DNA of 64,000 nucleotides from Octopus vulgaris (taxonomy: Eukaryota). Numbering within the stretch: the first letter of the stretch is position 1; each line of letters starts with the position of its first letter. The notes under the pieces were generated by a model, which searched no databases, was not told where the DNA came from, and was given only the letters and a program-made list of their open reading frames with translations. Where the stretch lies: NCBI GenBank assembly GCA_951406725.2, contig OX597821.1, forward strand, positions 96,100,001 through 96,164,000, read 5' to 3'. Both the position numbers and the translations under genes were made by a program. Shown one piece after another: positions 1-64,000 of this stretch.

Positions 1-1019
1 CATAATTTGCAAAAAATGGTCGGAGCGAAAGATAAGGACATGGAGGATTCTGATCTTATCTTGGCGCCGCATCACACTTTATTGTGAGTAGAGTTACAGA
101 AATACAAGAATGACGATCAAGGACATTGACCAAAAGCTGAGCCTGGTTCAATGTCACCTTTGCATCGCAGTGCAGGCTAATTATCAGTACAAAAGTGACA
201 AGAAGATATATGTAATAGAGAGTTCGGGATAAACTTATACGATCTAATTGGTAATTTCAAAACCATGCTAGATCTGTGCTCTTTGAGGACGCCGAGCAAA
301 AGAATAAGTGCAGAGCATAAGATTAAGTGGTTACCACAATAGCAGTATAAGGACTCTTGCCCACGAAGAGCTGGAGAAGCGAATGACAAAGCACAGTGTG
401 TTTTAAAGTTTTAGAGATGGCAGAATAGGTCAACTCATAACCGATCCTAGAAGCTTACGATAAGCAAGAGGGAATAGAAGAGCAAAACGTGCAAACTACT
501 AGCAAAGAGAAAGAAAAAAATGACACTAGAAAAGGATGATGAACTACAAAAGAAGGTAACCATAAAGATGGAAGACCCCCACTACCCCTCATGGTAAGTT
601 CATGGGGTTAACAGTTGGGATTAACAGTTGTACGGCTTCTCGAGTATAGGCTATTGATAAAATACTCACTTGAATGGTTTTCTCTACAAAATGAGATAAC
701 TGGGTGCAGTTGTTAGGGTGCTGACGATTTAGCACGGCTGACTGGTTCTTCAAACTGCTTTGGCGACTGGAGGCAAACAGGCGCACACATACATACACAT
801 ATATACATATATATACACACATGATGCAGAGATAAGAGAGAGAGTGAGAGAGAAAGAGAGAGATAGAGCGAGCGAGAGTGAGAGGGAGAGAGAAAGATTG
901 CACATACATACTAACATATAACGCGATATTCACACGCATAAACAGAGAGTGAAAAAGAGTGAGAGAGAGAGAAAGAGAGATAGAGTAAGTGAGAGAGTGA
1001 GATATTAGAGAGAGAACGA

Positions 1020-1050
<31 letters not shown>

Positions 1051-1367
1051 AGCACGAGAGGAATATGAAAACAAGAGAAATATCGGCTTCTACTTTTAGC
1101 ACGAGGCCAGCAATTTCGGCGTTGGGTGTAAGTCGATTACATTGACCTAAGTAATCAACTGACACTTATTTGATCGAACCCAAATGGATAAAAAGTCGGC
1201 CTCGGTGGAAACTGAACTCAGAACGGATGAAATGCCGCTAAGTGTTTTGTCTGGTGTGATTCTGCTAACTCGCCGCCTTAAAAGGAGAGAAATATTAAAG
1301 TAACTGGCTAAAACAATGTGACGCGCATTGTGACCAGCGATGTGTTGCAACGGTCACGGTGATCACG

Positions 1368-1435
<68 letters not shown>

Positions 1436-2036
1436 AGGAGACAGAGAAAGAGAGAGAAATAAAGAGACGGAGAGAACGAGAGAAACACGAAAACGAGAGA
1501 CATGAAAACGTCTGATGTCAAACAAGCTAGCTTCAAATCAGCGATGCCAAAAATAGGCAACGCCAAAACGGCTGTGCCCAAACGTCTCATGCTCGTTTTA
1601 CTATATGACAGATGCTCTGTACGAGCACTTTGGAATTTTCGTGACTCAAAAGACCTCTGTATGTATCAGAACTCAATATTAAAAGAGGTAGAGGGAAGAT
1701 ATGTGGGTTGTTCTGATCCAACATAAGTGACCTAAAGTTTATAGTTATATCTTAATTATTTTGCATTTTCAGCAATATCCTATTTTCATGTAATTATTCT
1801 TCGTTACAAATTATTAAAATGTCCAACAGACACACACACGCGCGCGCGGGCGCAGATATACCTCTGTGTGTGCGTGCGTATGTGTGTTAGTGTGTGTGTT
1901 AGTGTGTGTGTGTGTGTGTGTTATGTTGCTTTTTTACTCCATTTTTATGTAATTTGCTTGTCTACCAAACATTTTTTGTAACTACCTATATACGTTTGTT
2001 ATAAGTAAGTATGTTTTGTTGTTTCCAGCAAATCAA

Positions 2037-2039
<3 letters not shown>

Positions 2040-2099
<60 letters not shown>

Positions 2100-2335
2100 G
2101 TTTTTGTTACTGTTGTAACTATGAGAAAATCGCGAAGTCTTTTCAGCCTGCTTGCTTCAGGCACTGTGCGTAATTAGGAAATTTCTTCTTCTTCTTCTTC
2201 TTCTTCTTCTTCTTCTTCTTCTTCTTCTTCTTCTTCTTCTTCTTCTTCTTCTTCTTCTTCTTCTTCTTCTCCTCCTCCTCCTCCTCCTCTCCTCCTCCTC
2301 CTCCTCCGACTTTTCCTCTTCTTCTTCTTCTTCTT
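2040..2335. repeat. (TTA)n and (CTT)n/(CCT)n microsatellites
   Basis: Direct inspection. Confidence 0.95.
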
Positions 2336-2682
2336 CTCCCTTTTCTTTCTCTTTTCTCCTATCATTATAGTTATTATGTCGATATAATAATAACAAATGC
2401 TACTTCAACTACATACGTACTTATATGTATCTATATATATGTATATATATGCATATACAAATATGCTTACATACACGCATACATACGTATATACTTACAT
2501 AAACGTACACATTCAGTGTATGAGCTGAGTACCGAACGGTGAGGTTTAATTAAGACTTTATTGGCAACAGAGATGTTTTAACAATTGCTACTGCAAAGAG
2601 CAGTGAGTCAGTGAGATATTTATTGTGGTACTATTGATTATGCTACATACACAGGTACTTACATACATGCAAACATAGATAC

Positions 2683-2741
<59 letters not shown>

Positions 2742-2778
2742 TACATATATATACATACGTATATGTACATATATACAT

Positions 2779-2809
<31 letters not shown>

Positions 2810-2852
2810 CCATATATATATAGATACATAAACACACACAGACATATATATA

Positions 2853-2884
<32 letters not shown>

Positions 2885-3664
2885 CGCACTCAGACACATA
2901 GATATATACATATCTACACATTCATACAAACACACACACACTCACACACATACATACATATGAATGTATACACGAAAATATACTTCTCTGCATAAATGTA
3001 TCTTCGTTATATATATATATATTGATGTGTATGTGTGCGTGCATATATACGTGTGCATAAGTTTTATCTGTCTGTCTGTGTGTATTTAAGTATGTACACA
3101 CACACTCACACACACAAAAAAACACAAACACACACATACACACACACACAGAGACACAAGATTGAATTTAATTCAAGTTGCTTGTTTGTTTTACCCTCTT
3201 TCACCCCCTTGTAATTCTTTCTTCTCTGTTTATCCACTTTGGGTGCCATCTTAAATCTCATTTGTTACCTTATTAACGAACATAATCTATAGTGTTAGAA
3301 GCAATTTGTAATTTGCTTAGTTTCTAAAAGTAGATTTTGTAAACACTTTTGTAAGCACATAAGCTGGTCAATACAAAGTATTAAATTTTGAATCTACAGG
3401 AAATATTACCCTCTGTTTAATTTCATTTCAAATTACTGTTTGAAAATGCCACCATATTTGTAGTGTTACAAAGTATTCTCACTGAGGTATGGACATATGG
3501 GTGCCCTGTTTTGTATATATAAGCACATTTACATATAGGACTATATATGTAAGTATATGCACACAAACACTACACACATACACACACACGCACACATACA
3601 CACTCAGTCACTCACACAATCACTCACGCACAAACACAACACACACACACACATGTAGATAAAT

Positions 3665-4160
3665 GTATGCATATGCATTTATATTTGGTTTTATTTCTCA
3701 AATTTCTCCCGGAAAGATAAATAAGCGGTTTCTAACACTTAAACAAGACTTCACTGGAATTCAGATAACACGAATTTGCTAGTAATGTGTGTATGCATGT
3801 ACGTTTGTTCTCTTTCTCTTTTGAAATTCAGAATAAATTTTGACCGGCTGCCTGCTTGGTAGCAAGGTTGTCAAGGAAAGGATTTTGTTTTAAAATCATC
3901 CTTTAAATCTCAAGAAGGTCTTGCAGACATTTATCGTCCCAGATATCGTGATCATTTGCAGTATAGTAATGAAGGATTTGCTTCCTCTTCCCAAGAGTCC
4001 AAGTTCGGCCATATTTAGCTCCGGACTGGCTGGTACGTATCCTTTTGCTCCAATAATAATTAAAGGTATGAAGCTGAAAGTGTATCTTGGGTACTGGATT
4101 TACATGGTCCATATCAACGGTCCATAAATGTCCTCGTTCTCTTACATTATTCTGACCACA
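3665..4160 (-). mobile_element. Diverged RLE LINE 3' fragment; a second partial copy at about 4200-4710 is interrupted by a SINE
   Basis: Minus frame QYPRYTFSFIPLIIGAKGYV...LQMITISGTINVCKTFLRF*, with a 3' UTR resembling the ACAT family. gaataaattttgaccggc occurs at 3831 and 4204. Confidence 0.7.
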
Positions 4161-4259
4161 TTGTATGTAAATATGTATGTAAGCATGCATGTATTTAATT
4201 TTAGAATAAATTTTGACCGGCCGTCTACTTGGTAGGGAGGTTATGAAAGAAAGTATATA

Positions 4260-4673
4260 GGCGCAGGAGTGGCTGTGTGGTAAGTAGCTTGCTAACCAAC
4301 CACATGGTTCCGGGTTCAGTCCCACTGCGTGGCATCTTGGGCAAGTGTCTTCTGCTATAGCCCCGGGCCGACCAATGCCTTGTGAGTGGATTTGGTAGAC
4401 GGAAACTGAAAGAAGCCCGTCGTATATATTTATATATATATATATGTGTATGTGTGTGAGTGTTTGTGTATGTGTGTTTGTCCCCCTAGCATTGCTTGAC
4501 AACCGATGCTGGTGTGTTTACGTCCCTGTCACTTAGCGGTTCGGCAAAAAGAGACCGATAGAATAAGTACTGGGCTTACAAAGAATAAATCCCGGGGTCG
4601 ATTTGCTCGACTAAAGGTGGTGCTCCAGCATGGCCGCAGTCAAATGACTGAAACAAGTAAAAGAGTAAAAGAG
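4260..4673 (+). mobile_element. tRNA-derived SINE, family A (internal TA/TG tract, (AAAGAGT)n tail)
   Basis: A-box-like gtggctgtgtggt and B-box-like ggttcagtccc; at least six near-full copies in the window. Confidence 0.9.
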
Positions 4674-5265
4674 TTTTAACCAACATCCATTAAATCTTAA
4701 GGTCTTTACTCACATATATGTGCGAACATGAACGAATCAGCATATTTTGACTGTATATGTATATGTACAAATGCATAACATTTTATCTCCTCACTTTAAC
4801 TTCAACATGAATAACTTTTGACATTTATTTTACCCCTCCCTATATCAATAAATGGAAAAAGTCTTTGTCTCCATTTAACCGAATATCCCTCCCTCCTCAC
4901 TAGCAGATCCAAATAACTAAAAGAAAAATCTACAGTGAGAAGATAAATTCTAACACTATGATATTCTAAACAATCAAATCAGCCTCTCTGCCTGTTGATC
5001 TACCCTCTTTATAATGTTAGCAATTGACATGGAAATAAGTATATTTATTGATGGAAAACCTCTATGAATGGCTGAATATTGCTCAACATTTTAAAACTGA
5101 TGTAATACTTACAATGTTTAATAAAATGGTGTAGCATAAAACGATCGTACCAAATTACCGAAGATATTCTTGTTGCTTACTTTGATTATAATCACCCCAT
5201 GGATTTATATGGATAATACCGTACTAAATTCTGGTGCATCTGACTTAAGTACCATGTTCATTTGA

Positions 5266-5538
<273 letters not shown>

Positions 5539-5922
5539 GAGAGAGATGAGAAGAAAAAGACGGAAAGAGGAGAAGAGAGACTTAGAGGGCGGACAATCAA
5601 AGAGTAATATTTACAATCCCTTAAGCATAAATGAAATCGATTCCGGTTTCGATTTCGCTGTGCGGCATTCCAAACAAATGTTTTCTACCATACCTATTAC
5701 ATGTAGCAGAAAAATTTCTCTTAGATTACTTCTTTGAGTTTTAAATACAGACGGATACATTTAAAAAAAATGTAGTTACTGATATACACTAATACTACAT
5801 GGTCAATGCACCACAGCCTTTAATCTTATGCCTATTTTGTCAGTGTTAGTCTGAAATCAAATAATAGCAGCAGCAGCAATAGCAACAACAACAACAACAA
5901 CAATAACAAGGTTTGTGCTTAC

Positions 5923-6188
5923 CATCGCAGGTCTGGACGTACGTGGGTGATCTAGGATCAACCATACTTGCATCTGTAATTTTTTCCATCCTTTCAAATT
6001 ATCGTAGTTTACATTGAACCGTTCACTTTGTAAACTCTGGTTGAAGTCGTTCAATATACGTTGATTATCGATATAGCTTCTATAGTGTCGCCAACAACAG
6101 GCCTTAATTTCGAACTCATCGATTTCCCAGAAGTCTAACTCCCGTTTAACCACTGCTCCACATACATCCAAGGGTACGTGGAGCTCAC
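5923..6188 (-). CDS. Shaw: Internal coding exon of a Kv3/Shaw-like voltage-gated K+ channel (end of T1 domain and pre-S1 linker)
   Basis: Translates as (G)ELHVPLDVCGAVVKRELDFWEIDEFEIKACCWRHYRSY...WLILDHPRTSRPAM, matching the Kv3 T1 motif GKLHCPADVCG..EEL.FWGIDE...CCW. Acceptor tctttttcttctacag ends at 6189 and donor ATG|GTAAGC starts at 5922. Length 266 nt, phase 1 in, phase 0 out. Confidence 0.92.
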
Positions 6189-6384
6189 CTGTAGAAGAAA
6201 AAGATAAAGAATATCGTTATTGTACAGAAATTATATTCATATTATGCATTCGCTCCATTACCATTTCAACAATCTTCATGCAACGGGCATAACACTGCGT
6301 GGAATTAGAAACATGCTGCTTTTGATTAATGGCTAGCAGGAAGCACATATATAAATCTATAAATATTTATGTAAATGATACGTG

Positions 6385-6610
6385 TATATATATGTAACTG
6401 GAAGGTTTACGAAAATAAACAAAAGACGAAGGCAGGTGGAGTACAAACAAACAAATGTATTAGTATGGCGCTCAGGAATAGAAATAGAACAAGTCTTTTA
6501 CGTTTCGAGCCTACGCTCTTCGACAGAAAGATACACAGAAAATAAACAAGGAGAGAAACAAGGAGAGAAACAAGGAGAGAAAAAAATACGTGTAGGAGCT
6601 AACGGTCTAT
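6385..6610 (-). mobile_element. Short TA-associated repeat (family F, pLTR-like) with a hammerhead-like motif at 6494-6531
   Basis: Homologous to 15790-15985 (+) and 35015-35140 (-). Minus-strand motif UCUUU-CUGUCGA-A-GAGC-guag-GCUC-GAAAC-GUA-AAAGA. Confidence 0.7.
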
Positions 6611-7978
6611 GTATGTATGTATATGCATGGCTGGATGCATGAAAATATACCTTTTAACTATTGTGTGCTTGTATGTATTGAAGCTATAGTATTTACAAAA
6701 TTTATTCTGGGAATAAATGGACAGTTAAAGACAAATGGTAGCTTTCAAACCGGCCATTTGCAGGACATATCCTACTTAAGAACATCAATTATCCACAAAA
6801 TTCAATTTTAAGTGAAGATGTAATGCTAAAACTTCGAATCAAACATAATAGCAATATGCGCCAATGGGAATGAGGACAGTGCAATCCCACACGAAAGTAA
6901 CTAATCTAATTTGTTGAAGGCGTTGGCAAAATGGCTTTGCCAAGAAGCCATTGGAATGCTTTAGTTCTGCTCTCGTAATTTCGTTGTGTGTTTGATCAGA
7001 TTTTTATTCTACGTTGTCTCGGTCTAACTAATTGTCAGCAACAATAGGTAACTGGGACACCTGGAAACTATTTAATCACCTTTGACTAACTTCCCCCGCA
7101 GAAGTTGTAGGTGTACATTTTATGCACGTATATGATAATATAGCGTTATTATGCCGCGAGATGTACAGTGTGTACTTGTTAAATGTCTGACGTCTAATTG
7201 TTGTAAAACAAATGAGACGTCGATAAACAAAAGGTTTCATCAGCGTCACAAAAGCAATTCCACCATTTTCAGTGCAAGTGAAAATGAAGTCAAATGATTC
7301 TCTCCCTAATCTCCTGTATTTTCTTGAATCAGTCAAATATCTCAAATTCAGTAAAAAATTAATTCTACAATCAATTAAAAAAAAGTTTATGAAGAACACA
7401 AAAGATAGGATAGCCACAGCTAAAAGACATTTTGCATCAACAACCAGAATAAAAGAAACCCATAACACATTCACAAAACGTTTCTGGAAATCTTTATATT
7501 GAAGATAAGACTAGGTCTATCTCGAAAGCAGCTTGACATTGGGCAAATCAACCTAGAACATTAGACCTAAAATTTTGATTAAGGGTGCTGGAGATGAAAA
7601 TTTTAAACCCAGGAAAGCCGAGCCTGCAAAGGTTGTATGTACGAAGTTTGGACCCAGGAAAAGGCTAACTAAAGAATGTTTGACCTGGGAAATTTAGGCC
7701 TCGGTATGTCGGAAATAAACCGAAGCTGGTTGGAGTTAGGAGAGTTTGACATATAAACTCCACGCTCAACCGCACCTACATAATTACATACGTGCATTAG
7801 AACCATGACGAAGAAAAGAAAATAAGGATTTCTAATATGGCATATTATATCGATCCCAGTACATTTCAAGTACTTATGTCATCGAAAACAGTAATATGTA
7901 AGGGAAAGTCGACCCAAGCAGGATAACAGTGATATGATAAAAGACAACTGTCTTCTTTCGGTTTATAATTGTCTCACT

Positions 7979-8363
7979 GTGGAGGCGCAATGGCCCAGTG
8001 ATTAGGGCAGCGGACTCGCGGTCGTAGGCTCGCGGTTTCGATTCCCAGACTGGGCGTTGTGAGTGTTTATTGAGCGAAAACACCTAAAAGCTCCACGAGG
8101 CTCCGGCAGGGGATGGTGGTGATCCCTGCTGTACTCTTTCACCACAACTTTCTCTCACTCTTACTTCCTGTTTCCGTTGTACCTGTATTTCAAAGGGCCG
8201 GCCTTGTCACTCTCTGTGTCACGCTGAATATCCCCGAGAACTACGTTAAGGGTACACGTGTCTGTGGAGTGCTCAGCCACTCACACGTTAATTTCACGAG
8301 CAGGCTGTTCCGTTGATTCGGATCAACCGGAACCCTCATCATCGTAACCGACGGAGTGCTTCC
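7979..8363 (+). mobile_element. tRNA-derived SINE, family C, with a 12-bp TSD
   Basis: tggcccagtgattaggg (A-box-like) and ggtttcgattccc (B-box-like). TSD aattgtctcact at 7967-7978 and 8364-8375. Confidence 0.9.
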
Positions 8364-8612
8364 AATTGTCTCACTACACTTTTTCTCATTATACGCATAC
8401 TCCAACTCATACATTTACACAGACACAGAAACACACAAAGATAGCTAAATACATATAAACAGATAAACCTCACATTCAAACTCAGCCATTTAAGTACGAC
8501 TGTGTTCGTATATGGGTTTATATGCATGCGTGTATGTATGTATGTACGTATGTATGTATGTATGTATGTATGTATGTATGTATGTATGTATGTATGTATG
8601 TATGTATGTATG

Positions 8613-8645
<33 letters not shown>

Positions 8646-9320
8646 GTATGTATGTATGTATGTATGTATGTATGTATGTATGTATGTATGTATGTATGTA
8701 TGTATTTATGTCCTTTTCCTCCTGGCGGCCACACCATCAAGATGGCAGAATGTTCCTCCTATAGTTACGAAAGCACATGGCAAATAAAATGTACCTGCTG
8801 CTTATTCATCATATCCTGCACACTTCCCATGCTACTTTTTCTCATCATCGAATAACGGACATAAAAATGACGATCAGGATGATATACAATATTGGTTAAA
8901 AGAGACAGTTAGCTGAACTGATGTCTTTCTCAACGTGACTCTACTGCCACTTAAAGCAACAATTTGAGTATATTTTTACACGCAATAAATTCATAAATTT
9001 ATCAAATATTGATGTAACGCGGAGAGAATGAAATATCAAATAGCAGACACAATAATAGAATATTAAAACATTCATATTCCAGAATGGGTAATATAAATTC
9101 AGCGACTTTAATTTCTTGCTGATCTTATGTAAATGATTGTACTTTTCACATGAAAGAAATTATAGAAATAGAATGCTAAATTTAATATTTGCATTCAAAT
9201 TTCTTTTGACCAGGATTATGCATACGCACATACACGAATATATACACGCACACACGTATATAGCTACATGAATATGCATACATCTATATTTAAGAGCAAT
9301 GAAAATAAACAGACACCCAC

Positions 9321-9359
<39 letters not shown>

Positions 9360-9433
9360 ACTGCATTTACATGCGTATGTGTATGTGTGTATGAGTACTT
9401 TTTAATAACAAGAGCGCAAACCCACACATTATA

Positions 9434-9476
<43 letters not shown>

Positions 9477-9479
9477 CAT

Positions 9480-9579
<100 letters not shown>

Positions 9580-10227
9580 GTATAGGTATGTTGACTTGAT
9601 TTTTACTTTGAAAGAACAAACGTAGACACCCACATATAATAACTATAGCGAAATTTAAATTGTAAAAAGAAAAAAAAAATCAATTCATCAAAAAAATAAC
9701 AAAATAATCCGAAAAGGACAACAAGTTAAGTACGTCGACATCATAAACGAAAAAGAAATGAAATAAATAAACAACATTATTACTGACGTTATTGAGAAAT
9801 TTCAAGAGATGAACATAAAAAGTAAAAAAAAAAAAAAATGAATAAAAAAGTATATGATGAAAAAACAACTAAAACAAAGTATAAAGAACATCAACAAAGT
9901 ACAAGAATGAACATAATTCAATAGATGTCATGGAGTGCATAACGTTCAGCGTATAACAAAAGCCTTTCCAAATGCTAGAGCAGACGTGATGCAACGATGA
10001 CTCACAAACAACACATGGCGAAAGTCTATATATTTTAGTAAGGTAGGAATTTAAAAGAACTAAAAAGCATACATATGTACTTGGATAGATACATGCATGC
10101 ATGCGTGCATCCATCCATCCATCCATCCATCCATCCATCCATCCATCCATCCATACATACATACATGCATGCATACATACATACATACATACATACATGC
10201 ATGCTTACATACATACATACATACATA

Positions 10228-10280
<53 letters not shown>

Positions 10281-10404
10281 ATATTGGCCTGCTCGCTTAG
10301 CCAGCGGGGTGGCGTCATTCGAAGGCTAAAACAATGCAAACGCATTGTGACCAGCGATGTGTAACAACATCTGATGGTCTGGTCGGTCACGTGGTCACGT
10401 GATA

Positions 10405-10440
<36 letters not shown>

Positions 10441-10522
10441 TAGAAATATATATACACTTATATACACACATATATACACATATTTGTGTATCTATATATG
10501 TATGTATGTATGTATGTATGTA

Positions 10523-10818
10523 CGGTGAAGGCGCGTGGCTTAGTGGTTAGGGCATTCCGTTCACGATCGTAAGGTCGTGAGCTCAATTTCTGGCGACACG
10601 TTGTGTCCTTGAGCTAGACGCTTTATCTCACTTTCCCCCAGTCCACTCAGCTGGCAAAAATGAGTAGTACCTGTGTCACGCCGATCTCCCTGTGAACTAT
10701 GTTAAGGGTACACGTGTCTGAGGACTGTTCAGTCCCTTGTATGTTAATTTGACGAACAAGCTTTTCAGTTGATCGTATCAACTGAGAACTCCGTCGTCGC
10801 AACCGCCGGAGTACTCCA
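10523..10818 (+). mobile_element. tRNA-derived SINE, family D (shares its 3' part with family C)
   Basis: gtgaaggcgcgtggcttagtggttaggg head and gttaagggtacacgtgtctg...cgtcgtcg tail. Relatives at 18929-19250 (-), 18597-18900 (+) and 33180-33515 (-). Confidence 0.75.
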
Positions 10819-10849
10819 TATATGTATGTATGGATATATATGTATGTAT

Positions 10850-10895
<46 letters not shown>

Positions 10896-10896
10896 A

Positions 10897-11109
10897 TAAT
10901 AAATAAAATATATGCATACATACAAACATACATGTACGTACCGACATCTACATGTATATATACATGCATATATAAATATATATACGTACAGGACATCACA
11001 GGAAGACGATGTGTGTGTACGTATATATATTTATATATGCATGTATATATACATGTAGATGTCGGTACGTACATATATGTTTGTATGTATGCATATATTT
11101 TATTTATTA
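10897..11109. repeat. Near-perfect 94-bp inverted repeat with a 25-nt spacer
   Basis: 10897-10990 versus 11016-11109, one mismatch seen; includes a non-microsatellite core gtacgtaccgacatctacatg. Confidence 0.9.
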
Positions 11110-11205
11110 CACTATTGTCTGACAGCGCTTCGCGTCGGGTTCGTTTGAATTTTCGATTTTTCGAATTCTCACTTCGTTCCGTCTCTTCCTCCTTGTCCGT
11201 TTTTA

Positions 11206-11255
<50 letters not shown>

Positions 11256-11340
11256 GTATATAAATATATATATATGTATATATATACATACATATACATC
11301 TTTCTATCTACACACAAGCACACGCACACACATATATATT

Positions 11341-11392
<52 letters not shown>

Positions 11393-11439
11393 TGTGTTTG
11401 TGTGTGTGTGTTGATTTATCAAAATCGATAAATTAGGGA

Positions 11440-12320
11440 CTCAATACCGATATAGAGTAATTCTTTAATGCATTATAACTGAACGGCTCCGATTTCCAGT
11501 ACACAGTGGAACATATATGTGAAAGAAACTGTTTTAGTATACCAAGTTTACTAAATAATTTAGTGCAGAAAGTGTTAGGTATTGCTACACAGATATAATG
11601 ATGCCCTCTTTAGAATCCAGCTTTAGGATAACATTTGGGAAAAATATTAGTAAAAGGAAATATAAACGCACTCTCTTAACTTGGTTTAACCCACCTCTAT
11701 CTTTCGCTTAGTGGTGGCAAATTCTGTAGCTAAGTTTTGTTTACCTCACCAAGAGAAAAGAATTTCTCACTCCTACACAAATATTAAAAATCCTTAAAGA
11801 AAAATGCAAAAGGATTATCGTATTGAACAACCCTAAATTTAGGTAGAAACACAGCAAGTTGCAATAAAGCTAAAAATGAATGCTAACATGATGAATATGA
11901 GTAGAACAGCAAATACAAGCTGCAATCGAAAGTTTGACCTATGGTGGGCAACTGTTTGGTAAATGATGTTGTGTACAAATATTCTGTTAAAGCGCCATAG
12001 TTTACAAAGACACACATAGGATTAACAGCTAATACATCCAAAAGAGTATGCGACATACAAGTGGATTTATTTAGAAACGAAATTACGAGAAGCATGACTC
12101 CGTTGTTGGTTTACATGTGGAAGTCATAACAACGTCCAATATTCTCTAAGAGCTGAACTGGAACAACTGAGGAAAATATACGTCAAGCCATCATCCTTGA
12201 TATTTGTATTCAACGGCGACAGTGAATATAATATTCTCCGAGGATGTATTTTTTAATAAAAATTCAGACAGGATAGCTTCCTAGAAACACTGAATTGTAA
12301 ACATTTCTGAGAATGAGACC
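11440..12320 (+). mobile_element. Highly decayed PLE of a second family (C-terminal RT and GIY-YIG region)
   Basis: Remnant motifs in broken frames: TWFNPP (about 11680), MVGNCLVNDVVYK, HIGLTANTSK, FRNE...YMW. Confidence 0.55.
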
Positions 12321-12596
12321 GTTTGAATAACCAGGTAAATAAATGTGCATATAAGTACATACTCATTCACACCTTACCACAACACACACACACACGCACA
12401 TGAATAGCTTCAGTACCAACTGCATAAGGTGAGAGTTAATGAAGTATAACTAAAACATGAATTTGAGAAACCGGTGTTAGTGATGCAAATATATGTCTAC
12501 TTTAATGCGTTTATATAAAAAATACAGGTAATGATGTATATTTATTGTGTAGACTAAGGTATATATGTACTTAATACTACCTAGCTACCAAGCTGT

Positions 12597-12957
<361 letters not shown>

Positions 12958-13159
12958 TGTATTTGAATTCAATGCTGACAGTAGTTGGGAATGTGATAGC
13001 AGAGATGTATCCAAGAGTCATGAGCCCTATGTGGCCCGGCTCCTTAGAGGGTAACGTGTTGAAGGCTGAAATACTTTCACGTGTTGTGTTCTCTCAAGAT
13101 ATTCTGTTGTTCGGCTACTCCTACAGTTTCTTACTATTAACACACACACACAAACGCAT

Positions 13160-13203
<44 letters not shown>

Positions 13204-13557
13204 CCCCCACACACACATTTATATATATATATGTGTGTGTGTGTAAAGAATGAGGGAGAGAGAATGAAATAATTTTATTTTCTCTCTATAACCTCATTGT
13301 GCACTGCCCTCTCAGAGTTTCTTTGCGCGCCTCCTCATTTTCTCTCTACTCAGTCTCAGTAATTGATATATTTTAACGCTATCAAATATTTAATTCATTA
13401 TCTTCTCACTAGTCTGGGTAATCAATCAATCGATCGATAGAAGAGACTGTACTCGTTCAGGCGATGGATTACGTATATTTACATACATCTATGTGCTTGT
13501 GTGTATCTGTGTATCTTTACATATGCATAACACACACACACATACACACACACAGTT

Positions 13558-13887
<330 letters not shown>

Positions 13888-14337
13888 CATACACGTGCAG
13901 ATGCACCCACACACACGCACACGAGAACATATGCGCACATATATACATATACTCAAAGACATAAATATTTGTAATCGTTTTATATTCATATAAATGAAGC
14001 AAAATTGATTTCCATCGCTTTCGACGATGAACTTTCCAGTTGCTCGATTAACCGAATGCCCACTTGTGAAAGTGACGTGTACATGGCTTTGAGTTCCACA
14101 TTCACGTGTATTCATCACGTAATTTTCAGACAGAAGCAGCCCAATTCAATACTTAACAAAATGTGGATTTTTCAAATGCATTCACCATCCATTCGATGCG
14201 GTTTTAGATTTTTTAAATCTCTGCTGTTTAATTCACGATGCAGTGAGACAAAACCCGAAACCACGAGTGCAAAATAAACATTCTAACCACTGGGTCATGC
14301 CCATGTGAACGCCTCGTTACATACGTTTACAGACAGA

Positions 14338-14352
14338 CATATACATGCATGC

Positions 14353-14383
<31 letters not shown>

Positions 14384-14804
14384 CATACATACATACATAC
14401 ATACATACATACATACATACAGATATTCAGAGAGACAAAGACACATACATACATACGTACGTACGTATGTATGTATGTATGTATGTATGTATGTATGTAT
14501 GTATGTATGTATGTATGTATGTATGTATGTGTGTGTATGTATGTATGTATGTATGTATGTGTGTATGTATGTATGTATGTATGTGTGTATGTATGTATGT
14601 ATGTATGTATGTATGTATGTATGTATGTATGTATGTATGTATGTATGTATGTATGTATGTATGTATGTGTGTATGTATGTATGTATGTATGTATGTATGT
14701 ATGTATGTATGTATGTATGTATGTATGTGTGTATGTATGTATGTATGTATGTATGTGTGTATGTATGTATGTATGTATGTATGTATGTATGTATGTATGT
14801 ATGT
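14338..14804. repeat. (ACAT)n followed by inverted (ATGT)n
   Basis: Orientation switches at catacgtacgtacgtatg (about 14452-14469). Confidence 0.95.
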
Positions 14805-15694
14805 CAAAGTTTTCCTTGAAGAAACAAAATAGAACAGTGAAAGCCTTCGCCGTTTCTCAATGGTTCTTTAACAAATTTCGGAGGGAGATCAAGATGCAGT
14901 CAGAATAATGTATGAACACAGAAATCCCAATCTCACATCCTTTGACGTAAGGAAATGATAAGTTAAGGAGGGAGATGTAGAGATACAGGAGTCTGAAATT
15001 GCTTCTGTGTGTGTATGTGTGCACGGTTATGTGTGTGCTTGCATTTGTGAGATGCGCGAGTGTGTTTCTTACATCAAAAGCCGACAATAACCTTGACTTG
15101 CTGCCTGGGTAGTCTGAATAGCCTGGCCCAGGGAGAAACTCAGAGTAGACTGTCAAATTATACCGTAACACTGGGTTACACATTTTCACAAACGTTTTGG
15201 TTGCCTTATTGTTTTGAGTGATTCCAATGCAGAATTTTGTGCTGATTCCAAAAATGTGTTTATATTTTTTCTACCACCGACCGTTTGTGAGATATATCGA
15301 ATTATATTAATTTACACATATCATCATACATCATATATCATCATACATCCTGTATCATACATCATACATCATACATCGTACCTTATACATCATACATAGT
15401 TCATAATACATCATACATCATACATCACATCATCATGTACACAAACCATCATACATCTGGCAACTGCCTGTGTAAACAAAAGCTCTAACATCACTTGATC
15501 ACAGCTGTTGCGTGACGTAACATATATATACTGTTTGAATTAGAAGTGGTATACAGGTTTTGTATATTAAGAATGAAAGGTAGTCGGAATTTTGAGTAAT
15601 ATTTATTTAGGGCTTTCATCTAGTTTCAGAGATTGCCGATGAATCTTTCATCCATGAAATTCTGACTACCTCTTTTTCTTTATATTATATTATT

Positions 15695-15763
<69 letters not shown>

Positions 15764-15789
15764 GTATATATATATGTATGTGTGTATAT

Positions 15790-15985
15790 ATATTCGCCAT
15801 GATAGATCGCTAGCCACTACACATTCTTTATTTTCTCTCCTTGTTTCTTTCTGTGTTCTTTTCTGTGGAAAAGCGTAGGTTCGAAACGTTAAAGACTTTT
15901 TCACTTCCCGAGCGTTAAATTAATACATCTGCTTGTTGTCTACACCACCTGTCTTTTTCTTCTGCTTTTTTGTGAATTCTCCCTA
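15790..15985 (+). mobile_element. Family F pLTR-like repeat (hammerhead-like motif at 15857-15895)
   Basis: ctgtggaaaagcgtaggttcgaaacgttaaagacttt...gagcgttaaattaatac shared with the other two copies; TA repeats on both sides. Confidence 0.7.
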
Positions 15986-16890
15986 TATATAATAAATTTT
16001 CAGGAGACAGAATACCTAACAGGCACACGCATATATTAGCTAATAGCGTTGGTATTATTCACGTATTACGTTTTCATGACAACCCATTAATGTCGTTATG
16101 AACGGTTTTCAGGCCAAATATGCAAAGGCAAAATTATCAATCATCAATAATTGCCGAATAGAAAAGTATGGCATGGGCATTTTGCTACAGGAGGTCAGGG
16201 AACTTTACATCCGGTTTATGAGTCTCAAAATTGCTGAGAATGACCGAGAGGAAAATTATGGACGAAAATATACATCCACAAGTGACAGAACAAAAGAACA
16301 AGGCAAACAAGACTGGCTCTTAAACCTTTGAAGTCCTTAACCTTGAAGTCTTAAACCTTAGCCAGTGACCACATGCACGTATGCAAAGGGATAATGATCC
16401 ACCCCAATTTTACGTGAAATTTTATTGTAGGTTGAAGAAAGATTAAGTGTGAGGTGGATGGGTAAGACAAAAGATAAAGAATGAAAGAGGTACGGGGAAG
16501 TTGGCGGTGGTGGGAGGTAAAACAAATGCTTATTTTTTTAAAGAAATGTGTATAAATCTAGGATGCGTATTCTTTTTTTAAGAAGTGTATGTGTATAAGT
16601 CTATATGTATAAAATGATGGGTGTGTAGGGAAAATAATTTTTATCACGATGGAAGTAACGATGCTTCCATCGTAATAGAATATCAATGCCTAGAGCGCAA
16701 CTTGGTAATAATGCATCTTGCCATAGTTCTAAATTTGCAATAAGATGGAGGCGGCTGGCCGAATGGATCCTTAGAACTTTCAGAACGAGAGAACAAGAAA
16801 CCATGAAGGTCCTCTGGAGGACATTTGCTCTTGCTGCTTAGAGTATTGCTCCCAACTATGTTTACACGCACGCACACACACAGAGACACA

Positions 16891-16930
<40 letters not shown>

Positions 16931-16978
16931 CATACGTACATACATAAATATACATTTGTAAAAATATATATTATCTAA

Positions 16979-17043
<65 letters not shown>

Positions 17044-18113
17044 CCTCTTTCTATCTATTTGCGCGTGTTAGTGTGTGCGCGTGTGAGTGCATATATGTGT
17101 GCATCTAACGAGAGAAATCCAGAAAGGCAGAAGTAATAAAAATGATTCGAGGTTTTAGTTTTCTTTCTCCATCGATCTTTTATTTCGCAATAAAAGGGTA
17201 AAGCTAAATAAATAAATTAGAAAAATATCAAAACCAAGAGAGAACAAAATACAGCTAAATTAATGAATGTAATTATCGAAAACATGAATAAAAATTGACC
17301 CGTCATTTATCTTCTTCCATGGGTGAGGGGCAGTTATTTGCAGACACGCACTCTCATGCATATATACAGAATACTTATTAAAAAACAAAAACAAAATAAA
17401 CCCTTTATTTCATTTCTAGATATATAAATAAATTCAACAATCTCTGTTTTGATTTCTGATGTTTTAAGCATGATGTAGAACGAATTACTTCTAGAATTTT
17501 CTACCAATCATATTTGTCTATTAAGAAACTATAAATGATGAAACTACTAAATATCCATACGTTAAGATGTACATCGATTGTAATATTGGTAATGGTGGCC
17601 ATGTTGGTCATGTGTATGATAGTGTTTGTGAGTGTGGGTACATATTATGTATTTTGATTTTCTTATTTAATATTACGAAGAATTTGACGTAAAGAAAAAT
17701 TGTCTATTCAAGCATGTAATAACCTATTTGTTCGTACGCACTTGCGCATATAATCATACATACACGCATACATATCCACATACAATTTTTATTTCATTTA
17801 TGTAATAACACTTATTAGATGTAAAAAATTAAATATAATTTCCAATCAATAACACAGACACTCTCTCACATACACGCACACTTGCACACACACAAGCACA
17901 CATCCTTACTACTATTGGCACAAGGCCTTAAATCTTGTGGGGTGGGGTTAGTCAATTACATCGATGTCAGTGCTCAACGGGTCCTTATTTTATCGAGTCT
18001 GAAAGGCTCAAAAGCAAATTCGACTTCGGCGGAATTTGATCTCGGAACATTAAGATAGACGAGATGCCGCTATGCATTTTGTCCGGCCTTCTAACAATTT
18101 TGTCAGATCGTCA

Positions 18114-18196
<83 letters not shown>

Positions 18197-18307
18197 GTGT
18201 GTGTGTGTATGTATGTATGTACGCATATATGCGTGTATGAATGTATATTTGAGGAAAACGAAAAGAAGTAACATTCAACATACGCACGCGCGCGCGCGCA
18301 CACACGC

Positions 18308-18343
<36 letters not shown>

Positions 18344-18355
18344 GTATATATGAAA

Positions 18356-18586
18356 GCGGCGAGCTGGCAGAAACGTTAGCACGCCGGGCGAAATGCTTAG
18401 CGGTATTTCGTCTGCGTTACGTTGTGAGTTCAAATTCCGCCGAGGTCGACTTTGCCTTTCATCCTTTCGGGGTCGATAAATTAAGTACCAGTTATGCACT
18501 GGCGTCAATATAATTGACTTAATATCTATGTCTGTCCTTGTTTGTCCCCTCTATGTTTAGCCCCTTGTGGGTAATAAAGAAATAGG
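18356..18586 (+). mobile_element. SINE family B (Deu/Nin-like central domain)
   Basis: gagttcaaattccgccgaggtcgactttgcctttcatcctttcggggtcgataaattaagtaccag. Older copies at about 1083-1280, 17905-18110, 26310-26520 and 28258-28720 (all minus). Confidence 0.85.
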
Positions 18587-18928
18587 TATATAATATGAAA
18601 GCAAGCGGCCTAGTGGTTAGGGCGCTGCACTTACGAACACGGGATCATAGCTTCGATTCCCGGACCGGGCCATGCGTTCTGTTCTTGAACAAAACACTTC
18701 GTCTCACGTTGCTCTGCGATCACTTCGACACCTGACCTGTGATAAACCTTTCACCTGTACAGGCAGTGTCGATCGGATGGAGGGAGTGGGTTAATGCACA
18801 GCACAAACATTTGATCACTATAAGCAAATCATCTGTGTTTGCAATTCAGCAAGGAAATGCAGAACATTTCAGCAGTCGTACACGACAGGAGATTCCAACG
18901 TATGATCATTGAAAACAACAAAAATGTT

Positions 18929-19250
18929 ACTCCGTCGGCTACGACGACGAGCGTTCCAGTTGATCTGATCAACGGAACAGCCTGCTCGTGAAATTAACGA
19001 GCAAAGTGGCTGAGCACTCCACAGACACGCACACCCTTAATGTAGTTCTCAGGGATATTCAGCGTGATACAGAATGTGGTAGGGCTGGCCGTTTTGAATT
19101 ACAGGTACAAATCACTTTTGCGAGGTGAGTGAACCGGAGCAACGGGAAATAAAATATTTTGCTTAAAGACACAATCCGCGGCCAGGATCCGAACTCATGA
19201 CCTTACGATCGTGAGTTGAATACCCTGACCACTAAGCCAGGCACCTTCAC
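18929..19250 (-). mobile_element. SINE family D
   Basis: Reverse-complement similarity to 10523-10818 and to the family C tail. Confidence 0.75.
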
Positions 19251-19357
19251 GTTAGGAACGTCACTGCAGTAGACATTTACAGTATATCTGTATTGAGAAC
19301 ACTGTTTCTACTTATGATTGTAAGCTTAAACGTTTGCACTCACACACACACACGAGC

Positions 19358-19403
<46 letters not shown>

Positions 19404-19514
19404 CACACAAACACACACAGTATACAAACACACGCAAGAATATATAAACACACATATATATAATCGGTTAATGACTTTTCAAAATTTTATGAATTCTCTT
19501 TCAGACTACCGCTG

Positions 19515-19545
<31 letters not shown>

Positions 19546-19600
19546 TATACATGCATACGTACTTATGTATGTACCTAAGTATATCCAGACACAGGTACAA

Positions 19601-19646
<46 letters not shown>

Positions 19647-19914
19647 TAGACATAAACATACGCACATAACATTTGTGTACATACTAAACTTTATAAGACT
19701 GTTTGTGCCTACATCCGTGTCTATCAGCGTCTACGTTAGTGTGTGTGTGTACATATGTGTGTGTGTGTGTGTGTGTATGACTGTGTGTGTCTGTGAGAAT
19801 GTCTGTGTATACCTGTATTGGGTTACACGTTTTGTTATTTTGTATAGAACATAAACAGGAATCAGACACAATAACGGCTTGGATTCCAGCCGCTATCGAT
19901 CGATCAATCAATTG

Positions 19915-19976
<62 letters not shown>

Positions 19977-20094
19977 CATCATGATCATCATCATCAACAT
20001 CATGATCATCACGATCATGAAAATGGAAAAGTCAATCTGAACAAAAGAAAAAAGATTACAATGAAACAAAAATTAAAAAAAAGATAATAAAAAA

Positions 20095-20585
<491 letters not shown>

Positions 20586-21310
20586 CTTTAACGGAATGAG
20601 ATCGAAAGAGCACTATTAATATTTATAGAGAATTTTACTGTTTGTATTTTTTTTGTTTTTTTTTGCAGTGGTCGCTGTTGTTTTATCAACGTATAGGGGT
20701 GTGTCTGTCTGTCTGCATGTATGTATGTATGTATGTATGTATGTCGTAAGTGTGTGTGTATATGCATGTATGTGTGTATATGCATGTATGTGTGTGCATG
20801 TATGTGTGGATCTTATATTCTATTATTAGCTGCAAACTACCAATGAAAAGTTCGAGCTTTCGTCTTTGAGTGCGAGATGTGATGTATTAAAAATCGTCTG
20901 ATGCAAACTGGTTCTGACTAGCTTTACATTGTCAGTAGCAAACACACAAGCCAATAGCAATCACTACGGCCTGTTACGCGAAGCATCAAGAGGACTTCTA
21001 TATGGTCGTTCGACCTACTAGAAATAGTAGGAAAATTACTTTCGGACCACACCGGATCATGTTTAAAGAGGGATGATGCATTCAATAATGGCATACTGGT
21101 ATGCTGTCGTTGATAACAATAAAACTAGGGCGAAAAACAACGAAGTGCTATTTTGAGAATGAGTTTTATCGTATGTTTGTTTGATCATGACCAATGTCAA
21201 CCTTGAACTAAAAGACAACAATAATAACTAGCATACTACCTTGCCCTCATGTGTATGTGAGTGTGTGCGTGTGTGTGTGCGTGTAATGTATATATATATA
21301 TATGTGGAAT

Positions 21311-21683
21311 GTGGAAGCACTCCGTCGGTTCCGACGACGAGGGTTCCGGTTGATCCGATCAACGGAACAGCCTGCTCGTGAAAATTAACGTGTAAGTGGC
21401 TGAGCACTCCACAGACACGTGTACCCTTAACGAGTTCTCGGGGATATTCAGCGTGACACAGAGAGTGACAAGGCCGGCCCTTTGAAATACAGGTACAACA
21501 TAAACAGGAAGTAAGAGTGAGAGAAAGTTGTGGTGAAAGAGTACAGCAGGGATCACCACCATCCCCTGCCGGAGCCTCGTGGAGCTTTAGGTGTTTTCGC
21601 TCAATAAACACTCACAATGCCCGGTCTGGGAATCGAAACCGCGATCCCACGACCGCGAGTTCGCTGCCCTAACCACTGGGCCA
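21311..21683 (-). mobile_element. SINE family C
   Basis: Reverse complement of 7990-8363. Confidence 0.9.
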
Positions 21684-21710
21684 TATATATATACATATAT
21701 ATATATATAT

Positions 21711-21996
21711 CACGTGACCGACCAGACCATCAGATGTTGTTACACATCGCTGGTCACAATGCGTTCGCATTGTTTTTTTTAGCCTTCGAATGACGCCACA
21801 CCGCTGGCTAAGCGAGCAGGCCAACAGAAGAAAGAGTGGTGAAAGAGTACAGCAGGGATCACCCCCCCCCCTGCTGGAGCCTCGTGGAGCTTTTAGGTTT
21901 TTTCGCTCAATAAACACTGACAACGTCTGGGAATCGAAACCGCGATCCTGCGACCGCGAGTCCGCTGCCCTAACCACTAGGTCATTGCGCCTCCAC
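21711..21996 (-). mobile_element. SINE family C head with an alternative 3' tail
   Basis: Head 21996-21826 matches family C. Tail 21825-21711 matches orphan pieces at 10284-10400 and 1305-1370. Confidence 0.82.
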
Positions 21997-22448
21997 TATA
22001 TATAGTAGAAATACGTGGAAATGTAAGGTTAAAATATAAAAAATCAACGAAAATGCATATTGTAGATATAAAAAGGCTATTTATGACAGGTAGTGACAAA
22101 TATATACATTTAGAGTATTACTAGTCAAAAAGGTCATTACTATTGATGATTATAAGAAGTTAATAATAATAATAATAATAAGGTAAGAGACTGAAACGAA
22201 CTAATTGGTTTTCGCGTTAGCTATTCATCGTATATATACATATATATATATATATACACAAACACAATAAGTGTGTCTGCGTATGTATAAGTGAGTGGAC
22301 AAACGAAAGTGTCACTCAAGACATTTGGTGGGAGTTACATATACTTTTAACAATAGCTTAACTCAACTCCGTATGAGTTAAGGTTTCGTAGGCGCCTAGG
22401 ATGCGTAGGCGCCTATTTTGTTCCATTAGTTCTACACGTTTACATTTT

Positions 22449-22670
22449 AATCTGTTTCTTTATTACCCACAACGGGCTAAATATAGAGGGGACAAACGGA
22501 TTTAGTCGAGTACGTCGGCTCCAGTGCGTAACTGGTACTTAATTTATCGACCCCGAAAGGATGAAAGGCAAAGTCCACCTCGGCGTAATTGGAACTCAGA
22601 ACGTAATGGCAGACGAAATACGGCTACGCATTTCGCCCAGCGTGCTAACGTTTCTGCCAGCTCGCCGCCT
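22449..22670 (-). mobile_element. SINE family B inserted at the mariner 3' end with a 16-bp TSD
   Basis: TSD tacacgtttacatttt (22433-22448) and tacatgtttacatttt (22671-22686). Confidence 0.88.
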
Positions 22671-22686
22671 TACATGTTTACATTTT

Positions 22687-23503
22687 TATCGCCTTCAAAT
22701 TATTCTTCATCTGAAGCAATGAACGGTCCAGGTGCGTTTTCCACTATTCGAAGCAGTCCTGGAACTCTTGCGAAGTGATGCTTTTTAACGCTTCCGTCGT
22801 TTTTTCCTTCACCTTCTCCACATCTGTAAATTCCATAGCACCAGATTTCGTCACCACTGATGCCTTTCAAAAAAAGGTCCGGATCAACTTACAACTGTTC
22901 TTTCAGTTCACGACACGCATTCAGTCGTGACTGCTTTTGATCTTCCGTGAGCAAGCGAAGCATAAAATTTGCTGCAGCTCTTTTCATTCGCAATTCCTCG
23001 CCCCAGAACTAGATATGATATGACTAGGAGCTCCGGAACACACCAGTCATATCAAGTTCGTCAGTTGTTCGTTGATGGTCCTTCAAGATTAGTTCATGAA
23101 TATTCGTGATGTTTTTATTCGTTCGGGAGGTCGACGTTCGCCGTAAAGGAGGTTGGTCGTCAAGCGACGAGTGACCATTTCTAAAGCGTGGAAATTACTC
23201 ATAAACTTGAGTTTTGTTCATGGCAGCGTCCTTGTAAGCTGTTTGAAGCATGACAACTGTTTAAGCCGCTGTTTTCCTCAGCAGGAAACAGAATTTCACG
23301 GAAGCACGTTTTTCTTTTCGTTTCTCTCAACACAAAAATTGACTAACAGGCGAGAAGCGCTGCAAAACAAAGACACAGTACATGACATTACGAGTACACT
23401 CGATACCACCGTCGCATCAAGTGGCTTCTAGCGGCAGAACCCTGAACTACAACGGGTTTGCCCCACAGAGAACGTTTCCGGTTAATTTTCGGTACCCACC
23501 TCG
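22687..23503 (-). mobile_element. Decayed, internally deleted mariner transposon
   Basis: RASVKFCFLLRKTA, AYKDAAMNKTQVYE, MKRAAANFMLRLLTEDQK (WVPxxL-like), SGDEIWCYG, EFQDCFE*WK...FEGD. TIR-like end cgaggtgggtaccgaaaattaaccgg at 23503-23478. Confidence 0.85.
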
Positions 23504-24088
23504 ATTATATCATATCATTACATATTTTTGTGATACTATTTATTTTTCTCATGATGTTTTTATTTACTGGAATAGTTTTACCTTATTTTTTTGTTTTTGA
23601 TAGGTGTGGAAATAATTATTTATTGTTCGACATCAATACAAAGCATAGTGTGAAAGTTTTAATCCAGTAGAGGCTTAGTATTCTGTTATATTCTGTGAAG
23701 TATTATGAAATAATTACATCTACCAACAACAAAGGTAAATTATTCTACTAGATGAAAGCATCAAGAAAATAATGTCATATGAATGATGTACATAGAAATA
23801 CTATATTCAGGGCACAAAAAAAGAAGAAAAAATTGTTAGATATTCTGAATCAAAACGAAAAAAACTGAAGACTTTCATTACCACTTCTGAGAGAAAAGCT
23901 TTCGGCCATTGATCAGAGATGGGAAAAATACAAGTATGGATGTTTGTACGTGCATGTATATATGAATTTACGCATCTATGCATATGTTTGTATATATATG
24001 TGTATATATATATACTCTCTCACACACACATATATATATGTATATATGCATGTATGTGTATATGTATGTATGCATGCATGTATGCGTG

Positions 24089-24135
<47 letters not shown>

Positions 24136-24755
24136 TCATGGATATACTCATGAATATTTACAAGCTTATATTCACACATACGAGTATGTATGAATGTAAG
24201 TTTGTATATGTATGTGTGTGTATGCATATATGTCTGTGTATTGTGCATTTTTACATGCTGGGTTTTGGCGATGAAGGGACAGTGCAGCGCTGTATTTGCA
24301 AGAACTCTTAGACCAGCAAAGTTTTTGCCATTAATATTCCTCCTGAACCTTTGCAAACCAACAGTTGAGTGGAAGATATAAATTAGGAGGGAAGGCTGAC
24401 GTTTTGGGAAAGAAGGACTAGATGCAGTGATTAGGGGTTGATGAAGGGCGCCAGATGCAACAAAAGTGATGAGAGGAAGAGTAACGAGTGGAACGGTAGT
24501 ATCTGAACGGAGATAGCTTGAGTCCAGCTTGATCCAAAGAGCAAACACCGTCATGATTGTTGCAGAAAAGGTAGAGAGAGGCGACAACGCACTTGCGAAC
24601 CAGAGGCTGGATGTGCTCTTGATTGACTGTATTCCAATTATTCGGGGATGGGAATGGGGGCGTATGTTTGTATGTGTTTAGATAAGAGCGTATGATAAAG
24701 AGATTTATTTAAAATACATGTAGATTTTGAACACAGTCAACGATTCCTGCAAAGA

Positions 24756-25044
<289 letters not shown>

Positions 25045-25805
25045 CCATAATAGCAATTGTTTAGTTTTAGCTGTAGGTCAGTCTTGATTAAGCAGATCTA
25101 TGACCAAATAATGTATTCCAGAAGTGACCCTCCCGTATTTCTGGTGTGTATTGAAGGCTTTGTTGTCGGAAGATATTGTCATCTCTTTTTTAAAACAGCA
25201 GAGTATGATTAGAGAATATTTGACTGTTATTTCTAGCGAACTGAGCAGCCCGATGGATGGATGGATGATCTGTTGTTGTGTCTATATAAGCAGTATATTT
25301 AAAACAATAAATCGCTGGATGAAATTAGTAGCAGAGGAGAGGGACGAGGAGAACACGAGGAGGAGGAAGAAGTGGAGGAGGACGGGGTGGAGGAGATGAT
25401 CCATAGCATTAATGTTTGAAGCAAATCAATGAATGCAGCATTTAAGGCATTCCTCAGCAGCAGTGGGAGCTGCTCATTAATGCGCTTTATTCGCTTTATG
25501 CTGCAGTGGCGACGGTTGGGCTATAAGCGACCAGCGTTCTACATACGTCACACATGGTCAATAACCGCACTGGATGGCTGCTCCAACAAAGTGATGTTTA
25601 GTAATACCGAGCAAGAAAGAATAATAACAATTTCAATACAATACTATAGATTGATTTTTGATAGAGAAAACAATCGATTATATCGACTTCCGTACTTGAC
25701 TTGGTACTTTATGTTTATACCCTTTTTTTCTGGCATAGTAGGGAGGGTGCCGCGATGACATAAACAGTACTTCGCCATTTTAAACCTGACGTAACCATTT
25801 CTATA

Positions 25806-26213
25806 GGCGTAGGAGTGGCTGTGTGGTAAGTAGCTTACTTACCAACCTCATGGTTCAGGGTTCAGTCCCACTGCGTGGCACCTTGGGCAAGTGCCTTCTA
25901 CTATAGCCTCGGGACGACCAAAGCCTTGTGAGTGGATCTGGTAGACGGAAACTGAAAGAAGACCGTCGTATATATGTATATATATGCGTGTGTGTGTGTG
26001 TTTGTGTGTCTGTGTTTGTCCCCCCAACATCGCTTGACAACCGATGCTGGTGTGTTTACGTCTCCGAAACTTAGCGGTTCAGCAAAAGATACCGATAGAA
26101 TAAGTACTAGGCTTACAAAGAATAAGTCCTGGGGTCGATTTGCTCGACTAAAAAGGTGGTGCTCCAGCATGGCCACAGTCAAATGACTGAAACAAATAAA
26201 AGAGTAAAAGAGT
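25806..26213 (+). mobile_element. SINE family A
   Basis: Colinear with 4260-4673. Confidence 0.9.
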
Positions 26214-26519
26214 AACAATCGATTCGGGGAAAGAGAGGGAAGGAGAGGAGAATAAGGAGAAGAGAAGGTGGAGGAAGAAATAGTGGTAGGAGTAAAATAG
26301 TTATAGCAATAATTTCAAATTTTAGCATACGGCCAGCGATTTCGGGAATGGGGTAAATCGATTACATCGATCTCATTGCTCAACTAGTATTCATTTTGTC
26401 GGCTCTGAAAAGATGAAAGGCAAAGTCGACCTCGGTGGAATTTAGGCTCAGAATGTGAAGACGGACGAAATGCCGCTAGGCATTCTGACCCGGAGTTTTA
26501 ATGATTTTGCCAGCTCACT

Positions 26520-26554
<35 letters not shown>

Positions 26555-26588
26555 TAATGATAATAATAATAATAATAAAAAAATAATG

Positions 26589-26644
<56 letters not shown>

Positions 26645-27082
26645 TGGCCTTAACCAGTTGAGCATGTCCCTTAGTGGCTGACGATATGTGCATCTCTGAT
26701 CACGAGCAGAAGTAGTGGGGGAGCATCATAGCCATGTGTTCAGAGGAATTCTTTGGGGCTTGGATAATTCACCTTTGGAAACATGGGTGTTTCGTTCAAC
26801 ATCGTTAAACAACCATTATTCAGGGACCTTTTGAGCGGGATGGGTTACTCGACCAGAAGAAAATTCTAAATGGGCCCCGCCTGCAAGGTCAAGTGTTGTT
26901 TATCTTGATATGAGATCACCATGTCGCGCACATATGGTTGCGATGCATGTGCTTAATGTACCCTTATCAGACGGGTAGTCATGATGAGTATAGTGGGTTT
27001 CATATATTTTACGCCAGTGTCACTTTGATGGCATGCACTGCCCTGTCAATCAATCAATAATAATAATAATAATAATAATAAT

Positions 27083-27895
27083 GAGGGTTTATCATAGCAG
27101 CTCAAGATCAATGCCTACCAACAAGGAACTACCAGGCCAACATATTAAAGAACGGCAGTAGCCCAACATGTCGTGTATGTCAACAACAAAATGAATCCAT
27201 TGACCATGTTGTCTGCAAGTGCAGTCTTCTTGCGCCTACAGAGTATCTCAACAGGCATCATAGAGCTGCACAATATATTCACTGAGTAATCTGCAAAAAC
27301 CTGGATTTGCCCCCCCCCCCCCCCAAAAAAAAATTGAAAGTGACCACATCTCGCTCCTCTGGAACTTCCCCATTCAAACTGACAGAAAGATAGATGCAAA
27401 TAGGCCAGACATCATATTGAAAGACTTCAAACAAAGAACATGCCTCCTCATTGATATGACTGTCCCAATCGATATAAACGTATCTGTCAAGACCTACCAA
27501 AAACTGAGCAAATATAAAGATCTTGAAATAGAAATCAGCAAAATGTGGAACCTGAAGACTAAAACAATACCTGTTGTCACAGGTGCCCTGGGAATGATAG
27601 CAAAAGGTATCTAACTTAGATACCAGGAAACCCCAAAATGGCAGAAATTCAAAAGATAGTGCTCATGGGAACTGCTCATATCCTACGCAAAATACTTTCT
27701 ATGTAATCTCAAGTTTTCGTTTTCTTTTCTTTTTTTTTAGACATTCACTAGTACAACACTAAATACAAAACCAAATATATGGCACACTAGGCATAACAAC
27801 AACACGAACTTCCAACCTGTTGTCTCTTGAGGTCTCTGGGTGAGACTTGGAGCCAACTTGTACAAATATAAAGCAAAAGTCAAACATAGAATAAT
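27083..27895 (+). mobile_element. 5'-truncated RLE LINE (R4/Dong-like) 3' fragment within (TAA)n
   Basis: FIIAAQDQCLPTRNY, CCHC knuckle CRVC...ESIDHVVCKC, RPDII...CLLIDMTVP..KLSKYKDL, IPVVTGALG. Contains stops and a deletion; (TAA)n on both sides. Confidence 0.88.
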
Positions 27896-28845
27896 AATTA
27901 TAATAGCAACAATAGTAATTATAATTTAACACCTGTTGTGCGATTCTGCTATCTTTTTTGTTAGTTTAAAATACTGAGTAAACACAGACATACACATACA
28001 CCTGTAAGCATATCATATACATACGCGCATGAACACACGTACGAATACACACACACACACACACACACACTTATACAAACACATATACATATGAACGCCC
28101 ATCACAACAAACACGCGACTACACACATGCATGGATAGCTTAAAACGGTTGGTACATGAGCGAACTCTTGTTCAATTTAAGTATTCATGTGGCAAGGTTT
28201 ACTAGAATGCATAACCAAAGTTTTCGGAAACTGAAAATGTAATGGTAATAATAATTCTTCGTACTACATGCAAAAGGCCTGATTTGTTTTCTTTTGTGTG
28301 GGTGTGTTCGGCTGGATGGGGTCGGGGGTGACATTTCAATTGCGTCGATTTGAGTTCAATGCTCCACTGGTACTTGTTTTATCAATCCGGAAAGGATGAA
28401 AGGCAAATTCGACGTTGGTGGAATTTGAACTCAGAACGTCATGTCGGGAAAAATGCCGCTAAGCATTTTGTCCAACGTGCTCACAATTCTACCTCTTCGT
28501 CACCATCTATATTAATAATAGTCTTTTTTTGATAAAGGCACAAAACCCGAAATTTGTGGGAAGGGGCTAGAGTATGGTTGGTATTTATTTTATCGATCCC
28601 AAAAGAATGAAAAGCAAAGTGGACCTCGGCAGAATTTTAGCACAGAATATAAAAACAACCGAAATGTTGCTAAGCATTCTGTCCGGCGTGGTAACGATAC
28701 TGCTTGCTCGATGCCTTCTTCAATAGTAATAATAATAAAATTAAAATTTGCAGGAACAGAGCATGTGATAAGTGATTGGTTGTGTCGCAGAGAAAATAAA
28801 AGTTAAAATGGTTAATAGTCAATATCAACACATGAGTTGCGCAAA

Positions 28846-28876
<31 letters not shown>

Positions 28877-29257
28877 TGTATGTATGTATGTATGTATGTA
28901 TGTACATGGTAAATATATATTTATATGGCTTGCTTCTGGTGGTCATTAACCATTAAAAGGAAGAGAATCTCTTGCTGGTTAAGCAAAGTAAAGTTGAAGA
29001 ACATTCATTTTTGACTTTTGATTTCAGTTTTTCCTCACATAAAATAAAACTGTTAAAGGTTTTAGGCGCTGGTAGCCCGAGCATAGTAGTACATCATCCT
29101 CCCTAAGAATCGTCGGTAGAGTATAACTCGCGTCACAAATAGACATTCTACACAAATACATACATACATACATACATACATACATACATACATACATACA
29201 TACATACATACATACATACATGCATGCATACATACATACATGCATACACACATACAT

Positions 29258-29500
29258 AAATGATGGCTGCCCCCTCGTTATCGAGTATGGCCATTGCACG
29301 AAGCTTAACTGTTATTGGTGCTGTGATCGAATGTGACTTTTTAGCCCAGCTAAAGATCTACAATGTCTCGTACAAAATTGGCAGCTAAAACCTTTACTGG
29401 CAGTAGTTGGCTGTAGTTGTAACTGGGCTTCATGTACCTTTGCATGTCGTTTAAGTCCTCCTGCCGAATTACACTCTCTTCCACATGCCTGACAGTTTAT
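29258..29500 (-). mobile_element. RTE-like LINE 3' end with two C2H2 zinc fingers and an (ATGT)n tail
   Basis: Minus strand CQACGRECNSAGGLKRHAKVH and CQFCTRHCRSLAGLKSHIRSQH, then a short UTR and (TATG)n at 29157-29257. Confidence 0.65.
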
Positions 29501-29524
29501 TATGAAACATTAGCCGGATCTCTA

Positions 29525-30470
29525 CCTCCCACTTTGAGGGGTATGCATTTGCAATCCAGGACAGGAAATATCAACCAAGTACCTGAGGCACAAAAGGGAT
29601 AGAGATGCTGGAAAAGCCGTGTAATGTGACAACCGATGTAGGTTTTGTGGAGTTCATACTGAAGATATCATCCACATCGTAAGCAGTCGTACGAAAATGT
29701 CATTACGGTATAATCTACCGATGAGACATGACATTGTGGACAGGACACTCTATAATGAAATCCGTCAGAAGGATAATCTCGAGGACAAAGAAATAAGAAC
29801 CCATAATATGGTAGAAGCCATAGCCACTCATAATAAAAAGAAATAGTGATGGAATGTACTAATGAAGACCTCAATAAAATGTAAGCACAGCAGACCTGAT
29901 ATAATGATTTGGGATAGAGAAGAGAAACTGTGCACAGCTGTGGAAATTAGCTGCTCAGCGGAAGTTAATATAAAGCTGAAGATCAGTGAACACGAGAACA
30001 CCTATGCTGAACTGTTGAGAAATCTGCAGTTACTCTATCCAGATTACAAGTTCAGGTTTATACCTGTCATTATTGGGGCCATGGGATATGTAAGACACTG
30101 CCTATATAACAATTTTGAGAAATTAGGCTTCTCAAAACCAAAAAGGAGAAACCTAATCGAAGACTACAGATCCAGTTCATCACTGGAACTGTAAAAATCT
30201 GTAAAACTTTCCAGAAGTTTATCATTTAAATATATATGAGTATGTATAGATATGCAACTATATGCATGAGAACACATACATAAAATATACAAATCTGCAC
30301 ATACATACATGCGTACATACATACATATATACATACATACAGACATACACACATACATACATACCCTGTTGTTGATGTTGAAACTCCAATGAAGGAGCCT
30401 TGGATCTGGGTTAGAAATTGGTTCTTTCTCTATTGGCAAAAATCTTGAAATAAAATGAATAATGACGTAC
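29525..30470 (+). mobile_element. 5'-truncated RLE LINE of a second R4-like family, ending in (ACAT)n
   Basis: HFEGYAFAIQ, CRFCGVHTEDIIHIVSS, RPDIMIWDREEKLCTAVEISC, FIPVIIGAMGYV. The 3' UTR ends aaatcttgaaataaaatgaataatgac followed by (ACAT)n. Confidence 0.88.
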
Positions 30471-30567
30471 ATACATACATACATACATACATACATACAT
30501 ACATACATACATACATACATACATACATACATACATACATACATACATACATACATACATACATACA

Positions 30568-30600
<33 letters not shown>

Positions 30601-30622
30601 TGGCAGTTGATTATGTGAACAC

Positions 30623-30895
30623 AGTACGAAAATAATTGTTCGAAAGCAATTATTCGAAAAGAATTATTCGAAAAACATTTATTCAAATGGAAAATTGCAT
30701 GAATGAAAACTTTTCAAAAGGTCAATTATACCAAATGTTAATTATTGTAAATTTATTACTTTATTTAAACAAAAATGATAAAATTAAAAATCAACTACAC
30801 AAATTCGAATAACTGTTTTTCGAATAATTGTTTTCGAATAATTATTTTCCAATAATTGTTCTCGAACAATAGTTTTCGAACAATTTTCATGATAC
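30623..30895. mobile_element. Foldback-type MITE whose arms are tandem ~14-bp units (aattattcgaaaa)
   Basis: Left units at 30634-30685 are inverted relative to right units at 30803-30888. Confidence 0.6.
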
Positions 30896-31160
30896 ATGAC
30901 AGATTATACCGTCCCATCAACACACGTCACATCACATCACATCCCATCACACAACACAATGCCTCCGTTGATGAGACAAGCTGCTGTCTGACAGAGTTTA
31001 AAATACAAATCACAGACATTCAAGTTTCTTCTACATTTTTGCCCTTTGGAATCTGATTCCGAAGAGCTCGTCGTAAGGGAACAATTGGGACCGAAATCAA
31101 TAGTGAATATTGGATATGTATTTTGTGCGATCGTGTTTTGTTGTTAAAAGCAAGATATCA

Positions 31161-31519
31161 GGAAGCACTCCGTCGGTTACGACGACGAGGGTTCCGGTTG
31201 GTCCGATCAACGGAACAGCCTGCTCGTGAAATTAACGTGTAAGTATCTGAGCACTCCATAGTTCTCGGGGATATTCAGCGTGACACAGAGAGTGACAAGG
31301 CCGGCCCTTTGAAATACAGGTACAACAGAAACAGGAAGTAAGAGTGAGAGAAAGTTGTGGTGAAAGAGTACAGCAGGGATCACCACCATCCCTGCCGGAG
31401 CCTCGTGGAGCTATAGGTGTTTTCGCTCAATAAACACTCACAACGCCTGGTCTGGGAATCGAAACCGCGATCTTACGACCGCGAGCCCGCTGCCCTAACA
31501 ACTGGGCCATTGCGCCTCC
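31161..31519 (-). mobile_element. SINE family C with a ~10-bp TSD
   Basis: agcaagatat at 31149-31158 and 31520-31529. Confidence 0.9.
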
Positions 31520-31872
31520 AGCAAGATATGTCAACCATATGAAGTCACATGAACATTGAAATGCCCAGGTAATTAATAATCTTCAACCCCAACCGCTTCT
31601 TACAATATCTGGACTTAAAAGTCGTAGGCTAGTTCACAAAGCCATTCCCCCAGAATCAGACATACATACTTACCTTCCCATATACCCACCCCATATACAT
31701 ATAATATGTATGTATGCATGTTCATTGTATACTTTTCTCTTCTTGTGTCATTGAATTTCACATTACTCGCTAAGGCTTGATTGTGAGGTACACATATACC
31801 GAGTTCTAGTGTCAAGTTATTAGTATCACCATGCCTAAGTAAAACACCCAGCCACCCACCCAGCCACCCACC

Positions 31873-31916
<44 letters not shown>

Positions 31917-32066
31917 CACAGCCGGGACTTTACTTATCGATCTTGAACACGTGAAAGGAAAAGTGGAATTCGGAATAATTTAAAGTCAGACTCGAAAATG
32001 CTGTGACACATACCATGACGCAGACTATCTTACACATTAGCATCTCTGCTAACTGATTGCCTAACA

Positions 32067-32132
<66 letters not shown>

Positions 32133-32453
32133 CACACACACACGCACAACACACACACACATTCATGCACGCACATACATACACATATGCACACACATTT
32201 ATGTATGCATGTGTACTAAATTTGTTGTGAAAAATGGAAATTGCCAGTTTAAGAATGAATTTAATTGAATCGATACTATTATTTGTTTGGTACTTATTTT
32301 ATCGATCCCCATCCTAAGGGATGAAATGCAAAATTCAATTCTAATGCAATTTGAAAACAGGACGAAGATAAACATAACGAACTTGTGCTAAACTATATAG
32401 TCACGAACTTAGTACTTCTCTTTGTCTTTCTTTAAACACACACACATACGCAT

Positions 32454-32517
<64 letters not shown>

Positions 32518-32682
32518 TTCTGTGATGCGTAAGTATGTATATGTGGTTCTGTGAATCTCATGCCCCGCAGTTTGCCAGAAATACTGAATAGAAATTCTTT
32601 TAATGATATTAAATTTGAAATATAGGTATTCGTCAAAATCTATACTGGTTTGAATAAGATGCTAGTGCATTGTATTACCGAT

Positions 32683-32741
<59 letters not shown>

Positions 32742-32785
32742 TAAAATAAAATATATATACATACATGCATACACACACGCATGCA

Positions 32786-32871
<86 letters not shown>

Positions 32872-33659
32872 CTAGAATGTTACCTGTCATATGATGAGTA
32901 ACTTTCGAACTATTCTTTTGCCACTAAGGGTATTTATTAGGAGATATGGCATATTTACAATAATATAATTTAATATTTCTAAATTTCTTGCTGCTTATAC
33001 AAAATGATGAAATGAATACTAATTTTGTAAAAGAAAAAATATCTACTACTTTAAAATGAAATTAAAGAAATTAAATTTCTCATTTGAATATTTGGAATGA
33101 ATATACGTTATTATTTTTTTCTAAATTTTACTAACATAACAACAATCTATTTCATCGAAAACCTATAGAATAAAAACTCCCTTCGGCGATGAATGATCAT
33201 GGAATTACACCTAAAAAGTGCCCCCCACTCATGAGGCACATGTGCGAGCCAGATTGTTTATGGAAGGCCAGCAGTCCCCCATGCATACCAGCCTTCCCTC
33301 TCCACGCCACTGAAGTTATCCAAGGGAAGGGCAAGGGCCGATAAAGCTTGACACCAATGACGCCACAACTCATTTCTACAGTTGATTGAACTGGTGCAAC
33401 GTGAAATAAATTGTCTTGCTCAAGAACACCACACACACAGTCCGGTCCGTGAATCGAAGTCACTACTTCATGATTGTGAATCCGACGCTCTAACCACTGA
33501 GCCATGCTGCTTCACATCGAAAACCCATGCCTGCAAAATTTGAGTTTCAGTAATTAGTCTGTGTTTGCTCCTCCTTAGCCTTCTCCTCCTGCATTTTCTC
33601 CTACTCTGTTTTTACGATTCTTTCTCTCTTACCGTAAACGTATATGTAGCGTTTCTAGT

Positions 33660-34245
33660 ATGTGCATACTGCCTAAATACCAATCTTGAGAAAATTAGGC
33701 TTTTCAAAACCAGAAAGGAGAAAGCTGATTGGAAAACTACAGATCCAAGCCATCTCTGGAACTGTACAGATCTGTAAAACTTTCCGAAAGTTTATTATTT
33801 AAGTAAATATGAACATGTCTAAATATACAAGTATATGCAAAAGAAGATATACATAAAACAAAACATGCAAATCTGCACATATACATACATACTTATATAC
33901 CTACCTACCTACCTACCTACCTACCTACCTACCTACCTACCTACCTACCTACCTACCTACCTACCTACCTACTTTTCTACCTACCTACCTACCTACCTAC
34001 CTACCTACCTACCTACCTACCTACCTACTTACCTACCTACCTACCTACCTACCTACCTACATACATACATACATACATACATACATACATGCATACATGC
34101 ATACATAGATGCATACATGCATACATGCATGCAGAAATGCTCCGTTGATGTTGAAATTGCAATGAAGGAGCCTTGGATCTAGGTTAGAAGCAGGCTCTTT
34201 ATTGGCAAGAAGTCTTGAATAAAACTGAATAATGACAAGCGTACA
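33660..34245 (+). mobile_element. 3' fragment of the (ACAT)n-associated RLE LINE family
   Basis: gagaaaattaggc...ctggaactgtacagatctgtaaaacttt...gaaggagccttggatctaggttagaa...gaataaaactgaataatgac matches 30117-30466; the internal tract has become (CCTA)n. Confidence 0.8.
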
Positions 34246-34525
34246 TACATTCATATACATACACTCATACATATACATTTGCAAGGGGAAGTTTGGCATC
34301 TGACAATCTGATGGTGGCTGCTAACCTGAAACTTCGAAGTAACTGTCAAGCTTCAGCTAGTAAAAGCAAAATAAACGTTTCACAATACTGAAAGTTACTG
34401 ATCATACTTCAATTTAATGTTTGGCTGTTTCTATATACAAACCATACATAAAAACAACCATTAATACACGCAAACACACGCACAAACCTTGCACGGCACA
34501 TCTTCATTTGTATTTCGAAGTGTCG

Positions 34526-34617
<92 letters not shown>

Positions 34618-34686
34618 TTACCTACCTACATATCTATCTATTTACCTACCTACTTATCTATCTATTTTACCTACCTACCTACCTAC

Positions 34687-34776
<90 letters not shown>

Positions 34777-34793
34777 GTCTATCTATCTATCTA

Positions 34794-34847
<54 letters not shown>
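34526..34847. repeat. (CTAT)n/(CTAC)n microsatellite
   Basis: Direct inspection. Confidence 0.95.
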
Positions 34848-34849
<2 letters not shown>

Positions 34850-34969
34850 CTATACAGAGAGGGAGAGAGAGAGAGTGGGAAAGAAAGTGAGCGAAAGTGA
34901 GAGAAAGTGTGAGAGGTACATATATGTATAAATACATACACGTATACATATATGCATTACATATACCTA

Positions 34970-35014
<45 letters not shown>

Positions 35015-35018
<4 letters not shown>

Positions 35019-35140
35019 TGAATTTACAAAAAAAATCAAAAGACGAAGACGGGTGTATAAACAACTAACAGTTGTATTAGTTTAACGCTTGGGAAGTGAG
35101 AAAGTCTTTTATGTTTCAAGCCTACGCTCTTCAACAATAT
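35015..35140 (-). mobile_element. Truncated family F repeat
   Basis: Reverse complement ttgttgaagagcgtaggcttgaaacataaaagactttctcacttccc; lies between two (TA)n tracts. Confidence 0.65.
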
Positions 35141-35143
35141 ACC

Positions 35144-35241
<98 letters not shown>

Positions 35242-35297
35242 TGTGTGAATGTATATATATATTCATACACCTATGTCTCTCCCTCTATAAATATACC

Positions 35298-35392
<95 letters not shown>

Positions 35393-35406
35393 ATATACAT
35401 GCATAT

Positions 35407-35439
<33 letters not shown>

Positions 35440-36329
35440 GTTAATCCAAACATAAACAAAGTTATACGTATATAGATATATATATATGTATATATACCTG
35501 CAAACATTCCCACCTTACCTCGTCGCATTTGTACATAAATATATATATGAGAAACAATAAAGCAAGATTTATTACTAAAAGCCAGAAAACAATTGAATAA
35601 ATAATCAAACAATCAATGTATTTTATTTATTCATTTTACGGAAACAAAAAAGATGATGAAATACGCAGGACAAAGCAAAAAGAAGCAAAAGAAATAAAGA
35701 AGAATGAAAAAAAAACAAAATCAAAACCAAAACAAAGCCAAAAAACTTTTATAAGACCGTAAATGAAAAAAAAGGAGGTAAAATAGAATCGAAATAAAAG
35801 TAAAACTGTGTATGGACGTTGTTAGAATATTAAATGAGTGTGCTCTTGTTGTTTCACATTGCCAATAGTGTTGTGGATAATAGTACTTTATATCTAGTAT
35901 TAATAAAACATAACTTGAAGTTATTGCTTAGCAACTCTTTTTACTTGCTTAATACTTCTGTGGATTTTACTTTCACTTTCGTTCGTTCACTGTTGCTAAG
36001 AATACACAAACACATACCTACTCCGACATACACACACATACATCATATTCTCGTTCTCTTTCTCCTTCTATCTCTTTCTCTTCTTCTTGTTGTCTTTTCT
36101 CTCTAACCCTCACCAGTATTCTTGCTGCTGTTCTTGCGCTTTTCATAAACTACTCAGAGGAGATGAGGCCCTGTTCATGCCTTTTGCATGGCTTCTCAGA
36201 CTGGTGACATTAGTATAATAGTTCATGCAAAGTCGGAAAACTTGTAATTCGATATCTACAGAAAAAAAAAGACAAACTTAAATAAACAAAGTCCCGTTAA
36301 TGGTGATGAAACTCTGGGTTTTCTCTGAG

Positions 36330-36950
36330 TCCACAGAATTCATCAAATTTAGCATGAAAGGGACAAACGAAGCGAAACTTAGAACCGTTAGCCTTTTCGA
36401 CATGACATTTAAAATGAACTGATAATCATACGAGTTCACTAAGAATATAAATAGCATTCTCCATCCTAGATCCACCCAGAATCTCACCTTCCACAAACGT
36501 CATCTAACATGTAGTCATTAGTAATAGCAAGATGATAAGCACATTATCCATTTTCAACATGGCTGTTGTGGACTATAACGTGGCAGTAACACGCAGGCGA
36601 TATGAAAATACAAGTAGTTGCAAACACCACCACCACCACCACTACCGCCCTAACAACAACAACAACAACATAGGAAGAGCGATGCTATATGTTAACATTC
36701 ACTATAATAACATTCATATATGAAAACAAAAGAAAAATCAATGATATCTCAAATTTTTTTCCAAAAATATTTCCTGAACGGCCGCAAATTCCAACAGCTC
36801 TTCAACAAGAATAACATAAACCTAAGATAGAGAAGTATGTGCGTATCACGTTTCATTCAGAGTCACAATGAAAGCATATTGTAAACAAATCAAAAGTTGC
36901 CGACGCAATACACAGAGCTGTGTAGCCTGAAAGCAAATGATTCTTGGTGA
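36330..36950 (+). mobile_element. Highly decayed PLE RT fragment
   Basis: Remnants NLRTVSLFDMTFKMN (compare NLK.VNFLDVT.NL) and KYFLNGRKFQQLFNKNNINL; same type as 11440-12320. Confidence 0.4.
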
Positions 36951-37374
36951 GTATCAGTTGACGTCAACGGCCAAGTGATTACTTAAAAACGCAGAAAATG
37001 TAAATTAAAAATACTATCATATATGTCTTCTAAATACGTTGATGTATTTGTTTTACGCATGACAAGCGCATATCAAACTACATACATTTAATGCAAGCGT
37101 GTAATAAGTACTTCTATGTTTTTGTATAAACCAAACAGGTACACACAGACACATGCACTCATACATACACACATACATACATACATACATACATATATAC
37201 ATACATACATACATGCATACACACATACATACTTACATACATACATACATGCATACGTACATACATACATACATACATACATACATGCATACATACATAC
37301 ATACGTACATACATACATACATACAAGCATGCATGCATACATGCAAACATATATGCATACATACATATATTAAT

Positions 37375-37670
37375 TCGAAGACTATAGATCAAATTCATGA
37401 CTGGAACTGTAAAAATCTGTAAAACTTTCAAGAAGTTTATCATTTAAATACATATGAGTATCTCTGGATATGCAGCTATATGCATAAGAATACATACATA
37501 AAGCAGAACGTACAAATCTGCTCATATACATACATATATACAAACAAAAATACCCTGTTGTTGATGTTGAAATTCCAATGAGGGATCCTTGAATCTAGGT
37601 TAGAAACCGGCTCTTTCTCTATTGGCAAAAAATCTTGAAATAAAACTGAACAATGACATACATACATACA
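37375..37670 (+). mobile_element. 3' fragment of the (ACAT)n-associated RLE LINE family
   Basis: Matches 30158-30466, with (ACAT)n-like tracts directly before and after. Confidence 0.82.
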
Positions 37671-39657
37671 TTTAGTAAGAAAATAGCGATTTGCGAAATC
37701 CTAGTGAGTGCCTCAGTCAACATTCATGCAAAATCAAGGATAACAGAATGTAATAGAAGGAAAATTAGAATTAGGATTCAGTTATTCTAAAAGACACGAT
37801 CCACAGAAACAGTAAATCCAGGGACACGTACCGATTTGAGATTAGTGCATCCATCACAGTGTATAAATATAGACAAACATAAGAATGCAGATGACGATAT
37901 GTGTAGCAATAGGGTTCAAAATAAATGCCCTTGAAATAACCAGTATCTTAGAAATCAGTTTATAAATATTCTGCTAAAATATCTCATGAAGTTCATTATT
38001 ACACTGGTTCCACAGCATCTAACTTCAAATTTAGGCTGCATGAACACACGCACCCAACTGCGTACACACACACAACTGTACACACACACACACACACGAC
38101 TGCACATATACACACATACCTTTAATAATAAATGGACAGCTCGGAGTCCCTCATTTACTACACTCATTCCATATCCCAAAGAGAGGAGTATTGATTACTG
38201 TGTCTCGTGACCAATTATAAGTACTGCATTCACATACACAGGGATGAAGTAGCTATATTTATGTTCTCTGAAAGTGCTTAAAAATCTCTGATGTGGGTCG
38301 GGTCAAATTAATCAGCGTAACGAATTATTGATTCGTTGCTCCCACCAATTCAATAAAACTTTCTGGAAAATTACGCTCAGCTGACTTACCTTATCTTAAA
38401 TAACTTTCTTTGCGTTACTTCATATTTATCATGGATACTTCTATTTGAAACGTTTACATCTTAATGCTTCTTGCTTAATTTTACCCTGTATAACTAATAT
38501 TTGATTTCTTACCTCATAATTTCACTTCACCCCTGATATAAAGCCATAATTATAGCGTTGGTTTTATAGCCTTATTCTCTACCGTTGTTTAATTCTTACC
38601 TATATGCCCATTTTTTCATAATACTTTTCCTCCTGTTAATGATACTTTCAAGAATATAATAAATAATAAATAAATAAGCAGTCGCCCTTTTAAAAATCTC
38701 CATCTCATCACTTAGTCTGCTTATCTCTCCCCTAATATATATGTATACAATAACTCTTTAGTTCCCTAAATGGATGAGTTAGGCGCCCTGGTGGTTTGTA
38801 ATAGATCTAATAAATGGAACTAAGATGATACTCTGTCTCCATAGTTCCTCTGCTTGATTGATTTCTCTATATATGTGACAACTTGCGATTTAATTTATTA
38901 CTATGATAGTATAAGTTACTCCCTTTTTCATTATATTTTGTTTAACCAGTATGGCTATATAAATTAACTATTGCATTTACGCCCAGTCGTATGAGCTGTT
39001 AGTGGAACATTTAATATTCTATGGTTTTACAGAAATCTTTTATATTTGTCGAATTTAATATGTTTATTAGTGTAACATTTCCACTAACTGTCGAAACCGT
39101 CGTCACTGATTAGTGAATATATATATTGTCAACTGCATTCTCTGTTTCTCCCCACTCACTCTCTCCTTATACAAACGCATATACACGCACAAGCATAAAC
39201 ACGCACATATTAACAAAATGCGTTTGTTCTACATGCTGTATAGCGTAAGCATTGAAACAAAGCCAGATTACAGGTCAAACAGTATATGAGCATAACCGGA
39301 TGATGTACATAGCGTAAGTTACATCATTTCCGCTCGAAGAGCACACATTTCTTTCTCGTGTTAAAAAGTCATTCATAAAGACTCACGCACATTTTCCAAG
39401 AAAAGAGATACCTTTTAAAAAATATTCGTAATATTGTTTCTCTCTATTCTTAAAATAATCATTTATTATGCTATTCAAAATACATTGCCTTTAAATACCA
39501 TTGATACATTTCCATTTCTCATATTTCAATACATATATCTCTGTCTCTACAGTTCGGTCTTTCAACATTCAACAACGCATTCTGCCAATTTCATATTACA
39601 CACACACACACGTACACAGACACGTATGCATATTTACACACAGTATGCACATATATG

Positions 39658-39860
39658 TGGAGACGCAATTGCCCAGTGGTTAGAGCAGCGGACTCGCGGT
39701 TTCGATTCCCAGATCGGGCGTTGTGTGTGTTTATTGAGCGAAAAATCTAAAAGCTCCACGAACCTGCGGCAGGGGGTGGTGGCGACCCCTGTTGTATTCT
39801 TTCGACACAACTTTCTCTCACTCTCTTTTCCTGTTTCTTGAGTAACGCTGCGATGGTTTG
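39658..39860 (+). mobile_element. SINE family C (diverged, different 3' end)
   Basis: tggagacgcaattgcccagtggttagagcagcggactcgcgg...ttgagcgaaaa. Confidence 0.75.
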
Positions 39861-40411
39861 GTTACCTGCAGTTAGAGAGTTTCTCATCTGGCAAATGCCT
39901 AGTAATGGCTTCTGTGCAGGATATTATTCACCGAATGCTAAGATACTTTGTGATCGCAGACCTTGTGTCATCGCAGTATATGGAGAAGCAGATACTCCAA
40001 GACATCTCGCCCAACGCTTTAACAATCCTGTCACACAACCGCCCTGTAATAATAATTTTATTGCTTCTGAAAGAATGAATTTTGAAGTTAAGCTTTGTGG
40101 GGATTTTATTCAGAGCACAAAGTGTAAGAATACTGCAATAATGCACGCCATTAAACGTGCTAAAGACTGCCAAATTCACTTCCTTACACTGACACACACA
40201 CACACAGACAGACACACATACAGACACACATACACATCTCTTTGTTTCTATCTTCCCACGCAATCACTTTCCCTGTCTACATTCACCAAACCTACATCTT
40301 ATTCACATTACTCCATCTACCAAAAGAGAAACCTGTCAAAAAGCGAGAAAGAATCAAAGAAAACTTCGGTAGATAAATTGGAAGCTGCTGTCAACCTCTT
40401 CTTTGAGCGCG

Positions 40412-40450
<39 letters not shown>

Positions 40451-40453
<3 letters not shown>

Positions 40454-40667
40454 ATGACCAATCAAAATTTTAGGCGCGAAACCAAGCAAATCCAAAACAA
40501 CTCTGGAGCCTCTTTTTTTCACATATAAGAGACAGACTCTAATCTCTCTTTTATATTTTGATAAGCATAACAAATGCGCAACCGGTAAATAGAACTTTCA
40601 CCTAATTAAATTACTTAAATTACTTCAATTATTTGTCAGCATTTTCTTCATTTCCTTTTTTATATAT
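40451..40667 (+). repeat. 5' pseudo-LTR of the PLE
   Basis: ataatgaccaatcaaaattttaggcgcgaaa...catttccttttttatatat. Matches 44920-45137 apart from poly-T lengths. Confidence 0.95.
40551..40594 (+). ncRNA. Minimal type I hammerhead-like motif (U3-A8, C13 variant) in the 5' pLTR
   Basis: Stem I UU-A-UAUU/AAUA-G-AA, core UUGAUAA, stem II GCAU-aacaa-AUGC, GCAA, palindromic stem III ACCGGU, GUA triplet with predicted cut after 40587. PLE pLTRs are known to carry such minimal hammerheads. Confidence 0.65.
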
Positions 40668-40728
40668 CACCACTCGTGTTCGACATCTCCTTTTTTTAAA
40701 TATCATATCCCCGCACGAGATACAGAAA

Positions 40729-42024
40729 ATGCCTACAAAAACTGAAACCACCCTAATCAACTTAAACGAAGAAATCCTACAGGAACTCAAAAACATCAAC
40801 ACCAACCTCTCTGTACTAGTCAACAAATTGGACTCTACTAATGAGGAAACCATTACCGGACACAAACCCTCCGAAATCGGCGATAAGCTACAAACTCTGT
40901 GTGATACGATCCACACCTTTTTCACCACCACCAACCCAGCCAAAAACAAAGAAGAACCATGTCAAATTGATTCATACAAACTGAAAAATCATATAATCCC
41001 AGAATGGAACAAATCCCTCAGAGACAGAAAGTTCTCCTTCTGGAAAATGATTAGAAACAACAACAAGGCCGAGATATACGAAAAATGGATGAACTCTACT
41101 CCTCTAACTCTTCCCCGCAAAATACAATTAAAAGCCATTCCCAATGAACCTGAACCTCAAAGACGACTTAGGGAAAGAATGGCATTAGAGAGACTGAAAA
41201 CAGAGATTGAACTTCTCAAATTAAGGGCCCAAACAAATGAGGAAAGAGTCAAAACAATCGATGAAGAGATCCTCCTCGTAATAAATAACAAGGCCGAAAG
41301 CCTACACATAGAGAAGATCTCCAAGTTATGGAAAGATGACTGCAACAAAGAGGAACTAAAATCCCTACAACGCTGGGAAAAAAGTGCCGCCTGGTTCCTA
41401 AACTATGAATCGACTTTCAAAACGGATTACTCTTCCAATAACCCGTTCATAAAAATGGGAAAACCAGGAACCCAACCACACAACTACTCCGCCAACCCTC
41501 CAACCTTGAACAAAAGAAGGAAACAGCATATTGAAGATGTACCTTCTTACCCCACGTCCATAAGGAGGAACAAGAACCCTGGAAACTCTCACCACCAGAA
41601 TTACATTAACGAATTTCCCTCTTCAAGGAGACGCTATACACAACAACTCAACAACTACTCGAATACCTTATTAACAAATAAAAGAGGGTCCCACTACCAG
41701 GATAGACACAACAACATCCACACCACGTGGGGACAACAAGGTAATTTTCACTTTCTCAACTCTCACAATACACAACAAACCCATACCACTCGATACAAGC
41801 ACCCACGCAGGCCACTCATATCACCACAATCCATCACAACACAAAGAAACACACACCAACACCCGCAATACAGGAACACCCCATTCTATCCACAACCACG
41901 AACCCGAACCATATTTCACAACAAGGAATATAACAAACACACAGGACCTCCTAACACCAACAGACAACCCCTCTACCCCAACCATTTTTTAGACACAGCA
42001 CACAGATACAGGCAAACAAGATAA
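40729..42024 (+). CDS. PLE ORF1, 431 aa: predicted coiled-coil N-terminal/middle part and Q/N/H/R/P-rich basic low-complexity tail; function unknown
   Basis: Uninterrupted frame from 40633, first ATG at 40729 (MPTKTE). Heptad-like segments LINLNEEILQELKNINTNLSVLVNKL and ERLKTEIELLKLRAQTNEERVKTIDEEI. Lies between the pLTR and the RT ORF. Confidence 0.8.
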   Translation: MPTKTETTLINLNEEILQELKNINTNLSVLVNKLDSTNEETITGHKPSEIGDKLQTLCDTIHTFFTTTNPAKNKEEPCQIDSYKLKNHIIPEWNKSLRDRKFSFWKMIRNNNKAEIYEKWMNSTPLTLPRKIQLKAIPNEPEPQRRLRERMALERLKTEIELLKLRAQTNEERVKTIDEEILLVINNKAESLHIEKISKLWKDDCNKEELKSLQRWEKSAAWFLNYESTFKTDYSSNNPFIKMGKPGTQPHNYSANPPTLNKRRKQHIEDVPSYPTSIRRNKNPGNSHHQNYINEFPSSRRRYTQQLNNYSNTLLTNKRGSHYQDRHNNIHTTWGQQGNFHFLNSHNTQQTHTTRYKHPRRPLISPQSITTQRNTHQHPQYRNTPFYPQPRTRTIFHNKEYNKHTGPPNTNRQPLYPNHFLDTAHRYRQTR

Positions 42025-44305
42025 CACAGGACAGGGAAGAGAAACATAAACTAATTAAAGTCATCAATTTAACCAATACAGAACCCAACCCCAACCTTCT
42101 CAACTTACTCTCCAAAGGTCTGAAATTCACCCCCCCCCACGTCCAAACTACTACGAAATGAAGGATGACATTACAGAATTTTGTAGAAAATTGCGACTTA
42201 GTGAGGAACTATTCGACCAGCACAATGAGGATGAGTCACTAGCTAGAAATAAAAGCAACTACACCCCACGAAAAGGTAGAAATAAAATCCTAGACGAATT
42301 CTGTGAGCACATTACAAACTTCCCCTACCAACACTTACACAAACCAAAACCCAAACCAAACCTCAACAAGAAAGAGTGGGAAGAATTAAACAAATTAAAA
42401 AATGAAAGATCTATCACCATTAAAGAGGCCGATAAAGGAAGTGCAGTAGTCTTAATGGAGACAGAATACTATATCAACTTAGCACTCTCCACCTTGGAAA
42501 ATGGAACATATTACGAAAAGGCTGAACACTACAATCAACAGAAAATTATGAGAAACTTAAAAACCCTGATCAACCCCCACAAAGAAGAACTCACTAACAA
42601 AGAATTCAACTTCATCACAAATTTCACTAGTAAAACCAGCCTCTTCTACGGTATTCCCAAAATTCATAAAAGCGAATTAATAAGTAAGGCATGCAAGGAA
42701 GCCACAAACTCTGTAATCAATGTCCCCTCACCAAATGACCTCAAATTGAGACCTATAATAGCAGGTCCCGCTTGCGAAACCCACCGCCTTAGCAACTTCA
42801 TTGATACCCTTCTCAAGCCGTTCCTCAAACACATTAAAAGCTACATAAGGGACGATCTAGATATGCTCAACCACCTCCCCAATACACTTCTTGCTGAACA
42901 AACCCTGCTAGTAACATTCGATGTAGTCAATCTTTACTCCAACATCCCCCACAACCTAGGAATAGAAGCTATCCAATTCTGGCTGGATAATTACTCCAAC
43001 GAACTCCCACACCGCATCAAAAAGGAATTTATTTTAGAAGGACTCAAATTCATCTTAGAGAATAATTTCTTCACCTTCAACAACAAATTCTACAGACAGA
43101 AATCAGGGACGGCAATGAGAACGAAAACAGCTCCCACTTACGCAAACTTAGTCATGGGATACCTGGAAATCACCCTCTATAATAACGTTCTTAACCAATT
43201 TGGCACCACTCTCCACACACACATAGAGAAGAACTGGAAGAGATATCTTGATGACTGCTTCATCCTTTGGCCCGAAACCGTCGAGAAGCTTAACGAATTT
43301 CACACTCTTATAAATGGGCTCAACACAAACATTATTTTCACAATGGAATACAGCCCTCAACAAATTCCCTTCCTCGACATCCTCATTAAAATTCACAACA
43401 AAAAAATAGAAACAGACATATACTACAAGCCCACAGACTCCAAGCAATACCTCCCTTTCAATTCATGCCACCCTAGACACGTTAAAATTAACATTCCCTA
43501 CAACTTAGCCAAGAGAATTTGCACTATAGTCTCCAATAAAAACACCCGTCTCTTACGTCTACAAGAACTCAAGGGCACATTAACAAGCAGGGATTACCCC
43601 ACGTCACTAATTGACAATGGGATCCAACGCGCCCTAAAACTCAGCACGCAGGAACTTAGACGCCCTAAACCTGTTACATCGAAACCCCATACTCTACCAT
43701 ACATCTCTACACACAACCCCCTCAACAATGAAGCTTTTGACACCATCCTCCAGAACATTCCTGTATTACAAAAGGACCATAGAATGAACCAAATCCTCCT
43801 AACACACGAAATCATAAAGAGCAAAAGGCAACCCAAATCATTGAAAACCATCCTAACAAATGCCAAAGTACTGCCAACCACAACAACTAAACCCACAGTA
43901 AACAAATGCAATAGACCCAACTGTGGTATATGCATCAACCTAATAGAAGGTCCGGAATTCCTTTTTAAACAAGGACAACGTTTCACAGTAAAACACAACT
44001 TCACATGCACATCAGAAAACCTAGTATGTGTCTTAACTTGCTCGGGCTGTAATGAACACTACATAGGCCAAACAAAAAATAGCCTCCGCCAACGCATGAC
44101 TGTCCACAGATCCCAAATAAAAATACAGGAATATAGAAAAATAGCATTTAGTGCACATATTGATACCTGTGCCGCACAACTCCATCCCAATTTTAGAATC
44201 TTTCCCCTCTACAAATTTAAAGACAATGCCACTCATACCCAGCGAATAACCATGGAATCCCACCTTATTAATAAATACAGACCACTTCTAAACACATGCC
44301 CCTAA
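41993..44305 (+). pseudogene. PLE ORF2: reverse transcriptase, Zn-finger-like linker and GIY-YIG endonuclease; this copy has a 1-nt frameshift and two motif substitutions
   Basis: Motifs: VINL and LLSKGLKFTP (upstream of the C9 run at 42130-42138, where the frame shifts), EADKG, FYGIPKIHK, LRPIIAG, TFDVVNLYSNIP, GTAM[R]T, YLDD (43244-43255), FLDI, CNRPNCGIC, and NLV[C]VLTCSGCNEHYIGQT...LRQRMTVH...E..LI...P.LN. The 715-aa track ORF 42158-44305 is the part after the frameshift. Confidence 0.93.
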
Positions 44306-44786
44306 CACGAACCCACAACAAACACACTTACACCTGCACACACCCTACACACACCTTTACCCAGATATTAACACCATGACACACACAAATATATGGTTCC
44401 ACACATACACATAATTGAATACGGGTGCAAAACATCCAACACTATTTTTTGGAAATGGCTGTAAATATTGACTTCACACAAATACGTTGCTTCCCGATAC
44501 AGGCACAAGGCCAGCAGAACTATAAATATTGAAAATTGTACCCACACACACACACATATATACACGCGCGCGCGCCCCAACATACATATAAACACACACA
44601 CACGCGCGCGCGCGCACACACATACATACATACAGCTCTCCCTGTTCTAAACGAACTTACTTATCCAGTCAAGCGGAAAATACACTCCCTAACTACGCGC
44701 TAAAAAGCTATTTAAAATATCCACATGACGTCTACTGACCAGCCTGAACAATAAGAATTTTCAACAACACTATTTTCGAAAATCCT

Positions 44787-45000
44787 AAACATTCACGTGA
44801 CCTCTTTATTATGGCCAATAAGAAATTTTAGGCGGGACACTAGCCAAATTTTAACTTCTCTGGAGCCTTTTTTCTTACCCCAACACCAACTTCCATTCAA
44901 ACATTCACGTGACCCCTTCATAATGACCAATCAAAATTTTAGGCGCGAAACCAAGCAAATCCAAAACAACTCTGGAGCCTCTTTTTTCACATATAAGAGA
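44787..45000 (+). promoter_or_regulatory. Putative PLE promoter: two ~112-bp units, each with E-box, CCAAT and E2F-like site, then a TATA-like box
   Basis: CACGTGAC at 44794 and 44906, CCAAT at 44815 and 44927, TTTAGGCGGGA at 44827, GCGCGAAA (reverse complement TTTCGCGC) at 44943, TATAAG at 44992. The 5' pLTR keeps CCAAT (40458), E2F-like (40474) and TATA-like (40524). Confidence 0.5.
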
Positions 45001-45130
45001 CAGACTCTAATCTCTCTTTTATATTTTGATAAGCATAACAAATGCGCAACCGGTAAATAGAACTTTCACCTAATTAAATTACTTAAATTACTTCAATTAT
45101 TTGTCAGCATTTTCTTCATTTCCTTTTTTT

Positions 45131-45137
<7 letters not shown>
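44920..45137 (+). repeat. 3' pseudo-LTR of the PLE
   Basis: Direct repeat of 40451-40667 at an offset of about 4468-4469 nt. Ends in TATATAT continuous with the flanking (TA)n. Confidence 0.95.
45019..45062 (+). ncRNA. Second copy of the variant hammerhead-like motif, in the 3' pLTR
   Basis: Identical to 40551-40594; predicted cut after 45055. Confidence 0.65.
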
Positions 45138-45189
<52 letters not shown>

Positions 45190-45433
45190 TTTTTAAAATT
45201 TTGTTCAGTCATTTAACTGCGGCCATGCTGCAGCACCGCCTTTAGACGAACAAATCGACCCCAGGATTTATTCTTTGTGAGCCTAATACGTATTCTATCG
45301 TTCTCTTTTGCTGAACCACTAAGGTACGGGGATGTAAACACACCAACATTGGTTATCGAGTGATGGTGGTGGTGGTGGGGATAAACAGAGACACACAAAC
45401 ACACGCATATACATACATGCATACATACATACA

Positions 45434-45515
<82 letters not shown>

Positions 45516-45668
45516 ACGGGCTTCTTTCAGTTTGCGTCTACCAAATCCACTCACATGGTCGGCCCGAGGCTGTAGTAGAAGACCGTTGCCCAAGGTGCCA
45601 CGCAGTAGGACTGAACCCGGAAATCGTGTGGTTGGTAAGCAAGCTACTTAGCAAACAGCTACTCCTGA
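45190..45668 (-). mobile_element. SINE family A
   Basis: Reverse complement of family A with an expanded internal (TA)/(GA) tract. Confidence 0.85.
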
Positions 45669-45674
45669 TCCTAT

Positions 45675-45738
<64 letters not shown>

Positions 45739-46412
45739 TACGTACATATGTCCATTCGAGGCAAATACTTAAATCCATCTCTACTCAGATATATATTGCT
45801 GTGCAATCCTTCGGGTCCATAAACGTTGAACTTCGCGACATTTTTCTATGCCAGAGAGCCAGATTCTAAAAATGCTAATCCGATTGGGGAATTTACAATA
45901 AGTGGATAGATCACTGAAAGAAAGATTTAATTTAGAGTTACGCTTAACGATCGTTAATTAGGGTACGTGTTACAGCATATCGATAACCCATTTTGCAATC
46001 ATTGGTGATTTTTGCGCATGCCGTAATGATTAAGAGAAATAATAATGTTCGTATACAACTACAGCTCTTGAAGACGATTCATTTCCATTACAGAATGTTC
46101 TTATTTTTAGTATCGTTATTGATCAGGAGATTTGTAAGGATTTCACAGCATCTGACAGCAAATGACGCGAAATATGTAATCTTATCACACACATTCTTAT
46201 CTCTCTCTCTCTCTCCCTCCCCCACTCTCTCTCTCTCTCTGTCTCACACACACTCATACACATATGCGCACACACAGAGAGACACACACAAACACAAAAA
46301 AAACACACGCTCACATAAATGTAAATCAATGAATATCTAACAAGGCACATCAACTTTCAGTTCGATATATCCCCTTTTGTGTTATCGAAAGCATGGGGCT
46401 TAACGCAATATG

Positions 46413-46472
<60 letters not shown>

Positions 46473-46949
46473 AGGGGGTTATATATGTATATATACATAT
46501 TTATATATTTACATGTGTATATACATATATAATTACATATACAGGGACAGAGATAAGTGTGTATGTGGGTAGGGTTGTATTTGGAGCATACTGTATATAA
46601 ATTCATGCAAATCTGCAACGCAGTCATTAAAATGAAATGAGGGCTGTTGCTTTATATCTCCCTCCGGCTGTAAGTCTCGGACAGGCGTCGTCGTGTCTTG
46701 TTAGAGATTCACTGGAAATGAACTAATTTCATTCGTAGGTATGTAGTCTAACACTTCTGTGAATATATATCTGTTATTGTAAACTGAGTAAAAAATCGAG
46801 AAAGAGAAAAATACGAAAAATTGGAATGACCTAAGAAAACGATTTTTAGTAAATCAAAAAGAGAGGTTTTGCAAATGAACACTGGATAAAAAGATATAGA
46901 GATATTAAGCCGCTGGCTATTGTAGCAGAGCTGAATGTATTCGGAGTAA

Positions 46950-47833
46950 TTTTCTGTATAGAAATTCTAAACAGTTTCTTTTTCAATGCGTTCCTCCGTT
47001 ATCAACAATTGCAACCATCAGTGGGGTCTCTGTAAAGACAAACTCACTGGTTAATCTACTCTTTTCTGCCAGTCACCAGTGGACTCTTGCCTCGGAAAAA
47101 TTTGATGAAAGCGGTGTGCTTGCTCTCAATATCAACAAAATTTTCTACCATGTTTTGCATGAAACTACCTGATGAAACTACCCAGCCTTAGGGTTCATTC
47201 GTTCATTTGTTGAAGGAATTCTTTCTTTCCTTTATACTATCAACTTCCATGTACCCTAGGTTTCAATTTCAACTCTCTTCCGCCTACACATCAATGAGTC
47301 ATTTGACACTAGATAAAACAACAACCACTACGATATATATATATAGGCGTAGGAGTGGCTGTGTGGTAAGTAGCTTGCTAACCAACCACATGGTTCCGGG
47401 TTCAGTCCCACTGCATAGAATCTTGGGCAAGTGTATTCTGCTATAGCCCCGGGCCGACCAATGCCTTGTGAGTGGATTTGGTAGACGGAAACTGAAAGAA
47501 GCCTGTCGTATATATGTATATATATGTATGTGTGTGTGTGTTTGTGTGTCTGTGTTTGTCCCCCTAGCATTGCTTGACAACCGATGCTGGTGTGTTTACG
47601 TCCCCGTCACTTAGTGGTTCGGCAAAAGCGACCGATAGAATAAGTACTGGGCTTACAAAGAATAAGTCCCAGGGTCGATATGCTCGACTAAAGGCGGTGC
47701 TCCAGCATGGCCGCAGTCAAATGACTGAAAAAAGTAAAAGAGTAAAAGAGTAAAAGAGTATATACACAACAAGAAATATGTTGTATGTAGAGTCATTGAC
47801 CCAAATTCAATGTTTGTTCTATAACCAATGCTT

Positions 47834-47871
<38 letters not shown>

Positions 47872-48400
47872 AAGATTTACCAACCATGCATCATCCACTC
47901 GTATCTTTAGGTACTACATAGCAAAGCAGCATTAGCTGCATAAACAGTGACCTCGAAAGAATCTTCCATTATTGCCATTTTTAGTAGGAAGAAAAAGAAA
48001 CCGCTGCTGATTAATATCAAGAACATCATTTAACACAGATAGGATTGCATCTCAGTGATTAGCCCTTCTCTTTACAATTATTGATATTGTACAAAGATCA
48101 GGAGAAGGCCACAATGGACTATTGGTCTCACAATTGGAGCAGTGCTGTTGCAACACATAGAGACATCCTTGGCCGCATCTGGAAAAGTGATATGCATAAT
48201 GTACCACAAAGACACGCCCCGGCTTCTGGCCCACAGGTGCGCTGTCTTCTCTCTGTGCCGTTTCTAGCGGAACTCTAACAGCCTCAGCTCTGGTTGAGCA
48301 TAAGCCATCTCCTTAAAAGTACTCATATCCCACTCATCGTTGCTCCTCTTACACCGTTTCTTGTGTCCATATTTGCAGATTCTACATTAATCTTTGCGTC
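46950..48400 (+). mobile_element. Ancient Jockey/L2-like LINE RT remnant interrupted by a SINE
   Basis: ESGVLALNINKIFYHVLH..KLPS (compare ALDISKAFD.VWH..KL), INSDLERI, and LYKDQEKATMDYWSHNW (compare LYKAQIRP.MEYCSH.W). Confidence 0.55.
47346..47760 (+). mobile_element. SINE family A
   Basis: Nearly identical to 4260-4673. Confidence 0.9.
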
Positions 48401-49051
48401 CCAGAATGTCAGCCTTCTGGTATTTCCATCTTGTGCACGTCTTTTCTGCAGTTTGTTGACTTATAAAGGTTCCAGCATGACATTGACGGGCATCGATCTC
48501 ACCGGTTTAAGAAGGTCTTAGAAGACAGTGGGTGAAGACAATTTTTCCATACTCAGAAAATAAAAAAGAAGCCTCTTTGCACGAAACAAATGTAAGCACA
48601 TCAGTTTCCGATCTTTGTTTTATTACGAAACAGCAGAAAAAATGCACAAATCTGTTGCAATATTTCACGTATTTACAGCACTACTTTCGAGCCAGTTCTG
48701 ATTTTTCATACATTCACACTCCTCTGTAAATATCATTATTCCTGCATTGAACGATCACAATGTGCAGAGAGAAGGTGAAATTTCTGCATGATGCATTACC
48801 GCAAATCGAAACATGTCGTTTCATTGAATATAAAATATTCATTGAACATTTTTGCATGTATTCAGCGGGTCGTATTGAATCATAACAAATATTTAATATT
48901 CTGTTCTACTTTAAATCGATGAAATGCAAATTTAGGTTTTGCTGGATATAATATAACAATAAATTCAATGTATAGAGTGGTAACGCGGATCAATGACTGG
49001 CAATAGCACACATACGTACACACATAGTGTGTGCATGTGTGTCTGTGTGTG

Positions 49052-49118
<67 letters not shown>

Positions 49119-49463
49119 AGTATATATATACACAAGTATATATATCCAGTGATGCAAGTGTATTGAAGCAGAAAACGTTCATTTATATATAGATATTTAT
49201 ATAACTACATAACACATATATTGCATCGTACATGTATGGATATGCATACATATGTAATATATATGTATGTATGTGTATACATATGTAATATACCCGTGTG
49301 AGTGTGCATGTATGTTTGTTTGTGTATAGAAATTAATACATATTTCTCAATACAAATAAACTAATAAACTAGTCTAGACCACCTCAGTACGTTTCTTTCA
49401 GAATATCTAAACAAACACATTTGCAATTATTTTAAAGAACTAACAAGCCAACTGATAAAATTT

Positions 49464-49480
49464 CATCATCATCATCATCA

Positions 49481-49532
<52 letters not shown>

Positions 49533-49533
49533 G

Positions 49534-49566
<33 letters not shown>

Positions 49567-49572
49567 TAAAAA

Positions 49573-49662
<90 letters not shown>
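49464..49662. repeat. (CAT)n and (ATT)n microsatellite
   Basis: Direct inspection. Confidence 0.95.
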
Positions 49663-49663
<1 letters not shown>

Positions 49664-49885
49664 AACTGGTATTATTATAAACTGGTATGAGCTCCGGTGA
49701 AGTTTTTGGAACGGTAATGATCAGCAATGGATTCATGAAGCTTAGTAGAGATGAGTTTCTGAAGGTGATATATACCTGAGACTCCAACCTGAATTAACCC
49801 ACAACGTGGTTACTCTTGAAGGTTATTCAAAATGTCGTGTTTTTGTATTTTTTTCTTCGGTGTCTTTTAATTATATTTATATATA

Positions 49886-49912
49886 CTAGCGGGACCCGTG
49901 AATTTTTCACGG
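49886..49912 (-). mobile_element. Possible Helitron 3' terminus
   Basis: Minus strand hairpin CCGTGAA-aaa-TTCACGG, then gtcccg-CTAG|T. No 5' end identified. Confidence 0.4.
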
Positions 49913-50064
49913 AATTCATGGTAAACCTCTTGTGTTATTTCTGAAAATGTTATCCAAGAAGCCTGATAGAGTAGTCTGTGTATTTTCTGTATGTACGGAA
50001 AGATAATCACTCATCTGCTACTAATTGAAAAGTGATAGAAATTGGAATACGATGATTACTTAAT

Positions 50065-50447
50065 GTACCTCGACCATTATTCTCTAGAAAAACGACGACG
50101 CCGTGGTGATCTCATTCTTGCTCACAACATCATAAGCGGAAAGTGTAACCTCTCGAAAGAGCTGTTCACTCCTGTTCCAGAGCGTCGGCAGCGGGGTCAC
50201 TCCAAAAAGCTCTATCTGGGACGATTTCATCTCAATCGAAGGAGAGGGGCTTTCTCCGTCCGGGTTGCGGATCTTTGGAATAAGCTGCCGGACGAGATAG
50301 TGAAGATGCCGATGACCGCTCGGTTCAAAGTCTCTCTTGACCAGAAATGGCCTGAACTCTTTGCATGAACACCCTCCCTGTACATAACTCCACGTCCCCC
50401 TATATGGCCTTGCTTTTTGCTTTTTGAGCCAAAAACTTAACTTAACT
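50065..50447 (+). mobile_element. CR1-clade LINE 3' fragment
   Basis: SLEKRRRRGDLI..NII.G, RGHSKKL, FSVRVADLWNKLP, FKVSLD; short (AACTT)n tail. Confidence 0.88.
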
Positions 50448-51295
50448 TTATATACTTTATATACTTTATGCACAATTTTATATACTTAATTACACAGCAC
50501 TCATAAAATAAACATTCACTATTTTTTCCCGATACAACCAGCCTTTAGTTAAATTGCATATATCTGCCGCGTAAATAAGCGTGAATAGAACGAAATTTTG
50601 AGTCATTGTAAATACAGGGTAACATTTTTGTTGCTTACGTTGGGTGTCAATATTCAATGGATTCAAAGGAGAGTTACCTTCCTTAGACTGTAGGTAATTT
50701 TTATCACAGGTAATAAGATCTGTGTCTTTTTGACTCCCACCAGTGCTAACAGAGCGTATTCCAGCATGACCTTTACTAACGTATAAGATCCAGAAACAAT
50801 GCTCTCAAATATCTTGTTTTTCAGCAATCATTTCCCGCTAGAACAATGTTCTCGTTTGCATTTCTAAACGTGGTCTTTTATATACTTTCTTAAATGACGA
50901 ATTCAATCGAAATTATACATATTTATATAATACTCTCCAGATGTCTCATTTTTCGTCTGCCCGTCTGTCTGTGCGTGTGTGTGTGTAATATTTCTTTGGT
51001 GCGTCTTTTGAAAGAGATGTGGTATTGATATACTATGTAACTACCTAATCCATTCCGTTCATCCACAGATTTATTAAAGCACTATTAGCAACTTTCCCAT
51101 ACTATATGGTGGAGTTGTGTAGTGACTGTCACCTCCTCTGAAATTCCAATTCAATATGGGACGAAATGTATTGGATATATTGATTAATAAACATTATTGA
51201 TTGATTGTCATTTGAGGTTAACATACTTTTTGTACCACAACTATTTTGGATCACACTAATTTAAATATATATATATATATATTTTCTCTTTAAAC

Positions 51296-51638
51296 TTTAC
51301 CCTTTTACTTGTTACAGTCATTTGACTGTGGCCATGTTGGAGCACCGCCTTTAGTCGAGCAAATCGACCCCAGGACTTATTCTTTGTAAGCCTAGTACCT
51401 ACCTATTCTATCAGTCTCTTTTGCCGAACCGCTAAGTTACGGGAACGTAAACACACCAGCATCGGTTGTCAAGCGATGTTACGCACACACACATACTTGT
51501 ATATATACATACGTACGACTGGCTTCTTTCGGCCCAAGGCTATAGTAGAAGACACATACCCAAGGTGCCACGTAGTGGGACTGAACCCGGAACCATGTGA
51601 TTCGTAAGCAAGCTACTTACCACACAACCACTCCTACG

Positions 51639-51640
<2 letters not shown>
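51296..51640 (-). mobile_element. SINE family A (internal deletion)
   Basis: Reverse complement of family A; the head abuts (TA)n. Confidence 0.85.
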
Positions 51641-51737
<97 letters not shown>

Positions 51738-52951
51738 CACTTTTACAGTTTTTAGTCAATGCATGGGTGTTGCTTATGACACCAGTAATTAGTATTAGTC
51801 TGATATATATCTTATCGATTTCCCTTTATTGAACTGGAATGCTACGAGACATAAATAGGCACAATATCACCAAAAATGTAAATAGGGACACGAGACCACA
51901 CATTCACATCCTTACATGTACACGAATAGGTAGTGATCCATCTGTATTTAAGAAGTGAACCCGAGTTTCTGGAGTTGTCGTTACATCATCGGTATCCACG
52001 ACGTTTGGCTTATAATAAGCAGATTCAATGCAAAACAGAAGAAATCACGGTATAAAGGCGCTGATTTCATTAGCTGCAATAATTTTCTGCGCATAAATCA
52101 ATCCCAAGTTTTAGTACGTCAAATTCACGAAAATAAATGTAATGACCATAACGAAGGTTTTTCTGGCCTGTCGTAAACTCAGAATTTGACGCACCTTTGT
52201 CTGCCATCTACGAAACCATCACTACCATGATGGTCATATTTTCTATTACAAGAGTAAAAGAAAAAAGAAAAACAGAGATAAAAAAATACCTCGAAGAAGT
52301 CTTCCTTCTGACAAGTGTTGTTATATAATTTGTTAAAATGTCTACACAAAATTTAATGACAATAACATGTTCGGTGAAAGCAGTCGAAGCCAGAAACATT
52401 AGAATCAGTAAGACGTAATCAACATATTCCACGCTGAAACATACAGTTTTCGTATCTATAGCTAAAAGCGTTATCAAGACATAAAAGATATTGAATTTTC
52501 ACAATGCAAATAACGTTGAATATAACAGTTTGCTGTGCAAAAAGTTTCGCTTCACCACGTCTTGATGTTGCAGTATTCACAGCTTACAAACAATCAGTGT
52601 GAACTCTCATAAACTATATATTTCGCTAACCTCCGTTCAGCACGTATTTGGCAAAATTCTGCAGTACTTCAAATTTGACAGGTCTGCGATAAATTACGTA
52701 TTCTTTTAGGCTGTTTCTATAGTGCATTTATCTTTGTTAGCGGAAATTTTTCTGTGTGGAGGCAATCCACAGTTTGTAAAACCTATCGAGTAAATTTCTC
52801 TCTTCTTCCAGTTCAAATGTAGTGTTGATTGTAAGCTCTTTGGATATTTTAAATAATATTGTTGTTGGTAACATTAACTCTTTGGTAATTCCTATTACCA
52901 AAAGAACGAAAAGAATATGTTATCTGGAATATCACACGGGGAAAGTACCTT

Positions 52952-53011
<60 letters not shown>

Positions 53012-53094
53012 CACACATGAATGTGTGTGTGGATGTATAACAATATTTGGTTTGCAAGATTCTTTATATGAATTTATGTGTTGAAGCATGTTCT

Positions 53095-53334
53095 ATTGTG
53101 TCTGGTGAGAGTCATTCTATTTTAGTGCTTTATTATTTAACACACTCACCAGTTCGATTTCCACTCATTTACTTATTATTTCTTTTCTAAAATTTTCGTC
53201 AATGACTATTGATAAGGTTGCAAGACGCAACGAAAATCTTAGAAAAAATAAATAAGTAAATGGTGGAAATTGAACCGGGATGAGTGCGTTAAATAATAAG
53301 GCACTGAAAGAGAATGACTCTCCACAGAGACAAT
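53095..53334. repeat. Imperfect ~105-bp inverted repeat with a central hammerhead-like remnant, next to (TA)n
   Basis: 53095-53199 is the diverged reverse complement of 53230-53334. Motif CUA-UUGAUAA-G-GUUGC-aagac-GCAAC-GAAA-AUCU-UAG at 53206-53242. Confidence 0.75.
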
Positions 53335-53336
53335 AA

Positions 53337-53399
<63 letters not shown>

Positions 53400-54216
53400 T
53401 GGTATATATACACAATGGTATCAGCGCTATATATTAATGACGGATAAACGAGATTTAGGTTAGATAAAGTATGGTTGTGACATTTAAGCTTCTCAAGGCA
53501 AATTCACTGAAGTTACAGTAGAGAAAGAAAATTCTCGCTTATTGTAAAGGGTGTAAAACACCATAATCTATTCAGTATCCCTCTCCAGAGAACTCCTAGA
53601 TGCATTTGCGACACTGTAGACTTTCTCAGTACGTGATACCGAAGAGAGATAACCCGAGTATATTCTGAAGTTGTAGGTATATCTTAAAATAATTAATACC
53701 TCCACCTTCCAAACGAAAACACTTCAAATAACTAGAGCAATACAAAATAACTCCAAGTACAGAAACTGGTCAACCAAGACATACAAACTACTTACATTCC
53801 TTTGTGAAATGATAAAAAATTATAATAATAAAAACCAATTCTATTAATAACCAATTACTAAGTTATTAACTACTGGACATTGTACGCTTGACCATTACAA
53901 AACTAAAAAAAAATAACTAAAACTACTACTTTCTGTACCGACCTTCCAAAACAGACACCTAAATTTGCACACTTGCTTACAAAACTTCTACATACATGAA
54001 TATATTAGAAACAATAACATAACCTTAATTTAATCAATAAAAATTTCTCCAAAACGCCTCTCCATAATAATCCACCTTAAAACCTAATTAACACTCCACT
54101 CAAACCCACACATTTAACTCAATAGACATTGTACGAAGCCAAGATTAAGATTAATTTCAGTGCAACGATAGCCTAAATGGCTGAAATTCAGAGTAACAGT
54201 TAATAATGTTCTTGCT

Positions 54217-55165
<949 letters not shown>

Positions 55166-55363
55166 GACATATGTACTCCACAGGTATTGCAATTTATCAA
55201 TATACATAATTTTAACCACAAACATATGGCAAATTAATTTAGCAGAACCTATTTTCTGTACTTGATCTCGTGACTAGTAATACCTTGATTGTGTTCTGTA
55301 ATAATGTGTAAGAGAATTCATTTGTAAATTCCATTACGCTCCCACAGACAGACAGACACACAC

Positions 55364-55421
<58 letters not shown>

Positions 55422-55618
55422 ACACAGACACACGCACGCACGCACGCACACACACACACAAACACACACACACACACACCGACACACGCAGACTGCATTC
55501 TCAATACCAAGGTTTAAATCAAATAGGAACATCTGAGTATTTACGTAGACACAGACCAAACAACAGAGACACAGACGCACACGAAAACACACACAGAAAC
55601 GCACAAACAAACAGACAA

Positions 55619-55658
<40 letters not shown>

Positions 55659-56262
55659 TTATGGTTAATATGTATGCATGCATGTATGAGTGTTGGAACG
55701 TGTGTTTGTTGCTAGATTGTGTGAGTTTATATTTCAAATTCAGGCAATGTATGACATTTAATTTGTGCCTTTGATTACAGCTCACTTTCACTCTGAGATA
55801 GCGTAATCCACCTTCAAGCGATAATCTTCTACAGAATAGCGAAACGAATGCCCTTTCTTAAAAAACTCTCTCCCTCTCTCTTTCGCTCTACCTATCTCTC
55901 TATCTGTATATATATATATGTGTGTGTGTGTATGTGCAGATCGAATGCATAAGATTTATTCAATTATTGTTTCCCTGGGGAATTCATAGGTTAAATCCAT
56001 TACCTATCTTTGAGTAGCTGATACAGAAGAATACATTTTTCTTTCTTTGCAGACCATTCAATTGTACATACATGCACTCACACACACACCTTTGTATGTG
56101 TGTATATATATATATATATATACATATATATGTGTGATGCGGATTATATACATATGTATGTGTATGAAACTCACACACATAAGTACATATATATGTATGT
56201 GCACACACATATATACACATGTACATACATACACATACATACATATATGTATATATGTATGA

Positions 56263-56311
<49 letters not shown>

Positions 56312-56316
56312 AATAC

Positions 56317-56372
<56 letters not shown>

Positions 56373-56460
56373 ACATATATATGTACTTTTGTGGTGACGA
56401 CGAAGATATACGCACACACATACATACATATAGACACACACACACGCTCACGCACACATA

Positions 56461-56509
<49 letters not shown>

Positions 56510-57214
56510 GTCATAACGTCATAGAATGATTGAGTCGCTTCTAAGATATTTTCCCGTTTTATAGATGCCAGTGAGAACAAAACTTCCTACTGATAGAAAA
56601 TCTACGGTCAGCAGTATTATCCAAGGGAGAGAACTCTGCTGATATATTTTTACCGTTCACTATTTTGGTAAGGAATTTAATTCAGAGATATGCAGGAATA
56701 AGAAAAGAAAAAAATAAATAACTGATTAAACCACGCTAGAATTTTTTCTTTTTCTTTATATTTTTAAACTCGCTTTTGTTTTTCTTTTTTAAGACACGAG
56801 AATAGGTCAGAAATGGCAGAATACATCAAGGAATTAAGAGAAAAAAATAAAACGTATAAAAAGCTCAAGAGAGGACTGCATTTGTATCTTAGAATATCTT
56901 ATCTATTAAAAGTATATTTAGTTTTGATCTCCTGCCGGTATTTGCTTTAGATGTTGATTATGCTGTTTTTTCTTTGTTTTTTTATTACTTTTGCTCTTGT
57001 TTTTCTTTGTCGTTTCTATTTTTGTTCTTGTCAAATTAATCTCTTATTAAGTAGACCCATAAATAATGCTGTTCTTGCCGTAGCCATGGTGCCTTACATT
57101 CAGAATACCTATACTGGACGACAATATGCAATGTGACATTGCATTTTTGAATCAAGTTAGTGTTTGATTCGAGAGAGATTTGACTGTTATTACTAGCAGA
57201 ATGATTCGATCGCC

Positions 57215-57372
57215 CAGGCGTGGCAACCTTTTTTTCGAGAAGCGATCAGAATGAGATCCAGCTCACCATCAGGCGGACCTGATTCAAGGTTAAAAAAAAA
57301 AAAGATTCAAGGTAAATTCAATGTAGGCGTGTCATTCAGAAAGTCCCGCGGGCCGCAGATTGCCCATGACTG
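57215..57372. mobile_element. hAT/Charlie-like MITE
   Basis: Imperfect TIRs CAGGCGTGGCAACCT and AGATTGCCCATGACTG, with subterminal cccgcgggccgc. Confidence 0.5.
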
Positions 57373-58067
57373 AGAGGCTTACCTTTTTTGGTCGAAGTTA
57401 TTGTAAAACGCATTCGAGATATTAGTATTACAAATCAAAACTCATTCGAAAATGAAATGAGAGGAGTAATATATACTTTTTTATTTGTTAAGGTTATCTC
57501 AACAGATTTTCTATAGAAATCATAACCAACTGTGATTTTGTTACGGCATTTTGTTTAATATATTTTGTAATATATTTTGGTTCATTAACAAAATACGGTG
57601 TCCCTACAGGTCATTAGTATTCATAATATTTTCCGTTATATCCTTTCTCTTTTAGTGGTTTTAATTATTGGATTGAGGCTATGTTGGGGCACCGCTTTGT
57701 TGGATTTAGTCGAACAAATACTATTTTCAAATTAATTATTTATTCTATCGATATCATTTGTCGAGCTGGTAAGCTACAGGGACGTAAGAAAACCAATATC
57801 GACTATCACGCAATGGGAAAAACTAGCACAAACAGACGCATACATACATTTGGGCTTCAACACAGACAGGCTCTTTACAACAGGCTTCTCACAAGGCATT
57901 GGTCGGCACGGTACTATAGCAGAAGACACTTGGCCAAGGTGTTGTGCAAACCAGGTGTTTGTAAAGCGAGCTTCTTAACTGCGTCAATCATCATTATTAT
58001 TATTTTTTTTTAGATAGGAATCCATTATAAACACTAGTAGCGTCTGTTGAAATTCCAGTGTTATTTT

Positions 58068-58463
58068 GAGTGGCTGTGTGGTAAGTAGCTTGCTTACCAA
58101 CCACATGGTTCCGGGTTCAGTCCCACTGCGTAGTACCTTGGGCAAAGTATCTTCTAGTATAGCCTCGGGCCGACCAAAGCCTTGTGAGTGGATTTGGTAG
58201 TCGGACACTGAAAGCAGCCCGTCGTATATATGTATATGTATATATATGTGTGTGTGTGTCTCTGTTTGTCCCCCCCACCATCGCTTGACAACCGATGCTG
58301 GTGTGTTTACATCACCGTAACTTAGCAGTTCGACAAAAGGGACCGATAGAACAAGTACTAGGCTTACAAAGAATATGTCCTGGGGTCGATTTGCTCGACT
58401 AAAAGGTGATGCTCCAGCTTGGCCGCAGTCAATTGGCTGAAGCCAGCAAAAGAGTAAAGAGTA
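58068..58463 (+). mobile_element. SINE family A
   Basis: Colinear with 25806-26213. Older degenerate relatives at about 57650-57990, 59210-59370, 61063-61160 and 61830-61995. Confidence 0.88.
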
Positions 58464-59700
58464 TAAATAATTTGTTCTGTTATTATAGTTAAAAAAAAGA
58501 AAATAATTGATCCTTGTCCCTTGGGAATCAAAATGTCTGAAAGTTATATTATTTGGTGTACATTTGTCAAACTTTTACGTTGAGAATTGTTATTCATTAT
58601 TTATGTCTTTCGTCGAGAAGTAAATAATCTTGAAAGTGGATTAGAATCGAAGACATATGCAATATACACTATCATTCTACTACAATATGACTACGGGGAT
58701 GAAAATTTCACAAATTTAAACTTGCTGTATTATAGATACAGTACTGATTTCTAAACGCTGATGATCCAGAATGTATTATAATTCGCATAGTTTATGAGGA
58801 GGAACACACAACTACCACGGACGCCAGATTACTTTAATGATACGTTGCACAGAGTAGTACTGTTCACAGTATTAATAAACTTGTATCATTTATACTAATG
58901 TACTGGTATCTGTATTTCATTGAATTATTTAATTAAATTTAATATTTGTATAATTAAGAGTGTACTGACAAAGGTGACCATCATGGTTCGGAAAAATCAA
59001 TGATCTAGAAAGGCTTTGGAACCCAAGGTTCCAGAAAATTGGCCTTCTATCTGTAATTCTTTATGACCTTGTCAGGGATAAGTTCGTTTGTCGGGACAAG
59101 AACTCGCAGTCCCTATAATGTCGTACAGAAAAGTTGCTCCACTAAGTTGTAAAATCTAATAAGATGCAAAATCAAAACAAGCAAGCAACAAACACGTCAA
59201 TAATTTAGGGGAAGGTATGATTATGTGGTTAAACAGATTTCTTGTAACCATATGGTTCAGGGTTCCATCCCACTGTATAACAACTTAGGAAAGTGTCTTC
59301 TACTATAATTTCGAGCTTTTGAAGCCTTGTGGTAAATTTAGTAGGCAGAAGCAGTATAGAAGTTCGTCGTATGCATGCGTTCATAAATGTATGTATGAAC
59401 GTATGTATGTATGTATGTATGTATGTATGTATGTATGTATGTATGTATGTATGTATGTATGTATGTATGTTAAATGATTCTGATAAATGCATCAGTTTGT
59501 GTGCACGCGCGTGCTTACGTTTATGGTACTTAAAATTAGTGCTTATTTATGTGTCCAAAGCGGTTCTTTTGTACAGCGAGTACTCGAGCCCAGTATGGCC
59601 GGTAAAAGACCAAATGAATATATATATATATGCACTGAACACCACTAAACAATAAACACTTTCTTTATCCAGTTTAATTCAAAGCAGACCTAAGGTACAG

Positions 59701-59782
59701 ATTCTGATGAAACTGCACTGACAATCTTGCAAGATTTCATCTGCAACGGTGTGCAGTCGCTGCAGTGGAAACACGTGTAGGT
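59701..59782 (+). ncRNA. Type I hammerhead-like motif with canonical core and extended stem II
   Basis: CUGAUGA at 59704-59710, ACUGCA...UGCAGU stem, GAAA at 59768-59771, palindrome ACACGUGU at 59771-59778, GUA triplet. Stem I is weak (AUU/GGU). Confidence 0.6.
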
Positions 59783-60240
59783 AATGGTTATATGCTGTAA
59801 ATAACTGTAAAATACATTATCGATATGCAAATCTCCATTCCCCGTATTATTTATGTTGTTTTACATGTTACGGGACCTTTGCAGTCCTGCGTAGGACGCA
59901 CGGAATTACACAACGAGAAAATTTACTAATGTCTATCAACTTATTATAAGCGCGGTCAACAATTGCGGACCGGTGTGTTAACCGGCATCTGCAAACAAAC
60001 TGAGAGCAAACAGGATGTCCGCCTGAATAATATATTCCTGCAAACTCACTATATATATAGCTCTCTCCCTCTGTATATATATATATACAAATCGCCTGAA
60101 ATTGTAAATCCGTTCTAAAACTTAAAAAGGTTGAAGGTTAAATGTACACGGTCAATGCATGCCAAAATCGAAAATGTTAAAATGATGTATGGGTAGCTCA
60201 AAGAAGCGTATTCTTAAGTCCAGAGATCAAATTCATACAT

Positions 60241-60328
60241 ATTCTACAGCCGTTTCAGGAAAGGTATTTCAGATTGGGTGAACTATTTGTACCCATCTCG
60301 AATATATACATTTCCTTCATCAGGGATT
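60241..60328 (-). ncRNA. Type I hammerhead-like motif with canonical core and extended stem II
   Basis: On the minus strand: CUGAUGA (plus tcatcag 60317-60323), AGGAAA...UUUCCU stem II, GAAA, ACGGCUGU stem III, GUA. Stem I is degenerate. Confidence 0.55.
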
Positions 60329-61026
60329 ATTTGAAAAGTTACCCTATATTGCGATAAAAATTTGTTCAGATGACTAAAATAAATTCTAAAATGCGGGTTA
60401 AATATACTACAAATCTTACAGAAAGATGATGCATTTACGGCTATTCTAAAACATATTGGGGGTGAAACGTCGGAATTTTGGTTTTAATTATTAACATGGG
60501 TTGGCTATACATTAATGAGAAATTAATTTCAAAGTTGAAAAATACTTGTTTACAAAATATCAAAGAATCCGAAATCTTATTTAATAACATTTTCTACTTA
60601 TACGAAATATATTAATGGATTCTTTAGTACATAATCTACACATTCTAGTGTGTGTGTGTGTGTTATATGGAGTACTTTGAGCAATTATTGACCAACCTAG
60701 TTTAAATTGTTTATTTTCCGCTTTTAAATTATCTGTGTCTGACTAGTGCTGTCGAATTTTTCGTGCTCCAGTTTGTAAATGAATTTTTATACCCCCTAAG
60801 TCTATTGTGCTTCCTATGTAGATTTTCTTGGGTTCTTTTGAGGTAGTTACTTCACACCTGTAAAGTTCATTTCTATTTTTTTTTAAACAGGACACTTTTT
60901 ACGGGCAAAATTCTGGAGATCAGCAATTACAAGATTTTTTTAAATGAAATTCAAACTACTACACTCCTGATTACATTCCATGGATTCCCTTTCCTTTTCT
61001 TGAGCTACACATATATATATATATGC

Positions 61027-61061
<35 letters not shown>

Positions 61062-62307
61062 CAGGCGCGGCTGTGTAGTAAGAAGTTGCCTGCCAACCGC
61101 AGGATTCATGATTTTGGTTTCAGACCCACTGCGTGGCACCTTGGGCAAGTATCTTCTATACATATAAATTTGACATGGGCGATTCTTTCTTGTTTTGTGA
61201 TTCACGGTCAAACAGCTGCGTGGAATTGCACGGAAAATCACACAGATGTGTAGAATGATCCGGTGGTGTTGCTGGGTTTTGTATTTTTCCATAGCTCCCA
61301 TCGTTACCGAGATAATCTACTTTAATAATAATCTTGTGTTTATGAATGAGAAAGGAAGGGGTGATAGATGAATAAGGAAGGAAGGGGTGATGTCATATTT
61401 CATAGTGGGATGATGAAAATTGTATGCTGAAAAAATAAATCAAACAGCGTTTCAAATCTGTGTGAATATGTGTGTGTATGTAAAAGTGAGGGTATGTGAA
61501 TGTGTGTGTGCGCACGTGCGTGCGCGCAAGGGAAGTGGGAGGGTTCATATTTGTTCGCTTAGTATTTGGGTTTATTTTTTGATATGGTTGAATCTTGTTT
61601 TTTTGTGTTGATCAATTGTTTTTAGCGTTTTGACCGAAAAAAAGTCATTCTGAAATTGTTTTTTAACGTAAGCGTGCCCAAACAATTGGAATGCTTACAC
61701 AGAACAGGTTTTACAGCCACATCATCCAAACCGACCGGGAGAAACGGGTCTTACCTGCTAGTCTACTATAAGCTGTAATCGAGCAAAACCTAACTAGTGG
61801 ATCTGACAGACAGAGAGGGATAGAACCCCTTATATCTACGTCCCTCTAACTTAGTGGTTCAGAAAAAGAAGGGCAATAGAATAAATACCAGGTTTTAAAA
61901 TAATAAGCATTGGGATCTATCCATACGATAGAATTTCAAGTCGGTGCTCTGTCATGGCCGCAGTCTAAAGACTGAAACATGTAAAAGAATAAACAAACTA
62001 CATTCATCCATGTTTGTATGTATGTATGCATGTGTGTATGTATGCATGTATGTATGTATGTATGTATGTATGTATGTATGTATGTATGTATGTATGTGTG
62101 CGTGCGTATGTATGTATGTATGTATGTATGTATGTATGTATGTATGTATGTATGTATGTATGTATGTGTGTGTACCTGTGTGTGTGCTTCTGTCTGCGTC
62201 TGTGCTTCTATTCATGTACACACACACACACACGCACACACATATATACAAAGCAATCGATCCATCTCTATATACCATATGTGTACGTACATATGTATAT
62301 ATATACA

Positions 62308-62343
<36 letters not shown>

Positions 62344-62457
62344 TGTATGTATGTATGTATGTATGTATGTATGTATGTATGTATGTATGTATGCATGTAT
62401 GTATAAAGCAATCGATCCATCTCTATATACCATATGTGTACGTACCTATGTATATCC

Positions 62458-62505
<48 letters not shown>

Positions 62506-63369
62506 CTTAATTCAAAATAGCTGTATTTCAATCAATTATCTTTCGTAAAATATAAATAATATAAATGTTGTATTTCTAATAGATTATGTTTTCGATTTCT
62601 TTACATCGTTTATCAATCAATTTTCTAAGAAATAATGTAAATTTTATGTCTTCAATTTCTTTATAAACACCGACGAAAGTAGAATGATATAATAGATAAA
62701 CTAATATGAAAGCAGCCGACGATCAATTTCACTAAAGCGCATGCGTTAAGTGATTGACGATTTAAAATAGTTCAATAAAAAAAAAACCCCTCAAAACAAC
62801 AACACTCTTCACTGTTCTTAAAACCATCACCACCACTTTCATTTACCACTATTCCCATCGATGATACTACGATAGCGACGTCGACGACGACATGATGTCT
62901 ACGACGACATGACGTTGACTTCGACGGCGGCGGCGGCGGCAAGGACAACGAAGATGACAAGGACAACGACGACGATAACGATGACGACATTAACCACCAG
63001 CACTAGCACCACCACCACCACCACCACCACTACCAATTTAACAGCGACAACAGTTCTCTGTCTATCATACGCGCGTGTGTGTATTCGTGTATCATTTTAT
63101 ATGTGCGCAAATTTGGGTCGTTGAAATAAGTACCAGTTGAAGACGGGCTGATGCAATAGACTCAACATCTCCCCACCAAAAATTGCTGCCCTTGTGGCAA
63201 ACTTTGAAACCATTATATGCGCGCAAATGCTCTTGTCTTTCTTCTATATCTCGAGTTACCATGTCCCCTCCGGTAAACACGCTTTCTTCTCTATCTCTTT
63301 CTTCTCACTCTCTCTCCCTTTCTTTCTTCTCTCCTCAGCTAACCACTTCACAGCGTAATGTAAACAGGC

Positions 63370-63545
63370 ACATTAGTAGATTTGAGTTCAAATTCCGCCG
63401 AGGTCGACTTCGCCTTTCATCCTTTCGGGGTCGATAAATTAAGTACCAGTTACGCACTGGGGTCGATGTAATCGACTTAATCCGTTTGTCTGTCCTTGTT
63501 TGTCCTCTCTGTGTTTAACCCCTTATGGGTATTAAAGAAACAAAT
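63370..63545 (+). mobile_element. SINE family B (5'-truncated)
   Basis: Matches 18425-18583. Confidence 0.85.
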
Positions 63546-64000
63546 ATTGTATATCATTATCCATTCAGAATAAAAACTAAGGGGTATCGTGTTTTATGGT
63601 TGTACGGCTAACATATCTCGCATAACGTTATTATACAGGTTAACGTGACGTTAGATGATGTAGAAACTAACGTATGACGTCACTATAAATATGTGATGCT
63701 CACCAATCTGAAAAAACAATACGTGATGTCACATGATGCAGACGTCACATCCCTTGTAACATGTTACAAGAGATGTGACGTCAGGTGAAAGAGACTAATT
63801 AAGCTGAAATTATATTGAGATAAACATGTGAGGTCGGATGATGGAGAGTTTAATATATTATGTGAGAGAAGTTAAACGGATGTGACGTAGCACGAGGAAG
63901 AGTTTTAACACATAGCAACAGATAAAGTAATGATTAATTAATAGGTGGTATCACGTCAGATGATTAGCGTTTATCATATGATGTTAGATTATAGAAAGGT

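Follow-up and report, generated by a model that had tools for sequence, protein, structure and literature searches.

A fixed C13 in the minimal hammerhead of an octopus Penelope-like element family, and retrozyme chimeras that begin at its predicted cut site

The window, that is, the whole stretch of 64,000 nucleotides of Octopus vulgaris DNA analysed here, contains a repeat whose two pseudo-LTRs (pLTRs) each carry a hammerhead motif with an altered core, which raises the question of whether such a motif still cuts RNA and of what part is played by the start codon and the GU located within it. Our reading, to which a probability of roughly 0.6 is given, is that the family's own core, with C rather than A at position 13, still cuts RNA after the GUA triplet, at a low rate and probably as a dimer with the help of protein; it is based on sequence comparison and predicted folds. 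The repeat is a Penelope-like element (PLE), Neptune-like and inserted in (TA)n, with the following features.

40412 to 40453, no strand: (TA)n target microsatellite, 5' side
40451 to 40667, + strand: 5' pLTR, 217 nt
40551 to 40594, + strand: minimal type I hammerhead, 5' copy, with its core at 40558-40587
40574 to 40588, + strand: AUG in stem II, opening a 4-codon upstream ORF that is not conserved in sister families
40581 to 40586, + strand: palindrome ACCGGU, which is predicted to form stem III between the two strands of a dimer
40587 to 40588, + strand: predicted cleavage site, and the family position at which the retrozyme chimeras begin
40656 to 40703, + strand: the two 3' end points of the window's PLE family, after the T-run or after a "tail" of about 40 nt
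40729 to 42024, + strand: ORF1, 431 aa, with ATG 40729 as the likely true start
41985 to 41991, + strand: heptamer T TTT TTA in the phase of ORF1, likely a -1 slippery site, which also reads as a TTTTTTAG acceptor
41985 to 44305, + strand: ORF2, with RT, Cys linker and GIY-YIG endonuclease
44919 to 45135, + strand: 3' pLTR
45019 to 45062, + strand: hammerhead, 3' copy, an identical 44-mer with a predicted cut after 45055
45132 to 45187, no strand: (TA)n target microsatellite, 3' side

Between the RT and the C-terminal GIY-YIG domain, which begins at 44027, ORF2 contains a CX4CX2C linker at 43907 (CNRPNCGIC), which has the CX2-5CxxC form given for Neptune and Nematis (PMC8557442). The RT, this linker, the C-terminal GIY-YIG and the (TA)n target, as well as partial tandem and inverted copies, are shared with the Neptune clade (Craig et al. 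2021, PMC8557442); pLTRs, a tail and inverted copies that are truncated are further Neptune features found here. The element can be classed as Neptune-like on its linker and target, rather than on a tree against named references. The two pLTRs differ in the length of the T-run and at the end of the repeat, and the two 3' end points of the family would match the two RT start sites of PLEs described in PMC11167929 (here and below, statements on PMC4209133, PMC11167929, PMC3088659, PMC6789731, PMC7229834, PMC4075628, PMC9901934 and PMC7092961 refer to parts of these papers). With PAc, a Poseidon element of Anolis (Frangieh et al. 2024, PMC11167929), the family shares a hammerhead near the ORF start, two 3' ends with an optional tail, and AT-rich targets. 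No Pfam family was matched by ORF1; the one homologue found likewise has an RFLD-type motif at its C-terminus. The window copy is defective, its RT frame being broken by a frameshift in a C-rich stretch near 42131, and a second sign of this is the RT motif at 43106-43120, which reads GTAMR against GTAMG in relatives. Among the 30 best-matching copies, 12 are open up to the end of the fetched stretch. The exact core pattern has 1,917 matches in the host genome and its reversed control none, corresponding to about 2,000 copies, and about 100% identity to the pLTR of the window is reached by the 40 pLTR matches that rank best; judged by these copies, the family is young and large.

It can be observed that what had been claimed for the letters of the motif is correct. 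The same 44-mer stands in both pLTRs, its core reads UUGAUAA...GCAA letter by letter (U3 at 40558, U4, G5 at 40560, A6, U7, A8 at 40563 and A9, followed in the 3' box by G12 at 40578, C13 at 40579, A14 and A15.1 at 40581, with A17 at 40587), and a distance of 4468 nt does separate the two predicted cut sites by their coordinates, one cut falling after 40587 and the other after 45055. Stem II pairs GCAU (40565-68) with AUGC (40574-77) and is closed by G10.1-C11.1, the closing pair that marks members of the class. The type I geometry, described as complete in the initial annotation, is so with regard to stem II and the palindrome. Stem I, in contrast, reaches 4 bp (40554-57/40588-91) only in the allele of the window, which needs T40590. 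Among 85 copies selected through a downstream anchor, 5 carry this T and 80 have A, leaving 2 bp beside the core in the common allele, where the class calls for a minimum of 2-3 bp. As a single strand, the sequence is predicted to fold into stem II only (z 0.44), the full monomer hammerhead lying at +6.8 kcal/mol and the one-sided dimer hammerhead at -13.1. In the two-strand cofold (-15.9), pairing takes place via the palindrome ACCGGU, in agreement with the dimer type that had been proposed. With C13 and +6.8 kcal/mol, the motif lies outside the canonical hammerhead of the PMC3088659 consensus and the Rfam families, defined by an unchanged core and a stem III that is stable in the monomer.

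Kinship with other hammerheads was analysed by a covariance model (R1) built from 17 relatives outside the window's family. Over the 64 kb, both copies of the motif come out on top at 29.9 bits (E 2.9e-5, on a rough calibration), followed by the next-best match at 15.5 bits. The latter, located at 28524-28563 (E 0.26, no palindrome), is possibly a decayed motif or a chance match. The relatives were found with an alignment query against metagenome and genome contigs, in which single-protein scans gave none, and they carry the motif at the same place, 3' of the endonuclease; the palindrome is 6 nt long, and most have C3-G8 and GAAA. In the 17 rows, 86.8% of the alignment cells in stems are paired, compared with 56.5% after shuffling and 31-44% in slid controls; at positions 3 and 8, ten rows have C-G and seven have U-A. 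It should be noted that these 17 were hand-picked from pattern matches and are mutually related (L109, L120, L146, L164 and others were omitted), and that a tally of 15 rows was likewise hand-picked. For this reason, the first 30 GAAA-type motifs of the host genome, taken by position, provide the less biased test; here the stem I pairs hold in 83 of 90 cases versus 46.8 after shuffling, for rows that fall into few families and are not independent. Covariation among related pLTRs had been named as a check on the motif, and covariation is seen in all stems of the 17 relatives and in stem I of the 30 host motifs. Rfam gave no hammerhead family for 38000-48000 at E up to 10, nor did it match any of seven control loci, five of them with GAAA-type motifs, so that its miss says nothing about C13.

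Situated in both pLTRs of an element with RT and GIY-YIG, the location expected of PLE hammerheads, the motif is by its letters and position a PLE minimal type I hammerhead. The closest known systems are the metazoan PLE minimal hammerheads, including the U3-A8 form of S. mansoni (Cervera and de la Pena 2014, PMC4209133), with which it shares type I topology, presence in both pLTRs, a short stem I, a palindromic stem III for dimer formation, U3-A8 and H at position 17. It differs from them in having C13 rather than A13 and no extra nucleotide between 9 and 10.1, and the family differs further in a stem I of mostly 2 bp and in the chimeras that mark its cut site. In an older sister PLE (family B; L031-L047, L078-L103), stem II is GCGU/ACGC and an extra U is found between stem I and U3, which could pair with A17 in a manner resembling the 2a insertions of PMC3088659.

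The pair U3-A8 had been put forward as an unusual and compensatory change. Compensatory it is, being listed among the natural, active covariations (PMC3088659). Its unusualness was not borne out: U3-A8 was already in print for PLE hammerheads, with about 1,300 matches in S. mansoni (PMC4209133), as was a start codon inside such a hammerhead (PMC11167929), and it is the norm in the host genome, where 30 GAAA-type motifs were sampled and 29 of them have it. At least 12,439 matches were obtained there for the pattern in its GAAA form with the ACCGGU palindrome, in many families (control 183). In several of these motifs, stem II is closed by a U-U pair or by just 2 bp. For the GCAA form, 2,101 matches were obtained (control 50), the window's family making up 99 of the first 100 listed. 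In place of the GAAA box (G12 A13 A14 A15.1) this family has C13, in 83 of 83 copies picked by the downstream anchor, i.e., unselected; one copy with A13 was found. By this letter, the motif is a variant of its class rather than a consensus member. Going by these counts, C13 is a fixed change of one family against a background that keeps A13. In the literature, no report of A13C was found; Lunse et al. 2017, reportedly with about 150,000 PLE variants, could list such a variant. The natural core variants of Perreault et al. (2011, PMC3088659) share U3-A8, and those named in the parts of that paper referred to here are A6C, A6a, U13a, U15.1-A16.1 and 2a/2b insertions, not A13C; core mutants in repeats were set aside there as cryptic.

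Regarding activity, changes to A13 cost 10-100 fold, below the cost of changes to G5, G8 or G12 (PMC4075628, citing earlier mutagenesis), and pairwise mutagenesis, as given for the CUGA region, resulted in low activity for core changes except the 3-8 swap (PMC9901934). The 56 motifs in Fig. S3 of PMC4209133 comprise 55 with GAAA and one with AGAAA, a box that the search itself required. Since GAAA is kept by these motifs and by the other families of the host, selection seems to act on A13, and C13 may have arisen as damage. Together with the loss of stem I, A13C would be consistent with a motif that is a dead relic and merely travels with a successful element, a reading that we consider quite improbable; it is opposed by the 30-nt core, in which changes are scattered only, although the subfamilies across which they occur share differences in their flanks. 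If the C13 core is active, hammerhead searches rely on a consensus that is overly narrow at a position regarded as invariant, and if it is inactive, the case would be one of natural trans-rescue between dimerising ribozymes, or of a dispensable ribozyme. A contact between A13 and C17 is in print (PMC7092961). The swapped combination C13-A17 was considered as a requirement for C13 and rejected, A17 being common here together with A13 (17 of 30) and U17 being found in the one other C13 copy seen in a pLTR, that of the metagenome relative L129. The two pLTRs of this relative (160-203, 4093-4136) disagree, GCAA standing in one and GAAA in the second, which makes this an independent A13C, possibly a plain mutation.

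In vivo evidence for cleavage by PLE hammerheads was described as absent in PMC4209133, and no RNA ends at the cut site were found in the experiments reported in PMC11167929. The host genome itself provides such evidence indirectly. It contains a tandem family resembling retrozymes, in which the unit is about 359 nt long and stem I has 6 bp (L350, C1:20001500-20005500; L423-L450). This family fits the definition of a non-LTR retrozyme as a non-coding tandem unit of 170-400 nt, whereas the element of the window, with its coding unit of 4468 nt, does not. One retrozyme variant, with 271 core matches, has U3 opposite G8 and an 8-nt palindrome. At the parent retrozyme loci, the core is followed by the retrozyme's own 3' arm (CGUAUG-like) in 27 of 30 fetched. 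The query for chimeras consisted of the retrozyme core and then a letter other than its own C, plus a non-G 17 bases on, the sequence that follows being otherwise left free. Its 18 matches comprise 12 C-to-T variants of the parents, one unrelated sequence and five joins to the PLE family of the window, the latter being arms that belong to three insertion sites, namely C1:1716103, which has a local duplicate, C5:142466230 and C15:13484389. The PLE part starts at the predicted first base, equivalent to 40588, in four of the five arms and one base later in the fifth. The retrozyme 5' half ends at its own cut site GUC with C17 retained, so that there are simpler readings than a template switch at the GU which both sequences share. 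The position of the cut had been predicted from sequence before the chimeras were found, and is now independently marked by three chimera sites.

The retrozyme halves belong to two alleles, which segregate 12:8 among the parents, and the PLE halves show three different downstream alleles, which also segregate in the parent family; their combinations differ at the three sites, implying at least two and probably three independent joins. Under a uniform null over 100 nt with a tolerance of two positions, the chance is 7e-4 for two joins and 2e-5 for three. If the motif were a relic, the chimeras would have to reflect one old event followed by recombination, or an unrelated nuclease or RT stop at the A-run; allele combinations that differ on both sides of the three joins argue against this, as does the chance of only 1-3% that even a single join hits the cut position. 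At C5, an inverted insertion, the junction is present in both arms, which suggests that the template was already chimeric before insertion. The alleles in the chimeras come from sister subfamilies instead of the one to which the window copy belongs, and what the chimeras attest is a 5' end at this position rather than the identity of the core that produced it. No reverse chimera, with a 5' half of the window's family on the retrozyme 3' arm, occurred among 9 matches, and none with the 5' half of another PLE family among 10. A literature report of in vivo PLE chimeras was not found; the family-wide A13C and the cut-site chimeras are the two features for which no published report was encountered. 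The joins at the three sites point to cleavage and ligation in vivo and make it likely that the predicted site is cut in living cells. Chimeras joined at the cut sites of two ribozymes amount to indirect genomic evidence for in vivo cutting, and wherever an assembly contains PLEs as well as retrozymes, searching for such chimeras is a cheap test.

Within a dimer, each core acts on the triplet of the partner strand, and any A13 relative with the palindrome could therefore supply the core. The C13 core might accordingly be inactive and GUA be cut by an A13 relative that shares ACCGGU. This would account for the chimeras and the tolerance of C13 alike; the many GAAA-type motifs with the same palindrome counted above offer themselves as partners, and the 5' arm of family F provides the same 2 bp beside the core. 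It would, however, depend on an encounter between two unlike transcripts and on their pairing over 6 + 2 bp, and a chimera with the 5' half of such a partner is absent among the 10 matches mentioned; we regard rescue by a relative as unlikely.

The family's own core is preferred here as the source of the cut, which would leave a 5'-OH end at 40588. Before reverse transcription, this end could be joined to the cut end of the retrozyme by a ligase of the RtcB type; an RT jump between the two cut ends would be an alternative that needs the same ends. A circle of the 4468-nt unit could arise by the same chemistry. Retrozymes are circularised by RtcB (PMC7229834), and RtcB joins U6 to L1 RNA prior to retrotransposition (PMC6789731). 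The U6/LINE-1 chimeras (Moldovan et al. 2019, PMC6789731) can be likened to the present ones in that an RNA with a 2',3'-cyclic phosphate is joined to a 5'-OH retroelement RNA and then retrotransposed, the ends being predicted ones in our case. They differ in that both ends are hammerhead cut sites here and the partner is a retrozyme, whereas the L1 part is variably truncated there. With regard to help from protein, the hammerhead of the Anolis PLE cuts only with the element's own protein (PMC11167929). A fuller version of the preferred reading is more tentative, with odds that we put somewhat below even: the C13 hammerhead is active in vivo, possibly through C13-A17 restoring the A13-C17 contact in swapped form, and the chimeras record cutting and ligation, retrozyme and PLE RNAs sharing particles. 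Activity of C13 in vivo would support a circular PLE intermediate and PLE-driven mobility of retrozymes.

A subfamily with an insert of about 200 nt in the cut-site A-run (L415-L419, L057, L333) includes full-length copies that are 94-95% identical to the window element. By visual count, about 48 among the first 100 listed matches, out of a total of 247, belong to it. A reading of this subfamily as hammerhead-less was discarded, as the core is kept and the insert comes after it. Its spread implies that mobility probably does not depend on an intact motif. Such amplification would also fit a relic, and the same can be said of hammerhead mutants that have no effect on PLE insertion in vitro, in a system where cleavage needed protein (PMC11167929), and of Naiad elements, which lack hammerheads (PMC8557442). 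A few fold-back copies begin at the cut site, but, with microhomology in the A-run and in small numbers, they do not amount to evidence for an excess of plain 5' truncations there. Fold-back insertions with both arms starting in the cut-site A-run are L369, L371, L373, L374, L398 and L399, the last two having exactly four As in both arms around a 20-nt spacer.

The initial annotation had further assigned the AUG in stem II as the start of the element and the GU of the triplet as a splice donor, making cleavage, splicing and initiation mutually exclusive. Both are present as letters, but the roles were not upheld. Unspliced, AUG 40574 encodes M-R-N-R-stop, and spliced to 40639, 40719 or 40725 it opens 38, 15 or 13 codons; of the four acceptors tested, only 41992 places it in frame with the N-terminus of the RT. 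A switch by which AUG 40574 becomes the RT start, with GU 40585 joined to 41992 and ORF1 removed, can draw on this in-frame join, on PLE introns that overlap the pLTR, that of D. virilis ending at helix I (PMC4209133), and on TTTTTTAG at five of seven junctions. The join, however, has a prior of 1 in 3 of being in frame, two of the seven junctions have TTG, and the AUG is missing at that place in 30 of 30 sampled sister motifs. The GU is needed by the ribozyme core anyway, and the letters after it are not donor-like, the hexamer being GTAAAA in 68 of 73 family copies and GTACTG, GTCAAG or GTTGGG in relatives. The switch, and with it the proposed mutual exclusion, is very unlikely. A matching splice joint (40584/41992) was found in none of eight contig sets, which stem from 8 of 24 sequencing runs with none recorded as RNA, nor did contig ends pile up there; contigs show presence, not absence. 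Contig ends at 40585 are accounted for by sequence variants at 40555.

We infer instead that the AUG and the GU inside the ribozyme would be by-products of the letters of stem II and the core, that translation would start at ATG 40729, and that the RT would be reached by -1 slippage at 41985-41991. In PAc the ORF starts at stem II (PMC11167929), whereas in the window the stem II AUG gives 4 codons and ORF1 begins 141 nt past the cut. The corresponding distance is 111 nt in L125, 121 in L128 and 167 in L129, and 342 nt in the distant relative L162. T TTT TTR stands in the phase of ORF1, with ORF2 in the -1 frame, in seven of seven intact close relatives including the window (the others being L109, L125, L126, L128, L129 and L136). 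The scan gave it in 8 of 18 rows, one locus being counted twice; the misses were more distant elements, one decayed copy and L137, where the T-run lies past the scanned 200 nt. Five of the seven heptamers also resemble a TTTTTTAG acceptor and two have no AG after the T-run, so that, with the heptamer kept in all seven, a slippery site is more likely than an acceptor. The RT frame is likely reached via this conserved site, 3' of which no stimulatory hairpin is predicted in the window (0.0 kcal/mol). The conserved layout of ORF1, -1 shift and ORF2 bears on RT expression in these elements. Compared with Neptune through the text of PMC8557442 rather than the image of its Fig. 1, the window differs in this separate 431-aa ORF1 overlapping ORF2; the legend of that figure refers to a frameshifted ORF1 in some PLE types, and a statement on programmed frameshifting at this heptamer in Neptune was not found in the literature.

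Animal-type PLEs also occur on contigs filed as bacterial metagenome-assembled genomes (L108-L124), where host contamination is the likely source. Around the element of the window, short interspersed repeats are located at 39660-39830, 45200-45372, 47561-47733 and 51278-51493.

Follow-up and report, generated by a model that had tools for sequence, protein, structure and literature searches.

The window analysed here, a 64-kb stretch of Octopus vulgaris DNA taken at its full length, holds only two reading frames of more than 400 codons, and both form part of a 4.7-kb Penelope-like element (PLE) carrying 217-bp direct repeats (pseudo-LTRs), 99% alike, at its two ends (Table 1). The upstream frame, ORF1, extends from an ATG at 40729 to a TAA at 42024 within 472 codons open from stop to stop (40606-42024), and the downstream frame encodes most of a reverse transcriptase (RT) together with a C-terminal endonuclease (EN), with the DKG motif at 42428, YLDD at 43244, a Zn-finger-like C-x4-C-x2-C linker at 43907 and the YIG of a GIY-YIG/CCHH end at 44060. 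Both the GxKF/Y and the DKG motifs of PLE RTs are present, the former in the -1 frame: the conserved RT N-terminus (KVINL...LLSKGLKF) falls outside the window's long RT frame and sits one base behind ORF1, in a frame open from 41955.

The first-pass annotation had reported an ORF without stops over about 1.4 kb in an endonuclease-bearing PLE, with heptad-patterned helices, a Trp-rich middle block and a basic tail of some 170 residues rich in Q, N, H, R, P and T. This description holds in nearly all respects. The open frame, the downstream motifs and the flanking repeats agree with it, the Trp motifs lie at W93-W120 and W201-W216 as quoted, and at heptad positions 20, 23, 27, 30, 34, 37 and 41 a hydrophobic residue is present in 92-98% of those aligned relatives in which the position is covered. 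The tail (aa 246-431) has the composition described (N 13%, T 12%, R 11%, P 10%, Q 9%, H 9%; 27 R+K vs. 6 D+E) but measures about 186 residues.

Judged by eye from its motifs, the element is a Neptune-like, endonuclease-bearing (EN+) PLE. It resembles Neptune in its GxKF and DKG motifs, the lack of an insertion in the fingers, the CX2-5CxxC linker and the CCHH endonuclease, as well as in its pseudo-LTRs, tandem units and (TA)n flanks; the RT motif-4(B) region and the spacing from the Zn finger to GIY likewise resemble, by eye, the Neptune rows in Figs. S1 and S2 of PMC8557442. A GIY-YIG endonuclease with CCHH and an upstream CX2-5CxxC linker was found in the window and in all four related loci scanned (loci with handles in L are described below), and terminal repeats or tandem units recur as the 217-bp repeats of the window, a 3,699-bp tandem unit in L014 and 342-bp repeats in L020.

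Between the RT-EN end and the next ORF1, hammerhead-core-like motifs and the same short palindrome were recognised by eye in four of four loci (L014, L020, L021, L035), where the cores are better than in the window; an Rfam search matched no hammerhead family and returned only repeat-driven miRNA and snoRNA noise. Because core positions are altered in the window, the putative ribozyme may be decaying there, or it may be variant in the family. In the same four loci the 3' UTRs are rich, directly after the RT-EN stop, in repeated TGACGTCA-like palindromes, which we take to be CRE-like, and the window has a single TGACGTCA-like palindrome near 44727. Upstream of the element, positions 39655-39850 look by eye like a tRNA-derived SINE with A- and B-box-like motifs, and a 240-codon frame at 39751-40473 appears to be a chance product of this sequence and of microsatellites.

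The window copy has an intact ORF1 and a damaged RT. Contigs of four public runs, from four studies and under three organism labels, all carry four extra bases at 42127-42131 and differ from the window at two conserved RT/EN motif positions (43118 and 44028), and the position of the GIY tyrosine is altered in the window. The four-base gap and the two motif changes, set against all four runs, indicate that the copy is likely dead despite its 99%-alike repeats. At least eight ORF1 variants were listed from the four runs (four synonymous, four nonsynonymous, no stop), too few for a ratio. No RNA run was among the public runs listed as carrying the sequence, which has no bearing on its expression. 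Summed contig depth in these runs is several- to many-fold lower over ORF1 (40756-42335) than over RT-EN (42652-44389), a difference that 5' truncation and the mapping of reads from related RT families to RT-EN would fit, and which may account for ORF1 having been overlooked.

Table 1. Positions of the element's features in the window
Feature	Position	Strand	Remarks
(TA)n microsatellite, 5' insertion flank	40412..40453	.	–
5' pseudo-LTR	40451..40667	+	217 bp, 99% alike to 3' copy
Degenerate hammerhead-like core	40559..40586	+	short hairpin and palindromic end, by eye; second copy at 45027-45054
ORF1	40729..42024	+	431 aa, family unclassified
ORF1 aa 5-67	40741..40929	+	heptad-repeat helix 5-42, second helix 47-67; predicted coiled-coil oligomerisation module
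ORF1 aa 78-244, conserved Trp-rich core	40960..41460	+	predicted three long helices and P-R-K loop; pLDDT 96, pTM 0.86
ORF1 aa 246-431, basic Q/N/R-rich low-complexity tail	41464..42021	+	composition conserved, sequence not
RT N-terminus, -1 frame	41955..42161	+	KVINL...LLSKGLKF motif, G at 42117; ends early in window copy
Slippery heptamer T TTT TTA (Phe-Leu in ORF1)	41985..41991	+	in phase for -1 into RT frame; 11 codons before ORF1 stop
Remaining RT and C-terminal GIY-YIG endonuclease	42059..44305	+	RT-like sequence from about 42132
Four-base deficit of window copy	42127..42131	+	relative to contigs of four public runs; splits RT frame
Partial diverged repeat of 3' pseudo-LTR start	44787..44873	+	80% over 89 bp; just 5' of 3' repeat
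3' pseudo-LTR	44920..45135	+	followed by (TA)n to about 45187

Conservation and Genomic Context of ORF1

The 431-aa ORF is a conserved, selected and unclassified ORF1. An index-free phmmer search with aa 1-244 against 1.84 billion representative sequences returned 624 clusters of relatives at E ≤ 0.001, 235 of them at 1e-10; the best 150 of the 624, which are 87-536 aa long, were examined together with the query and the protein P0003 (n = 152). No PLE RT motif and no CCHC zinc knuckle occurs in any of these 152 proteins, none of which exceeds 536 aa. A word-index protein search found just one relative with the single protein and two with the 77-member alignment, and none of 829-2,365 aa, a result that is weak evidence by the method's own note. 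The query has no Pfam match at E ≤ 0.01, and of the 77 aligned members at most one matches any given family.

Near-invariant residues are concentrated in aa 93-216, and several core positions are basic in 83-99% of relatives, the conserved basic residues of the core being R100, K101, R109, K131, R148 and R166. The tails do not align, with a median Gln+Asn content of 23% and a net positive charge in 76 of 78 full-length relatives. Synonymous sites are saturated between families; for the related pair L020 and L022, dN/dS is about 0.10 in the core (0.023/0.235) and about 0.5 in the tail (0.079/0.16).

Related loci were sought with a DNA pattern built from seven conserved positions of the ORF1 core, which matched 22 loci in metagenomes, seven of them true relatives by HMM and 15 chance matches. 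A PLE RT adjoins ORF1 in all seven (L014, L015, L020, L021, L022, L028 and L035), with 37-53% identity to the window RT over tblastn pieces. With the window, and with L020 and L022 (93% identical) counted once, seven families are available as DNA; a single metagenome assembly supplied four of the seven loci, which represent different families except for L020 and L022. L014 is an intact head-to-tail tandem unit, L021 one circularly permuted unit, and L015 and L022 are damaged copies. A short TTTCCG.ACAAG-like motif about 20 nt before the ORF1 ATG is common to three families (L014, L021, L035). In viral contigs the ORF1 pattern gave no match and an RT pattern one locus; pattern scanning of genome contigs gave 12 matches, and none of these 13 loci scored against the ORF1 profile or RT. 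A separate related-locus search of viral contigs and metagenomes found nothing.

Predicted Fold of ORF1

AlphaFold2 models aa 1-250 confidently as all-helical (pLDDT 90), with no strand of three or more residues. In its model of aa 78-244 a short helix is followed by three long ones of 33-47 residues; the N-terminus is predicted to be a coiled coil and the core a three-helix structure. Foldseek found no match at E ≤ 0.001 in PDB or BFVD. By VIA-align the nearest structures (Z 8.2-8.7, rmsd about 6) are helical bundles of a generic kind, syntaxin Habc among them, and the best hit (Z 8.7, rmsd >6) sits at helical-bundle background, so that neither a known nor a new fold can be claimed for ORF1. 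A profile search of solved-structure sequences gave low-complexity or generic coiled-coil matches only (best E 9e-4), and no capsid fold appeared among the matches listed in five fold searches. An ESM Atlas feature search with aa 1-250 returned Gag, PNMA and caulimovirus-coat clusters (best 0.84, 107 of 256 features), and with aa 75-245 weaker, mixed matches (0.85-0.87); the Gag-like matches were discarded as below threshold and within the score range reached by shuffled proteins.

These results support the first-pass view of ORF1 as a protein of unknown family with neither RRM nor CCHC, the Pfam and zinc-knuckle searches being empty and the model strandless. Structure prediction and Foldseek, proposed there as a check, gave a confident helical model and no significant match, and co-occurrence with a PLE RT, proposed there for molluscs, was seen at every true related locus in the metagenomes. 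Of the outcomes named as fatal to it, neutral evolution (dN/dS near 1) is at odds with the core ratio, and an ORF1 that is simply the N-terminus of one long consensus ORF with the lack of RT motifs among the relatives. The functional analogies drawn with L1 ORF1p and Gag fared less well: the former fails on domain content, given an all-helical model without RRM, and the latter finds a likely counterpart in the mode of expression but not in the fold.

The ORF1/RT Junction

The main feature of the locus, which the first-pass annotation overlooked, is a -1 slippery junction between ORF1 and RT. In all eight junctions for which DNA is available the frame of the GxKF-type motif holds an in-phase X XXY YYZ heptamer, -1 from the ORF1 tail, L035 being ambiguous. 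The heptamer is T TTT TTA in the window, L014, L015 and L021, T TTT TTG in L020 and L022, T TTA AAC in L028 and C CCT TTT in L035; four different heptamers are thus used across families at constant phase and place. With shared ancestry ignored, six out of six overlaps tested would hold an in-phase heptamer by chance with a probability of about 1e-6. The RT frame opens 0-12 codons 5' of the heptamer (three codons in L015).

Two overlapping frames in place of a single ORF are found in the window and in every related locus but L035 (six of seven). The L035 assembly has two undetermined bases immediately upstream and places the ORF1 core in one frame with RT, a single TAG lying between them, so that readthrough is a possible alternative to a -1 shift there; its alternative-frame tail ends in D-H-N-W, as do the L014 C-terminus and a number of the protein relatives, an agreement that speaks for a hidden one-base offset. 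By arithmetic, the four extra bases of the run contigs make the -1 frame continuous with the rest of RT-EN, and no indel at the ORF1 end was seen among the listed contigs of the four runs that span the junction; taken together, these observations indicate that the window RT is damaged and that the -1 overlap is the state of the family. ORF1 as a separate ORF and ORF1 as the N-terminus of one long protein are, given such a junction, both likely to be true.

The protein relatives carry a trace of the same signal. Phe-Leu occurs within the last 50 residues of 65 of 78 full-length relatives, compared with 7 of 78 in the preceding stretch and a mean of 6.5 (maximum 14) after shuffling; the remaining 13 have no C-terminal Phe-Leu. 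Met, Trp, Gln, Glu and Lys, the residues whose codons never end in T, are absent from the position before it (0/65; expected 19%), whereas they precede Phe-Leu elsewhere in the same proteins in 37 of 71 cases, a restriction that fits a nucleotide signal (T TTT TTN) and not a peptide motif. At the corresponding position L028 has Leu-Asn and L035 Pro-Phe, with the heptamer retained. The C-termini of P0051, P0106, P0019 and P0129 have Phe-Arg where others have Phe-Leu, which may reflect other heptamers or another type of shift.

Stop Spacing and RNA Structure

Typical eukaryotic -1 sites are followed by a downstream hairpin or pseudoknot. Here the 70 nt 3' of the heptamer fold no better than shuffled sequences in the seven loci folded (z -1.4 to +0.6), those of the window do not fold at all, a 126-mer of the window has a z of +1.67, and a crude scan for H-type pseudoknots was not significant in any of the eight junctions. 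The ORF1 stop, on the other hand, lies 11 codons (33 nt) past the second codon of the heptamer in six of eight junctions, and 12 and 13 codons past it in the other two. At the protein level Phe-Leu lies 12 or more residues from the C-terminus in all 65 proteins and exactly 12 in 22 of them; these 22 have a median identity of 32%, and no intervening residue is shared by more than 8. At 7.5% stops per codon in the ORF1 frame, about half would be expected closer by chance, the lineages not being independent.

The combination of constrained stop spacing with no significant RNA structure raises the possibility that a ribosome queued behind a terminating one is the stimulator. Disome footprints measure 54-63 nt (PMC12086091, in its available part), from which we infer about 10 codons between stacked ribosomes, close to the 11 seen here if not exactly so. 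With the stop placed about one ribosome length after the slip site, the trailing ribosome would pause on the heptamer and slip, and enzyme output would rise with ribosome traffic on the element RNA. The 11-codon spacing may instead be inherited, or a stimulatory RNA element may be too weak for the scans used. The full proposal, namely a widespread but overlooked EN+ PLE lineage in which a new all-helical ORF1 family is the Gag equivalent and -1 frameshifting proceeds independently of RNA structure through a queue held at the stop, is put forward as a speculative possibility.

Discussion

We propose that the locus encodes the ORF1 of a two-frame, Neptune-like Penelope retrotransposon that is likely translated in the manner of Gag-Pol, giving an RNA-coating ORF1 protein and a minor fusion. 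Its best-supported part, to judge by the junction sequences, is the frameshift itself, which probably adds a small amount of ORF1-RT-EN fusion to an abundance of ORF1 protein: translation would mostly end at 42024 with free ORF1 protein, and a minority of ribosomes would slip one base back at 41985-41991 and read on to complete a fusion protein, ORF1-RT-endonuclease, of about 1,190 aa. With somewhat less assurance we infer that ORF1 protein oligomerises, coats the element RNA and recruits the fusion. Free ORF1 protein would oligomerise through its coiled coil and coat the RNA through the conserved basic surface and the Arg-rich tail, and the N-terminal part common to both products would draw the rare fusion into the same particle; the frameshift ratio would then set the balance between structural protein and enzyme, and the arrangement would favour the element's own RNA. 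Condensate formation, to judge by tail composition, is plausible.

Several other readings deserve attention. Were ORF1 merely the N-terminus of one long PLE ORF broken in the copies examined, the genuine frame break in the window RT, the single frame with one stop of L035 as assembled and the published description of EN+ PLEs as single-ORF elements (PMC8557442, in part) would all be readily explained; this reading is nevertheless largely refuted already, and we give it next to no credence, since all six further families, among them that of the intact tandem unit L014, have the same -1 offset, since the run contigs listed show no junction indel, and since none of the ORF1 proteins examined has RT motifs. 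Synthesis of ORF1 and RT-EN as separate proteins, by splicing, reinitiation or an internal start, with the terminal Phe-Leu as a peptide motif, is improbable. It would accord with the introns that PLEs are known to carry (PMC4209133, in part), with the failure of the junction scans to reveal a stimulatory RNA structure and with the Met that immediately precedes GxKF in L014 and L035 and the one lying 16 aa ahead of it in L022, but five of the eight junctions (window, L015, L020, L021 and L028) have no Met upstream of the GxKF-type motif, and a simple pyrimidine-tract-AG acceptor pattern lies near just one of the eight. Conservation of the heptamer where Phe-Leu has changed, and the codon-dependent choice of the residue before it, likewise argue against a peptide motif.

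Other alternatives accept the frameshift and concern the role of its abundant product. ORF1 could be a protein scaffold or targeting module for RT-EN, acting in nuclear entry, at membranes or in evasion of silencing, and not an RNA chaperone. The lack of an RRM, CCHC or other known RNA-binding fold in ORF1 and the likeness of its nearest structures to bundles such as syntaxin Habc are in keeping with such a role; we consider it unlikely given a basic, Arg/Asn/Gln-rich tail kept in nearly all full-length relatives despite sequence turnover, the strongly basic core positions, and the excess of N-terminal product that a frameshift would give, which suits a coat-like, stoichiometric role as in Gag-Pol. 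That ORF1 is a highly diverged true Gag forming a capsid-like particle is very improbable: the gene layout is Gag-Pol-like, and the ESM Atlas matches to Gag, PNMA and caulimovirus coats point the same way, but their scores fall within the shuffled-protein range, the predicted core helices are unlike the short helices of which retroviral capsid domains consist, the zinc knuckle is missing throughout, and the linker of 39-50 aa between ORF1 and RT holds no protease stretch. An RNA-coating ORF1 protein expressed by frameshifting is our preferred reading.

The element works like an Athena-type or Gag-Pol two-frame element yet keeps its endonuclease. With retroviral and LTR Gag-Pol it has in common a structural-looking upstream ORF with a basic C-terminal part and a -1 slippery heptamer leading into the polymerase; unlike them, it has no detected capsid fold, zinc knuckle, protease, RNase H, integrase or downstream stem-loop. 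With LINE-1 ORF1p it shares an N-terminal coiled coil (predicted helix 5-42), a basic character and a place upstream of the RT ORF, but ORF1 contains neither an RRM nor the L1 C-terminal domain, and to our knowledge L1 ORF2 is not made as a frameshift fusion. ORF1 is therefore neither an L1 ORF1p nor a recognisable Gag. UUUUUA is the slippery site of HIV-1 gag-pol, according to the available part of PMC12086091.

Closer parallels exist among PLEs that lack the endonuclease (EN-minus). Athena/Terminon and Coprina elements also have a coiled-coil ORF1 upstream of a PLE RT, here joined to it by a heptamer seen at sequence level only, the likeness being one of published descriptions; the present element differs from them in keeping an endonuclease, in inserting into (TA)n and not telomeres, and in showing no pseudoknot in simple scans. 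In a published figure of PLE structures, ORF1 and frameshift marks reportedly belong to the Athena rows. In the accessible portions of the literature, the Fig. 1 legend of PMC8557442 allows PLEs an ORF1 set apart by a frameshift with a pseudoknot, PMC6431247 associates possession of two ORFs with EN-lacking PLEs, and PMC13159263 describes ORF1 of Coprina-1_Alen as having coil and disordered regions; Neptune and Coprina group together weakly, and two Chlamys families of Chara have an upstream zinc-knuckle ORF (both PMC8557442). A PLE ORF1 with a frameshift has been reported already, apparently for endonuclease-less PLEs.

Canonical EN+ PLEs, by contrast, are described as single-ORF elements in the parts of PMC8557442, PMC6431247 and PMC4209133 that were available, whereas here an ORF1 of 350-470 aa overlaps RT in the -1 frame. 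A killifish Neptune carries a 420-nt upstream ORF that has no known similarity and does not overlap RT (PMC12602865), and esterases are mentioned in Neptune-like PLEs of fish and molluscs (PMC5408684). No such ORF1 is described in the available portions of PMC3846280, PMC6515669, PMC4209133, PMC13282606 and 10.64898/2026.07.22.740005, and that of PMC5009743 makes no mention of Penelope or Athena. In the literature searched we found no ORF1 with a -1 frameshift in C-terminal EN+ PLEs, and prior notice is possible.

How PLE RNA is packaged and reaches the RT is an open question, partly because EN+ PLEs have been described without an ORF1. This question becomes approachable with a large family whose ORF1 is conserved and foldable and comes with a short recoding cassette, and a fixed stop spacing acting as stimulator would, if true, be a frameshift mechanism of general interest. 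Our results also suggest that annotating the RT ORFs of such elements from their first ATG truncates them, with loss of both the conserved N-terminal motif and a 420-aa fusion partner. Finally, the two-frame layout may connect EN+ elements of the Neptune type with those EN-minus PLEs that have two ORFs, a link that would bear on which layout was ancestral in telomerase's sister group.

Follow-up and report, generated by a model that had tools for sequence, protein, structure and literature searches.

Organization of the element

Analysis of the window (the whole 64,000-nt stretch of Octopus vulgaris DNA, contig OX597821.1, positions 96,100,001 to 96,164,000 of the forward strand) revealed two direct pseudo-LTRs (pLTRs) of 217 nt and 99% identity, each bounded by a (TA)n tract, which enclose an upstream open reading frame (ORF1) and a frame for a reverse transcriptase (RT) with an endonuclease (EN) (Table 1). 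Two overlapping ORFs were found in this element and in 12 related loci, whereas canonical EN+ Penelope-like elements (PLEs) are described as single-ORF (PMC8557442). Its sequence marks the element as a Penelope-like retrotransposon with two ORFs and an endonuclease, which by the features given in PMC8557442 is of the Neptune/Nematis type, although the tree itself holds unnamed loci only. Specifically, it shares with the Neptune/Nematis EN+ PLEs the pLTRs, an RT with GLKF, DKG, and YLDD motifs, a CX2-5CxxC linker, a C-terminal GIY-YIG region with CCHH residues, and (TA)n flanks (PMC8557442); the hammerhead-like motif may be a further common feature. The RVT_1 match of the window RT in Pfam (E = 1.6e-4) lies under the curated cut-off, and 666 RT relatives have RT Pfam matches. 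The three Cys of the linker are invariant across 32 aligned relatives, and a Pfam match to GIY-YIG, absent in the window copy, is present in loci L001, L010, L012, L074, and L080.

Table 1. Features of the element in the window (positions of the window), with the loci of the pseudoknot clade
Feature	Position	Strand	Evidence or remark
(TA)n microsatellite, 5′ flank	40412..40453	.	sequence; likely insertion target
5′ pseudo-LTR	40451..40667	+	blastn, 99% identical to 44920-45135
Minimal-hammerhead-like motif	40558..40586	+	pattern search; U3-A8 core variant, short stem II, GCAA for GAAA, ACCGGT palindrome
ORF1, 431 aa	40729..42024	+	ATG 40729, stop 42022-42024
−1 frame	41955..42161	+	starts 30 nt 5′ of the heptamer; RT N-terminal motif KVINL...GLKFTP; without ATG; early closure in the window copy
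Slippery heptamer T TTT TTA	41985..41991	+	phased with ORF1; putative −1 frameshift site
Spacer, heptamer to stop	41992..42021	+	30 nt/10 codons, unstructured, T-poor; length kept, sequence not
ORF1 stop TAA, then C	42022..42025	+	candidate site of pausing, 11 codons from the A-site UUA
RT-EN frame	42059..44305	+	+1 to ORF1 in the window copy; motifs DKG 42431, YLDD 43244
Lesion at C run	42127..42138	+	private to the window copy; majority contigs of four runs 4 nt longer
RT-EN linker CX4CxxC, CNRPNCGIC	43907-43933	+	sequence
GIY-YIG region	CxxC 44039, two His from 44105	+	CSGCNEHYIG; CCHH residues
3′ pseudo-LTR	44920..45135	+	blastn; second hammerhead-like motif at 45026
(TA)n microsatellite, 3′ flank	45131..45188	.	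sequence
Pseudoknot clade loci	e.g. L047:1746-1806	.	L025, L026, L031, L033, L041, L043, L047-L049, L051, L054, L055, L066, L068, L071; long branch, two-ORF PLEs

The hammerhead-like motif in each pLTR is a candidate ribozyme by pattern, and homologues of it were found in L002, L003, L004, L007, L008, L012, and L081. An Rfam hammerhead match was absent; over 40300-45300, only microsatellite-driven matches below the gathering scores were returned. The U3-A8 hammerhead variant has been described (PMC4209133). An imperfect repeat of 88 nt (80%; 44787-44873 versus 44899-44985) lies immediately 5′ of the 3′ pLTR and overlaps its start.

The named RT relatives come from oyster and pearl oyster (bivalves), with others on contigs filed under clam gill symbionts, and L080-L096 are animal-type retroelement contigs within bacterial MAGs. 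We regard both the RT proteins filed under clam gill symbionts and L080-L096 as host contamination of prokaryote databases. Two scans of viral contigs returned no relatives, and a search of five host-contaminated genomes with the ORF1 profile returned L080 again and nothing else.

The ORF1 family

The N-terminal part of ORF1 is conserved and all-helical (helices over residues 7-233; predicted structure all-helical, pLDDT 89.6), and it is followed by a low-complexity tail rich in N, Q, R, and H. A profile search collected 1,168 ORF1 clusters at 50% identity, and tblastn detected ORF1 homology in eight loci at 27-36% identity. No Pfam family was found in more than 1 of 118 members, and no Foldseek match was obtained at E 0.001 in PDB or BFVD, nor any match in the Atlas. 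ORF1 shows no similarity to Gag, nor to the ORF1 of the pseudoknot clade. Because no family or fold matches ORF1, "gag-like" describes it by functional analogy only. A different ORF1 is found in L036 (1827-3755) and L074 (1-975), where the C-terminal part is SGNH-esterase-like and ends at T6A, with the stop at +37 and +40, respectively. By their motifs these may be esterases, and searches of Pfam and PDB with them were blank; esterase ORF1 proteins have been reported in Penelope-like elements (PMC3905857).

Conservation of a phased slippery heptamer at the junction

ORF1 reads the heptamer as caT TTT TTA gac (N-H-F-L-D), and the −1 frame, which opens at 41955, overlaps ORF1 by 70 nt. The initial annotation had pointed out a phased T TTT TTA at the ORF1/ORF2 overlap and the extent of that overlap, and both are borne out by the positions of the heptamer (41985-41991), the opening, and the ORF1 stop (42022-42024). 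It had also likened the heptamer to that of HIV-1 gag-pol, in agreement with PMC5009743, which gives U_UUU_UUA as the HIV shift site. The window element contains 32 X XXY YYZ matches in 4.7 kb, of which two are phased within ORF1; the heptamer taken alone is weak evidence, and its significance comes from conservation.

We compared loci fetched by RT similarity (n = 96; of the 64 metagenome parts 19 were scanned, with 80 of 358 matches kept). The RT clade of the window in the tree includes 20 fetched loci, of which eight begin past the junction and one (L058) is too broken, leaving 11 usable. NNT TTT TTR, phased with ORF1 and with the RT frame at −1, was found in 10 of these 11 loci, the other (L046) being a decayed copy close to L003 that has T5. 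The identical site was present in the distant loci L036 and L074, with RTs 27-29% identical and a non-homologous ORF1, so by sequence the T6A signal is kept across unrelated ORF1 types; it was absent in L014, L085, L018, L022, and L037, which belong to neighbouring branches. The initial annotation had proposed weighing conservation of T6 and its phase against that of the AG alone: all 13 junctions retain T6 in phase, and 8 of them retain the AG. Since T TTT TTR is phased in twelve diverged loci, five of them without AG, it appears to be there for frameshifting rather than chiefly as a splice acceptor.

Further features of the junctions bear on slippage. No phased T6 occurs elsewhere within the ORF1 bodies, and the only two other matches in 3,908 open-frame codons both lie upstream of the window's ATG. 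The codon 5′ of T6 has T as its last base at every junction (background 28%) and otherwise varies (CAT, AAT, GAT, TAT, CGT), and the seventh base is A or G at all 13 junctions, with G (T TTT TTG) at three. T TTT TTG is a weaker slippery heptamer than T TTT TTA. Stops in the −1 frame fall in 28 of 260 codons just upstream of the heptamer versus 0 of 390 from the heptamer onward (13 junctions), including none in the 130 codons between the heptamer and the ORF1 stop. An in-frame Met before the RT N-terminal motif was found in none of the 11 junctions checked; in the window, the first RT-frame Met lies at 42158, past that motif.

The same signal was sought in the ORF1 proteins, using the best 150 of the 1,168 clusters, among which 111 have a tail of at least 40 aa. 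Phe-Leu lies within the last 45 aa in 78 of these 111, versus a mean of 10 and a maximum of 21 in 2,000 shuffles. None of 82 residues before Phe-Leu is E, Q, K, M, or W (background 19%; P = 4e-8), as a T-ending preceding codon requires. The residue after Phe-Leu is incompatible with an initial G, which rules out AG, in 29 of 81 proteins, while a G-starting residue follows the heptamer in the other 52 (background 22%), an excess for which AG selection could be a cause. Phe-Leu is lacking in 29 of the 111 tailed proteins, some of which look truncated or frameshifted. The families of two ORF1 proteins, P0122 and P0263, are also among the DNA loci.

Two groups of ORF1 proteins differ at this position. 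Endings with F-R or F-H were observed in P0160, P0231, P0262, P0266, P0271, and P0272 (9 aa) and in P0133, P0136, and P0246 (10-11 aa); four of these proteins belong to one clade, and the ending plus 9-11 aa stands in place of F-L plus 10. UUU CGN is a +1 site known from influenza PA-X and amalgaviruses. By their sequence, the F-R/F-H families could have switched to such a +1 site, with its A-site 10 codons from the stop. In P0001, P0148, P0150, and P0158, the closest ORF1 relatives of the window, Trp rather than the stop occupies codon 11 after Phe-Leu, so that the RT frame there contains an ATG-like codon followed by G at +4, and RT proteins P0002, P0003, P0005-P0007, and P0012 have called starts of M-E or M-A at the codon-11 position. 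These sister families may thus have acquired a start at an AUG in addition to the frameshift.

The window copy and the run contigs

To read other copies of the family, contigs from 4 of 24 runs were aligned to 40455-44320, and it is only through these run contigs that genomic copies were read. In the window copy, the −1 frame ends at a TGA (42159-42161) after a frame break in the C run at 42130-42138, within the conserved GLKFTP motif. In the majority contigs of all four runs, 42127-42131 is longer by a net 4 nt, so that the RT is continuous with the −1 frame. Likewise, RT motif B (43118) is intact in the majority form of the four runs, with a G-to-R change at motif B (43106) found only in the window copy. 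The window copy is therefore decayed, and the RT of the family is in the −1 frame. The relation described in the initial annotation, with the RT frame exactly −1 to ORF1, thus holds for the family but not for the window copy, in which RT-EN is +1; the site was correctly located, and the broken state of this copy was missed. Because of this second, private frame break, the window copy cannot make a fusion protein.

The junction is crossed unbroken by contigs X1 (41296-44320), X2 (41484-42763), and X5 (41831-42220), with nine, five, and three other letters, respectively, and four gaps, all placed away from T6AG. T6AG and the TAA stop are unchanged in these contigs, and no ATG is present at the junction. 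X1, X2, and X5 are guessed to be RNA, and the contigs show presence only and drop rare forms. A fused consensus frame or an indel artefact in the T run, which the initial annotation had named as grounds for giving up the frameshift, was not found, as X1, X2, and X5 match across T6AG. In addition, a fused ORF1-RT is not the norm, because the 120 best-matching RT-EN relatives have lengths of 557-803 aa in a search whose range admitted 1190-aa fusions, and only 1 of 150 ORF1 proteins reads through.

Two further origins of the ORF1 stop region were considered and rejected: ATA at the stop as a decayed ATG, as it is unchanged in four runs, and the stop as a private TGG-to-TAA change, which the contigs rule out for the family (sister families have Trp there). 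Separately, in run X18 the summed contig depth over the pLTR (40455-40712) was more than 100-fold the ORF1 depth, depth being a poor measure, and the excess was much smaller in the guessed RNA runs. The X18 excess suggests very many solo pLTRs or non-autonomous copies.

Conservation, phase, and frame relation make slippage itself likely, and we put the probability of a programmed −1 ribosomal frameshift at T TTT TTA at roughly 85%. Slippage at U UUU UUA would yield, alongside abundant free ORF1 protein, a minor product of about 1190 aa in which ORF1, RT, and endonuclease are fused; the length given for this fusion in the initial annotation agrees with our computed 421 + 772 = 1193 aa.

Splicing, reinitiation, and transcriptional slippage

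If TTTTTTAG were a 3′ splice site, ORF1 would be intronic and a mini-exon in the pLTR (ATG 40574, donor CG/GTAAAT 40585) would start a free RT-EN. The window donor matches at 7/9 positions with an exon phase that fits the RT frame, 5′ introns are known in PLEs (PMC8557442), the AG is present in 8 of 13 loci, and gene calls for the closest RT relatives (P0002-P0007) place a Met 7-24 aa before the INL motif. This reading is nevertheless improbable. T6 persists where the AG does not, since five of 13 loci lack the AG and 29 of 81 proteins are incompatible with it, and the phase of T6 is irrelevant to a spliceosome. Moreover, ATG 40574 and GT 40585 belong to the hammerhead-like stem and palindrome, and an in-phase ATG is absent from seven of the eight homologous motifs, the eighth (L012) being without AG. 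No joint to 41993 appears in the contigs of four runs, which list an X1 deletion form at depth 4.5 and drop rare forms, and the site is crossed unbroken in three runs of two studies (contigs only, with a guessed RNA status); the run contigs are modest evidence on splicing. The suggestion in the initial annotation that the same nucleotides serve splicing, frameshifting, or both therefore finds no general support in its splicing part, given an AG at 8 of 13 loci and no joint.

Two other routes to RT-EN are less probable still. Termination at the ORF1 stop followed by reinitiation, with T6A as a tether at a fixed upstream distance, would account for the constant 37 nt, and in the window and L010 the stop shares bases with a near-cognate ATA, with a possible ATG at the stop position in the sister families. 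However, the stop-overlapping codon is GTA or CTA in L003, L006, L007, L009, and L036, a tether needs no phase, and the −1 frame opens at the heptamer rather than at the stop (0/130 codons between them, 28/260 upstream), all of which make reinitiation very doubtful. The least probable is transcriptional slippage, in which one U added on the T run would fuse the frames in the RNA: a homopolymer run is present, and read-through into the RT frame is seen in P0132 (1 of 150 proteins) and in a few F-F forms, but the run is just six long and indel-free in the contigs of four runs, and the phase and the seventh base (A/G), fixed at 13 of 13 junctions, are not needed for slippage of this kind.

Downstream RNA structure

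In the window, the 45 or 70 nt 3′ of the heptamer have an MFE of 0.0 kcal/mol, and the consensus fold of 12 aligned junctions has 0 pairs. The lack of an obvious downstream hairpin, which the initial annotation had counted against the frameshift, is thus real and clade-wide. A stimulatory hairpin or pseudoknot 5-9 nt downstream was not found in the T6 group. In single families, hairpins were detected in L001 (z −3.9) and L007 (z −1.9), and a crude scan for simple pseudoknots beat its shuffles only in L007. In a control clade among these loci, A AAA AAC is followed after a 6-nt spacer by an H-type pseudoknot, drawn by hand from the alignment, in which 11 of 15 pairs covary among 14 sequences; the ORF1 stop of this clade is 565-649 nt off, and its ORFs overlap by 570-670 nt. 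The clade, in whose L047 no GIY-YIG was seen, probably corresponds to the PLEs for which the literature gives a frameshift with a pseudoknot.

Spacing between the heptamer and the ORF1 stop

Counted from the first T of the heptamer, the distance to the ORF1 stop is 37 nt at 7 of 13 DNA junctions and 40-67 nt at the others. Of 78 proteins, 27 have exactly 10 aa after Phe-Leu, 51 have more, and none has 1-9; the count excludes three proteins with tails of more than 60 and one in which Phe-Leu is the end. By composition, an earlier stop is expected in 24-27% of families, giving P = 0.002-0.004 even at 20 independent lineages. The length of the tail is kept while its sequence is not (9% identity versus a median of 32% in the cores), and the T content of the spacer is 9% versus 17-22% on both sides. 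The distance from the heptamer to GLKF varies from 114 to 258 nt, yet in six of those loci the stop stays at 37 nt. A C follows the stop in five of seven loci with 10-codon spacing versus none of six others (Fisher p = 0.016; 13 loci, two pairs of which are related). The 10-codon peak is concentrated in one half of the ORF1 tree (27/47 versus 3/44; FastTree, with weak deep support), and families are not independent, because the spacing has phylogenetic signal (13 changes versus 23 shuffled). The peak may be partly inherited; at the level of sequence, the floor at 10 codons is general across the T6 group and the peak is not.

Ribosomes offer a possible source for such a distance. Disome peaks occur every 11 codons at stop codons, with C enriched at +4 (10.1101/710491), and in E. 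coli reporters a stop-stalled ribosome stimulates the −1 shift of the trailing one, with a peak at one footprint (PMC6815119), synthetic bacterial constructs being so far the only setting in which such stimulation is known. Queued ribosomes have been placed ~30 nt (PMC7544199) or 9-10 codons (PMC6224477) apart, one to two codons closer than the 11 codons here. At the junction, the slippery codons lie one ribosome length before the stop (11 codons, TAA C). We tentatively propose, at somewhat below even odds, that the −1 frameshift is stimulated by collision with a ribosome terminating at the ORF1 stop, 11 codons behind which the follower would sit on U UUU UUR. A ribosome terminating slowly at this stop would block the next one with its tRNAs on UUU UUA and, as a roadblock, would stand in for a pseudoknot; a terminating ribosome is suggested for this role because the 11-codon distance matches one published queue spacing and the effect in the E. 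coli reporters. The conserved stop spacing, which the initial annotation had not noticed, may thus replace the missing hairpin.

Alternatively, and with a chance not far from even, the frameshift is kept but the spacing is no collision device: shifting would come from basal U6A slippage, family-specific structures, or a bound protein, and the spacing from ancestry, a minimum ORF1 C-terminal tail, or a T-poor spacer. In line with this, 51 of 78 tails exceed 10 aa, one half of the ORF1 tree holds most of the peak, hairpins are present in individual families (L001 and L007), several long-tail families have Gly-rich runs (G-rich RNA), and the spacer is indeed poor in T. This alternative fits less well with the absence of any 1-9 aa tail among 78 despite ~4.5 single-base routes to a stop per spacer and four stops per 130 codons in the unconstrained +1 frame. 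Also against it are the unrelated tail sequences, the constant 37 nt beside a variable distance to GLKF, and the repetition of the spacing behind the non-homologous ORF1 of L036.

Comparison with known systems and implications

The junction shares with HIV-1 gag-pol an identical heptamer in identical phase and a structural-type ORF followed by an RT. The HIV-1 frameshift site has a downstream stem-loop; unlike HIV-1, the junction has none, its ORF1 is without Gag similarity, and the element is non-viral. A two-ORF layout with a frameshift has reportedly been described for the endonuclease-less Athena elements (Terminons). Two-ORF pseudoknot PLEs connect ORF1 and RT through a frameshift, as is probable here, whereas the elements described here have a fixed stop spacing and an endonuclease, with no pseudoknot or shared hairpin. 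Unlike canonical EN+ PLEs as portrayed in PMC8557442, they place a 430-aa ORF1 of a large unnamed family before an RT without AUG. The Fig. 1 legend of the same paper states that ORF1 in PLEs may be split off by a frameshift with a pseudoknot, and an upstream ORF is given there for two Chlamys families; a killifish Neptune has a short, non-overlapping ORF1 (PMC12602865). The frameshifted ORF1-RT layout is thus partly anticipated in print. In the literature outside subscription papers and Repbase, we found no account of the heptamer in EN+ elements, of this ORF1 family, or of a natural stop-spaced frameshift.

The closest parallel for the spacing is provided by the synthetic E. coli reporters (PMC6815119), which likewise have a heptamer one ribosome length before a stop and no RNA structure. 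However, these are engineered and bacterial, with an optimum of 9 codons, whereas the junction here is natural and eukaryotic, at 11 codons, and proposed from conservation only. In SARS-CoV-2, the stop of the 0 frame is 5 codons away and has been proposed to let the pseudoknot refold (PMC8168617); here, no stop is nearer than 10 codons, nor was a pseudoknot seen.

Taken together, the sequences describe a large and overlooked clade of two-ORF Penelope-like elements (1,168 ORF1 clusters at 50% identity) with a gag-pol-like layout and an unnamed helical ORF1, and such a layout implies that annotations misplace the RT start and miss ORF1. In textbook accounts, −1 frameshifting combines a slippery site with an RNA structure or a bound protein. 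Should collision with a terminating ribosome indeed prove to be the stimulus, the junction would provide the first case from nature of a collision-programmed −1 frameshift, and RT output would be tied to the ribosome load on the mRNA. With natural sites that have a fixed stop distance and no shared structure, the question of programmed collision in eukaryotes becomes testable.
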